Shown: in pieces, positions 1 to 34,633 of the stretch | Numbering within the stretch: position 1 is the stretch's first letter | Layout of the letters: the number at the start of each line of letters is the position of its first letter | Origin: Escherichia coli | Lineage (GTDB): Bacteria > Pseudomonadota > Gammaproteobacteria > Enterobacterales > Enterobacteriaceae | Length of the DNA stretch: 34,633 nucleotides | Assembly: GCF_003334815.1 (NCBI RefSeq) | Contig: NZ_QOWO01000038.1 | Direction: 5' to 3' (one strand) | Made by a program: the position numbers and the translations under genes | Notes under the pieces: model-generated | What the model was told of the DNA's origin: nothing | Seen by the model: the letters and a program-made list of their open reading frames with translations, nothing else | Databases searched by the model: none

Positions 1-168
1 TCGAAACGTACTCTCAACAGTTCGCTTAGGCATGGAAGTTTTGCGGCATTCTGGCTACACAATAACAAGGGAAGACTCACTCGTGGCTGCAACCCTGCTT
101 ACTCAAAATCTATTCACACATGGTTACGTTTTGGGGAAATTATGAGGGGATCTCTCAGTACTTTGTAA
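1..168 (+). CDS. 3' end of an upstream gene running into the window (partial; frame ambiguous)
   Basis: Frame 1 is open from the window edge to TAA at 166-168; frame 2 is open to TGA at 143-145. I cannot decide between them without the upstream sequence. A strong hairpin follows immediately. Confidence 0.25.
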   Translation, partial: SKRTLNSSLRHGSFAAFWLHNNKGRLTRGCNPAYSKSIHTWLRFGEIMRGSLSTL

Positions 169-199
169 CAAGCCGGTGCTTTACCCACCGGCTTGTTAC
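165..199. terminator. Perfect 14-bp inverted repeat (GTAACAAGCCGGTG / CACCGGCTTGTTAC) with 7-nt loop; candidate terminator or structured element
   Basis: Read directly from the sequence. No clear T-run follows on the + strand, so intrinsic-terminator function is uncertain. Confidence 0.4.
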
Positions 200-343
200 C
201 CTCTTAAACTATCCCACTAATAATCATGCTTACTTAAGTCAAATTAACCACACTTAGTTAAACAGCCATAAATCCCTAATAAAAATGTATAAATATGAAA
301 AACCATACGATATTCGCTGTCACCGAAAAATAATTACGATGGG

Positions 344-350
344 CTATACT
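344..350 (+). promoter_or_regulatory. Candidate sigma-S/sigma-70 -10 element (C-TATACT) upstream of dosC
   Basis: CTATACT at 344-350 has a C just upstream of the hexamer as in sigma-S promoters; about 160 nt upstream of the dosC start. No transcription-start data. Confidence 0.25.
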
Positions 351-510
351 CTTCTGAAGAACAGTAGCGTAGATTGAAACTGTCCTAAATCGCTTATTTC
401 TTTTCAGTATATCTTCATATTTCAGGAGAATATGGTGCAGTTAGTCGATCTCGCACGTTGCGTTTCATTTTGATTCCGTCTGATTTCCCAGCCTTATAAG
501 GGTGTGAATT

Positions 511-1893
511 ATGGAGATGTATTTTAAAAGAATGAAAGATGAGTGGACCGGACTTGTCGAACAGGCAGATCCGCCCATTCGTGCTAAAGCCGCGGAAATT
601 GCCGTTGCGCATGCTCATTATCTGAGTATCGAGTTTTATCGAATTGTCCGCATCGACCCGCATGCCGAAGAATTCTTGAGTAATGAACAAGTTGAGCGGC
701 AGTTGAAGAGTGCGATGGAACGCTGGATTATTAACGTGCTTTCTGCCCAGGTTGACGATGTCGAAAGGCTAATACAAATCCAGCATACCGTCGCGGAAGT
801 GCATGCCCGCATAGGAATTCCGGTAGAAATTGTCGAGATGGGGTTTCGGGTGCTGAAAAAAATCCTCTATCCGGTGATCTTCTCTTCGGATTATTCCGCC
901 GCAGAAAAACTTCAGGTCTACCATTTCTCGATTAACAGTATTGATATCGCGATGGAAGTGATGACTCGCGCGTTTACCTTTAGTGACAGTAGTGCCTCAA
1001 AGGAAGATGAAAACTATCGTATCTTCTCGTTACTGGAAAACGCCGAAGAAGAAAAAGAACGGCAAATAGCCTCAATACTTTCATGGGAAATAGATATTAT
1101 CTATAAAATCCTGCTGGATTCTGATTTAGGCAGTAGTTTGCCTTTAAGCCAGGCTGATTTTGGCCTGTGGTTTAACCATAAAGGTCGACATTATTTTAGT
1201 GGTATTGCCGAAGTAGGCCATATCTCCCGTCTGATTCAGGATTTCGACGGTATTTTCAATCAAACCATGCGTAACACCAGAAATTTGAATAACAGAAGTC
1301 TGCGGGTGAAATTTTTATTACAGATAAGAAATACCGTATCGCAAATTATTACCTTGCTGCGTGAATTGTTTGAAGAAGTATCGCGCCACGAAGTCGGTAT
1401 GGATGTACTGACGAAATTACTTAACCGCCGTTTCCTACCGACTATCTTCAAACGCGAAATTGCCCATGCCAACCGGACCGGTACACCGCTGTCAGTGCTG
1501 ATTATTGACGTTGATAAATTCAAAGAGATCAACGATACGTGGGGCCATAACACTGGTGATGAAATTCTGCGTAAAGTCTCTCAGGCCTTTTATGACAACG
1601 TCCGCAGTAGTGATTATGTTTTCCGCTACGGGGGCGATGAATTTATCATTGTTTTGACTGAAGCTTCTGAAAACGAAACGTTACGTACCCCAGAACGTAT
1701 TCGCAGTCGGGTGGAGAAAACCAAACTGAAAGCCGCAAACGGCGAAGATATTGCCCTCTCACTTTCCATCGGTGCCGCCATGTTTAATGGTCATCCTGAC
1801 TATGAGCGCCTCATTCAAATAGCCGATGAAGCTCTGTATATCGCCAAAAGACGAGGTAGAAACCGTGTTGAACTCTGGAAAGCCAGTCTTTAG
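511..1893 (+). CDS. dosC: Diguanylate cyclase with N-terminal globin-coupled oxygen sensor and C-terminal GGDEF domain
   Basis: 460-aa ORF; GGDEF signature (RYGGDEF) visible in the translation; sequence recognised as E. coli DosC (YddV). Confidence 0.95.
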   Translation: MEMYFKRMKDEWTGLVEQADPPIRAKAAEIAVAHAHYLSIEFYRIVRIDPHAEEFLSNEQVERQLKSAMERWIINVLSAQVDDVERLIQIQHTVAEVHARIGIPVEIVEMGFRVLKKILYPVIFSSDYSAAEKLQVYHFSINSIDIAMEVMTRAFTFSDSSASKEDENYRIFSLLENAEEEKERQIASILSWEIDIIYKILLDSDLGSSLPLSQADFGLWFNHKGRHYFSGIAEVGHISRLIQDFDGIFNQTMRNTRNLNNRSLRVKFLLQIRNTVSQIITLLRELFEEVSRHEVGMDVLTKLLNRRFLPTIFKREIAHANRTGTPLSVLIIDVDKFKEINDTWGHNTGDEILRKVSQAFYDNVRSSDYVFRYGGDEFIIVLTEASENETLRTPERIRSRVEKTKLKAANGEDIALSLSIGAAMFNGHPDYERLIQIADEALYIAKRRGRNRVELWKASL

Positions 1894-1917
1894 ATGCGCC
1901 AGGATGCAGAGGTAATC

Positions 1918-4317
1918 ATGAAGCTAACCGATGCGGATAATGCCGCCGATGGCATTTTTTTCCCCGCCCTTGAGCAAAATATGATGGGTGCGGTGTTAAT
2001 TAACGAAAATGATGAAGTGATGTTTTTCAACCCCGCCGCAGAGAAGCTCTGGGGATACAAACGTGAAGAAGTCATTGGCAATAACATTGATATGCTGATT
2101 CCGCGGGATTTGCGTCCTGCGCATCCTGAATACATTCGTCACAACCGTGAAGGCGGTAAAGCGCGTGTTGAGGGGATGAGTCGGGAGCTGCAGCTGGAGA
2201 AAAAAGACGGCAGTAAAATCTGGACCCGTTTTGCGCTATCGAAAGTGAGCGCCGAGGGGAAAGTTTATTACCTGGCGCTGGTACGGGATGCCAGCGTAGA
2301 AATGGCGCAAAAAGAACAGACCCGACAATTGATTATTGCCGTTGACCATCTCGACCGACCGGTGATTGTCCTCGATCCGGAACGCCATATTGTGCAGTGC
2401 AATCGCGCATTTACCGAAATGTTTGGTTACTGCATTAGCGAAGCCAGCGGTATGCAGCCCGATACACTCCTGAACATTCCTGAATTCCCTGCCGATAACC
2501 GCATTCGTTTACAACAGTTGCTATGGAAAACCGCCCGCGATCAGGACGAATTTCTGCTGTTGACGCGCACCGGTGAAAAAATCTGGATTAAAGCCTCTAT
2601 CAGCCCGGTTTATGACGTGCTCGCGCATCTGCAGAACCTGGTAATGACTTTCTCGGATATCACCGAAGAACGGCAGATTCGCCAGCTTGAAGGCAATATT
2701 CTCGCCGCCATGTGCAGCAGCCCGCCATTTCATGAAATGGGGGAAATCATTTGTCGTAACATCGAATCTGTACTCAACGAATCGCATGTTTCGCTGTTCG
2801 CACTGCGCAACGGGATGCCGATACACTGGGCGTCATCTTCCCACGGTGCAGAAATTCAAAATGCGCAAAGCTGGTCAGCGACCATTCGTCAGCGTGATGG
2901 CGCGCCTGCGGGGATCCTGCAAATTAAAACCTCGTCAGGAGCAGAAACCAGCGCCTTTATCGAACGCGTGGCAGATATCAGCCAGCATATGGCCGCGCTG
3001 GCGCTGGAACAGGAAAAAAGCCGTCAGCATATTGAACAACTCATCCAATTTGATCCGATGACCGGTCTGCCAAATCGCAATAACCTGCACAATTACCTCG
3101 ATGACCTGGTCGACAAAGCCGTCTCTCCCGTGGTGTATCTCATCGGTGTTGACCATATTCAGGATGTGATTGATAGCCTTGGCTATGCGTGGGCCGATCA
3201 GGCATTGCTGGAAGTGGTCAATCGCTTTCGTGAAAAACTCAAACCGGATCAGTATCTCTGTCGTATCGAAGGTACGCAGTTTGTCCTCGTGAGCCTCGAA
3301 AACGACGTCAGTAACATTACCCAAATCGCCGATGAGCTACGGAATGTGGTCAGCAAGCCGATAATGATTGACGATAAACCCTTCCCGCTTACCTTGAGTA
3401 TTGGCATCAGCTACGACCTGGGTAAAAACCGCGATTACTTGCTCTCCACTGCTCACAATGCAATGGATTATATTCGCAAGAATGGCGGTAACGGCTGGCA
3501 GTTCTTCAGCCCGGCGATGAACGAAATGGTAAAAGAGCGTTTGGTTTTAGGCGCAGCGCTGAAAGAAGCGATTAGCAATAACCAACTGAAACTGGTTTAC
3601 CAGCCGCAAATCTTCGCAGAAACGGGTGAACTGTACGGCATCGAAGCCCTTGCTCGCTGGCACGATCCCCTGCATGGTCATGTGCCCCCTTCACGGTTTA
3701 TTCCTCTCGCAGAAGAGATTGGTGAAATCGAAAATATTGGGCGCTGGGTCATCGCGGAAGCTTGCCGTCAGTTAGCAGAATGGCGTAGCCAGAATATTCA
3801 TATCCCGGCGTTATCCGTGAACTTGTCGGCGCTGCACTTTCGCAGTAATCAACTGCCTAATCAGGTGTCTGATGCAATGCACGCCTGGGGTATTGACGGC
3901 CACCAGCTGACGGTAGAAATCACGGAAAGCATGATGATGGAACACGATACCGAAATCTTTAAGCGCATTCAGATCCTGCGTGATATGGGCGTGGGCTTAT
4001 CGGTAGATGATTTTGGTACGGGCTTTTCCGGATTATCCCGCTTAGTCAGTCTTCCGGTAACGGAAATCAAAATTGACAAAAGTTTTGTCGATCGTTGTCT
4101 GACCGAAAAACGCATCCTTGCCTTACTTGAAGCCATTACCAGCATTGGGCAAAGCCTCAATTTAACCGTCGTGGCGGAAGGCGTCGAAACCAAAGAGCAA
4201 TTTGAGATGCTACGCAAGATCCACTGTCGCGTTATTCAGGGATATTTCTTTTCCCGCCCCCTACCCGCCGAAGAAATTCCAGGCTGGATGAGCAGCGTGT
4301 TACCGCTGAAAATCTGA
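1918..4317 (+). CDS. dosP: Haem-PAS oxygen-sensing c-di-GMP phosphodiesterase (PAS-PAS-GGDEF-EAL)
   Basis: ORF-track frame 1894-4317; start placed at ATG 1918 (MKLTDADNAADG...) giving 799 aa. EAL-domain motifs in the C-terminal half; recognised as E. coli DosP (YddU). Confidence 0.93.
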   Translation: MKLTDADNAADGIFFPALEQNMMGAVLINENDEVMFFNPAAEKLWGYKREEVIGNNIDMLIPRDLRPAHPEYIRHNREGGKARVEGMSRELQLEKKDGSKIWTRFALSKVSAEGKVYYLALVRDASVEMAQKEQTRQLIIAVDHLDRPVIVLDPERHIVQCNRAFTEMFGYCISEASGMQPDTLLNIPEFPADNRIRLQQLLWKTARDQDEFLLLTRTGEKIWIKASISPVYDVLAHLQNLVMTFSDITEERQIRQLEGNILAAMCSSPPFHEMGEIICRNIESVLNESHVSLFALRNGMPIHWASSSHGAEIQNAQSWSATIRQRDGAPAGILQIKTSSGAETSAFIERVADISQHMAALALEQEKSRQHIEQLIQFDPMTGLPNRNNLHNYLDDLVDKAVSPVVYLIGVDHIQDVIDSLGYAWADQALLEVVNRFREKLKPDQYLCRIEGTQFVLVSLENDVSNITQIADELRNVVSKPIMIDDKPFPLTLSIGISYDLGKNRDYLLSTAHNAMDYIRKNGGNGWQFFSPAMNEMVKERLVLGAALKEAISNNQLKLVYQPQIFAETGELYGIEALARWHDPLHGHVPPSRFIPLAEEIGEIENIGRWVIAEACRQLAEWRSQNIHIPALSVNLSALHFRSNQLPNQVSDAMHAWGIDGHQLTVEITESMMMEHDTEIFKRIQILRDMGVGLSVDDFGTGFSGLSRLVSLPVTEIKIDKSFVDRCLTEKRILALLEAITSIGQSLNLTVVAEGVETKEQFEMLRKIHCRVIQGYFFSRPLPAEEIPGWMSSVLPLKI

Positions 4318-4330
4318 CAAATTCCTCTCG

Positions 4331-4348
4331 CCCGCACTCGCGGGTTTT
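4331..4348 (+). terminator. Short GC-rich hairpin (CCCGC-ACTC-GCGGG) followed by TTTT; candidate weak intrinsic terminator after dosP
   Basis: 5-bp stem and T-tract read directly, 14 nt after the dosP stop. Confidence 0.35.
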
Positions 4349-4426
4349 CATTTAACGTGACACTGTCACTTAAATACTGTGATTTCAGCTACGATTCCGG
4401 GAGATTCCTTCCTTAACTTCCCCTCT

Positions 4427-4453
4427 TGCACCAAAACTGCACTACGCTGCACA
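4427..4453 (+). promoter_or_regulatory. Candidate NtrC (enhancer-binding protein) sites: three TGCAC repeats
   Basis: TGCACCAAAACTGCACTACGCTGCACA resembles TGCACC-type NtrC half-sites and lies about 70 bp upstream of a sigma-54-like element. Confidence 0.3.
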
Positions 4454-4514
4454 AATGTTGATCAAAAGTTAAAAAATATAACTTTAAGCCAGCATTCTGG
4501 CGCTTATCCCGGCA

Positions 4515-4530
4515 TGGCATGAGATCTGCA
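4515..4530 (+). promoter_or_regulatory. Sigma-54 (-24/-12) promoter candidate for the ddp operon
   Basis: TGGCAT-N5-CTGCA matches the sigma-54 consensus TGGCAC-N5-TTGCA, with GG and GC correctly spaced; about 45 nt upstream of the ddpX start. Confidence 0.5.
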
Positions 4531-4574
4531 TAAGCGGAAAGCGCAGCAATTTTTGTCTTATACAGGAACCGTTT

Positions 4575-5156
4575 ATGTCGGATACCACCGAACTGGTTGA
4601 TTTAGCCGTAATCTTCCCTGATCTGGAGATCGAATTGAAATACGCCTGCGCTGATAACATCACAGGTAAAGCTATTTATCAGCAAGCGCGTTGTCTGTTA
4701 CACAAGGATGCGATTACCGCGCTGGCGAAAAGTATCAGCATCGCCCAGCTGTCAGGGTTACAACTGGTGATTTACGATGCGTATCGCCCACAACAAGCAC
4801 AGGCGATGTTGTGGCAAGCCTGCCCAGACCCGCAATATGTTGTTGATGTGACGGTCGGTTCTAATCACAGCCGTGGCACGGCGATCGACCTGACGCTTCG
4901 TGATGAGCACGGGAACATCCTCGATATGGGCGCAGGGTTCGATGAAATGCACGAGCGCTCCCATGCCTATCACCCTTCCGTCCCGCCCGCCGCTCAGCGC
5001 AATCGGCTGTTGCTGAATGCGATAATGACTGGTGGCGGTTTTGTCGGTATCTCCAGCGAATGGTGGCACTTCGAATTACCCCAGGCAGCGAGTTACCCTC
5101 TGCTCGCTGATCAATTCTCTTGTTTTATATCCCCTGGCACACAGCACGTCAGTTAA
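4575..5156 (+). CDS. ddpX: D-alanyl-D-alanine dipeptidase (VanX homologue)
   Basis: 193-aa ORF; recognised as E. coli DdpX; SxHxxGxAxD-type zinc-peptidase motif region present (SNHSRGTAIDL). Confidence 0.93.
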   Translation: MSDTTELVDLAVIFPDLEIELKYACADNITGKAIYQQARCLLHKDAITALAKSISIAQLSGLQLVIYDAYRPQQAQAMLWQACPDPQYVVDVTVGSNHSRGTAIDLTLRDEHGNILDMGAGFDEMHERSHAYHPSVPPAAQRNRLLLNAIMTGGGFVGISSEWWHFELPQAASYPLLADQFSCFISPGTQHVS

Positions 5157-5169
5157 TCAGGAAACTGTC

Positions 5170-6720
5170 ATGAAGAGATCGATATCGTTTCGTCCCACAT
5201 TGCTCGCGCTCGTCCTTGCCACAAATTTCCCGGTTGCGCACGCCGCCGTACCAAAAGATATGCTGGTGATTGGTAAGGCCGCCGATCCACAAACCCTCGA
5301 CCCGGCGGTAACAATAGATAATAACGACTGGACAGTGACCTACCCGTCTTATCAGCGGCTGGTTCAGTACAAAACGGACGGTGATAAAGGCTCAACCGAC
5401 GTTGAAGGCGATCTGGCAAGTAGCTGGAAAGCGTCTGACGATCAAAAAGAGTGGACGTTCACCCTGAAAGATAATGCTAAATTTGCCGATGGCACACCTG
5501 TCACTGCCGAAGCAGTAAAACTTTCTTTTGAGCGGCTACTAAAAATCGGCCAGGGGCCAGCAGAAGCATTTCCCAAAGATTTAAAGATTGATGCTCCCGA
5601 CGAACATACGGTGAAGTTTACCCTTAGCCAACCATTCGCACCGTTCCTCTACACGCTGGCGAATGACGGTGCATCCATTATCAATCCGGCGGTCTTAAAG
5701 GAACATGCAGCGGATGATGCTCGCGGCTTCCTCGCGCAAAATACCGCCGGTTCCGGACCATTTATGCTGAAAAGCTGGCAAAAAGGTCAGCAATTAGTTC
5801 TGGTGCCAAATCCGCATTACCCAGGCAATAAACCGAACTTCAAACGGGTATCGGTAAAAATTATTGGTGAAAGTGCCTCCCGTCGCCTGCAGCTCTCCCG
5901 TGGCGACATTGACATTGCCGATGCGCTGCCGGTGGATCAACTCAACGCCCTGAAGCAGGAAAATAAAGTCAATGTGGCAGAGTATCCGTCACTGCGCGTT
6001 ACCTATCTGTATCTGAATAACAGCAAAGCGCCTCTTAATCAGGCGGATCTGCGTCGGGCCATTTCCTGGTCTACCGATTATCAGGGCATGGTTAACGGCA
6101 TTCTGAGTGGTAACGGAAAACAGATGCGCGGCCCGATTCCGGAAGGCATGTGGGGCTACGATGCGACGGCAATGCAATACAACCATGACGAAACGAAAGC
6201 CAAAGCCGAATGGGATAAAGTGACGAGCAAACCCACCAGCCTGACGTTTCTCTACTCCGATAACGATCCGAACTGGGAGCCTATTGCTCTGGCGACACAA
6301 TCCAGTCTCAACAAGCTGGGCATCATTGTGAAGCTGGAAAAGCTGGCGAACGCCACCATGCGCGACAGAGTGGGTAAAGGTGATTACGACATTGCGATTG
6401 GCAACTGGAGTCCGGATTTTGCCGACCCGTATATGTTTATGAATTACTGGTTTGAGTCAGACAAAAAAGGTCTGCCGGGTAACCGCTCGTTCTATGAAAA
6501 CAGTGAGGTCGATAAGTTACTGCGCAATGCGCTTGCGACCACCGACCAGACGCAGCGTACCCGGGACTACCAGCAGGCACAGAAAATCGTCATTGATGAC
6601 GCTGCTTATGTGTACCTGTTCCAGAAAAACTACCAACTGGCGATGAACAAAGAGGTGAAAGGCTTTGTGTTCAATCCCATGCTGGAACAGGTCTTCAATA
6701 TCAATACCATGAGTAAATAA
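5170..6720 (+). CDS. ddpA: Periplasmic dipeptide-binding protein of ABC transporter (family 5 substrate-binding protein)
   Basis: ORF-track frame 5032-6720; start placed at ATG 5170 (MKRSISFRPTLLALVLATNFPVAHA, a signal peptide). The upstream in-frame extension overlaps ddpX and is rejected. Confidence 0.9.
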   Translation: MKRSISFRPTLLALVLATNFPVAHAAVPKDMLVIGKAADPQTLDPAVTIDNNDWTVTYPSYQRLVQYKTDGDKGSTDVEGDLASSWKASDDQKEWTFTLKDNAKFADGTPVTAEAVKLSFERLLKIGQGPAEAFPKDLKIDAPDEHTVKFTLSQPFAPFLYTLANDGASIINPAVLKEHAADDARGFLAQNTAGSGPFMLKSWQKGQQLVLVPNPHYPGNKPNFKRVSVKIIGESASRRLQLSRGDIDIADALPVDQLNALKQENKVNVAEYPSLRVTYLYLNNSKAPLNQADLRRAISWSTDYQGMVNGILSGNGKQMRGPIPEGMWGYDATAMQYNHDETKAKAEWDKVTSKPTSLTFLYSDNDPNWEPIALATQSSLNKLGIIVKLEKLANATMRDRVGKGDYDIAIGNWSPDFADPYMFMNYWFESDKKGLPGNRSFYENSEVDKLLRNALATTDQTQRTRDYQQAQKIVIDDAAYVYLFQKNYQLAMNKEVKGFVFNPMLEQVFNINTMSK

Positions 6721-6721
6721 C

Positions 6722-7744
6722 GTGACCTTCTGGAGTATTTTACGCCAACGCTGCTGGGGGCTGGTGCTCGTGGTGGCGGGCGTCTGCGTGATTACGTTTA
6801 TTATCTCGCATCTGATCCCTGGTGATCCGGCGCGGTTACTGGCGGGTGACCGCGCCAGCGATGCTATCGTGGAAAATATTCGCCAGCAACTGGGACTGGA
6901 CCAGCCACTGTATGTACAGTTTTACCGCTACGTCAGCGACCTGTTTCATGGTGACCTGGGAACATCCATTCGTACCGGGCGTCCGGTGCTGGAAGAGTTG
7001 CGTATATTTTTCCCGGCGACGCTGGAGCTGGCTTTTGGTGCCCTGCTGCTGGCACTCCTGATTGGCATCCCGCTGGGCATACTCTCTGCAGTCTGGCGAA
7101 ATCGCTGGCTGGATCATCTGGTGCGAATAATGGCCATTACCGGAATCTCCACACCTGCGTTCTGGCTTGGGCTGGGCGTCATTGTGCTGTTTTATGGTCA
7201 TCTGCAAATTCTTCCCGGCGGCGGAAGGCTTGATGACTGGCTGGATCCACCAACGCACGTTACCGGCTTTTATCTGCTCGATGCGCTGCTTGAAGGCAAC
7301 GGTGAAGTCTTCTTCAATGCGTTGCAACATCTCATCTTACCGGCATTAACGCTGGCGTTCGTTCACCTGGGAATTGTCGCTCGCCAGATCCGCTCAGCGA
7401 TGCTGGAACAATTGAGTGAAGACTACATTCGTACCGCCCGGGCCAGCGGCTTGCCCGGCTGGTATATCGTTTTATGTTATGCGCTACCCAATGCGTTGAT
7501 CCCATCGATTACCGTATTGGGTTTGGCGCTGGGCGATTTGTTGTATGGCGCAGTGCTCACCGAAACCGTTTTTGCCTGGCCCGGAATGGGTGCATGGGTA
7601 GTAACATCAATACAGGCGCTCGACTTCCCGGCAGTGATGGGCTTTGCCGTCGTGGTTTCATTTGCTTATGTGCTGGTCAACCTGGTGGTGGATTTGCTCT
7701 ATTTGTGGATTGATCCGCGTATCGGACGTGGAGGTGGTGAATGA
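6722..7744 (+). CDS. ddpB: ABC transporter permease (DppB/OppB family)
   Basis: 340-aa ORF, GTG start 1 nt after the ddpA stop; multi-pass hydrophobic protein. Confidence 0.9.
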   Translation: MTFWSILRQRCWGLVLVVAGVCVITFIISHLIPGDPARLLAGDRASDAIVENIRQQLGLDQPLYVQFYRYVSDLFHGDLGTSIRTGRPVLEELRIFFPATLELAFGALLLALLIGIPLGILSAVWRNRWLDHLVRIMAITGISTPAFWLGLGVIVLFYGHLQILPGGGRLDDWLDPPTHVTGFYLLDALLEGNGEVFFNALQHLILPALTLAFVHLGIVARQIRSAMLEQLSEDYIRTARASGLPGWYIVLCYALPNALIPSITVLGLALGDLLYGAVLTETVFAWPGMGAWVVTSIQALDFPAVMGFAVVVSFAYVLVNLVVDLLYLWIDPRIGRGGGE

Positions 7745-8637
7745 TGCTAAGCGAGGAAACGTCCGCCGTACGCCCACAAAAACAAACGCGATTTAACGGT
7801 GCAAAACTGGTATGGATGCTGAAAGGCAGTCCGCTCACCGTGACCAGCGCAGTCATCATTGTATTAATGCTATTGATGATGATTTTTTCACCGTGGCTGG
7901 CGACGCATGATCCCAACGCCATTGATTTAACCGCCCGCCTTTTGCCGCCTTCTGCGGCGCACTGGTTTGGCACCGATGAAGTGGGACGCGATCTGTTTAG
8001 CCGCGTACTGGTCGGCAGTCAGCAATCAATTCTCGCCGGATTAGTCGTGGTTGCCATTGCGGGTATGATTGGTTCGCTACTCGGATGTCTATCCGGTGTG
8101 CTTGGTGGACGCGCAGACGCCATCATCATGCGCATCATGGACATTATGCTGTCGATTCCTTCGTTGGTACTGACAATGGCACTGGCTGCCGCTCTCGGGC
8201 CGAGTTTGTTTAACGCCATGCTGGCTATTGCTATTGTGCGAATTCCCTTTTATGTGCGCCTGGCGCGGGGGCAAGCATTAGTTGTACGCCAGTATACCTA
8301 TGTTCAGGCGGCGAAAACCTTTGGCGCGTCTCGTTGGCATCTGATCAACTGGCATATTTTACGTAACTCCCTACCGCCGCTGATCGTGCAGGCATCGCTG
8401 GATATCGGTAGCGCGATTTTAATGGCCGCCACGTTGGGATTTATTGGCCTGGGTGCTCAACAACCGAGTGCTGAATGGGGCGCGATGGTAGCAAATGGTC
8501 GCAACTATGTACTCGATCAGTGGTGGTATTGCGCATTTCCGGGGGCAGCGATTTTGCTTACCGCCGTCGGGTTTAATCTCTTTGGTGATGGTATTCGCGA
8601 TCTGCTTGACCCGAAAGCAGGAGGAAAGCAGTCATGA
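7741..8637 (+). CDS. ddpC: ABC transporter permease (DppC/OppC family)
   Basis: 298-aa ORF; start overlaps the ddpB stop (ATGA), suggesting translational coupling. Confidence 0.9.
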   Translation: MMLSEETSAVRPQKQTRFNGAKLVWMLKGSPLTVTSAVIIVLMLLMMIFSPWLATHDPNAIDLTARLLPPSAAHWFGTDEVGRDLFSRVLVGSQQSILAGLVVVAIAGMIGSLLGCLSGVLGGRADAIIMRIMDIMLSIPSLVLTMALAAALGPSLFNAMLAIAIVRIPFYVRLARGQALVVRQYTYVQAAKTFGASRWHLINWHILRNSLPPLIVQASLDIGSAILMAATLGFIGLGAQQPSAEWGAMVANGRNYVLDQWWYCAFPGAAILLTAVGFNLFGDGIRDLLDPKAGGKQS

Positions 8638-9620
8638 CCCAACCCGTTCTGGACATTCAACAACTGCATTTGAGTTTCCCCGGTTTTAACGGTGATGTTC
8701 ACGCGCTCAACAATGTGTCCTTGCAGATTAACCGCGGTGAAATTGTCGGTCTGGTGGGAGAATCCGGCTCAGGTAAATCAGTCACCGCAATGCTGATTAT
8801 GCGTCTGCTACCGACGGGCAGTTATTGCGTACATCGGGGGCAGATTTCCCTGCTGGGAGAAGATGTTCTTAACGCGCGGGAAAAACAGCTTCGTCAGTGG
8901 CGCGGCGCACGAGTGGCGATGATCTTTCAGGAACCGATGACCGCCCTCAATCCGACACGTCGAATAGGTCTTCAGATGATGGACGTGATCCGCCATCATC
9001 AACCAATAAGTCGTCGGGAAGCCAGAGCTAAAGCGATTGACCTGCTGGAAGAGATGCAAATCCCGGATGCCGTGGAAGTTATGTCGCGCTATCCGTTTGA
9101 GCTTTCAGGTGGTATGCGCCAGCGGGTAATGATTGCGCTGGCATTCTCCTGCGAGCCGCAATTGATTATTGCCGACGAACCGACTACGGCGCTGGACGTC
9201 ACGGTGCAGTTGCAGGTACTGCGTTTGCTTAAACATAAAGCCCGCGCCAGTGGAACTGCGGTTCTGTTCATCAGCCATGATATGGCCGTGGTGTCGCAAC
9301 TGTGCGATAGCGTTTACGTGATGTATGTCGGAAGCGTAATTGAAAGCGGCGTGACGGCAGACGTTATCCATCATCCCCGGCATCCGTATACCATTGGTTT
9401 GCTGCAATGCGCACCAGAACATGGAGTACCACGCCAGCTATTACCCGCCATTCCAGGGACGGTACCAAACCTCACCCATTTGCCTGACGGCTGCGCTTTT
9501 CGCGATCGTTGCTATGCGGCAGGTGCACAGTGTGAAAACGTCCCGGCGCTGACAGCGTGTGGTGACAACAACCAGCGCTGTGCCTGTTGGTATCCGCAGC
9601 AGGAGGTTATAAGTGTCTGA
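8634..9620 (+). CDS. ddpD: ABC transporter ATP-binding protein
   Basis: 328-aa ORF; Walker A (GESGSGKS) and LSGGMRQR signature visible; start overlaps the ddpC stop. Confidence 0.92.
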   Translation: MTQPVLDIQQLHLSFPGFNGDVHALNNVSLQINRGEIVGLVGESGSGKSVTAMLIMRLLPTGSYCVHRGQISLLGEDVLNAREKQLRQWRGARVAMIFQEPMTALNPTRRIGLQMMDVIRHHQPISRREARAKAIDLLEEMQIPDAVEVMSRYPFELSGGMRQRVMIALAFSCEPQLIIADEPTTALDVTVQLQVLRLLKHKARASGTAVLFISHDMAVVSQLCDSVYVMYVGSVIESGVTADVIHHPRHPYTIGLLQCAPEHGVPRQLLPAIPGTVPNLTHLPDGCAFRDRCYAAGAQCENVPALTACGDNNQRCACWYPQQEVISV

Positions 9621-10539
9621 CACGTTATTAACGTTACGCGACGTCCATATCAATTTCCCGGCCCGTAAAAACTGGCTTGGTAAAACTACGGAACATGTTC
9701 ATGCCATTAATGGTATTGATTTACAGATCCGCCGTGGTGAAACCTTAGGGATCGTCGGCGAGTCAGGCTGCGGCAAAAGCACCCTCGCACAGCTTTTAAT
9801 GGGTATGCTGCAACCGAGCCACGGGCAGTACATCCGTTCTGGCTCACAACGCATTATGCAGATGGTGTTTCAGGACCCGCTCTCTTCGCTTAATCCGCGC
9901 TTACCGGTGTGGCGCATCATCACAGAACCGCTCTGGATAGCTAAGCGTAGTAGTGAACAACAGCGGCGAGCGTTGGCAGAGGAGTTGGCTGTGCAGGTGG
10001 GTATTCGTCCGGAGTATCTCGACCGCCTGCCTCATGCGTTCTCCGGCGGGCAGCGGCAACGTATCGCCATTGCCAGAGCACTCTCTTCGCAGCCTGACGT
10101 GATTGTGCTTGATGAGCCAACCTCTGCGCTGGATATCTCCGTTCAGGCGCAGATCCTCAATTTACTGGTAACGCTACAGGAAAATCACGGGCTGACCTAT
10201 GTGCTGATTTCACACAATGTCTCGGTGATACGTCATATGAGCGATCGGGTGGCGGTGATGTATCTCGGGCAGATTGTAGAACTGGGCGACGCGCAGCAGG
10301 TGCTGACGGCACCTGCACATCCATACACCCGATTATTGCTGGATTCCCTCCCCGCCATTGATAAACCGCTGGAGGAAGAATGGGCATTACGTAAAACGGA
10401 TCTGCCGGGAAACCGCACGTTGCCGCAAGGCTGTTTTTTCTACGAACGTTGCCCGCTGGCAACCCACGGATGTGAAGTCCGGCAATCATTAGCAATAAGG
10501 GAGGACGGACGTGAGCTCCGGTGCTGGCGGGCGCTGTAG
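9613..10539 (+). CDS. ddpF: ABC transporter ATP-binding protein
   Basis: 308-aa ORF, GTG start preceded by AGGAGG; Walker A (GESGCGKS) and FSGGQRQR signature; overlaps the ddpD end by 8 nt. Confidence 0.92.
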   Translation: MSDTLLTLRDVHINFPARKNWLGKTTEHVHAINGIDLQIRRGETLGIVGESGCGKSTLAQLLMGMLQPSHGQYIRSGSQRIMQMVFQDPLSSLNPRLPVWRIITEPLWIAKRSSEQQRRALAEELAVQVGIRPEYLDRLPHAFSGGQRQRIAIARALSSQPDVIVLDEPTSALDISVQAQILNLLVTLQENHGLTYVLISHNVSVIRHMSDRVAVMYLGQIVELGDAQQVLTAPAHPYTRLLLDSLPAIDKPLEEEWALRKTDLPGNRTLPQGCFFYERCPLATHGCEVRQSLAIREDGRELRCWRAL

Positions 10540-10544
10540 AGATG

Positions 10545-10592
10545 CTAACAACGCATCAGGCATTCACGCGCCTGACGCGTCATCCGGCAATG
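10545..10592 (-). repeat. REP-like palindromic element between convergent ddpF and osmC
   Basis: CGCATCAGGC ... GCCTGACGCG ... CATCCGGCA motifs resemble REP consensus fragments; exact boundaries uncertain. Confidence 0.35.
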
Positions 10593-10594
10593 CT

Positions 10595-11026
10595 TTACGA
10601 TTTCAACTGGTAATCCAGCGTAATTTCCGCTTTCAGTACCTGAGAGACCGGGCATCCTGCTTTTGCTTTCTGGATTATGCCGTCAAAGGTAGAGGCATCA
10701 ATACCCGGCACCGCAACTTCACTCTTCAGTGCGATTTTCGTAATCGCAAAACCGGCATCCACTTTATCCAGCGACACATCGGCGGTGGTATCAATCGATG
10801 TTGGCGTGAATCCCGCTTCCCCCAGCATTAATGAAAGCGCCATTGAGAAACATGCGGCATGCGCTGCGCCAATCAGTTCTTCAGGGTTGGTTCCTTTTTC
10901 GCCTTCAAAACGCGTGTTAAATCCATACGGCTGTTGGTTCAGCACGCCACTCTCGGTGGATACTGTTCCCTTCCCGCGTTTGATATCGCCTTCCCAGTGT
11001 GCCTGACCTTTCTTATGGATTGTCAT
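10595..11026 (-). CDS. osmC: Osmotically inducible peroxiredoxin (OsmC/Ohr family)
   Basis: 143-aa ORF on the minus strand; recognised as E. coli OsmC. Confidence 0.95.
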   Translation of the reverse strand: MTIHKKGQAHWEGDIKRGKGTVSTESGVLNQQPYGFNTRFEGEKGTNPEELIGAAHAACFSMALSLMLGEAGFTPTSIDTTADVSLDKVDAGFAITKIALKSEVAVPGIDASTFDGIIQKAKAGCPVSQVLKAEITLDYQLKS

Positions 11027-11089
11027 TGTTGCTCTCCTGTGGGCTTAAAAAGGAAATTATAGACTACGTGAGAAACAGCACGAGGATAA

Positions 11090-11103
11090 GCAGGATATTC
11101 CGA
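11090..11103. promoter_or_regulatory. RcsB-box-like sequence in the osmC-bdm divergent regulatory region
   Basis: GCAGGATATTCCGA is about 10/14 identical to the RcsB box consensus TAAGAATATTCCTA. osmC and bdm are known RcsB-activated genes. Exact site assignment is unverified. Confidence 0.3.
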
Positions 11104-11370
11104 ATAAAATCCGGCGAAAATATTACTTCTGCACTTAAATTAAATTCCCACAATAGATTACCGGGAATATATAACCCAAAAGATATTGTATCAATATTAA
11201 TCGGATCATACCAATCACAATCCCTATGAATATCATGGTGTTAAAATATAAAAATCATCAACCAGGACTAATCTTAACAACGAAGCGGCAAATATTTGCC
11301 ATGCTGAATGTGCTTTATAAATCTGCGATCCGTAGCAGACACCATAAATACACAGACACGGAGAATCACT

Positions 11371-11586
11371 ATGTTTACTTATTATCAGGCAGAAAATTCA
11401 ACAGCAGAACCCGCTCTGGTTAATGCCATTGAGCAAGGCCTTCGGGCACAGCATGGTGTTGTCACTGAAGATGACATTCTCATGGAGCTGACCAAATGGG
11501 TTGAAGCTTCTGATAACGACATCCTCAGTGATATCTACCAGCAAACGATCAATTATGTGGTCAGTGGCCAGCACCCTACGCTTTAA
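11371..11586 (+). CDS. bdm: Biofilm-dependent modulation protein
   Basis: 71-aa ORF (MFTYYQAENSTAEPALV...), the in-frame 3' part of ORF-track entry 11308-11586; recognised as Bdm. Confidence 0.85.
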   Translation: MFTYYQAENSTAEPALVNAIEQGLRAQHGVVTEDDILMELTKWVEASDNDILSDIYQQTINYVVSGQHPTL

Positions 11587-11687
11587 GGTGCTATGCTTGA
11601 TCGGCAACCTAATTTAGGGGTTTAGCACGTGTTTCTTCGCTACGGCGATGTTGTCCTTAAAACTAGCTACAGGATTGAGGAGTTAAA

Positions 11688-11825
11688 ATGAAATCGAACC
11701 GTCAGGCACGTCATATTCTTGGACTGGACCATAAAATTTCTAACCAGCGCAAAATAGTTACCGAAGGTGACAAATCCAGCGTAGTAAATAACCCAACCGG
11801 CAGAAAACGCCCCGCTGAAAAGTAA
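11688..11825 (+). CDS. sra: Stationary-phase-induced ribosome-associated protein (30S subunit protein S22)
   Basis: 45-aa [48 protein letters not shown], not in the ORF track because it is short; preceded by GAGGAG and followed by a strong terminator. Confidence 0.85.
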
Positions 11826-11856
11826 TTCATAACCATCAGTCCTCAATGACGATTAA

Positions 11857-11890
11857 ACACCATTGCCTGCGCAATGGTGTTTTTGTTTTT
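11857..11890 (+). terminator. Rho-independent terminator after sra
   Basis: 10-bp perfect stem ACACCATTGC / GCAATGGTGT, 4-nt loop, followed by TTTTGTTTTT. Confidence 0.85.
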
Positions 11891-11980
11891 ATCTGCTTTA
11901 TACTTGAGGCCGACGCCCTGGCGGTAAAGCAAAGACGATAAAAGCCCCCAGGGATGGATATTCAAAAAAGAGTGAGTGAC

Positions 11981-13678
11981 ATGGAACCAAAAACAAAAAA
12001 ACAGCGTTCGCTTTATATCCCTTACGCTGGCCCTGTACTGCTGGAATTTCCGTTGTTGAATAAAGGCAGTGCCTTCAGCATGGAAGAACGCCGTAACTTC
12101 AACCTGCTGGGGTTACTGCCGGAAGTGGTCGAAACCATCGAAGAACAAGCGGAACGAGCATGGATCCAGTATCAGGGATTCAAAACCGAAATCGACAAAC
12201 ACATCTACCTGCGTAACATCCAGGACACTAACGAAACCCTCTTCTACCGTCTGGTAAACAATCATCTTGATGAGATGATGCCTGTTATTTATACCCCAAC
12301 CGTCGGCGCAGCCTGTGAGCGTTTTTCTGAGATCTACCGCCGTTCACGCGGCGTGTTTATCTCTTACCAGAACCGGCACAATATGGACGATATTCTGCAA
12401 AACGTGCCGAACCATAATATTAAAGTGATTGTGGTGACTGACGGTGAACGCATTCTGGGGCTTGGTGACCAGGGCATCGGCGGGATGGGCATTCCGATCG
12501 GTAAACTGTCGCTCTATACCGCCTGTGGCGGCATCAGCCCGGCGTATACCCTTCCGGTGGTGCTGGATGTCGGAACGAACAACCAACAGCTGCTTAACGA
12601 TCCGCTGTATATGGGCTGGCGTAATCCGCGTATCACTGACGACGAATACTATGAATTCGTTGATGAATTTATCCAGGCTGTGAAACAACGCTGGCCAGAC
12701 GTGCTGTTGCAGTTTGAAGACTTTGCTCAAAAAAATGCGATGCCGTTACTTAACCGCTATCGCAATGAAATTTGTTCTTTTAACGATGACATTCAGGGCA
12801 CTGCGGCGGTAACAGTCGGCACACTGATCGCAGCAAGCCGCGCGGCAGGTGGTCAGTTAAGCGAGAAAAAAATCGTCTTCCTTGGCGCAGGTTCAGCGGG
12901 ATGCGGCATTGCCGAAATGATCATCTCCCAGACCCAGCGCGAAGGATTAAGCGAGGAAGCGGCGCGGCAGAAAGTCTTTATGGTCGATCGCTTTGGCTTG
13001 CTGACTGACAAGATGCCGAACCTGCTGCCTTTCCAGACCAAACTGGTGCAGAAGCGCGAAAACCTCAGTGACTGGGATACCGACAGCGATGTGCTGTCAC
13101 TGCTGGATGTGGTGCGCAATGTAAAACCAGATATTCTGATTGGCGTCTCAGGACAGACCGGGCTGTTTACGGAAGAGATCATCCGTGAGATGCATAAACA
13201 CTGTCCGCGTCCGATCGTGATGCCGCTGTCTAACCCGACGTCACGCGTGGAAGCCACACCGCAGGACATTATCGCCTGGACCGAAGGTAACGCGCTGGTC
13301 GCCACGGGCAGCCCGTTTAATCCAGTGGTATGGAAAGATAAAATCTACCCTATCGCCCAGTGTAACAACGCCTTTATTTTCCCGGGCATCGGCCTGGGTG
13401 TTATTGCTTCCGGCGCGTCACGTATCACCGATGAGATGCTGATGTCGGCAAGTGAAACGCTGGCGCAGTATTCACCATTGGTGCTGAACGGCGAAGGTAT
13501 GGTACTGCCGGAACTGAAAGATATTCAGAAAGTCTCCCGCGCAATTGCGTTTGCGGTTGGCAAAATGGCGCAGCAGCAAGGCGTGGCGGTGAAAACCTCT
13601 GCCGAAGCCCTGCAACAGGCCATTGACGATAATTTCTGGCAAGCCGAATACCGCGACTACCGCCGTACCTCCATCTAA
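11981..13678 (+). CDS. maeA: NAD-dependent malic enzyme
   Basis: ORF-track frame 11954-13678; start placed at the second ATG ([19 protein letters not shown]...) giving 565 aa. The upstream ATG at 11954 is an alternative. Confidence 0.93.
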
Positions 13679-13685
13679 GCCTGCG

Positions 13686-13727
13686 CCCGGTAGTGAAGGC
13701 TACCGGGCTATTTCCCTCTCCCTTTTT
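13686..13727 (+). terminator. Hairpin (CCCGGTAG / CTACCGGG) followed by a T-rich stretch; candidate maeA terminator
   Basis: 8-bp stem and 6-nt loop 8 nt after the maeA stop; the T-run (CCTTTTT) lies a few nucleotides downstream. Confidence 0.5.
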
Positions 13728-13811
13728 CAGATCTCATCCATACTGGGTAGTGGCGAATAAATCTCATTTGCCTCACCTGCTATGCAGAACATCATCCGAA
13801 AAGGAGGAACT

Positions 13812-14822
13812 ATGAAGGCTGCAGTTGTTACGAAGGATCATCATGTTGACGTTACGTATAAAACACTGCGCTCACTGAAACATGGCGAAGCCCTGCTGAA
13901 AATGGAGTGTTGTGGTGTATGTCATACCGATCTTCATGTTAAGAATGGCGATTTTGGTGACAAAACCGGCGTAATTCTGGGCCATGAAGGCATCGGTGTG
14001 GTGGCAGAAGTGGGTCCTGGTGTCACCTCATTAAAACCAGGCGATCGTGCCAGCGTGGCGTGGTTCTACGAAGGATGCGGTCATTGCGAATACTGTAACA
14101 GTGGTAACGAAACGCTCTGCCGTTCAGTTAAAAATGCCGGATACAGCGTTGATGGCGGGATGGCGGAAGAGTGCATCGTGGTCGCCGATTACGCGGTAAA
14201 AGTGCCAGATGGTCTGGACTCGGCGGCGGCCAGCAGCATTACCTGTGCGGGAGTCACCACCTACAAAGCCGTTAAGCTGTCAAAAATTCGTCCAGGGCAG
14301 TGGATTGCTATCTACGGTCTTGGCGGTCTGGGTAACCTCGCCCTGCAATACGCGAAGAATGTCTTTAACGCCAAAGTGATCGCCATTGATGTCAATGATG
14401 AGCAGTTAAAACTGGCAACCGAAATGGGCGCAGATTTAGCGATTAACTCACACACCGAAGACGCCGCCAAAATTGTGCAGGAGAAAACTGGTGGCGCTCA
14501 CGCTGCGGTGGTAACAGCGGTAGCTAAAGCTGCGTTTAACTCGGCAGTTGATGCTGTCCGTGCAGGCGGTCGTGTTGTGGCTGTCGGTCTACCGCCGGAG
14601 TCTATGAGCCTGGATATCCCACGTCTTGTGCTGGATGGTATTGAAGTGGTCGGTTCGCTGGTCGGCACGCGCCAGGATTTAACTGAAGCCTTCCAGTTTG
14701 CCGCCGAAGGTAAAGTGGTGCCGAAAGTCGCCCTGCGTCCGTTAGCGGACATCAACACCATCTTTACTGAGATGGAAGAAGGCAAAATCCGTGGCCGCAT
14801 GGTGATTGATTTCCGTCACTAA
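13812..14822 (+). CDS. adhP: Zinc-dependent alcohol dehydrogenase (propanol-preferring)
   Basis: ORF-track frame 13782-14822; start placed at ATG 13812, directly after AAGGAGG ([12 protein letters not shown]...), 336 aa. Zinc-ligand motifs ([13 protein letters not shown]) present. Confidence 0.93.
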
Positions 14823-14831
14823 GAGGCCTTT

Positions 14832-14859
14832 GCTGCGACTGCCATGTTCGGGTCGCAGC
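14832..14859 (+). other. Hairpin after adhP (GCTGCGAC / GTCGCAGC, 12-nt loop) with no following T-tract
   Basis: Read directly; without a U-tract it may be an RNA-stability element rather than an efficient terminator. Confidence 0.3.
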
Positions 14860-14967
14860 ATCGCACACTCTCCAACATGAAATGGCTAAATGGATTATTG
14901 TTGCGTAGGAAGGAACAATAATGATAGTGTTCCCAGTGAAGGAACGCTACTGAGAGTAAAGACACTA

Positions 14968-15252
14968 ATGAAAATGGCCAATCATCCCCGCCCGGGGGAC
15001 ATTATTCAGGAATCACTGGACGAACTTAATGTCAGCCTGCGCGAGTTTGCCAGAGCAATGGAAATTGCTCCCTCAACGGCAAGCCGATTGCTGACAGGAA
15101 AAGCAGCTTTGACGCCAGAAATGGCGATTAAACTTTCCGTGGTGATCGGCAGTTCGCCGCAAATGTGGCTGAATCTGCAAAACGCCTGGAGTCTGGCAGA
15201 GGCAGAAAAAACAGTGGATGTGTCGCGATTACGCCGTCTGGTTACGCAATAA
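14968..15252 (+). CDS. yddM: HigA-family antitoxin-like HTH (Xre-type) DNA-binding protein
   Basis: ORF-track frame 14890-15252; start placed at ATG 14968 ([17 protein letters not shown]...), 94 aa. Small HTH protein typical of HigA/VapI antitoxins; recognised as YddM. Confidence 0.8.
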
Positions 15253-15254
15253 AA

Positions 15255-15280
15255 AAATGGCACTTTATAAAGCGCCATTT
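15255..15280. terminator. Near-perfect palindrome AAATGGCACTTTA|TAAAGCGCCATTT; candidate bidirectional intrinsic terminator after yddM
   Basis: Begins 3 nt after the yddM stop; A-run before and T-run after the stem allow function on either strand. Confidence 0.55.
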
Positions 15281-15304
15281 AGAACTGATGACAAACGCAA
15301 CATT

Positions 15305-15410
15305 GCCTGATGCGCTACGCTTATCAGGCCTACACGTTCACTGCAATCTATTGGATTTGAAGGGTTTTCATGCCGGATAAGGCGTTCACGCCGCATCCGG
15401 CATGAACAAA
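15305..15410. repeat. BIME: two REP elements in inverted orientation
   Basis: GCCTGATGCGCTACGCTTATCAGGCCTAC (15305-15333) and TGCCGGATAAGGCGTTCACGCCGCATCCGGCA (15371-15402) match the REP consensus families. Confidence 0.75.
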
Positions 15411-15431
15411 GCCTACGTTGTCTACAATATG

Positions 15432-15459
15432 AAAATGGCGCCTTTTACAGCGCCATTTT
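15432..15459 (-). terminator. Rho-independent terminator after fdnI (bidirectional-type hairpin)
   Basis: 10-bp stem AAAATGGCGC / GCGCCATTTT with 8-nt loop, 22 nt past the fdnI stop; the A/T runs are part of the stem arms. Confidence 0.6.
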
Positions 15460-15480
15460 CAGCTTAAAGTTCAAAAGAGA

Positions 15481-16134
15481 TTATATCCCTTCTTCACTCT
15501 CTTTTTTCGCTTCTGCCTTCTCGATTTCACGATACCAGCGCGGATGGTGTTTCTTCGCCCAGCGACGACTTACCTTCCCTTCGATCATCCCTTTAATCGA
15601 TCCTTTCACCCAAAATGCCATATACATATGGATCAGGATGGCGTGGATCAGGATGATACCCGCAGCCGCGTGGATCAGCAGGCTGTAGCGAACAACCTGC
15701 ATCGGGAAGTACTGCGCAAAGTACGGACGCCAGATAATCACCCCGGTCACCAGCAGCACGAAAATCATGCTCATGATCGACCAGAACATCATCTTTTGCC
15801 CGGCGTTGTACTTACCGACATCCGCCACTTTATGCTCATTGCCTTTCAATACTTCGACAATGTTCAACAGCCACGGAATATCTTTCTTATCCGGGATGTT
15901 GTGATGCACAAAACGCACAAACATAAACATCAGTGCGACGAAAATCGCAATGCCGAAGAACGGGTGCAAAATGCGTCCCATCTGCGGCGTACCGAAGGTT
16001 TGCGTCAGCCATTGCAGCGTCGGGAAGAAGAACGAAATCCCGGACAGCGCCACCAGGAAGAAGCAAATCACCACGGTCCAGTGACAGGCGCGATCAATAA
16101 ATTTGGTGCGCACAATCATTTTCGACTTACTCAT
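15481..16134 (-). CDS. fdnI: Formate dehydrogenase-N gamma subunit (cytochrome b556)
   Basis: ORF-track frame 15481-16176; start placed at ATG 16134 ([20 protein letters not shown]...), 217 aa; overlaps the fdnH 3' end by 8 nt. Confidence 0.9.
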
Positions 16135-17011
16135 GATGATCCTCCTCGTCATCGTCCACTTCCTTATTCGGGCCAATACCGATGTAGTGGAAAATCAACC
16201 CGGCAAAAGTGGCAATAAAGCCAGCCGCTGCCAGCGGTTTCAACGCGCCTTTCCACAGGCTTACCGAGGTGTCGATCTTCGGATCTTTCGGCAGACCGTG
16301 ATACAGCTCCGGCTGATCGGCGTGATGCAGCACGTACATAACGTGCGTACCACCGACCCCTTCCGGGTTGTAGACGCCAGCATGTTCGTAACCACGCGCT
16401 TTCAGTTTCGCCACGCGCTGTTCCGCCAGCTCCAGCATCTCCTTCTTGGTGCCGAAGTGGATAGCCCCGGTCGGACAGGTTTTCACACAAGCCGGTTCCT
16501 GGCCGACGCTGACGCGATCGACGCAGAGCGTGCATTTATATACCCGGTTATCCTCTTTGTTGAGGCGCGGAATATTAAACGGACACCCGGCAATGCAGTA
16601 ACCACAGCCGATGCAGTTTTCCGACTGGAAATCGACAATCCCGTTAGCGTACTGAATGATTGCACCAGCAGACGGGCACGCCTTCAGGCAGCCGGGATCT
16701 TCACAGTGCATACAGCCGTCTTTACGGATCAGCCACTCCAGCTTGCCGTTCTGTTCGGTTTCGCTAAAGCGCATCACCGTCCAGGACTTGGCGCTCAGAT
16801 CGGCGGGGTTATCGTAAACCCCGACGCAGTGCCCCACTTCATCACGGATGTCGTTCCACTCCGAACACGCCACCTGACAGGCTTTACAGCCGATACAGGT
16901 GGAAACGTCGATAAGTTTTGCGACTTCTGCTTTGTAATCACGCACCTGAGAAGGCGGCGTGATGGAGTTAGTTGCGGACCTTTTGATAATGTCCTGCGTT
17001 TCCATAGCCAT
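16127..17011 (-). CDS. fdnH: Formate dehydrogenase-N beta subunit (4Fe-4S ferredoxin-type)
   Basis: 294-aa ORF with multiple CxxCxxCxxxCP iron-sulfur motifs. Confidence 0.95.
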
Positions 17012-17023
17012 CTGTTCGCCCCC

Positions 17024-20000
17024 TTACGCCTTCTCGATGTTGACTAAGAACGCTTTATATTCCGGCGTTTGCGAGTTTGCATCACCGACATTCGGCGTCA
17101 GAGTGTTAGCGATATAACCTTTACGCGCGACACCCTCAAAGCCCCAGTGGATTGGAATACCCACCGTTTCAACCTGCTGACCATTTACATTCAGCGGTTT
17201 CAGACGACGCGTTACCACAGCCACCGCGCGGATAAAGCCACGCTTGCTGGAGACAGTGACACGATCGCCATTATTAATGCCTTTCGCCGCCGCCAGCGTT
17301 TCGCTGATTTCCACAAACTGTTCCGGCTGAGCAATTGCGTTGAGCAATGCGTGCTTGGTCCAGGTGTGGAAGTGCTCGGTCAGACGATAGGTCGTACCCA
17401 CATACGGGAACTGCTCTTTTTTACCCATCCGCAGCGCGTCTTGTTCATACAGACGAACAACCGGGTTAGACACCACGTTCGGATGCAGCGGGTTAGTGCC
17501 CAGCGGCGTTTCAATCGGCTCGTAGTGTTCCGGGAACGGACCTTCCGCCATTTTGTTGATGGCAAACAGGCGTCCCATCCCTTCCGGCTGCATGATAAAC
17601 GGCCCGGTTGGCGTACCCGGTGCGGCATTGCCGAAGTCAGGAATATCGTTACCCGTCCACTTGCTGCCGTTCCACTGGATCAGCATCCGTTTCGGATCCC
17701 ACGGTTTACCGTTGATATCCGCCGAAGCACGGTTGTACAGCACGCGACGGTTGAGCGGCCACGCCCAGGCCCATCCCAGCGTATTCCCCAGACCGGACGG
17801 GTCGGAGTTATCGCGGTTAGCCATCTGGTTGCCCTGCTCTGTCCAGCTACCGGTGTAGATCCAGCAAGAAGATGCGGTTGTACCGTCATCACGCAGATGC
17901 GCAAAGCTACTCAGCAACTGACCTTTCTTCGCAATAAGCACGCCATTAGCGTCATAGAGATCTTCCAGCGCGTAGCCGTTGTTCTCTTTAGCCACTTCGT
18001 CAGATTGCGGTTCGTGCGGCTGCTTGTAGTTCCAGCTCATCTTCATCAGCGGTTCTACGCCTTTACCACCTTCGGACTGGTACAGCTCGCGCAGATGATG
18101 GTAGATACCCGCCAGAATTTCACCGTCGTTACGCGCTTCGCCCGGCGCGTCCTGACCTTTCCAGTGCCACTGCAACCAGCGACCGGAGTTAGCGATAGAA
18201 CCATCTTCTTCAGCAAAGCAGGTCGAAGGCAGACGGAATACTTCAGTCTGAATAGACGCCGGATCGACATCGTTCGACTCACCGTGGTTCTGCCAGAAGG
18301 TAGAGGTTTCAGTCACCAGCGGATCGATAACCACCATGTACTTCAGCTTGCTCAGGCAGCTCACCACTTTGTTTTTGTCCGGGAAGGACGCAACCGGGTT
18401 AAAGCCCTGGCAGAAATAACCGGTGACTTTGCCTTCATCCATCATGTTGAAATACTTGATGACGTCGTAGGTCTGGTCCCACTTCGGCAGCCAGTCATAG
18501 CCCCAGTTGTTCTCTTTCTGCGCGGCATCGCCATAGAAAGATTTCATCAGGCTAACGAAGAACTTCGGATAGTTGCTCCAGTAGTTCACCTGATCAGCCA
18601 GCGTCGCTTTCGGCGTGTTCGCTTCCAGATACGACTGCAAATCAACCTGTTTTTCTGACGGCAGCGTCAGATAACCTGGCAGGCTGGTAGAGAGCAGGCC
18701 TAAGTCAGTCAAGCCCTGAATGTTGGAGTGACCACGCAATGCGTTCACGCCGCCACCGGCCATACCCATGTTACCGAGCAGCAACTGGATCATCGCCATA
18801 GTACGGATGTTCTGCGCACCCACAGTGTGCTGCGTCCAGCCCAGCGCGTACAGGAAGGTGGTTGTGCGATCCGGTGCGCTGGTGGAGGCCAGCACTTCAC
18901 ACACTTTCAGGAAGTCGGCTTTTGGCGTACCGCAGATGTTTTCAACGACGTCCGGCGTGTAGCGGGAAACGTGCTCTTTCAGCAGGTTCCACACACAGCG
19001 CGGATGAGTCAGTGTTTCATCGCGTTTCGCATAGCCGTTTTCATCGAACTGATAGTTCCAGGACGATTTATCGTATTGACGTTTTTCAGCGTCGTAGCCG
19101 CTGAACAGACCGTCTTCGAAAGCAAAATCATCACGCACCAGCAGGCTGGCGTTGGTGTAATGCTTAACGTATTCGGCGTTGATTTTGTTGTTTTCGATCA
19201 GGTAGCGCAAAACGCCAGACAGGAACGTAATGTCCGTACCGGAACGAATAGGCGCGTAAATATCCGCCACAGAAGCGGTACGCGTAAAACGGGGATCGAC
19301 AACGATCAAGGTTGCGTCGTTGTTGTTTTTCGCTTCCATCGCCCAGCGGAAACCGACGGGATGCGCTTCAGCAGCGTTACCGCCCATCACCATCACGACG
19401 TTAGCGTTTTTGATATCCACCCAGTGGTTGGTCATCGCACCGCGACCAAATGTTGGAGCAAGACTTGCTACCGTTGGTCCGTGTCAGACGCGCGCCTGGT
19501 TGTCTACCGCCAGCATCCCGAGGGAGCGGGCAAATTTCTGGGTCAGCATCCCGGTTTCGTTGCTGGCACCGGAGGCACACAGCATACCGGTAGAAAGCCA
19601 ACGGTTTACCGTTACGCCCTGCTCGTTCTTTTCAATAAAGTTAGCGTCACGGTCAGCTTTCATCAGCTTCGCAATACGGGAGAATGCTTCTTCCCAGCTA
19701 ATGCGCTGCCATTTGTCAGAACCTGGCGCACGATATTCCGGGTAGCGCAGACGGTTTTCACTGTTGACGTAATCCAGCAAACCGGCCCCTTTCGGGCACA
19801 GCGCACCACGGCTTACCGGATGATCCGGGTCACCTTCAATGTGATAAATCGCTTCTCTGGCGTTTTTTGCGCCATCACCCAGGCTATACATCAATAGCCC
19901 GCAACCTACGGAACAGTATGTGCAGGTGTTACGGATCTCTTTAGCGCGTAATAATTTGTAGTTTCGCGCCTGAGCCAGTGCTTGCTTCGGGGCAAAGCCC

Positions 20001-20071
20001 AATGCCGCTACTGTTGTTCCAGCCATACCGCCCGCGCAGATTTTAAAAAATTGTCTGCGACTGACGTCCAT
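17024..20071 (-). CDS. fdnG: Formate dehydrogenase-N alpha subunit, selenocysteine-containing molybdoenzyme with Tat signal peptide
   Basis: Two ORF-track pieces (19484-20071 and 17024-19435) are in the same frame, separated only by TGA at 19484-19486 (minus strand) and 16 sense codons. The N-terminus has the twin-arginine motif SRRQFFK. Read as one 1015-codon gene with UGA = Sec. Confidence 0.93.
19440..19483 (-). other. SECIS element directing selenocysteine insertion at the fdnG UGA
   Basis: Bacterial SECIS lies immediately 3' of the UGA. The mRNA here contains a GCAAGUCUUGC mini-helix resembling the fdhF-type SECIS apical region. Fold not computed. Confidence 0.55.
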
Positions 20072-20190
20072 TGCTTTCCTCTTTTTTCAGGGGTATTACT
20101 GCGCGAGGAAACTAACAGTAAAATTCTGAATCTTTTTGCGCGAAATCAAAAAGAACATCTGTTTGCCACAAAATAATCCGCCTTCGCAAA

Positions 20191-34633: not shown

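Follow-up and report, generated by a model that had tools for sequence, protein, structure and literature searches.

The first 510 nucleotides of the window (the window being the whole stretch of 34,633 nucleotides of Escherichia coli DNA analysed here) very probably hold four unrelated and individually well-known things lying side by side: the inside end of an IS10 element, the hairpin of digH, a sigma-S-type promoter, and a leader of about 150 nucleotides that includes the small gene yddY (Table 1). In a K-12-like E. coli, a solo IS10 (ISVsa5) would have inserted between digH and dosC, 12 nt past the digH stop, with its transposase gene oriented toward dosC and its inside end making up positions 1-158; the window itself begins inside IS10, and the element would now part digH from its 3' hairpin. 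Further downstream, the resident promoter of yddY-dosC-dosP (-10 at 344-350) would fire at about 357-364, and the conserved part of yddY is its ribosome-binding site and start codon, not its peptide. The anatomy of the region, the conservation of its parts and their identities were observed directly in this analysis. For the dosCP operon, the promoter, the long 5' UTR and yddY have all been annotated or published before, and IS10 is a textbook element whose insertion here is a routine strain-specific event. An earlier note on this DNA is partly supported: its coordinates and its inference on promoter and leader length were right, whereas its gene context, its assignment of the hairpin and its picture of a non-coding leader were wrong or incomplete. 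The left edge of the window is mobile DNA, and a digH cut off from its 3' hairpin, together with an IS10 end facing the operon, calls for caution when the regulation of dosC is reasoned from this strain.

Table 1 Features at the left end of the window and the start of the dosCP operon.
Feature	Position	Strand	Basis or remark
IS10 (ISVsa5, IS4 family) transposase gene, 3' end	1-145	+	codons 356-402 at 2-142, stop TGA 143-145
IS10 inside-end terminal inverted repeat	136-158	-	CTGAGAGATCCCCTCATAATTTC read from the tip
Presumed 9-bp IS10 target site TACTTTGTA	159-167		chromosomal bases adjoining the IS10 tip; shares the first 3 nt of the hairpin
Perfect 14-bp stem with 7-nt loop	165-199	+	arms GTAACAAGCCGGTG (165-178) and CACCGGCTTGTTAC (186-199), loop CTTTACC (179-185)
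AT-rich region upstream of the promoter	200-343	+	~293-343 conserved within Escherichia; no good -35 hexamer; G291A compared to K-12
Sigma-S-type -10, C(-13) then TATACT	344-350	+	conservation
Transcription start zone of yddY-dosC-dosP	356-364	+	spacing from the -10 (356-358) and published UTR length (364)
dosC 5' leader, ~147-154 nt	357-510	+	published UTR length, BL21 spacing
yddY: SD AGGAG 424-428, ORF 432-473 (13 aa)	424-473	+	annotated b4746 in MG1655
Small palindrome/hairpin over the dosC Shine-Dalgarno (AAGGGTG, 498-504)	485-510	+	fold and inverted-repeat search
dosC (yddV), globin-coupled diguanylate cyclase	511-1893	+	ATG 511; dosP follows

The IS10 end and the hairpin of digH

When window 1-510 was searched by megablast against 5426 complete E. 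coli genomes, the query fell into two parts: 159-510 is the digH-dosC spacer found in essentially every genome (99.7% identity to the K-12 strains), and 1-165 was labelled 'IS4-like element ISVsa5 family transposase'. The whole query was covered in one complete genome, E. coli LCP30S3_I3 (locus L002), whose annotation places a 402-aa transposase between digH and dosC. Window 1-158 is identical to the last 158 bases of the ISVsa5 copy annotated there, whose same terminus adjoins chromosomal DNA, and the codons at 2-142 are identical to the C-terminus of its transposase (47/47 amino acids, residues 356-402). The full-length transposase of LCP30S3_I3 scored 402 bits against NCBIfam NF033591 (IS4 family transposase); the 47-codon fragment of the window on its own gave no family match in the profile search. 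The IS10 inside-end 26-mer CTGAGAGATCCCCTCATAATTTCCCC has an exact match at 133-158 on the minus strand (0 expected by chance), with a GATC Dam site at 149-152; the role of the Dam site in IS10 is established knowledge. Identity to K-12 resumes exactly at 159, at a point 12 nt past the digH stop. The exact inside-end match and the identity of the transposase C-terminus indicate that the incoming gene is the IS10 transposase and that the element ends at base 158. The earlier note had described an incoming gene ending before the hairpin, and an open reading frame entering from the left edge does stop at 143-145, 20 nt before the hairpin, but this gene is the IS10 transposase and not a resident neighbour.

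The 9-mer flanking the element agrees with the relaxed IS10 target consensus NRCNNNGYN, as quoted in PMC4574204, and is presumably the 9-bp target, the second copy of the duplication being expected beyond the start of the window, which begins inside IS10. The likeness to IS10/ISVsa5, the flanking element of Tn10, thus extends over the transposase C-terminus, the inside-end inverted repeat with its GATC and the target consensus; the differences are that the insertion site is new and that just 158 bp of the element lie inside the window. The only other IS10 in the digH-dosC spacer among the 5426 complete genomes is that of LCP30S3_I3 (L002 2829-4167), 17 bp further upstream and in the same orientation. 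It is independent of the insertion in the window and has its own target duplication, AGTTAAACT, which overlaps the digH stop codon; the spacer therefore has two IS10 hits within 17 bp in all (the window and 1/5426 complete genomes). A terminator-like hairpin was found at 143-157 (TGAGGGGATCTCTCA then GTACTTTGTA), the only terminator-like match of the scan in 1-700 and within chance expectation; the IS10 tip supplies the stem and chromosomal sequence the tail, so that this hairpin exists only through the insertion.

The hairpin at 165-199 was described in the earlier note as a perfect 14-bp stem, and it is found there well beyond chance: its arms are 100% complementary over 14 nt, and the RNA fold reaches -23.9 kcal/mol compared to -6.8 +/- 2.1 in dinucleotide shuffles (z = -8.3; 0/200 as stable). 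In genomes free of the element, the digH (yddW) stop lies 17 nt upstream of the hairpin (DH10B, stop 2987-2989 and hairpin from 3007 in locus L001; also MG1655), the native order in DH10B and MG1655 being digH stop, 17 nt, hairpin, promoter, yddY, dosC. Thirteen of the pairs are kept across the E. coli lineages and the four representatives of other Escherichia species, the GC core GCCGGTG/CACCGGC is invariant in the Escherichia alignment, the loop is variable (CTTTACC, CTTTAAG, CTTTAAA, ATGCAAG, CTTAA), and one pair is compensatory, with an A-U to G-C switch in four sequences. The G-U wobble cells of the alignment number 6 on the plus strand and 0 on the minus strand, indicating an RNA hairpin in the digH sense transcript. 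The alternatives of a DNA palindrome, a protein site or a REP element were rejected, as the hairpin is single-copy per genome and G-U-type substitutions occur on one strand only. Going by these sequence comparisons, the hairpin is a 3' stem-loop of the digH transcript, not of dosC. The earlier note had listed it under the long leader upstream of dosC; with about 160 nt between it and the transcription start further downstream, it stands upstream of the promoter and is not part of that leader.

The stem is followed by CCCTCTTAAAC on the plus strand and by AAAGTAC on the minus strand, with a U tract on neither; a U run 3' of the stem was absent in all the Escherichia sequences examined, and the terminator scan of 1-700 made no call at 165-199. 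The hairpin is a GC-rich stem-loop with the U run missing, and consequently it lacks one of the features that define an intrinsic terminator. The processed ends of Rho-terminated mRNAs are reportedly marked by stable 3' hairpins that have no U tract (Dar and Sorek 2018). The digH hairpin resembles them in its conserved GC-rich stem directly after the stop, its variable loop, its lack of a U tract and its sense-strand-compatible substitutions, and is assigned to them by analogy; we infer that its role is most likely that of a 3'-end protective or pause element after factor-dependent termination, rather than that of a classical intrinsic terminator. The literature search found no 3'-end mapping for digH, and dosC, yddW, digH and yddY are unmentioned in PMC4681348 and eLife 62438.

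Promoter and transcription start of yddY-dosC-dosP

The rpoS dependence of yddV-dos was reportedly described by Weber et al. in 2005 and by Sommerfeldt et al. in 2009. The sequence GCTATACT at 343-350 contains TATACT with a C at -13, as expected of a sigma-S-type -10, and the CTATACT that the earlier note had called sigma-S-like is present at 344-350. This 7-mer occurs once in the 34.6-kb window compared to 1.6 times expected, and at least once in 81/100 shuffles; the bare motif is thus at chance level, and its weight rests on conservation and not on occurrence. All 8 E. coli lineages have it unchanged, as do three of the four representatives of other Escherichia species (the fourth has GGACTATACT). 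The stretch ~293-390 hardly varies among the eight E. coli lineages; E. whittamii, E. albertii and two cryptic-clade representatives also show high conservation there and have the -10 motif 166-170 nt before the ATG. The block GATGGGCTATACTyTTCwGAAG is common to the Escherichia species and the Citrobacter amalonaticus group; in the latter it reads GATGG(G/A)CTATACTTTTCAGAAG and is located 257 nt before the ATG, and the sequence further upstream is unrelated to that of Escherichia. Such conservation of a block in two genera amid diverged surroundings is a good phylogenetic footprint of a promoter core. The sigma-70 consensus scan of 1-700 gave no promoter, and no -35 is recognisable.

The dosC 5' UTR is 147 nt long in BL21(DE3) according to tiling arrays (PMC5435950). 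The spacing from the motif to the ATG, and with it the length of the leader, is the same in BL21 as in the window, so the end of the 147-nt UTR corresponds to window position 364. The -10 predicts a start at about 357 (range 356-358), 154 nt before the dosC ATG at 511 and 7 nt apart from the tiling-array value; the exact start nucleotide we infer to lie among these positions. Both lengths agree with the 5' UTR of roughly 150 nt proposed in the earlier note, which had named a start far from 357 as evidence against its reading; the array value falls within 7 nt of it.

In a genomic SELEX study (PMC5493296), the RpoS holoenzyme alone gave a peak inside yddW and not in the spacer, and the RpoH holoenzyme gave a weak peak in the digH-dosC spacer; the assay used 200-300-bp fragments and no accessory factors. 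As the RpoS peak falls outside the spacer, sigma-S recognition of the dosC promoter without helper factors is not documented in PMC5493296. A reporter made from the region upstream of yddY was induced at low Mg2+ in a PhoQ-dependent manner (PMC11429745). Two PhoP-box matches with 2 mismatches, at 259-285 on the minus strand, were not accepted as PhoP sites: their position and orientation are atypical, and the count over the whole window (93 compared to 73 +/- 9) is near chance. With matches in the spacer no better than chance, the PhoQ effect may be indirect, for instance through sigma-S stabilisation.

Between 159 and 510 the window differs from MG1655 and DH10B at one position (G291A), with the same -10, yddY ORF (b4746) and dosC start and a UTR length that agrees with the 147 nt; the other difference from the K-12 yddY-dosC-dosP (yddV-dos) region is the IS10 end upstream of 159, which replaces the last 12 nt of the digH 3' flank. 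The G291A change, seen against K-12 and all 7 other aligned E. coli, lies about 65 nt upstream of the dosC start, where TATGAAT becomes TATAAAT and the match of a -10-like hexamer rises from 4/6 to 5/6; the site is not conserved in the other Escherichia species. At ~241-252 (alignment columns 152-163), non-K-12 E. coli have a 12-bp tandem duplication, AATTAACCACGC AATTAACCACAC, of which the K-12 lineages and the window have one copy.

That CTATACT is a chance match, with the true dosC promoter elsewhere in the spacer, is hardly credible: the frequency expected for the 7-mer, the missing -35 hexamer and the SELEX peak of the RpoS holoenzyme outside the spacer would speak for it, but the motif and its immediate flanks are conserved in two genera while the surroundings diverge, the distance to the ATG is within 7 nt of the published UTR length, and the sequence offers to the eye no alternative -10 suited to a start at 364. 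Position 1329 of IS10 is, by J01829 numbering, presumably its inside end. PMC4574204 describes a cat gene selected next to this position, there termed 'right end', and reports, from the OUTIIp and pIII papers, outward promoters at both IS10 ends. With its inside end and its transposase gene facing dosC, IS10 might have rewired dosCP, an outward promoter of the inside end or transposase read-through across the hairpin adding sigma-S-independent expression of yddY-dosCP. Against this, the native promoter is untouched and intact together with about 185 bp upstream of it, the IS10 tip is located 186 bp from the native -10 with the hairpin of -23.9 kcal/mol in between, 1-700 contains no consensus sigma-70 site, and the best candidate found by eye (TTCACA-N17-GAAATT at 113-141) agrees at 8/12 positions. 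One of the 5426 complete genomes has IS10 in the spacer, which gives no sign of recurrent selection. We regard such rewiring as improbable, and IS-driven expression of dosCP as unlikely to the same degree. The hairpin could also be a working part of dosC control, an insulator or attenuator which stops upstream transcription (from digH natively, from IS10 here) and leaves dosCP to its own sigma-S promoter. It is very stable and conserved, it separates the dosC promoter from the transcription unit upstream, and this function would be compatible with, and not exclusive of, a role at the digH 3' end; but a U tract is absent in every Escherichia species examined, the terminator scan is silent, the fixed place right after the digH stop suits an element of the digH 3' UTR, and the literature search found no data on digH-dosC read-through. 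We hold the insulator function to be unlikely, if worth keeping in mind, and prefer the reading of a digH 3' stem-loop followed by a separate sigma-S-type promoter.

The leader and the yddY open reading frame

The spacer is AT-rich, as the earlier note had it (GC 0.27-0.40 over 151-500 compared to 0.45-0.52 in dosC). The leader is indeed long and AT-rich, but it is not purely non-coding: the annotated small ORF yddY (b4746; MG1655 1567219-1567178), overlooked in the earlier note, corresponds to window 432-473, with the same ORF, position and SD, 37 nt before dosC. YddY was detected by chromosomal tagging (PMC6001520), and its abundance is at the low end (bioRxiv 511675).

The SD and ATG of yddY (TTCAGGAGAATATG) are invariant across Escherichia. 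In three loci of other Escherichia species (L010, L011, L012) the frame reads ATG GTG NNN TAA, and in E. albertii (L018) ATG ATG TAG, so that in these four loci (at ~1420-1440) the ORF has 2-3 codons; E. coli has TTA where the others read TAA. In some E. coli, a 5-bp deletion frameshifts the C-terminus of YddY and gives a 20-aa product, and no part of the leader varies more than codons 3-10. A protein with a function of its own would be expected to keep its sequence in related species, but YddY was not found to do so. The SD and ATG kept throughout and the early stop elsewhere indicate that E. coli alone has extended a conserved mini-ORF into the 13-aa peptide. A small new point, read from these alignments, is that the 13-aa YddY would have arisen in E. 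coli by loss of the stop after 2-3 codons; the peptide looks evolutionarily young and the start site old, a hint that the site, and not the peptide, is the functional unit.

The folded leader is not distinctive. The minimum free energies have z-scores of -1.4 (357-510) and -2.0 (357-540), and Rfam at a permissive threshold gave nothing better than E = 0.18 in 1-700; the matches to rli61 (E = 0.18) and to a CRISPR-DR model (E = 0.31) were discarded as sub-threshold noise, both seeded by the hairpin at 165-199. In the RNAalifold consensus, 406-424 pairs with 505-523 in a long-range helix that takes in the dosC start codon; the covariation term is +2.17 kcal/mol, a penalty and not a bonus. There is no covariation, and in L010, L012 and E. 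albertii pairs of the helix are lost to uncompensated substitutions. The duplex between the leader and the start region exceeds that of shuffled leaders in E. coli (z = -2.4, p ~0.02) and in E. whittamii (z = -3.5), and is no better than shuffles in the remaining 17 orthologous leaders. The anti-start-codon helix was rejected as a conserved element: it reaches nominal significance in just E. coli and E. whittamii, is missing from E. albertii, L012, Citrobacter, Enterobacter and Trabulsiella, and shows no compensatory changes. The aligned sequences, judged by reading and not by computation, suggest that other Escherichia species appear able to form the hairpin over the dosC SD in a shifted register; hairpins of this kind over an SD are commonplace.

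The earlier note had suggested post-transcriptional control through the leader, with structure prediction as a check, and the folding results lend this no support. A structured riboregulator of dosC translation (a riboswitch, a thermosensor or an sRNA target), acting for example via helix 406-424 x 505-523, has accordingly a slim chance of being right: the helix proposed by RNAalifold, the duplex above shuffles in two species and the small hairpin over the dosC SD point towards it, but they are set against the lack of an Rfam match, the whole-leader z-scores, the covariation penalty, the pairs broken without compensation in L010, L012 and L018, and the 17 other orthologous leaders in which the duplex does not exceed shuffles. 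The leader might be used through ribosome loading instead. Very short upstream ORFs, 'start-stop' sites and leader ORFs such as mgtL occur in bacterial leaders, and yddY is like them in its strong SD and ATG kept in a long leader, in its 2-3 codons in four Escherichia representatives and in its unconstrained peptide; it differs from them in that the E. coli ORF has 13 codons with a detectable product. The invariant SD-ATG could be an ancestral mini-ORF of 2-3 codons, lengthened in E. coli by the change from TAA to TTA, in which what matters is ribosome loading, and not the peptide; loading could tune dosCP output if it opened the 406-424 x 505-523 helix at the dosC start codon, or if it kept Rho off the C-rich stretch 470-495. 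We consider this regulatory role of yddY doubtful; if true, mini-ORF loading would link the O2/c-di-GMP module to sigma-S and to low-Mg2+ status.

dosC, dosP and the rest of the window

Compared with MG1655, the remainder of the window has about 10 SNPs, a 1-bp deletion and one difference in repeat length, indicating that the strain is K-12-like and not K-12 itself. One of the changes, G-to-C at 1690, converts Ala394 of DosC into Pro (TAERIR to TPERIR) in the GGDEF domain, and could impair or alter the cyclase activity in this strain. There was no significant enrichment of SNPs at dosC (of the roughly 10 SNPs relative to MG1655, 2 lie within the first 3.5 kb of 34.5 kb), so no case can be made for selection at the dosC locus.

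In E. coli PAR and DFK.1 (L008, L009) most of dosC is deleted, and the promoter, leader and yddY start are fused (from ~465 onward) to a 3' remnant of dosC before dosP; dosP may still be driven by this promoter in these strains without its cyclase partner. The genomes of Trabulsiella odontotermitis and T. guamensis (L025-L028, L034) have two or three diverged full-length dosC homologues each, with 59-63% identity and unrelated upstream regions. A 398-bp contig assigned to Oceanospirillum linum (NZ_MTSD02000211.1, L035, coverage 0.9) encodes DosC residues 1-79 with 100% identity to E. coli, and is almost certainly E. coli contamination in the O. linum assembly.

At ~15247-15460, in the fdnI-yddM spacer, the window is about 179 bp shorter than MG1655 within a locally repeated segment; the spacer of BL21(DE3) is short too, and the difference is probably variation in repeat copy number. 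The Rfam SECIS_3 match at 19431-19489 on the minus strand (84 bits) is the selenocysteine insertion element of fdnG, expected and ordinary.

Follow-up and report, generated by a model that had tools for sequence, protein, structure and literature searches.

The window analysed here, a 34,633-nt stretch of an Escherichia coli contig, contains dosC and dosP, which are reported to form the dosCP operon (PMC11543664; PMC5635695) and whose features are listed in Table 1. The identities proposed for both genes in the initial annotation are borne out by the RefSeq annotation and by the NCBIfam DosP model. The orthologous CDS in RefSeq is named 'diguanylate cyclase DosC' and the dosC product has a GGDEF domain match, and model NF008467 scores 1643.8 bits (cutoff 857) against the longest dosP ORF in the ORF listing (1894..4317, 807 aa), covering its residues 9-807. 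The junction between the genes reads agccagtctt TAG ATG cgc cag gat gca gag gta atc ATG aag cta, confirming from the sequence that the dosC stop is directly followed by an ATG in the dosP frame. A second in-frame ATG lies 24 nt further on; we refer to the two codons as ATG1 and ATG2. The initial annotation left implicit that the two genes share one reading frame, the dosC TAG doubling as the in-frame stop that bounds the long dosP ORF on its 5' side.

Table 1 Features of the dosC-dosP junction in the window
Feature	Position	Strand	Basis
dosC (dgcO/yddV) CDS, 460 aa, globin-coupled diguanylate cyclase	511..1893	+	ORF, RefSeq orthologue, GGDEF
dosC stop codon TAG, in-frame stop before the long dosP ORF	1891..1893	+	sequence, ORF list
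ATG1, abuts TAG; opens the historical 807-aa Ec DOS ORF (MRQDAEVI extension)	1894..1896	+	
dosC-dosP intercistronic spacer, 24 nt	1894..1917	+	alignment
Shine-Dalgarno (SD) AGAGGT (GAGG core 1909-1912), serves ATG2	1908..1913	+	16S 3' end duplex, conservation
ATG2, conserved dosP initiation codon	1918..1920	+	RefSeq, NCBIfam, cross-genus conservation
dosP (pdeO/yddU) CDS, 799 aa, haem-PAS oxygen-sensing c-di-GMP phosphodiesterase	1918..4317	+	NF008467

The two ATG codons differ clearly in their initiation signals. Pairing of the 21 nt upstream of the codon with the 16S rRNA 3' end yields -8.5 kcal/mol for ATG2, a duplex energy matched or bettered by 7% of the 644 plus-strand ATGs in the window. 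For ATG1 the value is only -3.3 kcal/mol, which is close to the window's ATG median (57% of the 644 do as well), and the codon lacks an SD. GAGGT (1909-1913) ends 4-5 nt before ATG2, within the ~4-9 nt at which 16S-complementary sequence precedes an SD-dependent start, in agreement with the earlier observation that GAGG is better placed for this codon. Hence dosP has two in-frame ATGs without an initiation signal for each of them. The presence of an ATG directly after the dosC stop is itself no more than expected by chance, because at the window's ATG trinucleotide frequency (0.0173) this particular codon would read ATG with a probability of 1.7%, at least one of the eight spacer codons would do so with 13%, and at least one would be ATG, GTG or TTG with 33%. 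In a crude survey of the window, the start with the best SD differed from the first in-frame start in 19 of the 33 ORFs with a length of 150 aa or more, and the ORFs at 7741 and 9613 likewise begin directly after an in-frame stop.

Outside Escherichia, the junction was compared in four Citrobacter sequences (L009, L010, L011 and the one junction sequence common to L014 and L005), in Phytobacter (L004/L012) and in Trabulsiella (L015). The SD and a start encoding M-K/N are retained in all four Citrobacter sequences and in Phytobacter, so that both the start codon ATG2 and its SD are conserved in orthologues. In every non-Escherichia orthologue examined, ATG1 is either missing or closed off by in-frame stops: a TAA or TGA stands in frame 0-3 nt before the dosP start in L010, L011, L014/L005 and Phytobacter L012, and Citrobacter L009 has no in-frame start upstream of the conserved one. 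The DosP-like ORF of Trabulsiella starts at an ATG that follows an SD-like GGGGTGA, with an in-frame TGA 3 nt upstream. In the alignment of Escherichia, Citrobacter and Phytobacter, the GGT of the SD is invariant and GAGG nearly so; the 5' third of the spacer is variable and its 3' two-thirds (CNGGATGCAGAGGTAA) are conserved. Conservation in the spacer is lowest in the bases just after the dosC stop, ATG1 included, and CGGATGCAGAGGTAA is conserved. ATG1 is thus not a conserved downstream-gene start of the kind found in coupled gene pairs. Together with the RefSeq starts, the start of NF008467 and the anti-SD energies, this cross-genus conservation upholds the earlier preference for the ATG at 1918 as the expected N-terminus.

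A CAGGAUG motif is also conserved at the junction, and we considered its reading as a CsrA site. Support for such a site is only indirect, yddV mRNA being raised in the csrA51 mutant (PMC4844966).

Within Escherichia, 5,315 complete E. coli genomes carry the junction and ~98% of them keep ATG1, as do sister clades, including E. whittamii and Escherichia sp. E1V33. At least 53 complete genomes with an intact dosP (exact matches to the L003 haplotype) have ATA in its place, and Escherichia strain E69, where dosP is full length, has ATT; at another Escherichia locus (L006) the dosC stop is TAA, not TAG. The L088 haplotype, found in 168 genomes, carries two changes (CGC>CGT and ATC>ATT), both synonymous in the frame of the extension, which may be read as a weak hint that the extension is used (chance probability ~0.1). 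Non-synonymous changes in the extension were seen as well (Q>P and D>Y), and the tally of two synonymous changes, two non-synonymous changes and two start losses is too small for a formal test. The pattern is not one of two conserved starts with an extension under purifying selection, and at the sequence level nothing indicates selection for ATG1.

These observations bear on a dual-start arrangement in which AUG-1918 would give the 799-aa protein and ribosomes terminating on dosC would make a substantial 807-aa proteoform from AUG-1894. The contiguity of the dosC stop with an in-frame ATG1, the wide retention of ATG1 in Escherichia, the synonymous L088 pair and the folded and active state of the recombinant 807-aa protein (PMC11543664) would all fit such an arrangement. 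However, it is countered by the missing SD, by the absence or blockage of ATG1 in Citrobacter, Phytobacter and Trabulsiella, by its loss to ATA or ATT with dosP intact, by the non-synonymous substitutions and by the position of the eight residues ahead of the region present in the 1S66 and 9CMF chain sequences. We therefore regard a substantial 807-aa proteoform as unlikely, and just as unlikely that the 807/799 ratio would report the share of DosP made in cis with DosC.

The existence of both lengths has a simple origin in annotation history. RefSeq/PGAP places the DosP start at ATG2 in all annotated loci fetched (L001-L003, L087-L091), and residue 9 of the long ORF is where position 1 of NF008467 falls. 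UniProt P76129 lacks MRQDAEVI, the eight N-terminal residues carried by a construct published in 2024, in which 'historical numbering' was retained despite the mismatch with UniProt (PMC11543664); a review likewise gives the full length as residues 1-807 (PMC4263535). The discrepancy between 807 and 799 aa, already described (PMC11543664), did not appear in the initial annotation. The eight extra residues underlie the historical His77/Met95 numbering, and the PDB constructs include them and are numbered from ATG1. ATG1 came to be the 'start' of Ec DOS because early annotation chose the longest ORF, and the known mis-assignment of this type, Ec DOS/YddU with 807 versus DosP P76129 with 799 aa, concerns exactly this locus. 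The start ambiguity is thus already known, ordinary and explained. Since the 1S66 and 9CMF chain sequences start at long-ORF residues 16 and 20, downstream of MRQDAEVI, the protein can fold without the extension.

That ATG-1894 could nevertheless be the true main start, with 807 aa as native DosP and the 799-aa annotation in error, appears extremely improbable. It does give the longest ORF and was used in most biochemical and structural work, and among the exact matches to the window dosP sequence, found at both lengths in public collections, the 807-aa form appears on 595 contigs. Yet every point in favour of initiation at ATG-1918 counts against it, foremost that ATG1 is missing in other genera and that 53 or more E. 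coli genomes have lost it with dosP intact, and the 807-aa form of the laboratory reflects a choice of construct rather than a native N-terminus.

We then consider whether the junction holds a device that would tie dosP translation to dosC. The predicted folding energy of the junction is no better than that of shuffled sequences (z = +0.61), and the only helix in the alignment consensus spans 5 bp with -3.5 kcal/mol and 0 compensatory pairs. No Rfam match was obtained in 1-5000 at E<=1, and scanning the region between dosC and dosP revealed no internal promoter or terminator above shuffle expectation. In a structure-mediated form of coupling, the end of dosC would mask the dosP SD through pairing of CUCUG (1873-1877) with CAGAG (1907-1911), and only ribosomes translating dosC would open it. 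This 5-bp helix is present both in the minimum-energy fold and in the consensus, and in the fold of 1750-2060 the probability that the SD is unpaired is only 0.23. Against this stand the unremarkable z-score and the weak consensus helix; moreover, CUCUG lies in conserved E-L-W-K coding sequence, which explains its conservation without any structure. Lineages that have lost most of dosC also keep dosP intact. In ~1,036 genomes dosC is cut to a 3' remnant of ~165 nt, and dosP is annotated as intact in the fetched representatives (L003, L087, L089 and L091), showing that dosP can be retained without translation of the whole of dosC. A TTG-initiated remnant ORF of 72 codons still ends at the TAG. 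The ATG-to-ATA change was ruled out as a marker of this whole lineage, as 983 of its genomes keep ATG1 and 53 have ATA. Masking of the SD by dosC is accordingly very improbable, and the folding models offer no RNA structure suggestive of a special coupling device.

The common frame also raises the question of read-through at UAG to give a functional DosC-DosP fusion. No further stop lies between dosC and the long dosP ORF, and DosC and DosP are reported to form a complex (PMC4263535; PMC5635695). The arrangement is not conserved, however: L006 has a TAA stop, Citrobacter amalonaticus, C. sedlakii and Phytobacter have in-frame stops in the spacer, and the frame differs in L005/L014. This is not the conserved, uninterrupted in-frame ORF of programmed read-through. 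Members of 460 aa corresponding to DosC were found inside the DosP 90% cluster, which prompted a search for fusions. A junction-spanning protein query returned no DosC-DosP fusion proteins, in a weak search that also missed full-length DosP; its top match, P0089, proved to be a duplication artefact. The likelihood that read-through yields a functional fusion is close to nil. As a single TAG separates the two genes in one frame, amber-suppressor hosts (e.g., TG1) could nonetheless make a DosC-DosP fusion, which could confound co-purification from the native operon.

The junction closely resembles the canonical SD-led operon spacer of E. coli (~10-30 nt), with its 24 nt and a conserved GAGGT 5 nt before the ATG; nothing essential differs, the sole oddity being that the spacer starts with an in-frame ATG. 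The UGAUG of trpB-trpA exemplifies termination-reinitiation coupling, and dosCP shares with such pairs the contiguity of the upstream stop (TAG 1891-1893) and a candidate start (ATG 1894-1896), as UAGAUG within one operon. In coupled pairs, however, the abutting start is conserved and functional, whereas at dosP it is the separate SD-led start 24 nt downstream that is conserved, and not the abutting ATG. IF2 alpha/beta and the long and short forms of ClpB are proteoforms arising from in-frame alternative starts. The two in-frame ATGs of dosP could similarly yield proteins that are identical except at the N-terminus, but here the upstream start has no SD and is not conserved, and the eight residues precede the region present in the 1S66 and 9CMF chain sequences. 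Alternative in-frame starts of this class have been mapped by retapamulin profiling (bioRxiv 10.1101/520783). The TRAINSPOTTER supplements hold no entry for dosP/b1489/P76129, and our literature search found neither proteomic data on the native DosP N-terminus nor initiation-site profiling of dosP.

Taken together, the evidence makes it likely that this is an ordinary operon junction, with dosP translated mainly from AUG-1918 and AUG-1894 an unselected accident of the spacer confined to Escherichia. Initiation at AUG-1918 would be directed by dosP's own SD AGAGGU (1908-1913), located in the 24-nt spacer after the dosC stop, and would produce the 799-aa DosP. What speaks against this reading is the retention of ATG1, the L088 synonymous changes and the geometry of the junction. 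A start codon placed directly after a stop has the best geometry for termination-reinitiation, for which an SD is not needed; such SD-independent reinitiation is described by the scanning model of Adhin and van Duin and by 70S scanning. With ATG1 kept in ~98% of E. coli genomes, ribosomes finishing dosC may occasionally restart at AUG-1894 at a low level, giving a minor DosP with eight additional residues. The earlier suggestion of tight coupling or two alternative starts is not refuted, but the comparative evidence lends it no support: ATG1 lacks an SD, is missing or stop-blocked in the non-Escherichia orthologues examined, and in two Escherichia lineages with dosP intact a point mutation has removed it. 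A stricter version, in which E. coli makes two proteoforms and the 807-aa one arises only when a ribosome just finishing DosC restarts at the abutting AUG, seems quite improbable. If true, the longer form would label the DosP molecules synthesised in cis with DosC and might influence how DosC and DosP, the oxygen-sensing pair, assemble co-translationally. As the abutting AUG is missing from other genera, the two-proteoform DosP would then be an innovation specific to Escherichia.

The likely arrangement, with initiation at AUG-1918, implies no new biology and is chiefly of value for bookkeeping. With the conserved start at ATG-1918, native DosP most likely lacks MRQDAEVI, and, early work having relied on the upstream ATG, residue numbers in the Ec DOS/DosP literature (His77, Met95, Arg97) differ by 8 from those of UniProt and RefSeq.

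The dosC-dosP junction reads GCC AGT CTT TAG ATG CGC CAG GAT GCA GAG GTA ATC ATG AAG CTA in the window, and re-reading of the sequence confirmed the initial annotation exactly, both in its coordinates and in its description of a dosC stop adjoining an in-frame ATG (ATG1) with the likely dosP start (ATG2) 24 nt further on. dosC and the long dosP ORF occupy one reading frame, with the TAG alone between them (window 511-4317). Because both genes lie in the same frame, this TAG is also the upstream bounding stop of the long ORF.

Features at the dosC-dosP junction and the region of reduced dosC in other E. coli loci
Feature	Position	Strand	Description
TAG	1891-1893	+	stop of the 460-codon ORF 511..1893
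ATG1	1894-1896	+	first codon of the 807-codon ORF 1894..4317
GAGG	1909-1912	+	ahead of ATG2
ATG2	1918-1920	+	second ATG, in frame with ATG1
Region of reduced dosC	L003 2421-2690; L087 100-360		equivalent to window ~470-1917

By megablast, 5,354 of the 5,426 complete E. coli genomes have this region, within features labelled dosC and dosP, and the downstream protein matched the NCBIfam model for DosP (NF008467) at 1643.8 bits (cutoff 857). The match runs from residue 9 to residue 807 of the long ORF and from position 1 to position 800 of the model, so the curated model begins at the second methionine. RefSeq/PGAP likewise starts DosP 24 nt past the DosC stop, giving 799 aa, in every locus fetched, which supports the gene identities and the preference for ATG-1918 as the dosP start. 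Public collections hold exactly this protein at both lengths, 799 aa on at least 1,000 contigs and 807 aa on 595. The eight additional residues, MRQDAEVI, are present in the PDB entries for full-length DosP (9BGV, 9CDR) and for the haem-PAS domain (1V9Y), and in a 2013 review full-length Ec DOS runs from residue 1 to residue 807 (PMC4263535). A 2024 paper notes that UniProt P76129 lacks MRQDAEVI, which its own construct carries, and retains the historical numbering (PMC11543664). The two-start issue is thus already documented in the literature, and it is settled in current annotation.

We scored pairing of the 21 nt upstream of each of 644 plus-strand ATGs with the 16S rRNA 3′ end. ATG-1918 reached -8.5 kcal/mol, within the top 7%, and ATG-1894 lay near the median at -3.3 kcal/mol. 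The ATG frequency in the window (0.0173) gives a probability of 1.7% for an ATG at that exact codon and of 13% for any in-frame ATG within the 8-codon spacer; rival in-frame start candidates are frequent across the window's long ORFs. The abutting in-frame ATG is no more than chance expectation. The ORFs at 7741 and 9613, which follow ddpX in the ddp operon region, likewise begin right after an in-frame stop, as is typical of tightly packed operons.

When one genome per species was scanned, dosC-dosP orthologues came up in Escherichia spp., Citrobacter spp., Phytobacter massiliensis and Trabulsiella guamensis. In Citrobacter and Phytobacter, DosP starts with M-K/N at the ATG-1918 position, preceded by GAGG(T), GGGGT or AAGGTG. 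An in-frame TAA or TGA lies 3 nt ahead of this start in C. amalonaticus, C. sedlakii and Phytobacter, a Citrobacter-type allele (L005/L014) has TAA-TAA directly ahead of it and dosC and dosP in different frames, and the spacer of a Citrobacter MAG contains no in-frame start. In Trabulsiella the ATG follows an SD-like GGGGTGA, and an in-frame TGA lies 3 nt before that ATG. Aligned at the nucleotide level, the junctions share the conserved block CNGGATGCAGAGGTAA and ATG2, and they are least conserved over the 7-10 nt that follow the dosC stop, where ATG1 sits. From these junctions and the alignment, ATG1 is confined to Escherichia. Conservation of the 16-nt block (window 1899-1915) between Escherichia and Citrobacter exceeds what an SD alone requires; it contains an out-of-frame mini-ORF, ATG(1904) CAG AGG TAA(1915), and a CAGGAUG resembling the CsrA GGA-motif consensus. 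A csrA51 mutant has raised yddV mRNA (PMC4844966).

Within E. coli, exact haplotypes of the 60-mer 1865-1924 were counted among 5,315 junction-bearing complete genomes. The window haplotype occurs in 4,057, and a further 983 differ by T at 1878 (a dosC-deleted lineage with ATG1 intact), 53 by T at 1878 plus ATG>ATA, 168 by CGC>CGT with ATC>ATT, and 11 by CAG>CCG (Q>P), leaving by subtraction about 43 with other haplotypes. About 98% of genomes therefore have ATG1. Strain E69, which GTDB assigns to a separate species cluster, carries ATT in place of ATG1; together with the haplotype counts this indicates at least two losses of ATG1, with dosP still full length and annotated intact. One genome carries GAT>TAT (D>Y). 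The substitutions in the extension (two synonymous, two non-synonymous and two start losses), too few for a test, do not point to purifying selection acting on the peptide.

The best-supported reading is an SD-led start at AUG-1918, in which initiation would occur within an ordinary 24-nt intercistronic spacer and AUG-1894 would be a fortuitous, Escherichia-specific in-frame triplet. In termination-reinitiation, a start contiguous with a stop can catch some terminating ribosomes without an SD, so a minor 807-aa form may be made in strains bearing ATG1. A search for N-terminal or initiation-site data on dosP gave none; which start is used in vivo, and whether the genes are coupled to any extent, are inferred. 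The junction feature exists as the initial annotation described it, and it has an explanation.

In about 1,036 complete E. coli genomes, two internal deletions cut dosC to a ~165-nt 3′ remnant. A 72-codon TTG-initiated remnant ORF still ends at the TAG; dosP is annotated intact in all four remnant-dosC genomes fetched (L003, L087, L089, L091). Frequent loss of DosC across strains has been reported (PMC5635171). Another deletion, in E. coli PEC422 (L090 279-345), fuses a truncated gadC directly to the end of dosC, 7 nt before its TAG, removing digH and nearly all of dosC and keeping the 24-nt spacer and dosP. At 1690 the window itself has C, against G in L001 and L002, the two E. coli loci checked at single-base level (GCA>CCA, DosC A394P, just past the GGDEF motif). 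Over 1600-2200 the best-matching genome differs from the window at this base alone, and no complete E. coli genome exceeds 99.8% match there. A private mutation, a laboratory allele and a sequencing error are each possible sources of the C.

RNA structure at the junction was not significant (z = +0.61), with no Rfam match and no promoter or terminator above shuffle expectation. The sole consensus helix in 15 aligned junctions, a 5-bp CUCUG:CAGAG (-3.5 kcal/mol), showed no compensatory change across them. Inside dosP codons 8-16 lies a terminator-like hairpin, AATGCCG-CCGA-TGGCATT followed by seven T (1939-1964). It is weak in the window (-8.5 kcal/mol, z -0.7); sister Escherichia clades have in its place an A-tract/U-tract hairpin of 11 bp (-12.5 kcal/mol, z -3.5 to -4.2), and Citrobacter and Phytobacter lack it. 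It may act as an attenuator or arise by coincidence from the G-I-F-F codons.

Since a single TAG splits the shared frame, amber-suppressor hosts should make some DosC-Gln-MRQDAEVI-DosP fusion, with a predicted length of ~1,268 aa. TG1 carries supE44. It has served as a DosP expression host (PMC11543664). The 90%-identity cluster of the protein encoded by 1918-4314 also contains 460-aa DosC members, as would be expected if stop-lost fused DosC-DosP ORFs exist in the collection; a junction-spanning search, of a kind that under-returns long proteins, yielded no fused proteins. The shared-frame arrangement is not conserved: dosC ends in TAA in another Escherichia locus (L006), and in Citrobacter and Phytobacter stops intervene or the frame differs. 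The amber-suppression fusion is a caution for laboratory practice and does not represent conserved biology.

Follow-up and report, generated by a model that had tools for sequence, protein, structure and literature searches.

The stretch from 4427 to 4541 is, with a probability of roughly 0.9, ddpXp, the NtrC-activated, sigma-54-dependent promoter of ddpXABCDF. It lies in a 34,633-nt piece of Escherichia coli DNA, the whole of which we call the window. ddpXp is an already documented nitrogen-starvation promoter, and in that sense the finding is sound but ordinary: a reading made without any tools recovered a genuine sigma-54 promoter together with its regulatory logic, and added nothing new. 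Zimmer and colleagues reportedly placed ddp in the NtrC/sigma-54 regulon in 2000, and this assignment has been validated repeatedly since then. For those working on Ntr enhancers, on D-Ala-D-Ala or on peptidoglycan recycling there is nevertheless some modest added value, in an enhancer of direct repeats, in the loss of a regulator gene and in the absence of the whole module from about a fifth of E. coli genomes.

The ddp locus and its sigma-54 element

The window carries the E. coli region dosCP-ddpXABCDF-osmC. The gene order dosC-dosP-ddpX-ddpA-ddpB matches that of K-12 MG1655, and ddpD, ddpF and the convergent osmC follow (Table 1). The spacer between dosP and ddpX is 257 bp long and identical to that of MG1655, so that with respect to the K-12 ddpXp studied previously (Zimmer et al., 2000; Brown et al., 2014; Bonocora et al., 2015; Shimada et al., 2021) we are dealing with the same element and no sequence difference. 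A 401-nt query spanning the ddpX promoter region has matches in 5,392 of 5,426 complete E. coli genomes, and the annotation beneath these matches is dosP plus ddpX.

Table 1. Positions of the features in and around the ddpX promoter region (coordinates of the window).
Feature	Position	Strand	Sequence, basis or remark
dosP	stop at 4317		upstream neighbour of the ddpX spacer
dosP intrinsic terminator	4330..4345	+	GCCCGC-ACTC-GCGGGT then TTTTCATTT; from a terminator scan; directly after the stop codon
Probable NtrC enhancer block	4427..4464	+	TGCACCAAAACTGCACTACGCTGCACAAATGTTGATCA; half-sites, weak dyads and conservation; NtrC binding at region level only
AT-rich spacer	4453..4499	+	about 70% A+T, GC 0.275-0.30
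GTTAA just downstream of the enhancer block	4469..4473	+	invariant in 37 aligned loci
Sigma-54 (RpoN) -24/-12 element of ddpXp	4514..4530	+	ATGGCATGAGATCTGCA; matrix score and ChIP-seq identity
Predicted transcription start 4541 and 34-nt leader	4541..4574	+	ACAGGAA ribosome-binding region
ddpX, D-alanyl-D-alanine dipeptidase	4575..5156	+	first gene of the operon
ddpA-ddpF, D,D-dipeptide ABC transporter	5170..10539	+	co-transcribed with ddpX
ddpA	5170-6720	+	
ddpB	6722-7744	+	
ddpC	7741-8637	+	
ddpD	8634-9620	+	
ddpF	9613-10539	+	

The terminator behind dosP isolates ddp from read-through out of dosCP, and its stem is kept in other Escherichia clades. Between this terminator and the ddp module there is also a palindrome, GTGACAC(T/C)GTCAC at 4358-4370, which is invariant in divergent Escherichia clades and whose arms are kept even in strains that have no ddp genes. 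Judged by eye, it was rejected as a CRP, LexA or FNR site because both the spacing and the half-sites misfit. An Rfam search of 4200-4700 with permissive filters returned zero matches.

The original prediction placed a near-consensus sigma-54 element in front of ddpX, and its letters, register and coordinates are all confirmed. TGGCAT-GAGAT-CTGCA occupies 4515-4530; its GG (4516-4517) and its GC (4528-4529) stand in the canonical -24/-12 register, and TGGCATGAGATCTGCA agrees with TGGCAC-N5-TTGCA at 14 of the 16 letters, GG and GC being intact. The element has the same orientation as ddpX and ends 44 nt from it. The start at 4541 is predicted by the rule in the first table of Bonocora et al. 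(2015, PMC4591121), i.e., 19 nt past the motif centre, which is here 4522; this puts the start 34 nt before the ATG.

The scoring of the site with a sigma-54 position weight matrix, which had been proposed as a check, was carried out. A loose search for TGGCAC-N5-TTGCA with at most two mismatches had to be discarded as a test of significance, giving 6 matches in the window against 15 expected. Because the loose consensus is not enriched, we replaced it by a matrix built from 41 intergenic sites validated by ChIP-seq (Bonocora et al., 2015, PMC4591121), with ddpX left out. On this matrix ATGGCATGAGATCTGCA scores 16.1 bits, which equals the median of the 41 true sites, and ranks second among the approximately 69,000 positions of the window. 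The exact score distribution gives p of about 2e-6 per position for 16.1 bits, corresponding to approximately 0.0005 expected matches on the + strand of the spacer and 0.13 in the whole window. The best match in the window is a perfect element of 17.0 bits, CTGGCACTACCGTTGCA at 29630-29646 (+), inside narY (ORF 28619-30163). It is the intragenic ChIP-seq site IS19, sense-oriented and upstream of narW (Bonocora et al., 2015, PMC4591121).

Published experiments bear directly on the same bases. Letter for letter, ATGGCATGAGATCTGCA is the sigma-54 ChIP-seq site OS16 upstream of ddpX (FAT 10), with its peak 4-5 bp away from the centre of the motif and a start predicted 34 nt before ddpX (Bonocora et al., 2015, PMC4591121); sigma-54 thus occupies this element in vivo. 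At the time of that study the ddpX promoter was flagged in EcoCyc as 'predicted'. The ddpX promoter site was also recovered by gSELEX with RpoN holoenzyme, and in gel shifts NtrC and RpoN holoenzyme each bind a ddpX probe, a ternary complex resulting when both are present (Shimada et al., 2021, PMC8743547). The primers of that probe map to 4243-4264 and 4632-4651, so that the probe is 4243-4651 (409 bp) and NtrC binds somewhere within it. The supplement of the same paper gives the primers and no site-level NtrC motif for ddpX. In nitrogen-starved cells, an NtrC ChIP-seq peak was assigned to ddpXABCDF (Brown et al., 2014, PMC4066584). Its interval, 1561101-1561181 in U00096.2, maps to approximately 4495-4575, i.e., on the promoter itself and some 60-100 bp from the TGCAC block. 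However, the intervals of that study lie on or downstream of the promoters for nac and yeaG too, so the offset at ddpX is probably a matter of ChIP-seq resolution, which is too low for the interval to be used for placing NtrC. Published work on K-12 ddpXp gives NtrC binding at the level of the region, and our search of the accessible literature found no footprint, site-directed mutation or mapped start site for this promoter.

Nitrogen depletion raises ddpX mRNA 104.5-fold in wild type, as measured alongside strains deleted for rpoN or ntrC. The authors conclude that activation of ddpX needs both RpoN and NtrC, and values for ddpX in the mutants do not appear in their text (Shimada et al., 2021, PMC8743547). 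That ddp is under NtrC/sigma-54 control, as had been read from the DNA, is therefore correct and already known: the identity with OS16, the NtrC ChIP-seq peak, the gSELEX and gel-shift data and the 104-fold induction all support it, and the papers in question trace the NtrC assignment of ddp back to Zimmer et al. (2000). As a separate observation, ddpF was induced only 2.2-fold where ddpX was induced 104.5-fold (Shimada et al., 2021, PMC8743547). Together with an internal ddpA/ddpB promoter, this gap suggests strong polarity or separate control within the operon.

The TGCAC block as a candidate NtrC enhancer

TGCAC occurs at 4427, 4438 and 4448, always on the + strand and with steps of 11 and 10 bp, which puts the starts of the three motifs at -114, -103 and -93 relative to 4541. 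The cluster stops 63 bp before the -24 element, and its earlier description as lying about 70 bp upstream was thus a fair one. A same-strand triplet of TGCAC within 26 bp is found once in the window against 0.013 expected from dinucleotide-preserving shuffles, though the criterion was chosen post hoc.

The accepted NtrC site is a 17-bp dyad, TGCACCAnnnTGGTGCA. To calibrate the search we scanned eleven NtrC-dependent sigma-54 promoters from MG1655 for this dyad. The scan recovers the classical sites where they have been published, at glnA (-140/-108), nac (-152), glnH (-134/-121/-108) and astC (-253/-233), as well as one at glnK (-87), and it finds no dyad of at least 10/14 at argT, yeaG, gltI or potF. 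At ddpX, none of the three 17-mers that contain TGCAC is the canonical dyad TGCACCAnnnTGGTGCA, and the best of them, TGCACAAATGTTGATCA at 4448-4464 with its centre at -85, reaches 10/14. We also constructed a symmetrised matrix from 12 recovered sites; as the consensus had served to retrieve these sites, the matrix is biased towards it. The 12 known sites score 11.8-20.2 bits (leave-one-out) on this matrix, whereas the ddpX 17-mers score 6.5, -7.5 and 4.1 bits. The 17-mers at 4427-4443 (6.5 bits, centre -106) and 4448-4464 (4.1 bits) are the top two in the 409-bp gel-shift probe.

Known sites pair TGCAC with GTGCA 12 nt downstream, whereas the ddpX motifs are direct repeats, with steps of 11 and 10 bp from one TGCA core to the next in place of the 13 bp needed for a dyad. 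The earlier claim that three TGCAC motifs resemble NtrC enhancer sites was accurate as to their number, their coordinates and their match to the NtrC half-site, but since they are direct repeats with no 17-bp dyad the resemblance holds at the half-site level only. Candidate dimers centred at -106 and -85 would be 21 bp apart on one helical face, and both centres fall within the range of approximately 80-150 bp upstream in which NtrC acts.

Compared with glnAp2 and glnHp2, ddpXp is alike in its -24/-12 element, in having NtrC sites, candidate ones in the case of ddpXp, 85-140 bp upstream and in being activated by nitrogen limitation. The differences are in the sites themselves: the glnA and glnH dyads reach 11-13/14 and 13.8-20.2 bits, whereas ddpX has direct half-sites with dyads of 4-6.5 bits and lacks an IHF-like site, the IHF consensus WATCAANNNNTTR having no match with up to one mismatch in 4400-4574. 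Another comparison is with the weak-site promoters glnK, rutA, astC and yhdW, and with argT, yeaG, gltI and potF, whose dyads are degenerate or undetectable despite their dependence on NtrC. In particular astC, like ddpX, has a pair of sites separated by about 20 bp, and for astC too an input from RpoS has been reported. On the dyad matrix the ddpX sites are weaker even than those of the weak-site Ntr promoters, and they differ in being helically phased direct repeats of TGCAC. The comparisons suggest the ddp enhancer as a naturally occurring case in which NtrC works with no consensus dyad. Weaker Ntr promoters need high levels of NtrC-P and cooperative binding, and by analogy the same is probably true of ddpXp, because its sites are far from the dyad consensus.

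From these elements we propose the following sequence of events. Esigma54 would wait in a closed complex on ATGGCATGAGATCTGCA. When nitrogen becomes limiting, NtrC-P would assemble on the TGCAC block, approximately 85-114 bp upstream of the predicted start at 4541, probably in the form of two dimers of weak specificity, set on the same face of the helix, which would bring in further subunits cooperatively. NtrC-P would then meet the polymerase by looping across the AT-rich spacer without IHF, which the flexibility or curvature of such a spacer may aid. ATP hydrolysis by NtrC would open the promoter, and transcription would start near 4541. With the operon expressed, D-Ala-D-Ala would be imported and split into D-alanine, and thereby scavenged as a source of nitrogen and carbon.

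Conservation of the block and a regulator gene in other Enterobacterales

We located 80 ddpX loci in other Enterobacterales and scanned 1,500 nt upstream in each. Most of these loci have a sigma-54 element of 12-19 bits at the head of the operon. In most loci it lies 920-1,055 nt before ddpX, examples being Citrobacter, Enterobacter, Lelliottia, Franconibacter, Mixta, Brenneria, most Pantoea, Serratia and Raoultella. When only 400 nt upstream of ddpX were considered in other genera, the promoter looked specific to Escherichia. This was wrong, because in those genera an additional regulator gene stands between the promoter and ddpX.

Across 37 aligned loci of the Escherichia-Citrobacter-Enterobacter group and its relatives, the promoter cores TGGCA and TGCA are invariant in all 37, and the 38-bp block 4427-4464 is nearly so. 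Specifically, TGCACCAAA, TG.ACTA.G.TGCACA, TGTTG and GTTAA are invariant or nearly invariant, and the flanks are divergent. The middle TGCAC, however, is TGAAC in most Citrobacter and Enterobacter loci, so that the conserved unit consists of the first and third TGCAC, 21 bp apart, rather than of three repeats. In more distant genera canonical NtrC dyads are found at the equivalent position with respect to a strong sigma-54 element: TGCACCGATTTTGTGCA with 16.2 bits in locus L052, and others with 13.4 bits in Serratia, 13.3 in Brenneria, 13.1 in Pluralibacter and 11.5 in Raoultella. This comparative support counts as independent of the gel-shift and ChIP experiments. The comparison strongly supports both the block as a functional upstream element of the sigma-54 promoter and NtrC as the ancestral activator. 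For the E. coli bases themselves we infer NtrC binding, and the enhancer role of the block is probable from its position and conservation rather than from mapping.

The layout outside Escherichia is well illustrated by Enterobacter cloacae, where the sigma-54 element ATGGCACGCATCCTGCA (17.7 bits) is preceded, approximately 60 bp upstream, by TGCACCAAAAGTGAACTACGCTGCACAAATGTTGTTCA, which is plainly homologous to E. coli 4427-4464. Between this promoter and ddpX lies a gene for a 284-aa protein of the MurR/RpiR family (locus L095, 9134-9988). Further downstream come the same transporter genes, then osmC, bdm, sra and maeA. In a Pfam search the regulator has an RpiR-type HTH (HTH_6) only, and no SIS domain was detected. 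It matches the NCBIfam model SapR with 397 bits, and as the curated cut-off is 500 we refer to it simply as a MurR/RpiR-family protein. A MurR/RpiR-like gene is present at the equivalent position in most of the loci L005-L082, whereas blastn finds no match to the regulator gene in the 5,426 E. coli genomes.

The operons of Citrobacter, Enterobacter and other Enterobacterales have a homologous block, a homologous sigma-54 element and the syntenic neighbours osmC-bdm-sra-maeA. In these operons the promoter precedes the regulator gene and stands about 920-970 nt from ddpX, whereas Escherichia is without that gene and has its promoter 44 nt from ddpX. The 3' part of the E. coli ddpX leader can be aligned with the final codons of the regulator gene in Citrobacter. 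Since the arrangement with the regulator is widespread, its loss in Escherichia is the parsimonious explanation, and two further loci (L040 and L075) look like independent losses. All this suggests that E. coli has simplified the control of its ddp operon. We can then sketch a history, which we hold tentatively and would put at a little short of even odds: an ancestral NtrC/sigma-54 operon began with a MurR/RpiR-type gene, and its deletion in Escherichia joined the promoter directly to ddpX, leaving only general nitrogen control, through an enhancer that works by phased TGCAC half-sites and fires only at high NtrC-P. A literature search, which was not exhaustive, found no paper stating either the loss of the regulator or the idea of a half-site enhancer.

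Alternative readings and variation of the ddp region

Even with a real sigma-54 promoter, the TGCAC block could be the operator of some other protein, for example Nac or the MurR/RpiR-like regulator that this promoter drives in other Enterobacterales; NtrC would then act from another site or from solution. Such an operator would account for the failure of the block in the canonical NtrC dyad test and for the co-occurrence of block and regulator gene in most genera. In addition, an inverted repeat, TGCAC-N5-GTGCA, can be made out in the first element; it falls 2 bp short of the length of an NtrC site and is perfect in one Escherichia locus (L004). However, Escherichia keeps the block almost unchanged without the regulator (0 of 5,426 genomes matched), the block contains the only NtrC-like matches inside a probe that NtrC shifts, and its distance from the promoter is typical of NtrC. 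The canonical NtrC dyads that distant genera have at the equivalent position also argue for NtrC rather than another protein, and we consider the other-protein operator unlikely.

Also unlikely is that physiological expression of ddp depends chiefly on a sigma-S or sigma-70 promoter within the spacer, under stationary-phase control, with sigma-54 in a secondary role. RpoS-dependent induction of DdpX in stationary phase was reportedly seen by Lessard and colleagues in 1998. In stationary-phase cells of O157:H7 EDL933 published values of RpoS dependence are 39-fold for ddpX and 31-fold for ddpA, which is not explained by the sigma-54 promoter alone. The RpoS effect may nevertheless be indirect, and a consensus scan of 4200-4700 for -35 and -10 elements spaced by 16-18 nt gives no match. 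The published RpoD gSELEX likewise has no promoter upstream of ddpX and lists only the internal one at ddpA/ddpB, which bears out the earlier remark that no strong sigma-70 promoter was seen between the candidate promoter and ddpX, and RpoN and NtrC have been credited with the 104-fold response to nitrogen depletion (Shimada et al., 2021, PMC8743547). Least probable, in our view, is that the TGCAC cluster is a second, weak sigma-54 site, CTTGCACCAAAACTGCA at 4425-4441, instead of or besides an activator site. This match has 12.9 bits and is the fifth best in the window, multiple bands were reported in gel shifts with the holoenzyme (Shimada et al., 2021, PMC8743547), and some of the ChIP-validated sites (potF, ygfT) also have TG for GG. 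On the other hand, the T replaces the first G of the near-invariant GG, about one match at 12.9 bits is expected by chance in the window, and ChIP-seq gives a single site centred on 4514-4530. The would-be -12 TGCA of this match is TGAA in Citrobacter and Enterobacter, so that the match is not conserved as a sigma-54 site, and a start at approximately 4452 would be without an upstream enhancer.

A second sigma-54-like element does occur in Enterobacter and Lelliottia, where ATTGCAT(T/G)AA(C/A)TTTGC(A/T), with 11.8-14.7 bits and again TG for GG, is located downstream of the block, 46 nt before the main promoter (L095 9015-9031; L028 515-531). E. coli has no counterpart of it at that place. The repeat block also varies in copy number. 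In E. coli GmM062 (L097 166-223) a 29-bp tandem duplication, ACTGCACTACGCTGCACAAATGTTGATCA, brings the number of TGCAC motifs to five, and an IS1 abuts the dosP terminator in this strain, while Huaxiibacter chinensis (L038) has an extra TGCACTACGC unit.

Within E. coli the ddp module as a whole is polymorphic, being present in some strains and missing from others. Of the 5,426 complete genomes, 4,275 have the promoter block and about 21% are without it; in 4080 of 4276 E. coli records its identity is at least 99%. In strain 317, the part of the window from 4394 to 10550, i.e., the enhancer, the promoter and ddpXABCDF, is replaced by 69 unrelated nucleotides that link dosP to osmC. In ATCC 25922 the match to the window likewise stops at about 4393.

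Follow-up and report, generated by a model that had tools for sequence, protein, structure and literature searches.

The 14-bp motif at positions 11090–11103 is very probably the operator through which phosphorylated RcsB acts on the distal osmC promoter, osmCp1; it would be dedicated to osmC, and the divergent gene bdm would be activated via a second box at 11263–11276. The motif is the already known RcsB activator site of osmCp1, real but ordinary, and it has little significance beyond annotation of a long-studied Rcs- and NhaR-activated stress promoter. What the comparative analysis adds is that few RcsB boxes in Enterobacteriaceae are as well conserved as the bdm box, which tracks bdm even without osmC as a neighbour. 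The osmC box, unlike the bdm box, has decayed in Salmonella and Citrobacter.

The osmC–bdm intergenic region

Around the finding, the window (the whole stretch of E. coli DNA that was analysed, 34,633 nucleotides in length) is K-12-like: positions 11000–11400 (401 bp) match the reverse complement of MG1655 (NC_000913.3) with 100% identity, and in this part of the window the MG1655 position equals 1567651 minus the window position. The flanking genes are annotated in MG1655 as osmC (b1482) and bdm (b1481). The gap between them, 11027–11370, measures exactly 344 bp, and its G+C content (36.0%, against 50.4% for the window) is among the lowest 5% of 344-bp windows. Coordinates, G+C content and the MG1655 gene names all agree with the earlier note, made from the letters of the sequence, which had described an AT-rich 344-bp gap between the divergent osmC and bdm. 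The motif that the note had singled out as resembling an RcsB box, GCAGGATATTCCGA as read on the + strand, is indeed there, as a single occurrence (Table 1). An Rfam search found no RNA family inside the gap.

Table 1. Features of the osmC–bdm region, in window coordinates.
Feature	Position	Strand	Basis
osmC CDS (peroxiredoxin OsmC, 143 aa)	10595..11026	-	ORF; MG1655 annotation b1482
Proximal osmC start, taken as osmCp2	11046	-	Mendoza-Vargas 2009: 20 nt 5′ of ATG, flagged known
Distal osmC start, taken as osmCp1	11054	-	Kim et al. 2012: 28 nt 5′ of ATG
osmCp2 −10 CTATAAT, sigma-S type, C at −13	11056..11062	-	Invariant CTATA(A/C)T in 19/19 aligned upstream sequences
Candidate osmCp1 −10 hexamer TAGTCT	11061..11066	-	From spacing: −12..−7 of 11054
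Candidate osmCp1 weak −35 TTATCC	11084..11089	-	From spacing: −35..−30, 17-bp spacer
osmCp1 RcsB box, GCAGGATATTCCGA on +, TCGGAATATCCTGC in osmC sense	11090..11103		−49..−36, centre −42.5 of start 11054; abuts −35
bdm RcsB box CAGGACTAATCTTA	11263..11276		1 mismatch to TNRGAN4TCYNA
Candidate extended −10 of bdm, TGcCATGCT	11297..11305	+	Predicted start near 11312
Alternative candidate bdm −10 TATAAA	11316..11321	+	T11316, A11317 100% conserved; start near 11328, box centre then −58.5
bdm CDS (71 aa)	11371..11586	+	ORF; MG1655 annotation

Location of the flagged motif relative to the osmC promoters

The supplement of Mendoza-Vargas 2009 places an osmC start at −20 from the ATG, flagged known, with a −10 given as 'gtagTCTATAATttcc' / TCTATAAT. 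A start 28 nt 5′ of the ATG, supported by 3 reads, appears in Table S1 of Kim et al. 2012 (PLoS Genet), together with a 51-nt upstream string TTCGGAATATCCTGCTTATCCTCGTGCTGTTTCTCACGTAGTCTATAATTT, from TTCGGAATATCC to TATAATTT. The proximal start lies 8 bp downstream of the distal one. We take the start at 11054 to be that of the distal promoter of the literature, osmCp1, and the start at 11046 to be that of osmCp2, the proximal sigma-S promoter, presumably the osmCp2 of Gordia & Gutierrez 1996. Relative to osmCp1, the motif occupies −49 to −36, just upstream of and abutting the −35 element, as is the rule for an activator site. The earlier note had made the proposal depend on a location within −35-proximal distance of at least one of the two starts; the motif lies within that distance of the osmCp1 start, and for that promoter only.

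Against the structure-based RcsB homodimer consensus TN(G/A)GAN4TC(T/C)NA, a 14-bp pseudo-palindrome (PMC7913699), the motif has two mismatches (positions 1 and 5) among ten specified positions. Its promoter-distal half-site, TCCGA (TCGGA on the other strand), matches the consensus perfectly, and the promoter-proximal half, GCAGG, is degenerate. According to a review that describes activation of both rprA and osmC by RcsB~P, the usual place of an RcsB homodimer site is upstream of the −35 (PMC5651002). The rprA promoter, the paradigm of activation by an RcsB~P homodimer, served as a control: a perfect box, TGAGACGAATCTGA, is located at −49 to −36 of the annotated RNA 5′ end; after it come a poor −35, a spacer of 17 bp and TACTAT, in a spacing identical to that of osmCp1. 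The two sites differ in quality, as the rprA box is a perfect consensus match whereas the osmC box has its two mismatches, one degenerate half-site and an overlap with NhaR. In Salmonella, the ytfK box is located at −50 to −36 (PMC7913699 Table 2). Compared with the published E. coli osmCp1 RcsB box (Davalos-Garcia et al. 2001; Sturny et al. 2003), the flagged motif occupies an identical locus and, to the extent that this could be established, has an identical sequence; it is positioned directly 5′ of the osmCp1 −35 in DNA 100% identical to that of K-12, with no detectable difference.

Farther from the osmC ATG (about 140–190 bp 5′ of it), a consensus scan also picked up two sigma-70-like promoters facing osmC on the minus strand, TTGATA-17-TATATT (10/12) at 11194..11166 and TTGGTA-18-TACAAT at 11214..11185. 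The first, considered as a real promoter, is not conserved in E. whittamii and is likely cryptic, arising in AT-rich DNA. For Salmonella, SalCom records a distal start in the osmC direction.

A second RcsB box upstream of bdm

The gap contains another RcsB box, absent from the earlier note and nearer the consensus than the flagged motif, 173 bp from it centre to centre. A scan of representative bacterial genomes for Bdm yielded 40 Enterobacteriaceae loci; in 18 of them, osmC precedes bdm in divergent orientation. In 39 of the 40, a match with at most one mismatch is found at a fixed spacing from the bdm ATG (−108 to −88), and in eight cases it is perfect (TAAGATGAATCTGA and variants). For 22 of these 39 loci (Enterobacter, Lelliottia, Huaxiibacter and others), the 1.5 kb of sequence fetched upstream of bdm contains no osmC.

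Within the box, conservation tracks the consensus. Among 35 non-Escherichia loci, A11264, G11266, T11272, C11273 and A11276 are 100% conserved and A11267 and T11274 97% conserved; C11263 and G11265 are each kept in 77%, the alternatives being T and A (CAGGA or TAAGA), and variation is seen at the spacer positions and at position 13. Identity to E. coli averages 0.80 in the box and 0.31 over 11141–11255.

Downstream of the box, conservation in the same 35 loci is 97% for the TG of the candidate extended −10, for A11301 and for T11305, and 100% for G11312. A start near 11312 would place the bdm box at −49 to −36, as at osmCp1 and rprA. On architecture alone, we consider TGcCATGCT with a start near 11312 about twice as likely as TATAAA with a start near 11328. 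A bdm start is absent from Kim 2012 and Mendoza-Vargas 2009, both of which list osmC, and from SMRT-Cappable-seq data, and our sigma-70 consensus scan returned no + strand promoter in the gap. We take the box at 11263–11276 to be the bdm RcsB box described by Francez-Charlot et al. 2005. That box and the osmC box belong to the same intergenic region and the same regulator and probably have the same geometry, whereas the bdm box, 173 bp away, has a single mismatch, a much wider conservation and a stronger induction of its gene.

Between the bdm box and the bdm −10, a perfect 14-bp palindrome, GGCAAATATTTGCC, was noted at 11287–11300, which was also called as a minus-strand terminator-like hairpin. 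We considered it as a separate operator; its right half alone (AATATTTGCCAT) is conserved across genera, and it is probably bdm core promoter sequence.

Conservation of the osmC box

The sigma-S −10 CTATA(A/C)T is invariant 5′ of osmC in the window and in the 18 loci with divergent osmC (19 sequences), and it provides the register in which the distal box can be followed. The box is located 40–41 nt upstream of CTATAMT in 13 of these 19 upstream sequences (the window and 12 of the 18 loci), thus in register across five genera: Escherichia, Leclercia, Silvania, Pseudenterobacter and Intestinirhabdus. It has two mismatches in the window and in four of five Escherichia loci, three mismatches in the same register in the remaining Escherichia locus (L004), and two in Intestinirhabdus. 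The box has one mismatch in each of the seven Pseudenterobacter, Leclercia and Silvania loci, e.g. TGAGAATGTTCCGT. In Salmonella and Citrobacter, the box is decayed or displaced at that position; in S. Typhimurium, a consensus-grade motif is located ~243 bp from osmC instead (PMC7913699).

The length of the gap also varies. It is ~520 bp in two Salmonella loci, with an extra mid-gap RcsB-like motif that is adjoined by S. Typhimurium starts on both strands, and ~800 bp in the seven Leclercia, Silvania and Pseudenterobacter loci, a length that could accommodate an inserted gene.

In some E. coli strains, e.g. NZ_CP019213.3 (2428111–2430088), a copy of IS1 (IS1A or IS1B) is inserted exactly within the osmCp1 RcsB box. 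The target duplication in NZ_CP019213.3, GGATATTCCG, corresponds to window positions 11093–11102; after the insertion, the osmC-side copy of the box reads GCAGGATATTCCGg and the remaining gap is shifted ~0.77 kb away. The IS1 junction is covered at least 80% in 28 of 5426 complete E. coli genomes (~0.5%).

Literature and expression data

Published work describes osmC as RcsB-activated and lists bdm among Rcs-regulated genes, in agreement with the earlier note, which had assigned both genes to the Rcs regulon. Perturbation of lipoprotein transport or of the envelope induces both genes, and bdm much more strongly than osmC: a LolCDE inhibitor increases bdm expression 88–139-fold and osmC expression 9–17-fold, and colicin M produces log2 changes of 4.2–4.5 for bdm and 0.4–1.2 for osmC. 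The stronger induction of bdm fits separate sites of different quality. We found no literature data on genome-wide RcsB binding in E. coli, and a full-text literature search with the box sequences returned unrelated papers only. We assume that the boxes found here are, base by base, the published osmCp1 and bdm boxes, an assumption with which the titles and second-hand citations of the 2001, 2003 and 2005 papers agree. The independent sequence evidence for the boxes is strong enough to stand alone, apart from the primary papers.

Alternative interpretations

The AT-rich DNA between osmC and bdm is repressed by H-NS. The two boxes may cooperate, by looping or by joint displacement of a silencing nucleoprotein filament, and so couple the induction of osmC to that of bdm; alternatively, the IS1 insertions may mark the osmC box as an insertion target, with osmC control being rewired in the lineages that carry them. 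We regard either proposal as unlikely.

A second interpretation is that the site is primarily or only that of NhaR, a LysR-type regulator, the effect of RcsB on osmC being indirect or exerted elsewhere in the gap. The osmC box matches the RcsB consensus weakly, and the title of Sturny 2003 (J Bacteriol) states that NhaR and RcsB act independently on osmCp1 at overlapping sites. In the passage of PMC3013089 that cites Sturny 2003, His-RcsB D56E is reported to give no gel shift at osmCp1 but to protect it from DNase I, and this protection argues against a site used by NhaR only. So do the orthologous boxes of Leclercia and Silvania, which keep the register and come close to a perfect RcsB box, and the geometry that osmCp1 shares with rprA. 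The 2003 study reportedly includes mutations that separate the RcsB response from the NhaR response at osmCp1. Taken together, we consider an NhaR-only site very unlikely and retain the reading of the motif as an RcsB operator: mapped-start geometry, conservation across genera and the reported footprint agree with its identification as an RcsB box in the earlier note.

The earlier note had also suggested that the motif could serve either promoter. A single site shared in this way would have some appeal, given that the divergent genes are just 344 bp apart and that both respond to Rcs-activating stresses, and PMC7913699 assigns a single strict-consensus motif to both osmC and yddX, between which it lies in S. 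Typhimurium (we identify yddX as the bdm homologue). However, the osmC box has its centre 215–232 bp 5′ of the two candidate bdm starts, and bdm has a better box of its own at a fixed distance from its ATG, also in the 22 loci with no osmC in the fetched upstream sequence. The bdm response is, moreover, 5–10 times stronger than that of osmC, and RcsCDB regulation of bdm has a separate 2005 paper, the title of which fits an independent analysis of that gene. The gap therefore does not hold a lone site close enough to both starts to activate from there, and activation of both divergent promoters from 11090–11103 appears most improbable. Because the osmC box is far from the bdm starts and bdm has its own conserved box, we interpret the region as containing two dedicated sites: the box at 11090–11103 serves osmC only and bdm has its own. 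The question of a shared or a dedicated site is said to have been settled experimentally in the primary papers of 2001–2005. Of the earlier reading, then, the control region, the RcsB box and the Rcs membership of both genes stand, and the sharing by both promoters of a box at least 215 bp from the candidate bdm starts is not supported.

It remains to weigh chance resemblance, i.e. an AT-rich near-palindrome without a regulatory role. By sequence alone, the resemblance of the motif to the consensus is no better than chance. The 34.6-kb window holds 237 matches to TNRGAN4TCYNA with at most two mismatches, about one per 146 bp, and shuffled sequences give more (mean 338). Taking TaAGaatatTCctA as the RcsAB-box consensus, the osmC motif matches it at 10 of 14 positions, and a match of at least 10/14 arises in 46% of shuffled gaps; the gap itself has two such matches only, the osmC motif and 11263–11276 (11/14, minus strand). 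Another gap match with one mismatch (11201–11214, mid-gap), considered as an RcsB box, is unconserved even within Escherichia and is attributed to chance. What raises the flagged motif above chance is its position relative to the mapped start and its conservation, along with the literature: it is exactly at −49 to −36, as in rprA, its register is kept in distant genera where the box is nearer the consensus, and a DNase I footprint is reported at osmCp1 in the source cited above. A fortuitous match is accordingly hard to credit.

Proposed mechanism and relation to known RcsB sites

We propose that phosphorylated RcsB, the response regulator of the Rcs envelope-stress phosphorelay, would activate the distal promoter osmCp1 through the box at 11090–11103. 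Since the box abuts a poor −35, an RcsB dimer bound there would be placed to help RNA polymerase; centred at −42.5, RcsB~P may offset the weak −35 by contacting the polymerase, in a class II-type activation. The weak −35 elements to be compensated would be TTATCC at osmCp1 and ACAACG at bdm. NhaR is reported to use an overlapping osmCp1 site independently. Activation of bdm would take place via 11263–11276, probably in the same −49 to −36 geometry and with a start near 11312.

Activation of osmC is not known to depend on RcsA, unlike that through RcsAB boxes, which need RcsA. These boxes, the RcsA-RcsB heterodimer sites at cps/wca and rcsA (Wehland & Bernhard 2000), have a related consensus, the one that the osmC motif matches at 10 of 14 positions.

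Other features of the window

Downstream of bdm, a start for sra is reported at 11604, just past the bdm stop codon and 84 nt 5′ of the sra ATG (Kim 2012), which gives sra its own promoter besides any read-through from bdm. The window is a close relative of MG1655 and not MG1655 itself, as 15 substitutions separate them. Between fdnI and yddM, it has 178 extra bases compared with MG1655, flanked by a 34-nt imperfect direct repeat (15247–15280 and 15425–15458) that contains a hairpin; a 301-bp query across the insertion matches each E. coli genome at a median of 31 places and thus includes a dispersed small repeat. The sole Rfam match of the window is the expected SECIS element of fdnG (SECIS_3, 84 bits; 19431–19489, minus strand), for selenocysteine insertion in formate dehydrogenase-N. 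The lowest G+C content of the window, down to 28%, is found at about 21100–22960, a stretch that corresponds in MG1655 to yddJ, yddK and yddL (leucine-rich-repeat protein and pseudogene) and is suggestive of horizontally acquired DNA.

Follow-up and report, generated by a model that had tools for sequence, protein, structure and literature searches.

The yddM gene of Escherichia coli encodes a protein of the HigA antitoxin type, and in the 34,633-nucleotide stretch of E. coli DNA analysed here (the window) it stands without a toxin partner. This raises two questions: whether YddM is the remainder of a toxin–antitoxin (TA) pair or a regulator that was always solitary, and whether the gene is transcribed from a promoter of its own or by read-through from the upstream gene adhP, which a preliminary description of the sequence had called likely. 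The reading favoured here, with good but not full confidence, is that yddM is the orphan antitoxin of an ancestral higBA operon whose toxin gene was deleted while the operon's own promoter was retained, and that its product would now be a self-repressing, stand-alone regulator.

Identity of yddM and organization of the locus

The window carries the segment order maeA–adhP–yddM–fdnI of E. coli, and the K-12 locus, as annotated in RefSeq, is identical to it. The features of the region are listed in Table 1.

Table 1. Features of the adhP–yddM region, in window coordinates.
Feature	Position	Strand	Evidence and remarks
adhP (alcohol dehydrogenase)	13812..14822	+	ORF list, RefSeq K-12 locus, tblastn 100% identity; stop 14820–14822
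Hairpin downstream of adhP	14831..14860	+	9-bp perfect stem, 12-nt loop; repeat search, RNA folds of four alleles, alignment
Segment specific to the toxin-less allele	14861..14894	+	Alignments, direct repeat; unalignable to the toxin-bearing allele
O1, operator-like palindrome GTTGC-N7-GGAAC	14900..14916	+	Half-sites kept and spacer variable in 25 sequences from nine genera
AT-rich O1–O2 spacer with −10 candidates	14917..14928	+	AATAAT 14917–14922, GATAGT 14923–14928; hexamer scan
O2, operator-like palindrome GTTCC-N7-GGAAC	14929..14945	+	Composite pattern search, cross-genus conservation
Deletion junction and short 5' leader	14946..14967	+	Alignments; junction modelling ambiguous
yddM (HigA-family antitoxin/Xre-HTH, toxin gone)	14968..15252	+	ATG 14968, TAA 15250–15252, 94 codons
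Hairpin directly 3' of the yddM stop	15255..15280	.	Terminator scan; alignment of four alleles

YddM matches Pfam HTH_3 (5.1e-9) over residues 14–65, a Cro/C1-type helix-turn-helix, and NCBIfam TIGR02607 (antidote_HigA) over profile positions 1–80 of 81, scoring 93.7 bits where the cut-off is 47.7. It is 100% identical to PDB 2ICP/2ICT, "antitoxin HigA", whose crystallised protein has 94 aa, and RefSeq already labels yddM "HigA family addiction module antitoxin". By the curated family threshold and the solved HigA fold, YddM is a HigA-family antitoxin; the earlier recognition of a 94-aa Xre-HTH protein of the HigA type was correct.

The yddM frame stays open for 26 codons upstream of the ATG, giving an ORF of 120 aa (14890–15252). 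This openness had been noted before, together with the suggestion that the extension could be a remnant of an upstream partner or an alternative start. Neither part of that suggestion stands. The extension shows no toxin similarity by profile hidden Markov model (HMM) and overlies the promoter/operator region, so it is ruled out as a toxin remnant. It is also interrupted by a 29-bp deletion in strains RIVM_C037794 and E30, which keep the 94-aa yddM ORF intact, and by a 1-bp deletion in strain 2017.17.03CC; given these broken frames and the length of the crystallised protein, the extended ORF was rejected as the true gene. An Rfam search gave no match near the yddM locus, its sole match being the fdnG SECIS.

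The toxin gene at orthologous loci

The preliminary description had proposed looking for an intact toxin in the orthologous adhP–yddM gap. This comparison was productive. About one E. coli genome in four has a HigB gene at that place, intact copies included, and so do E. albertii, cryptic Escherichia and most of the Citrobacter species sampled. Because an intact HigB occurs at the orthologous gap, yddM is an orphaned antitoxin rather than a regulator that was always solitary.

Within E. coli, positions 14700–15320 were compared with 5426 complete genomes. Toxin DNA is present in 1331 of them, in a single copy and always at the adhP–yddM locus; an annotated "RelE/ParE family toxin" lies between the two genes in a minority of the complete genomes. 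Strain CB6886 carries an intact toxin ORF of 279 bp (92 aa) whose stop overlaps the yddM start by 4 bp (ATGA). Its product is a full-length HigB-like protein by Pfam PF05015 (1.5e-17), matches the Proteus vulgaris/Rts1 HigB chain 4MCT_B with E = 8e-32 and an identical C-terminal YEDYH, and is 56.5% identical to the plasmid-borne, Rts1-type HigB. Approximately 40% of the toxin copies, as estimated from two evenly spaced samples of the 1331 toxin-bearing genomes, have a 1-bp deletion and appear in RefSeq as a frameshifted pseudogene (e.g. ST131 EC958 and S103EC).

The direction of the change was assessed with one genome per species, using YddM as the query and then searching each locus with the toxin, AdhP and FdnI. 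A full-length intact toxin with the 4-bp overlap precedes the YddM homologue in E. albertii, three further Escherichia and 11 of the 13 Citrobacter genomes. The same pair and overlap recur in Cedecea, Buttiauxella, Enterobacter, Pluralibacter, Chimaeribacter and Erwinia, and several distant metagenome-assembled genomes have weaker toxin-like matches upstream of the homologue. fdnI adjoins the pair throughout Escherichia and Citrobacter, and fdnI synteny also persists farther away in three genomes, those of unclassified Enterobacteriaceae bacterium 89, Pluralibacter and one Enterobacter; adhP adjoins the pair in Escherichia and two Citrobacter genomes. Since the outgroups carry the toxin upstream of the YddM homologue, the complete pair is the original condition of this locus, from which the toxin-less window derives.

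Decay that begins with the toxin has also taken place independently in other lineages. Citrobacter sp. FP75 has an internal deletion in the toxin gene and C. portucalensis a frameshift; 3' remnants are found in Chimaeribacter californicus and Xenorhabdus khoisanae, and frameshifts in X. lircayensis.

Loss of the toxin gene in the window

The gap between adhP and yddM (14823–14967) measures 145 bp and is indeed too small for an intact toxin gene, as had been pointed out. The further idea that its translation might reveal a toxin remnant found no support. Six-frame translation of the gap gave no toxin ORF or remnant, and tblastn with the cognate toxin gave no match in the whole 34.6-kb window. 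An HMM of the toxin family, built from 20 toxin orthologues, detected remnants in four control loci (TR01, L008, L029 and L031; E 1e-15 to 1e-5); in the six-frame gaps of the window, FORC_028 and RIVM it returned only noise (best E about 5, negative scores). As the toxin gene is absent from the gap and from the whole window, the locus here is not a TA system.

The toxin-less state is found in about 75% of E. coli genomes and comprises at least three allele types. The window-type allele with the 145-bp gap occurs in 2837 genomes, about half of E. coli, including K-12 derivatives and BL21. The FORC_028 type (about 1061 genomes) has O1 inverted between a 9-bp inverted repeat. Rarer types include the 29-bp deletion allele of RIVM_C037794 and E30 and the TR01 allele (O157:H7); the latter, in 2 genomes only, retains the last 47–50 bp of the toxin.

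On the 5' side of the deletion, toxin-bearing alleles have about 80 nt of different sequence in place of the 34-nt segment that follows the adhP hairpin in the window; within this segment, ATGAAATGGCTAA nearly repeats the yddM start and forms a direct repeat with it. On the 3' side, only CAC-TAA-TG is clearly common to the window and toxin-bearing alleles. In it, CAC-TAA (14963–14968) corresponds to the toxin's last codon and the stop overlapping the yddM ATG, and the TAA variant also occurs in toxin-bearing strains. The leader before yddM carries a weak Shine–Dalgarno-like GAGAG at 14952–14956.

Two simple junctions were considered and rejected. Recombination between ATGAA at the toxin start and ATGAA at the yddM start was suggested by a first alignment, and an AGACAC/CAC junction by a second; single-deletion modelling fitted neither. 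In explicit modelling no single-deletion model fitted, the best leaving 11 mismatches, and the most divergent toxin-bearing genomes included no intermediate allele with window-type flanks. Neither the 22 nt preceding the ATG nor the 34 nt following the hairpin aligns to a sampled toxin-bearing allele, so that more than one event is indicated. The 279-bp toxin ORF was removed essentially exactly, with at most its last codon and stop remaining; the breakpoints and the number of events are not reconstructible.

The putative promoter and operator block

Upstream of the leader, positions 14900–14945 form a compact block in which two operator-like palindromes enclose candidate promoter elements. Its architecture is TGTT(G/C)C-N7-G(G/C)AACA, then 11–12 nt of AT-rich sequence with a conserved TA, then GTTCC-N7-GGAAC. 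It is common to 25 aligned sequences from nine genera, taken from upstream of the toxin gene or, in toxin-less alleles, of yddM. The 34.6-kb window has a single match to the composite pattern GGAAC-N10-13-GTTCC-N7-GGAAC, against 0 expected from 100 shuffles. The pattern is present in 31 of the 54 fetched loci, and in the orthologous loci examined it precedes the toxin or yddM gene. In higBA systems the promoter is typically flanked by two operators.

The half-sites and the spacers behave differently. Between the window and the toxin-bearing E. coli allele, 0 of the 20 half-site positions have changed, against 9 of the 14 spacer positions (Fisher p = 4e-5). Such a contrast is the footprint expected of palindromes that are bound by protein; YddM may bind at O1 and O2 and thereby repress its own gene.

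O1 overlaps a −35 candidate, TTGCGT (14901–14906). A strict sigma-70 consensus scan of the gap found no promoter; under a relaxed hexamer scan, only candidates with 7 of 12 consensus positions emerged, among them the pair TTGCGT-16-GATAGT. In view of the empty strict scan, the case for a promoter depends on conservation: the TA of the −10 spacer is kept in at least 90% of the orthologous promoters. It gains support from a binding site of the RpoD holoenzyme reported by SELEX between adhP and yddM in K-12 (PMC3946193). Transcription would start near 14935, inside O2, if the spacing from the −10 candidate is taken as a guide.

The 29-bp deletion in RIVM_C037794 and E30, which lies between two GAAGGAAC repeats, removes the −10 region and half of O2. 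Because these strains still keep an intact YddM, the promoter is not indispensable everywhere.

In K-12, MazF has been reported to cut the polysome-associated yddM mRNA at an ACA located 6 nt upstream of the AUG (PMC5001579). This ACA corresponds to 14962–14964, within ACACTA (14962–14967), a sequence specific to the toxin-less junction.

The adhP hairpin and possible read-through into yddM

The hairpin downstream of adhP has G+C-rich arms at 14831–14839 and 14852–14860, and the 61-nt region folds with −20.8 kcal/mol (z = −2.3). The tail that follows is AUCGCACACUCUCC; it lacks a U-tract, as the preliminary description had observed, and a terminator scan of the window did not call the adhP hairpin. 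In the alignments and folds, the same hairpin is followed in the toxin-bearing E. coli allele by CUGUUUUG and in Citrobacter by a classical UUUGUUUUG tail, so the missing U-tract is a derived feature of the toxin-less allele.

A possible reading, though not the favoured one, is that yddM lacks an effective promoter and is mostly expressed as the distal gene of an adhP–yddM transcript which the adhP hairpin does not terminate. The missing U-tract makes read-through plausible, and the T-runs after the equivalent hairpin in the toxin-bearing allele and in Citrobacter imply that weakening of the terminator accompanied toxin loss. The promoter candidates are weak, and in the RIVM_C037794/E30 allele, which has lost the −10 region and half of O2, an intact YddM would need transcription from upstream; in such strains read-through may be the sole source of yddM expression. 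Against this stand the ancestral promoter/operator block, wholly retained with invariant half-sites, and the RpoD site reported within the gap; the two routes are, moreover, compatible with each other. Because the ancestral block is intact, read-through cannot be called the likely main route and is better seen as a possible, optional contribution that is not required. On these grounds yddM is most likely a self-promoted, autoregulated orphan antitoxin.

Selection on YddM and its present role

The YddM protein is identical in the window, K-12, FORC_028, RIVM_C037794, E30, TR01, CB6886, S103EC and E. albertii. Compared with E. albertii, yddM shows 13 synonymous and 0 nonsynonymous changes, and five toxin-less alleles segregate 7 synonymous and 2 nonsynonymous sites (P = 0.001 under neutrality, in a small sample). 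YddM is thus under purifying selection.

The course of events favoured here, that of an orphaned and self-promoted antitoxin, is as follows. YddM is the antitoxin half of an ancestral chromosomal operon of the Rts1 higBA type between adhP and fdnI. The toxin ORF was lost, while the operon's own promoter, both operator palindromes, a short leader and the whole antitoxin gene were kept. As HigA proteins do, a YddM dimer would bind both palindromes and repress its own sigma-70 promoter; with no toxin left to neutralise, YddM would now act as a small stand-alone repressor of the Xre type.

Several published K-12 data sets concern yddM. In a ChIP-exo study tagged YddM is a transcription factor candidate for which target genes are listed (Supplementary Figure S9) and the binding regions were searched for a motif; a yddM deletion strain served there for RNA-seq (PMC6237786). 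A CRISPRi single-cell screen gave new regulatory connections for yddM, and genetic interactions with stress regulators have been reported. Hypersusceptibility to epetraborole has been reported for an uncomplemented yddM deletion mutant.

A more far-reaching version, which is rather unlikely as a whole, holds that selection preserved YddM and its operators for another function once the toxin had gone, either immunity to incoming addiction modules of the HigB type or service as a domesticated stress regulator with a host regulon, and that loss of the U-tract partially rewired the gene to adhP transcription. In this version, the MazF-cleavable ACA that arose at the deletion junction might contribute post-transcriptional control.

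Anti-addiction taken by itself would mean that orphan YddM neutralises HigB encoded on plasmids and mobile elements, blocks post-segregational killing and lets the cell shed such elements. Several observations are compatible with this: the protein does not differ from the toxin's partner in toxin-bearing strains, which leaves its toxin-binding surface intact; it is under purifying selection in the absence of the toxin; 539 plasmid records, including 99 from Escherichia, carry HigB homologues; and the idea has been discussed for orphan antitoxins generally (PMC7354431). However, with the exception of three E. coli records at 92.8–100%, at least one of which is chromosome-sized (4.9 Mb), these homologues stay below 60% identity to the lost toxin. 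YddM is about 41% identical to Rts1 HigA over residues 7–87, and type II antitoxins are usually specific for their own toxin. The proposal is considered improbable.

It is doubtful that yddM is a relic with no present function, an antitoxin that outlasts its toxin because its earlier loss would kill the cell. Toxin-first decay is certainly recurrent, from the ST131-type frameshift to the remnants and frameshifts in Citrobacter sp. FP75, C. portucalensis, Chimaeribacter californicus and the two Xenorhabdus species, and some E. coli alleles have lost parts of the promoter or 12 nt of the yddM ORF. Yet the toxin-less alleles are diverse and widespread while the changes that segregate among them are mainly synonymous, in the small sample noted above; their operator half-sites are unchanged; and phenotypes and binding data have been reported for yddM in K-12. 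Because the divergence of YddM is almost entirely synonymous, a purely decaying relic is argued against.

The reverse history, in which yddM was originally a solitary regulator and pathogenic strains gained the toxin by insertion, is very improbable: the published account leaves "maintained or inserted" open for TA loci of pathogenic strains (PMC7232551) and the upstream regions of toxin-bearing and toxin-less alleles differ strongly, but in all sampled outgroups the gene immediately preceding the yddM homologue is the toxin, intact or decayed, fdnI stays in place throughout Citrobacter and in three genomes farther away, the toxin flanks lack mobile-element features, and the 4-bp overlap with yddM resembles that of a native operon.

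Relation to known systems

The closest relatives of the locus are the pairs of pathogenic E. coli. The literature gives 2ICP as the structure of YddM/HigA from E. coli CFT073. In the adherent-invasive (AIEC) strain NRG857c the pair was named TA20 and consists of a 279-bp "ParE-2" and a 285-bp "HigA-2" gene (Bustamante and Vidal, PMC7232551); TADB names it higBA. In the same study K-12 and HS have the antitoxin alone at the yddM locus, whereas NRG857c and CFT073 have the pair (PMC7232551). The locus of CFT073 and NRG857c is orthologous to that of the window, with 100% identical YddM and the same promoter/operator half-sites. The window differs in lacking the 279-bp toxin ORF, the approximately 80 nt upstream and the T-run after the adhP hairpin, and in having after this hairpin the unrelated 34-nt segment, which is absent from the CFT073/NRG857c-type allele.

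The founding higBA system, that of Rts1 from P. vulgaris, has the same toxin-first order as the ancestral pair and forms a HigB-(HigA)2-HigB complex (PDB 4MCT/4MCX; HigA 6CF1/6CHV). YddM aligns with residues 7–87 of Rts1 HigA (E = 1e-18). Unlike the plasmid-borne Rts1 system, the window locus is chromosomal and toxin-less; its putative operator, GTT(G/C)C-N7-G(G/C)AAC, was deduced from conservation.

Two other K-12 loci invite comparison. YbaQ (PDB 2EBY), the other HigA-type orphan of K-12, shares the Xre/HigA fold (E = 5.6e-9) but is encoded at another locus and is longer (113 aa). NRG857c has its toxin ("ParE-1", PF05015), CFT073 a pseudogene of the toxin, and K-12 and HS lack it (PMC7232551); YbaQ, like YddM, is listed in the K-12 table of ChIP-exo transcription factor candidates (PMC6237786). 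K-12 HigB/HigA (YgjN/YgjM) shares with the yddM locus the name and the general TA logic but belongs to another structural subclass: the helix-turn-helix is C-terminal in K-12 HigA and N-terminal in YddM (CFT073 HigA) (PMC6987408). The distribution of the two pairs is reciprocal, YgjN/YgjM being intact in K-12 and represented only by its antitoxin in NRG857c and CFT073 (PMC7232551).

Orphan antitoxins have also been interpreted as degraded TA or anti-addiction modules in a Klebsiella survey and for chromosomal ccd (PMC7354431). As with yddM, a solitary antitoxin there derives from a once-complete module; unlike those cases, the ancestry of yddM is visible within the species and its regulatory DNA is preserved.

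Implications for annotation

The orphan status of yddM in K-12 and HS, as compared with CFT073 and NRG857c, is already published (PMC7232551). Added here are a population census and a polarity, an ancestral pair and a derived loss, where the earlier account had left "maintained or inserted"; several independent decay events; a conserved and retained operator/promoter architecture; and the loss of the T-run from the adhP terminator.

These results leave the current understanding of TA biology unchanged and matter mainly for annotation and for the interpretation of K-12 data. Systems studies in K-12 treat YddM as an "uncharacterised transcription factor"; it is actually an orphaned HigA antitoxin whose toxin survives in ExPEC and AIEC lineages, E. 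albertii and Citrobacter. The locus offers a natural series of intact pair, frameshifted toxin, toxin remnant, exact deletion and promoter loss, which could be used to study TA decay, host functions of orphan antitoxins and anti-addiction immunity.

The region downstream of yddM

The hairpin directly 3' of yddM has its T-run on the minus strand, in terminator orientation for transcription from the fdn side, and is a weak terminator for yddM. A variable 178-bp unit containing REP sequence is bounded by copies of this hairpin, of which the one described here is the first.

Allelic variation of the adhP-yddM gap

The operator-like palindrome O1 is bracketed by a perfect 9-bp inverted repeat (ATTATTGTT/AACAATAAT), and the 11 nt between its arms are inverted in ~1061 genomes. 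This inversion, seen in the toxin-less FORC_028 type, turns GTTGC...GGAAC into GTTCC...GCAAC, and the palindrome is thereby preserved. Within the allele-specific segment that follows the adhP hairpin, ATGAAATGGCTAA (window 14877-14889) closely resembles the yddM start, ATGAAAATGGCCAA (14968-14981); this near copy may be due to chance or may be a trace of rearrangement.

A rare mosaic allele of the locus (2/5426 genomes), carried by E. coli O157:H7 TR01, has a left flank of the toxin type, a 29-nt O1 core of the window type and, from the toxin gene, its final 47-50 bp. Its composition implies that there is a toxin-bearing allele with a window-type O1 outside the sample. Each of the two replaced segments is exactly as long as its counterpart in the window, 34 and 45 nt.

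Downstream of yddM, a ~178-bp unit comprises a terminator-like hairpin (AAATGGCNC...GCGCCATTT) and REP-like palindromes. Among the alleles compared, FORC_028 has no copy of this unit, the window one and K-12 RV308 two; the difference is therefore copy-number variation between repeated hairpins.

Coordinates of features at and around the yddM locus
Feature	Coordinates	Strand	Location	Size or score
Inverted repeat around O1	window 14894-14922; L047 gap 424-569		window; FORC_028 (L047)	9 bp, perfect
REP-containing hairpin unit	window 15253-15480		downstream of yddM	~178 bp
Mosaic toxin-remnant allele	L004 1402-1546		E. coli O157:H7 TR01 (L004)	
SECIS_3 (Rfam)	window 19431-19489	-	fdnG	84 bits

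Decay of the locus

In strains RIVM_C037794 and E30 (L048, L049), direct GAAGGAAC repeats flank a 29-bp deletion that takes out the -10 region and, in the second operator-like palindrome O2, the left half, while YddM is intact; both strains carry an IS200/IS605 tnpA 3' of yddM. In strain 2017.17.03CC (L050), the annotation gives adhP as a partial pseudogene, the adhP-yddM gap has a 1-bp deletion, and YddM is 90 aa long with a 12-nt in-frame deletion in its gene; this locus is further decayed.

Beyond E. coli, the toxin has decayed independently and the antitoxin has been kept at orthologous loci (L008, L014, L028, L029 and L031) of Citrobacter sp. FP75, C. portucalensis A60, Xenorhabdus lircayensis, X. 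khoisanae and Chimaeribacter californicus. A 214-bp contig assigned to 'Clostridium sp. CMCC3677' (L035) encodes a protein 100% identical to residues 1-36 of E. coli YddM and also bears the operator motif; E. coli contamination of that assembly is almost certainly its source.

Transcript features

A MazF cleavage site has been published for yddM at '6 nt from start' (PMC5001579), and ACACTA (window 14962-14967), immediately 5' of the yddM AUG, agrees with it. By allele alignment, the ACA before the AUG is confined to the toxin-less junction; the toxin-bearing allele has TATCACTG there.

Farther along the window, the SECIS_3 match sits where the fdnG frame splits into two ORFs (17024-19435 and 19484-20071); this is formate dehydrogenase-N's known selenocysteine UGA.

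Follow-up and report, generated by a model that had tools for sequence, protein, structure and literature searches.

A terminator hairpin of Escherichia coli probably duplicated by insertion of a BIME-1 element between yddM and fdnI

The closest described relatives of the gap between the convergent genes yddM and fdnI are the BIME-1 elements (RIP/RIB), in which inverted Y and Z1 REPs likewise flank a long L linker whose core resembles an IHF site, and which measure about 140-150 bp, lie at the 3' ends of transcription units and are present or absent among isolates. They have been described as single-copy elements, whereas the K-12 locus has two in tandem, split by a terminator hairpin. The mechanism by which REPs and BIMEs spread has been described as unknown (PMC3333891; a 2026 preprint) and REPs are said to be devoid of transposon signatures (PMC3184786), while the accessible descriptions of BIME-1, a scope outside which the key papers of the 1990s lie, mention neither terminal inverted repeats nor duplication of a target hairpin. 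MITEs such as Correia/NEMIS and ERIC share with our element a short, non-coding sequence, terminal inverted repeats (13/15 matching here), flanking repeats and a filled/empty polymorphism, and the internal IHF site of Correia can be likened to the IHF-site-like core of the BIME-1 studied here. However, the target duplications of MITEs have a fixed length of 2-10 bp, whereas here a whole palindrome is duplicated, with variable length (17-27 nt in clear cases).

Three further systems deserve comparison. Bidirectional intrinsic terminators resemble the empty allele of the locus, in which yddM and fdnI share an A-tract, a GC-rich stem-loop and a T-tract, and REPs have been reported inside many bidirectional terminators between convergent E. 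coli genes. The window, by which we mean the whole 34.6-kb stretch of E. coli DNA analyzed in this work, differs in having two copies of the hairpin with one tract each, and in that termination in the yddM direction is apparently for the most part Rho-dependent. The candidate small RNA C0362 corresponds in both locus and strand, the window holding one of its two repeat units. REP325/naRNA4 (yjdM-yjdN) likewise has tandem REP units in a 3' UTR, truncated transcripts and a combined role of partial terminator and stabilizer, but comprises six units with no intrinsic-terminator hairpins between them, and the naRNA4 matches found here are single REPs below threshold. The local parts of the system are already known; a target duplication of hairpin length is without mention in the accessible literature.

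The hairpin pair and the element between its members

The window carries maeA, adhP and yddM, followed by fdnI, fdnH and fdnG in convergent orientation; the features discussed below are collected in table 1.

Table 1. Positions, within the window, of the features in and around the yddM-fdnI gap
Feature	Position	Strand	Length or remarks
yddM (HigA-family antitoxin, 94 aa)	14968-15252	+	supported by its ORF and by RefSeq for an identical sequence
yddM stop codon TAA	15250-15252	+	first bases of the A7 tract preceding HP1
yddM-fdnI gap	15253-15480		228 nt
HP1, left copy of the duplicated terminator palindrome	15255-15280		AAATGGCACTTTATAAAGCGCCATTT
178-bp unit	15255-15432		one hairpin copy plus BIME-1
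Full-length BIME-1 (RIP/RIB)	15281-15432	+	151-152 nt; full-length nhmmer match
BIME-1 left outer motif	15281-15303		
Y REP	15304-15333		inverted relative to Z1
L linker	15334-15370		contains IHF-site-like TGCAATCTATTGGATTTGAA
Z1 REP	15371-15402		inverted relative to Y
BIME-1 right outer motif	15403-15432		end CAATATGA; family consensus CAATCTGA
HP2, right copy of the duplicated palindrome	15433-15458		AAATGGCGCCTTTTACAGCGCCATTT; full stem 15430-15461
Window equivalent of K-12 candidate sRNA C0362	15264-15471	-	about 208 nt
fdnI (formate dehydrogenase-N gamma subunit; last gene of fdnGHI)	15481-16134	-	

The original prediction, made from the sequence alone, held that two near-identical hairpins bracket a pair of REPs, and this is real: the 26-nt cores of HP1 and HP2 are identical at 22 of 26 positions and two inverted REPs lie between them. 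HP1 forms a palindrome of 13+13 nt in which a single position is mismatched (arms AAATGGCACTTTA and TAAAGCGCCATTT), its left arm reading GGCAC and not GGCGC as the title of the prediction implied, and HP2 has a perfect 12-bp stem with an 8-nt loop (arms TGAAAATGGCGC and GCGCCATTTTCA); the limits first assigned to HP2 were 15432-15459. As a direct repeat the two copies align over 34 nt with 82% identity, 178 nt apart. Their likeness goes beyond chance, because the expected number of exact hairpin motifs, from 100 shuffled versions of the window, is 0.00, the local alignment of the hairpin regions reaches a score of 38 whereas 2000 shuffles gave 14.4 +/- 2.2, and no other direct repeat of 20 nt or more has its copies within 600 nt of each other anywhere in the 34.6 kb. 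The repeat does not extend past the hairpin into either the 3' end of yddM or the fdnI-proximal flank, both of which score like shuffled sequence, and the CAATA common to both sides is the end of BIME-1 itself (consensus CAATCTGA). Both hairpins are predicted to fold well on both strands (z = -3.1 to -5.6), HP1 with -10.2 (plus) and -14.9 (minus) kcal/mol and HP2 with -18.7 and -22.1 kcal/mol, respectively.

The sequence between the hairpins is a BIME-1, composed of one Y REP (GCCTGATGCG...CAGGC(CTAC) at 15305-15333, ...CAGGCCTAC) and one Z1 REP (GCCGGATAAGG...CATCCGGC at 15372-15401) whose inverted arrangement is evident from the inverted repeats I2, I6 and I10 and from the alignment of copies. 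No Rfam family is found in the gap at the gathering threshold; below it, the naRNA4 model matches both REPs (35.7 vs 59.5 bits) and the L linker matches ES036 (30.9 bits against a threshold of 37.6). The linker aligns with that of the family (consensus TGCAATATATTGAATTTGCA), its window form TGCAATCTATTGGATTTGAA having two extra deviations in the IHF core. Copies of BIME-1 at fepA-entD, cueO, dppA and elsewhere match the interval from 15283/84 to 15431-33 at 80-85%, and with nhmmer the alignment to other copies extends over model positions 2-153, so that homology within the family stops exactly at the hairpins. The ends of the consensus, AGACTGATGACAAA and TTTGTCAACAATCT, form the terminal inverted repeats already mentioned, and the whole consensus is identical to its own reverse complement at 112 of 153 positions. 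The window has one such element and other genomes have empty alleles, as described for single-copy, present or absent BIME-1s; K-12 is the exception. Two small ORFs in the gap, of 43 and 71 aa, are REP-derived or out-of-frame overlaps.

Empty and filled alleles at yddM-fdnI and at other BIME-1 sites

Among 5,426 E. coli genomes surveyed for their alleles, about 44-46% have an empty allele, with one hairpin in a gap of 49-50 nt, about 36% resemble the window in having a single 178-bp unit (gap of 227-228 nt), and about 18%, K-12 included, have two units in tandem. The two-unit total, some 970 records, was estimated from 19 of 60 evenly spread single-piece rows and replaces an earlier count of 2,016 (at least 80% coverage) that had been inflated by joined pieces. 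MG1655 and EC24 both have two units in a gap of 406 nt, the units being identical at 175 of 178 positions; a three-unit allele considered for EC24, where a match had been counted in "3 places", was rejected upon inspection. In O157 both hairpin copies are identical (27/27), and in B2 strains HP2 now carries CAATAAAAAAA from the yddM end, a variant (CAATAAAAAAATGG) that probably arose by gene conversion. Further natural alleles are without HP2, as in the B-type allele, or without half of HP1. In the outgroups a single hairpin follows fdnI, as in a relative with 94% FdnI identity (AATGGCGCTAC-ATCG-GTAGCGCCATTTTTTT) and in C. koseri (AAAAGCGCTAC...GTAGCGCTTTT).

In terms of evolution, the question then is the following: How did a gap that holds one hairpin in outgroups and in so many E. 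coli genomes come to hold two? We consider it probable that HP1 and HP2 descend from a single ancestral terminator hairpin of fdnGHI/yddM that was duplicated by the insertion of BIME-1. The empty alleles, the spacing of the copies and the outgroups together give the geometry of a target duplication of 26-27 nt encompassing the whole palindrome, and the spacing fits insertion since 178 nt equals the 152 nt of the element plus the 26 nt of the hairpin. In the ancestor, a single hairpin (CAATAAAAAAATGGCGC-loop-GCGCCATTTTCAGC) would have stood between the convergent genes, serving mainly as the intrinsic terminator of fdnGHI, with its U7 tail, and secondarily as a weak terminator of yddM. A BIME-1 of 151-152 nt would have entered at the foot of this hairpin and left the palindrome of 26-27 nt on both sides, in the order HP1-BIME-1-HP2; the mechanism that we favor would be cutting, in a staggered manner, at both feet of the palindrome once extruded, with subsequent fill-in. 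Thereafter, the hairpin copies may have provided the homology for an unequal exchange leading to the two-unit array of K-12, deletion to one copy being also possible.

This evidence needs some qualification with respect to the direction of the original event, which we infer. The filled form is present also in E. albertii, which counts against a simple recent insertion and implies either an early date for the insertion or its exchange between species. The empty alleles seen today might in principle have reverted by repeat-mediated deletion instead of being ancestral forms, and since their loop, TTCTTAA, is unlike those of both HP1 and HP2, no simple relation of parent and product can be read from it.

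The same arrangement recurs elsewhere. At 10 of 18 distinct BIME-1 sites from metagenome contigs a site-specific hairpin is found as a direct repeat that ends at the left boundary of the element, and at 8 of these 10 the repeat also begins at the first base past the right boundary; the aligned repeats span about 9-27 nt, 17-27 nt in the clear cases, with scores of 9-27, whereas the null distribution (n = 842) does not exceed 12 and has its 99th percentile at 8.5. The foot of a hairpin lies 0-4 nt from an element end at 17 of the 18 sites, and the flanking hairpins have wholly different sequences, each specific to its site. The empty alleles predicted for arcC/yqeB and pitA/uspB were found as exact single matches, so that these two loci, like yddM/fdnI, combine a repeated target in the filled form with a single copy in the empty site, in the manner of MITEs. 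Against generality, 8 of the 18 sites have no scoreable duplication.

Termination in the gap and the nature of C0362

While both hairpins have the stable, GC-rich stem-loop of intrinsic terminators, a full U-tract accompanies only HP1 on the minus strand, which is also the sole terminator-like site flagged by a scan of the gap: its stem is followed by UUUUUUUAUUG (a U7 tail derived from the A7 tract), forming a predicted, canonical intrinsic terminator for fdnI-sense RNA. On the plus strand HP1 would serve yddM poorly as a terminator, its stem containing an A.C mismatch and its tail being no more than U3 (UUUAGAAC). HP2, the first hairpin reached by fdnI transcripts, has the tail UUUUCAUAUUG on the minus strand and UUUUCAGCUU on the plus strand, where the original and weaker downstream T4 tract is kept for yddM-sense RNA. 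The insertion would thus have split one bidirectional terminator, HP1 keeping A7 and remaining strong only for fdnI-sense RNA, HP2 keeping T4; for transcripts of either gene, the copy with the original U-tract would lie beyond the near hairpin and BIME-1, and their 3' UTRs would consequently contain REPs. Hence, of the proposal that the hairpins act as bidirectional terminators insulating the two transcription units, the terminator-like character stands, but two equivalent bidirectional terminators do not, since each copy keeps one tract. Every hairpin allele folds more stably as fdnI-sense RNA, and three stem substitutions leave a G.U pair on that strand and a mismatch on the other, although with three such changes significance is not reached (p about 0.125).

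Expression of fdnGHI is induced anaerobically with nitrate. The supplements of aerobic Term-seq studies (PMC7815308, PMC12207403) contain no 3' end at the 3' regions of fdnI, yddM or C0362, and those of TERMITe contain no entry for these genes. Under aerobic conditions little expression of fdnGHI is to be expected. Published BCM data are at variance with insulation by the hairpins in the yddM direction: When Rho is inhibited, transcription of the yddM strand passes through the gap into antisense fdnI, which implies that the hairpins terminate poorly in this direction. Insulation on this side appears to depend largely on Rho, not on the hairpins.

The original prediction also named a candidate small RNA near fdnI and yddM, and C0362 is indeed annotated in the gap in K-12, on the fdnI strand according to its published sequence (supplement of PMC4606813); the record NC_000913.3 in the collection used here has no C0362 or REP feature. 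C0362 begins at AACTTTAAGC, 10 nt past the fdnI stop, and is annotated with 386 nt in K-12 versus about 208 nt for the window version. Its overexpression yielded RNAs that ran at about 200 and 230 nt, not 386; the U-tract of the middle hairpin corresponds to nucleotides 218-225 of K-12 C0362, and the agreement of this predicted end with the band of about 230 nt lends indirect support to termination there. We read C0362 as the fdnI-sense read-through 3' UTR of the gap in K-12, not as an independent gene; it would be the RNA of the two-unit array that received the annotation. A promoter of its own and a defined, conserved transcript, as expected of an independent sRNA gene, were not found, a scan of both strands from 14700 to 15800, which covers the gap, having detected no sigma-70-like promoter.

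Alternative explanations and significance

Four other accounts have to be weighed against insertion. That the gap is a genuine gene for a trans-acting sRNA, C0362, with the hairpins as its own terminators or structure, accords with its listing among E. coli sRNAs, its REP content and the RNA species detectable on overexpression, but is highly improbable given the negative promoter scan, the lack of an Rfam family at threshold in the region, and the composition of C0362, namely repeated BIME-1 plus terminator copies beginning, as a read-through 3' UTR would, just past the fdnI stop. Moreover, the 386-nt form is restricted to strains with a duplicated unit, the locus being absent or shortened in many others, and neither motility nor fimbriae were reported to change on overexpression, with biofilm at 78 +/- 16% of the vector control. 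Both the variability among strains and the bands of about 200-230 nt instead of 386 are explained by unit duplication and terminator copies. The similarity of the stems had also suggested a mobile structured module, the hairpin AAAATGGCGC-loop-GCGCCATTTT itself being dispersed and present here twice. Although HP1 and HP2 are near-identical and the stem motif occurs in at least 120 bacterial loci, with at least 4 in E. albertii, this reading is barely tenable: In 5,409 E. coli genomes, a query of 70 nt that includes HP2 matches at a median of one place per genome, at yddM/fdnI, while what recurs in the listed loci is a 9+9-nt stem with unrelated loops and flanks, as generic terminators made of A-tract, GC stem and T-tract typically look so. 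The sole homologous stem among the matches listed is the E. albertii orthologue, no further copy with the same loop and flanks appeared at unrelated loci in the E. coli collection or the listed bacterial matches, and the hairpins flanking other BIME-1 sites are unrelated to this one. Hence, the mobile or repeated unit is BIME-1, and the hairpin is its duplicated target.

The prediction was nevertheless right in regarding the stems as duplicated. In empty alleles and outgroups a single hairpin serves both genes, which tells strongly against two independent terminators, of yddM and fdnI, that became alike by convergence or were homogenized by gene conversion with the REP pair merely lying between them. 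Convergent genes often do have one terminator each, and the O157 and B2 alleles attest to exchange between the copies; yet the copies are spaced by exactly element plus hairpin, HP1 would be a poor yddM terminator for the reasons given above, and 10 of the 18 other sites have abutting duplications of unrelated hairpins, with two exact empty sites, all of which makes such an origin very unlikely. A less remote, if still rather unlikely, alternative is local tandem duplication of the hairpin, for instance by replication slippage, with BIME-1 acquired separately or by template switching to another BIME-1. Palindromes are known hot spots of slippage, transposases do not typically duplicate as much as 17-27 nt of their target, and no target repeats arise with the Y1 enzymes of IS200/IS605 type, kin of the REP-associated transposase. 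At the clearest independent sites, however, repeat boundaries coincide with element boundaries to the base, which implies that duplication and acquisition of the element were one event or mechanistically coupled. Copy-choice replication, with the polymerase departing at one hairpin foot, copying a BIME-1 and rejoining its template at the opposite foot, predicts the same product and is compatible with these data.

Returning to insertion as the preferred account, the flanking hairpin duplications at BIME-1 copies hint at the mode by which these elements insert. We put forward tentatively, as a possibility for which we would not yet claim the balance of the evidence, that BIME-1s are in general MITE-like insertions targeting intrinsic-terminator hairpins and duplicating the whole palindrome (17-27 nt in the clear cases) whatever its sequence. 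Structure-directed cuts at the opposite feet of a hairpin or cruciform, or copy-choice entering and leaving there, would be the cause. The signature is reproducible and precise to the base, and has four parts, namely insertion at a hairpin foot, duplication of the palindrome, exact empty alleles and terminal inverted repeats, which together constrain the mechanism and can be tested directly with a plasmid-borne terminator as target. Duplicated terminators beside REPs should accordingly be viewed with caution, as insertion scars and not as designed insulators. The 3' ends of fdnGHI and yddM are built differently in different natural strains, which thereby offer an allelic series for the effects of terminators and REPs on expression. 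If true, the general proposition would explain why RIP/RIB elements lie at the 3' ends of transcription units, and how one bidirectional terminator may be turned into two half-terminators with REPs inside both 3' UTRs.

Hairpin copies and the repeat element between yddM and fdnI

In the E. coli window maeA, adhP and yddM (plus strand) converge with fdnI, fdnH and fdnG (minus strand), leaving a gap of 228 nt between yddM and fdnI. This gap contains one hairpin just after yddM (HP1), a second after fdnI (HP2) and REP sequences between them, as the original prediction had recognized.

Features of the yddM-fdnI gap, in window positions
Feature	Position	Strand	Description
yddM stop	15250-15252	+	
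HP1	15255-15280		AAATGGCACTTTA/TAAAGCGCCATTT, one mismatch
REPs	15305-15333 and 15372-15401		two, in inverted orientation, between HP1 and HP2
HP2 stem	15430-15441 with 15450-15461		perfect 12 bp, 8-nt loop
fdnI stop	15481-15483	-	

The 26-nt cores of the hairpins are identical at 22/26 positions and belong to a direct repeat of 34 nt (82%, spacing 178), the sole one in the entire window when repeats of 20 nt or longer are sought over distances up to 600 nt. The chance expectation of the motif is 0.00 occurrences, and the HP1 and HP2 regions align with a score of 38, against 14.4 ± 2.2 for shuffles. When folded as RNA on both strands, all four combinations of hairpin and strand beat their shuffles (-10.2 to -22.1 kcal/mol, z -3.1 to -5.6). 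Paired hairpins are thus present as predicted, with the correction that the mismatch in HP1 makes its left arm GGCAC, not GGCGC. Further REPs of the window, at ~10549-10588 and 32560-32589, have no direct repeats of 20 nt or longer on their flanks, and a profile search finds no full-length BIME-1 there.

Which part of this arrangement is mobile? The hairpin itself had been proposed as a mobile structured module, an idea that we reject: the median E. coli genome has a single match to a 70-nt query with HP2, and a scan of the genomes of 100,044 species for the stem AAATGGCGC-N4-12-GCGCCATTT returned at least 120 matches, those listed in other bacteria having unrelated loops and flanks, so that the stem is a generic terminator-like palindrome. 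The sole homologous match among those listed is the orthologous site of E. albertii, which has the filled form with a gap of 216 nt and a decayed Z REP. It is the segment flanked by the two hairpins that is mobile. From 15283/84 to 15431-33 it matches other loci at 80-85% in the plasmid records searched, many of which are really chromosomal fragments; these loci include fepA-entD and the regions downstream of cueO and dppA. The aligned family is ~150 nt long, with the consensus GAGACTGATGACAAACGCAAAACTGCC - Y REP - TGCAATATATTGAATTTGCA - Z1 REP - GAACAACGCGCACTTTGTCAACAATCTGA, and its homology stops exactly where the hairpin copies start. The segment is BIME-1 (RIP/RIB), an element of ~140 bp with Y and Z1 REPs around a long L linker, frequently with an IHF site, which has been described as single copies present or absent among isolates (PMC3333891; PMC1187871). 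Terminal inverted repeats (13/15) bound the consensus, which shares 112/153 positions with its own reverse complement; REPs have been stated to "not display MITE signatures" (PMC3184786).

Allelic forms and probable polarity of the insertion

A 1,011-bp segment queried against 5,426 complete E. coli genomes reveals length polymorphism at the locus: alleles of 1,011 bp (window), 1,189 bp (+178; K-12 MG1655) and 833 bp (-178) are spaced exactly 178 bp apart. Each step equals the element plus one hairpin (151/152 + 26/27), the one-base ambiguity arising because an A is common to the element end and the repeat. The empty form has a gap of 49-50 nt with a single hairpin, CAATAAAAAAATGGCGCTTCTTAAAGCGCCATTTTCAGC; the one-unit form has HP1, 151/152 nt and HP2 in a gap of 227-228 nt; and the two-unit form of K-12 and EC24 has three hairpins, with the intervening segment present twice, in 406 nt. 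The two units of K-12 are identical at 175/178 positions, and the hairpin copies of O157 at 27/27. A right-junction query is complete in 2,939 genomes and a query requiring BIME-1 flank sequence matches 3,065, hence ~54-56% of the genomes are filled and ~44-46% empty. Two-unit records amount to ~970 by extrapolation from 19/60 evenly spaced rows in which the middle-junction match is single-piece; K-12 laboratory strains make up a disproportionate share of these records.

We take a single hairpin, the terminator of fdnGHI, as ancestral. The sequence AATGGCGCTAC-ATCG-GTAGCGCCATTTTTTT follows fdnI in a relative whose FdnI is 94% identical, and AAAAGCGCTAC-...-GTAGCGCTTTT does so in C. koseri; both outgroups and the empty allele of E. 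coli have a long U-tract on the fdnI strand. Since a complete repeat element with a palindrome copy directly at each end, together with one-copy empty sites, has the geometry of a target-site duplication, we read the filled form as derived. With its filled site, E. albertii implies either an old insertion or exchange between species. Recombination between hairpin copies could have produced some of the empty alleles as revertants; the empty-allele loop, TTCTTAA, cannot be read as a plain chimera of the loops of HP1 and HP2, a weak argument for ancestral retention. C. koseri (L129 2657-2881) lacks adhP and yddM, a malic-enzyme gene (maeA homologue) converging directly on fdnI, and has a REP pair adjoining the fdnI terminator hairpin; REP acquisition beside this terminator has thus happened also in another genus.

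Several strains carry modified alleles. In H1827/12 (L137; gap 194 nt) a 34-nt deletion joining CAATATGAAA to GTTCAAAAG has removed HP2; an E. coli B-derived strain (B-RalR, H144) has an identical BLAST row, with a 188-nt span. MSB1_4I (L139; gap 200 nt) lacks the right arm of HP1 and the left outer motif of BIME-1. The deletion alleles of H1827/12 and MSB1_4I are potential natural hairpin knock-outs. Some empty-allele strains have IS200 (tnpA, IS200/IS605 family) inserted after the yddM stop, ahead of the 5' hairpin foot, with the junction CAATAAA, IS200, ...CACAAAAAAATGGCGC (NRZ14408 and 28Eco12; L003 664-1425; L135 1-449), so the same foot drew both a Y1-transposase IS and BIME-1. In the B2-type strains Nissle 1917, A24 and AVS0096 (L138, L132, L133), HP2 is preceded by CTACAATAAAAAAATGGCGCC in place of CTACAATATGAAAATGGCGCC. 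This sequence is identical to the yddM end before HP1, probably derives from gene conversion between the hairpin copies and restores a U7 tail after HP2 for fdnI-sense RNA.

Transcription across the gap

The duplicated hairpins had been predicted to act as bidirectional terminators. They are duplicated, but not two equivalent bidirectional terminators: a terminator scan flags as canonical only the minus strand of HP1 (11 pairs, then TTTTTTTATTG), the plus strand of which has an A.C mismatch and a U3 tail, while the tails of HP2 are UUUUCAUAUUG (minus) and UUUUCAGCUU (plus). In every allele the hairpin is more stable in fdnI-sense RNA, by 1.4 to 7.3 kcal/mol; three stem substitutions, too few for significance, produce G.U pairs on the fdnI strand and are mismatched on the opposite one. 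Transcripts of fdnGHI would reach HP2 first, which may work as a partial terminator, and read-through RNA would include BIME-1 and terminate at HP1; the latter would hardly stop yddM transcripts. In DirectRNA-seq with and without bicyclomycin, the yddM strand has a Rho-dependent region at 1551885, which is 107 nt into antisense fdnI; its upstream/downstream reads change from 71/10 to 89/116 when the drug is added (PMC7815308, supplementary file 2). This read-through indicates that the hairpins are insufficient in the yddM direction under Rho inhibition. According to a 2026 preprint, REPs promote Rho-dependent termination and stabilise upstream mRNA, and their presence between convergent genes goes along with higher expression of each of the two.

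The original prediction correctly placed the candidate small RNA C0362 near fdnI and yddM; it lies on the fdnI strand and starts in the gap. It is listed as a REP-containing sRNA of unknown function (PMC12306157) and varies between strains (PMC3318445). Its overexpression sequence starts at AACTTTAAGC, 10 nt past the fdnI stop on the fdnI strand (PMC4606813 supplement); ~386 nt were expected and bands of ~200 and 230 nt appeared, a discrepancy left open by the authors. The U-tract of the middle hairpin of K-12 occupies nt 218-225 of this RNA, and the ~230-nt species would be accounted for if transcription ended at this internal copy. A promoter scan finds no promoter-like site in the gap, nor does any Rfam family reach threshold there; we therefore regard C0362 as read-through RNA from the fdnI 3' UTR rather than an independent gene. 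Its equivalent in the one-unit window would be ~208 nt long, from 15471 to 15264 on the minus strand.

Some features of the adjacent genes deserve mention. Term-seq (PMC7815308, supplementary files 1 and 3) places an abundant RNA 3' end at MG1655 1552652 (-), ~14998 of the window, at the CCCCGCCCGGGGG hairpin in the first 31 nt of yddM, which suggests premature termination or processing early in this gene. In the window and K-12, yddM is an orphan antitoxin without its toxin gene upstream (window 14823-14967). Other E. coli strains, among them MS1050, Nissle 1917 and MSB1_4I, and E. albertii have a gene for a 92-aa RelE/ParE (HigB-like) toxin directly upstream, with a one-base overlap with yddM (L006 328-606, L138, L139, L004 329-606); it is frameshifted in AR_0081, and homology to toxin-bearing strains starts just 5 nt ahead of the yddM start codon. 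In fdnG, Rfam identifies a selenocysteine insertion element (SECIS_3, 19431-19489, minus strand; 84.3 bits, threshold 63) at the in-frame UGA interrupting the reading frame, the upstream extension of the 803-aa ORF stopping at 19435.

Hairpin duplication at other BIME-1 sites

A metagenome scan with the left-end pattern yielded 120 contigs (1.04 Mb total), in which a profile search found 126 full-length BIME-1 copies, reducing to 30 alleles at 18 distinct sites. The 35 nt on each side of the element were compared, against a null of left and right flanks paired across unrelated sites (n=842, mean 5.0, 99th percentile 8.5, maximum 12). Scores of 9-27, above the 99th percentile, were obtained for 14 alleles at 10 of the sites. 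In 10/10 of them the repeat reaches the last base ahead of the element or stops no more than 4 nt from it, and in 8/10 it also begins directly after the element. Each site repeats a palindrome of its own (17-27 nt in clear cases), for example GGCCGGATGGTATTACCCACCCGGCCT (twice, perfect), AGGGCCGC..GCGGCCCTT, AAGGAATACGCAGA.., AGCGGGCCAG..CTGACCCGCTC, ACCGCCGG..CCGGCGGTT and AGCCGC..GCGGCTT; the upstream A-tract stays with the left copy and the downstream T-tract with the right one. Seven further sites have a hairpin foot 0-4 nt from at least one element end, fepA-entD being the only one of the 18 without. Predicted empty sites, with the element and one repeat copy removed, have exact single 130-nt matches at arcC/yqeB and pitA/uspB, where filled alleles are 173-180 nt longer; hence at 3/3 sites tested the filled allele has the element and an additional hairpin copy. 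At another site some contigs (L159) have both copies (AGCCGCAACCGCGGCTT, element, AGCCGCACATGCGGCTT) and the left one is absent from its alleles L150, L163 and L220 (cagtaatt, element), indicating that one duplicated hairpin can be lost after insertion.

The duplicated segment always covers the entire palindrome, irrespective of length or sequence, so the two breaks seem to be positioned by structure. They might fall one at each foot of an extruded hairpin or cruciform, on opposite strands; the element would then be joined and fill-in would duplicate the palindrome. Copy-choice, in which the template is left at one foot and re-entered at the other, predicts the same product. Either cuts at the feet or copy-choice would account for the preference of RIP/RIB for 3' ends of transcription units, and for the change of a bidirectional terminator into two half-terminators with REPs inside both 3' UTRs. 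The duplicated hairpins can also lead to tandem amplification of BIME-1, otherwise described as single-copy. Neither this role nor the abutment of BIME-1 ends on a duplicated target hairpin appears in the literature searched, though earlier descriptions are possible; Bachellier et al. 1997 reportedly noted "excisions of a whole BIME-1". The parts are of known kinds, namely an intrinsic, partly bidirectional terminator, BIME-1 and a strain-variable candidate sRNA, and locally the biology is ordinary and for the most part annotated; the interesting part is the general signature of hairpin duplication at BIME-1 sites.

Follow-up and report, generated by a model that had tools for sequence, protein, structure and literature searches.

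An in-frame UGA in Escherichia coli fdnG as a selenocysteine codon followed by a bacterial SECIS hairpin

The stretch of DNA analyzed here (34.6 kb, the window) is a part of the E. coli chromosome in which the gene order maeA-adhP-yddM-fdnI-fdnH-fdnG-yddG-yddL-narU-narZ was found in six checked records, and the flanking yddG and yddM genes agree with RefSeq records. On its minus strand, an open reading frame (ORF) listing with translations gave two ORFs, 19484..20071 (195 aa) and 17024..19435 (803 aa), that are halves of one frame: positions 17024-20071 are read in a single phase, with 1015 sense positions and a lone internal stop at codon 196. That stop is a TGA (19486-19484, minus strand). 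Sixteen sense codons, HGPTVASLAPTFGRGA (19483-19436), come next, and the ATG after them is the start that the ORF listing gave to the 803-aa ORF. A preliminary description of this DNA had proposed that the two ORFs share a frame and are split by the TGA and 16 sense codons, and all of the coordinates were borne out. Directly downstream of fdnG lie fdnH and fdnI, the fdnGHI operon context that separates fdn from fdo. The features of the locus are as follows.

15481..16134, minus strand: fdnI, cytochrome b gamma subunit (NCBIfam NF007558, 487 bits, cut-off 339; annotation)
16127..17011, minus strand: fdnH, Fe-S beta subunit (NCBIfam TIGR01582, 482 bits, cut-off 335; annotation)
17024..20071, minus strand: fdnG, formate dehydrogenase-N alpha subunit, a 1015-codon frame plus a terminal TAA
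19484..19486, minus strand: UGA codon 196, read as selenocysteine (alignment to 1KQF_A, fdoG, and fdhF; TGA kept across loci)
19431..19489, minus strand: bacterial SECIS element including the UGA (Rfam SECIS_3, 84.3 bits, gathering score 63, E = 7.7e-19, model positions 1-59 of 59)
19474..19483, minus strand: lower helix, 5' arm (59-mer positions ~7-16; Rfam consensus structure and MFE fold)
19455..19472, minus strand: apical mini-helix GGUAGCAAGUCUUGCUCC, the putative SelB-binding part (59-mer positions 18-35; 7 bp, bulged U at 19470, loop G-U-C at 19464-19462)
19441..19449, minus strand: lower helix, 3' arm (59-mer positions ~41-49; Rfam consensus structure and MFE fold)
19419..19489, minus strand: 71-nt block without a mismatch between fdnG and fdoG, longer than any other exact run that the two genes share

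The identity of the gene was established from its sequence, its product, and its neighbors. All 3048 nt are 100% identical to RefSeq genes annotated fdnG (WP_014639908.1) in several complete E. coli genomes, and fdnG is present at a coverage of at least 80% in all 5426 complete E. coli genomes. The translation, with an X placed at codon 196, matched the NCBIfam equivalog TIGR01553 with 1623.1 bits (cut-off 814.2) over profile positions 1-1009 of 1009, and its N-terminus carries the twin-arginine motif SRRQFFK. Compared with chain A of Protein Data Bank entry 1KQF, the solved Fdh-N alpha subunit, 1014 of 1015 residues are identical, the sole difference being L342F; chain A of 1KQF and 1KQG, titled "formate dehydrogenase, nitrate-inducible, major subunit," is a single chain of 1015 residues. 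FdnI scored 268 bits against the Fdh-O gamma model NF007924, which is under the cut-off of that model, versus 487 bits against the Fdh-N gamma model NF007558. None of selA, selB, selC, or selD was found within the window; these four genes are expected in all E. coli.

That the TGA would fall on the conserved selenocysteine (Sec) position of FdnG and FdoG proteins was confirmed by alignment: it lies at residue 196 of 1KQF_A, which is printed there as X (non-standard residue), and in a three-way alignment it shares one column with the TGA of K-12 fdoG (codon 196; U196 of FdoG) and the TGA of K-12 fdhF (codon 140; U140 of FdhF). The shared column sits inside the motif ARV-U-HGP(T/S)VA, and among the matches listed, 95 FdnG-like loci of many bacterial groups retain the TGA. 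The K-12 fdnG represented by 1KQF is the same gene, with the same codon and the same hairpin; its SECIS is without any difference from the one in the window, and L342F is far from the Sec site. The preliminary reading of the in-frame UGA as a selenocysteine codon, with no disruption of the gene, is upheld by the identity with 1KQF_A, by the SECIS_3 match of 84.3 bits, and by the 803-codon frame, which continues in phase.

Scanning of the whole window with Rfam at gathering thresholds produced a single match, to SECIS_3 (RF01989) at 19489-19431 on the minus strand. The matching 59-mer starts one codon ahead of the UGA, which occupies 59-mer positions 4-6. The apical mini-helix has the layout GG-U-AGCAA-GUC-UUGCU-CC, and its 18 nt fold as ((.(((((...))))))) at -4.5 kcal/mol. 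A mini-helix consistent with a SECIS, GCAAGUCUUGC, had been pointed out in the preliminary description; it is real, at 19468-19458 (minus strand), 15 nt 3' of the UGA, but covers just the top portion of the functional mini-helix at 19472-19455, which comprises GCAAGUCUUGC (the top 4-5 bp and the loop) together with the pairs G18-C35 and G19-C34 and the bulged U20. Work on fdhF gave rise to a rule of 11-nt spacing between UGA and mini-helix. In fdnG, 11 nt separate the UGA from the mini-helix and 19 nt separate it from the apical loop. The fdnG SECIS is located inside the ORF, immediately 3' of the in-frame UGA, and its 19-nt loop distance is within the range of 16-37 nt given for the distance from UGA to apical loop in bacterial SECIS elements (PMC10778597).

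Two further selenocysteine-encoding formate dehydrogenase genes of E. coli K-12 were compared with fdnG. The fdoG gene is a paralogue at another locus, with 74.9% nucleotide identity to fdnG and 76.9% protein identity outside the block shared by the two genes; the 59-mer of its SECIS is identical to that of fdnG, with an equal score of 84.3 bits, and Sec is at codon 196 in both. The K-12 fdhF element matches the sister family SECIS_2 (RF01988), whereas that of fdnG matches SECIS_3, the two being separate Rfam families. What fdhF and fdnG have in common, besides the Sec column, is the layout of a UGA, a lower helix, GG, a bulged U, 4 or 5 bp closing a loop that contains G-U-C, and CC. The mini-helix of fdhF is GG-U-UGCA-GGUC-UGCA-CC, whereas in fdnG the stem is AGCA(A)/(U)UGCU and the loop is GUC (or AGUCU); the peptide downstream of Sec is HGPSVAGL in fdhF and HGPTVASL in fdnG, and the folding energy of the 45 nt after the UGA is -14.5 kcal/mol in fdhF versus -13.8 kcal/mol in fdnG. 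The bases of fdhF contacted by SelB are the bulged U17 and the G23 and U24 of the loop G-U. A control was provided by two sequences among the matches listed that are homologues with a Cys codon, L075 (Klebsiella sp. BIGb0407) and L119. Their active-site protein motif is the same, C-HGPTVAALAPTFGRGAMTN, with a TGT or TGC codon, but the loop is CUC or CGC rather than GUC, and the apical helix has lost 1-3 of its 7 pairs. Neither Cys homologue gave an Rfam SECIS match, and their folds are different, whereas three distant Sec-containing loci do match.

Conservation across species was assessed by scanning one genome per species with the pattern TGHCAYGGNCCNACNGTNGC, in which wobble positions are free and both Sec and Cys codons are allowed; at least 120 loci were obtained. 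Because the pattern fixes codon positions 1 and 2 of U/C-HGPTVA, only the wobble positions and the 3' arm are free of ascertainment bias. FdnG-like open frames make up 97 of the matches listed; a TGA is present in 95 of them and a Cys codon in 2, and the TGA loci belong to Enterobacterales, Pasteurellaceae, Pseudomonas, Burkholderiales, Acidobacteriota, Actinomycetota, and other groups. The residues between the TGA and the ATG are conserved across phyla as HGPTVA.LA..FGRGA. A covariation alignment was made from the 59 distinct 59-mers in the scan. The apical helix is 98.8% paired in these sequences, with pair 21:33 occurring as G-C, A-U, and G-U and pair 24:30 as A-U, C-G, and G-C; columns 21, 33, 24, and 30 are all third codon positions (Val, Ala, Leu, and Ala, respectively), and the changes are synonymous. 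The whole structure is 91% paired versus 26-49% after a shift of the 3' partners by 1-3 columns, and neither the observed covariation score nor the observed count of double changes was reached in any of 500 shuffles. No variation is seen among the 59 distinct sequences at G26 and U27 of the loop or at the bulged U20. Entropy is zero at the third position of both codon +4 (ACG) and codon +7 (AGU/GGU), where the protein would allow variation, as against 1.3-1.9 bits at comparable four-fold sites of the flanks. These alignments indicate that the hairpin is constrained at the RNA level beyond what the protein sequence would give. The lower helix is 83-85% paired in the same 59 sequences, with few double changes, and its Rfam, MFE, and RNAalifold registers are not distinguishable; judged by the alignment, it appears less well supported than the apical helix.

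The constraint is also visible in the comparison of fdnG with fdoG. The longest exact run between the two genes is 71 nt, starting from codon 195 and spanning the SECIS, and the next longest is 36 nt, in a pair of genes with the gene-wide DNA identity given above and in which 61% of the codons for identical residues are the same. Of the 26 fdnG/fdoG-type loci compared, 18 share with the window an exact run of 68 nt counted from the TGA, which ends at one and the same base in all of them; these 18 loci come from Enterobacter, Citrobacter, Klebsiella, Superficieibacter, Yersinia, Photorhabdus, and Providencia, and their third-codon identity in the 150-nt flanks is 0.36-0.72. A 68-nt run with such variable flanks implies that the constraint extends for ~36 nt beyond the 3' end of the mini-helix, a stretch that includes the 3' arm of the lower helix. 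Little weight attaches to the last 12 nt (ACC AAC CAC TGG GT), since they hold only three synonymous sites, all of them commonly preferred codons, and across phyla the wobble positions in the 3' part of the block vary normally. Gene conversion between fdnG and fdoG was considered as a sufficient cause of the 71-nt identity and was rejected: seven other genera have the block unchanged, and identity across genera is not something that conversion inside one genome can produce. A further role for the 3' part of the block in Enterobacterales, beyond the known minimal SECIS, seems to us rather unlikely. The parts concerned could be the arm of the lower helix, a possible extended helix enclosing the UGA, or the ~20 nt beyond; if such a role exists, the 3' part might occlude the UGA from release factor 2 (RF2), time the release of SelB, or give a second RNA or protein contact. 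The long block is compatible with known extended SECIS helices, and the verdict on fdnG is the same.

A hairpin in the 45 nt after the UGA had been anticipated as a sign of a SECIS. It was obtained, at -13.8 kcal/mol, and the 59-mer matches the fdoG SECIS base for base, but its stability is not significant alone (z = -1.70). For the 59-mer the z-score against shuffles was -0.77, and for the 18-nt mini-helix it was -2.06; of 200 shuffles, 9 to 39 were as stable as the native fdnG segments. The fdhF SECIS, which is among the best characterized, has a z-score of -1.30, no better than that of fdnG. Folding energy was dropped as a SECIS criterion; because the z-scores are not significant on their own and fdhF behaves alike, support was taken from covariation and the covariance model instead. 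The same weak energies would suit a different reading, in which readthrough of the UGA needs no Sec machinery and comes about by near-cognate Trp or Cys insertion or in a selC-independent way, the hairpin being a by-product of the protein sequence. Also in its favor is the paper entitled [quoted passage not shown] (PMC3636253), the abstract of which concerns growth in excess selenite. The protein sequence cannot explain the compensatory changes and the invariant bases at synonymous third positions, however, nor is readthrough of this kind in keeping with a block that is frozen in 18 of 26 loci while flanking synonymous sites are 36-72% identical, or with a loop motif that is lost exactly in the homologues with Cys codons. 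We regard readthrough without the Sec machinery as very improbable.

The preliminary description had also expected that automated annotation would call a pseudogene here. RefSeq/PGAP does not: in six of six E. coli records (M217, 52F4, and four others) it gives one intact CDS with no pseudogene flag, and each of the matches listed bears the name fdnG. The expectation is borne out in another form, in that naive gene callers have led to separate deposition of the halves, and the 195-aa and 803-aa halves are each found on at least 1000 contigs as separate "proteins" in public collections. One of the 195-aa fragments is misnamed as a sulfate ABC transporter substrate-binding protein. Split or mistaken annotation is a general problem with selenoproteins according to a review (PMC13188914).

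Such records, and the split of fdnG in the ORF listing itself, are what one would expect if the TGA were a genuine nonsense mutation and fdnG a pseudogene in this strain. Against this, the same TGA is carried by K-12 fdoG and fdhF and by the 95 FdnG-like loci among the matches listed, the 819 downstream codons are intact and, save for L342F, 100% identical to a functional, crystallized enzyme, and the TGA stands at the catalytic Sec position with an above-threshold SECIS after it, which leaves the nonsense mutation with a negligible probability. Hardly any credence can be given either to two genes whose products, a 195-aa protein of the Tat-signal/Fe-S domain and an 803-aa molybdopterin protein, would assemble post-translationally, for which the split database annotation and the ATG start of the 803-aa ORF might speak, since the solved structure has one 1015-residue chain and the 16 codons from TGA to ATG are invariant in protein across phyla, which is unexpected for an intergenic spacer.

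We therefore consider it practically certain that the TGA at 19486-19484 is the Sec196 codon of an intact fdnG, with a bacterial SECIS hairpin just 3' of it. The single frame, the gene identity, the Sec position, the SECIS model match, the RNA conservation and covariation, and the loss of the loop in Cys homologues support this directly. The product of fdnG is the catalytic molybdopterin subunit of formate dehydrogenase-N, a nitrate-inducible enzyme that faces the periplasm. Within the coding sequence, the mRNA 3' of the UGA is predicted to fold into the SECIS hairpin with its G-U loop and bulged U, and SelB carrying Sec-tRNA(Sec) would bind the apical mini-helix, as published work on fdnG and fdhF suggests. 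Once the UGA has entered the A site of the ribosome, the ternary complex, being tethered, would, on the same published grounds, outcompete RF2 so that selenocysteine is inserted, after which translation would run on for 819 more codons. Sec196 is probably a Mo ligand of the active site, a Se-Mo ligation to which published fdnG and fdhF work points. In the study of fdnG by Berg, Baron and Stewart in 1991, synthesis of the Fdh-N alpha subunit was reportedly lost in selB or selC mutants or when the mini-helix was disrupted by synonymous changes. Delivery of selenocysteine at UGA by SelB and Sec-tRNA(Sec) at the apical mini-helix, in competition with RF2, is described in PMC10778597.

That the UGA of fdnG encodes selenocysteine and that a stem-loop accompanies it is textbook knowledge, experimentally characterized and published in 1991, and the present result was already known. 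For the opal UGA as the selenocysteine codon of fdnG, the review PMC13188914 cites the 1991 paper of Berg, Li, Heider and Stewart (J Biol Chem 266:22380); for the mRNA stem-loop that is essential for decoding of this UGA, it cites that of Berg, Baron and Stewart from the same year (J Biol Chem 266:22386). This case brings no new insight into selenocysteine decoding, and the finding serves as quality control only: fdnG is intact, and a scan should flag neither a disruption nor a pseudogene. It illustrates a real annotation hazard, in which the split halves of fdnG circulate, some of them wrongly named.

The two halves of fdnG, the gene for the formate dehydrogenase-N alpha subunit (17024-20071, minus strand), occur in databases as separate proteins, from window 19487-20071 (-) and 17027-19435 (-), each found on at least 1000 contigs. 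One 195-aa fdnG fragment (EFN8991448.1) carries the name "sulfate ABC transporter substrate-binding protein." The sole amino-acid difference between FdnG of the window and the crystallised K-12 FdnG (1KQF) lies at codon 342, which encodes F here and L in the K-12 protein.

Pseudogene flags are found on neighboring genes in matching RefSeq records, where the following pair is marked as incomplete or frameshifted:

~21445-23090 (+), yddL (porin, truncated) and an adjoining leucine-rich-repeat protein gene

Another gene, narZ, has an internal stop in strain M217 and is intact in strain 52F4. At the left edge, window 1-158 does not align to the digH-dosC spacer of 52F4, a strain near-identical elsewhere, and the annotation of strain LCP30S3_I3 assigns the matching bases to the end of an IS4-like ISVsa5-family element beside dosC; the window thus apparently begins within an IS end.

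Loci from a cross-species pattern scan for the FdnG-like Sec/Cys motif carry features that include the following:

L110:3939-3997 (-), divergent FDH-like gene whose Sec position is occupied by TGA
L049:2247-2305 and 8161-8219 (+), two FdnG-like Sec-containing genes
L007:5501-5589 (-), TPP riboswitch, Rodentibacter rarus

The L110 interval gave no Rfam SECIS match at the gathering threshold, yet the apical GGCAGGUCUUGCC hairpin is present in this gene. The two L049 genes share a single contig of an uncultured Enterobacterales MAG, at a separation of 5.9 kb, and a separate SECIS accompanies each of them. The TPP riboswitch is located ~2.9 kb from the R. rarus fdnG-like gene and has no relation to the fdnG selenocysteine finding.

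Comparison of the E. coli paralogues identified a long conserved block around the fdnG SECIS:

19419-19489 (-), 71-nt block in which fdnG and K-12 fdoG are the same base for base

In seven other enterobacterial genera, 18 loci carry the 68 nt that start at the TGA without any base change, and the synonymous sites flanking this identical stretch have diverged, with identities of 0.36-0.72. Constraint on the sequence reaches ~36 nt 3′ of the mini-helix that forms the apical, probably SelB-binding, part of the SECIS, and extends 12 nt past the Rfam model.
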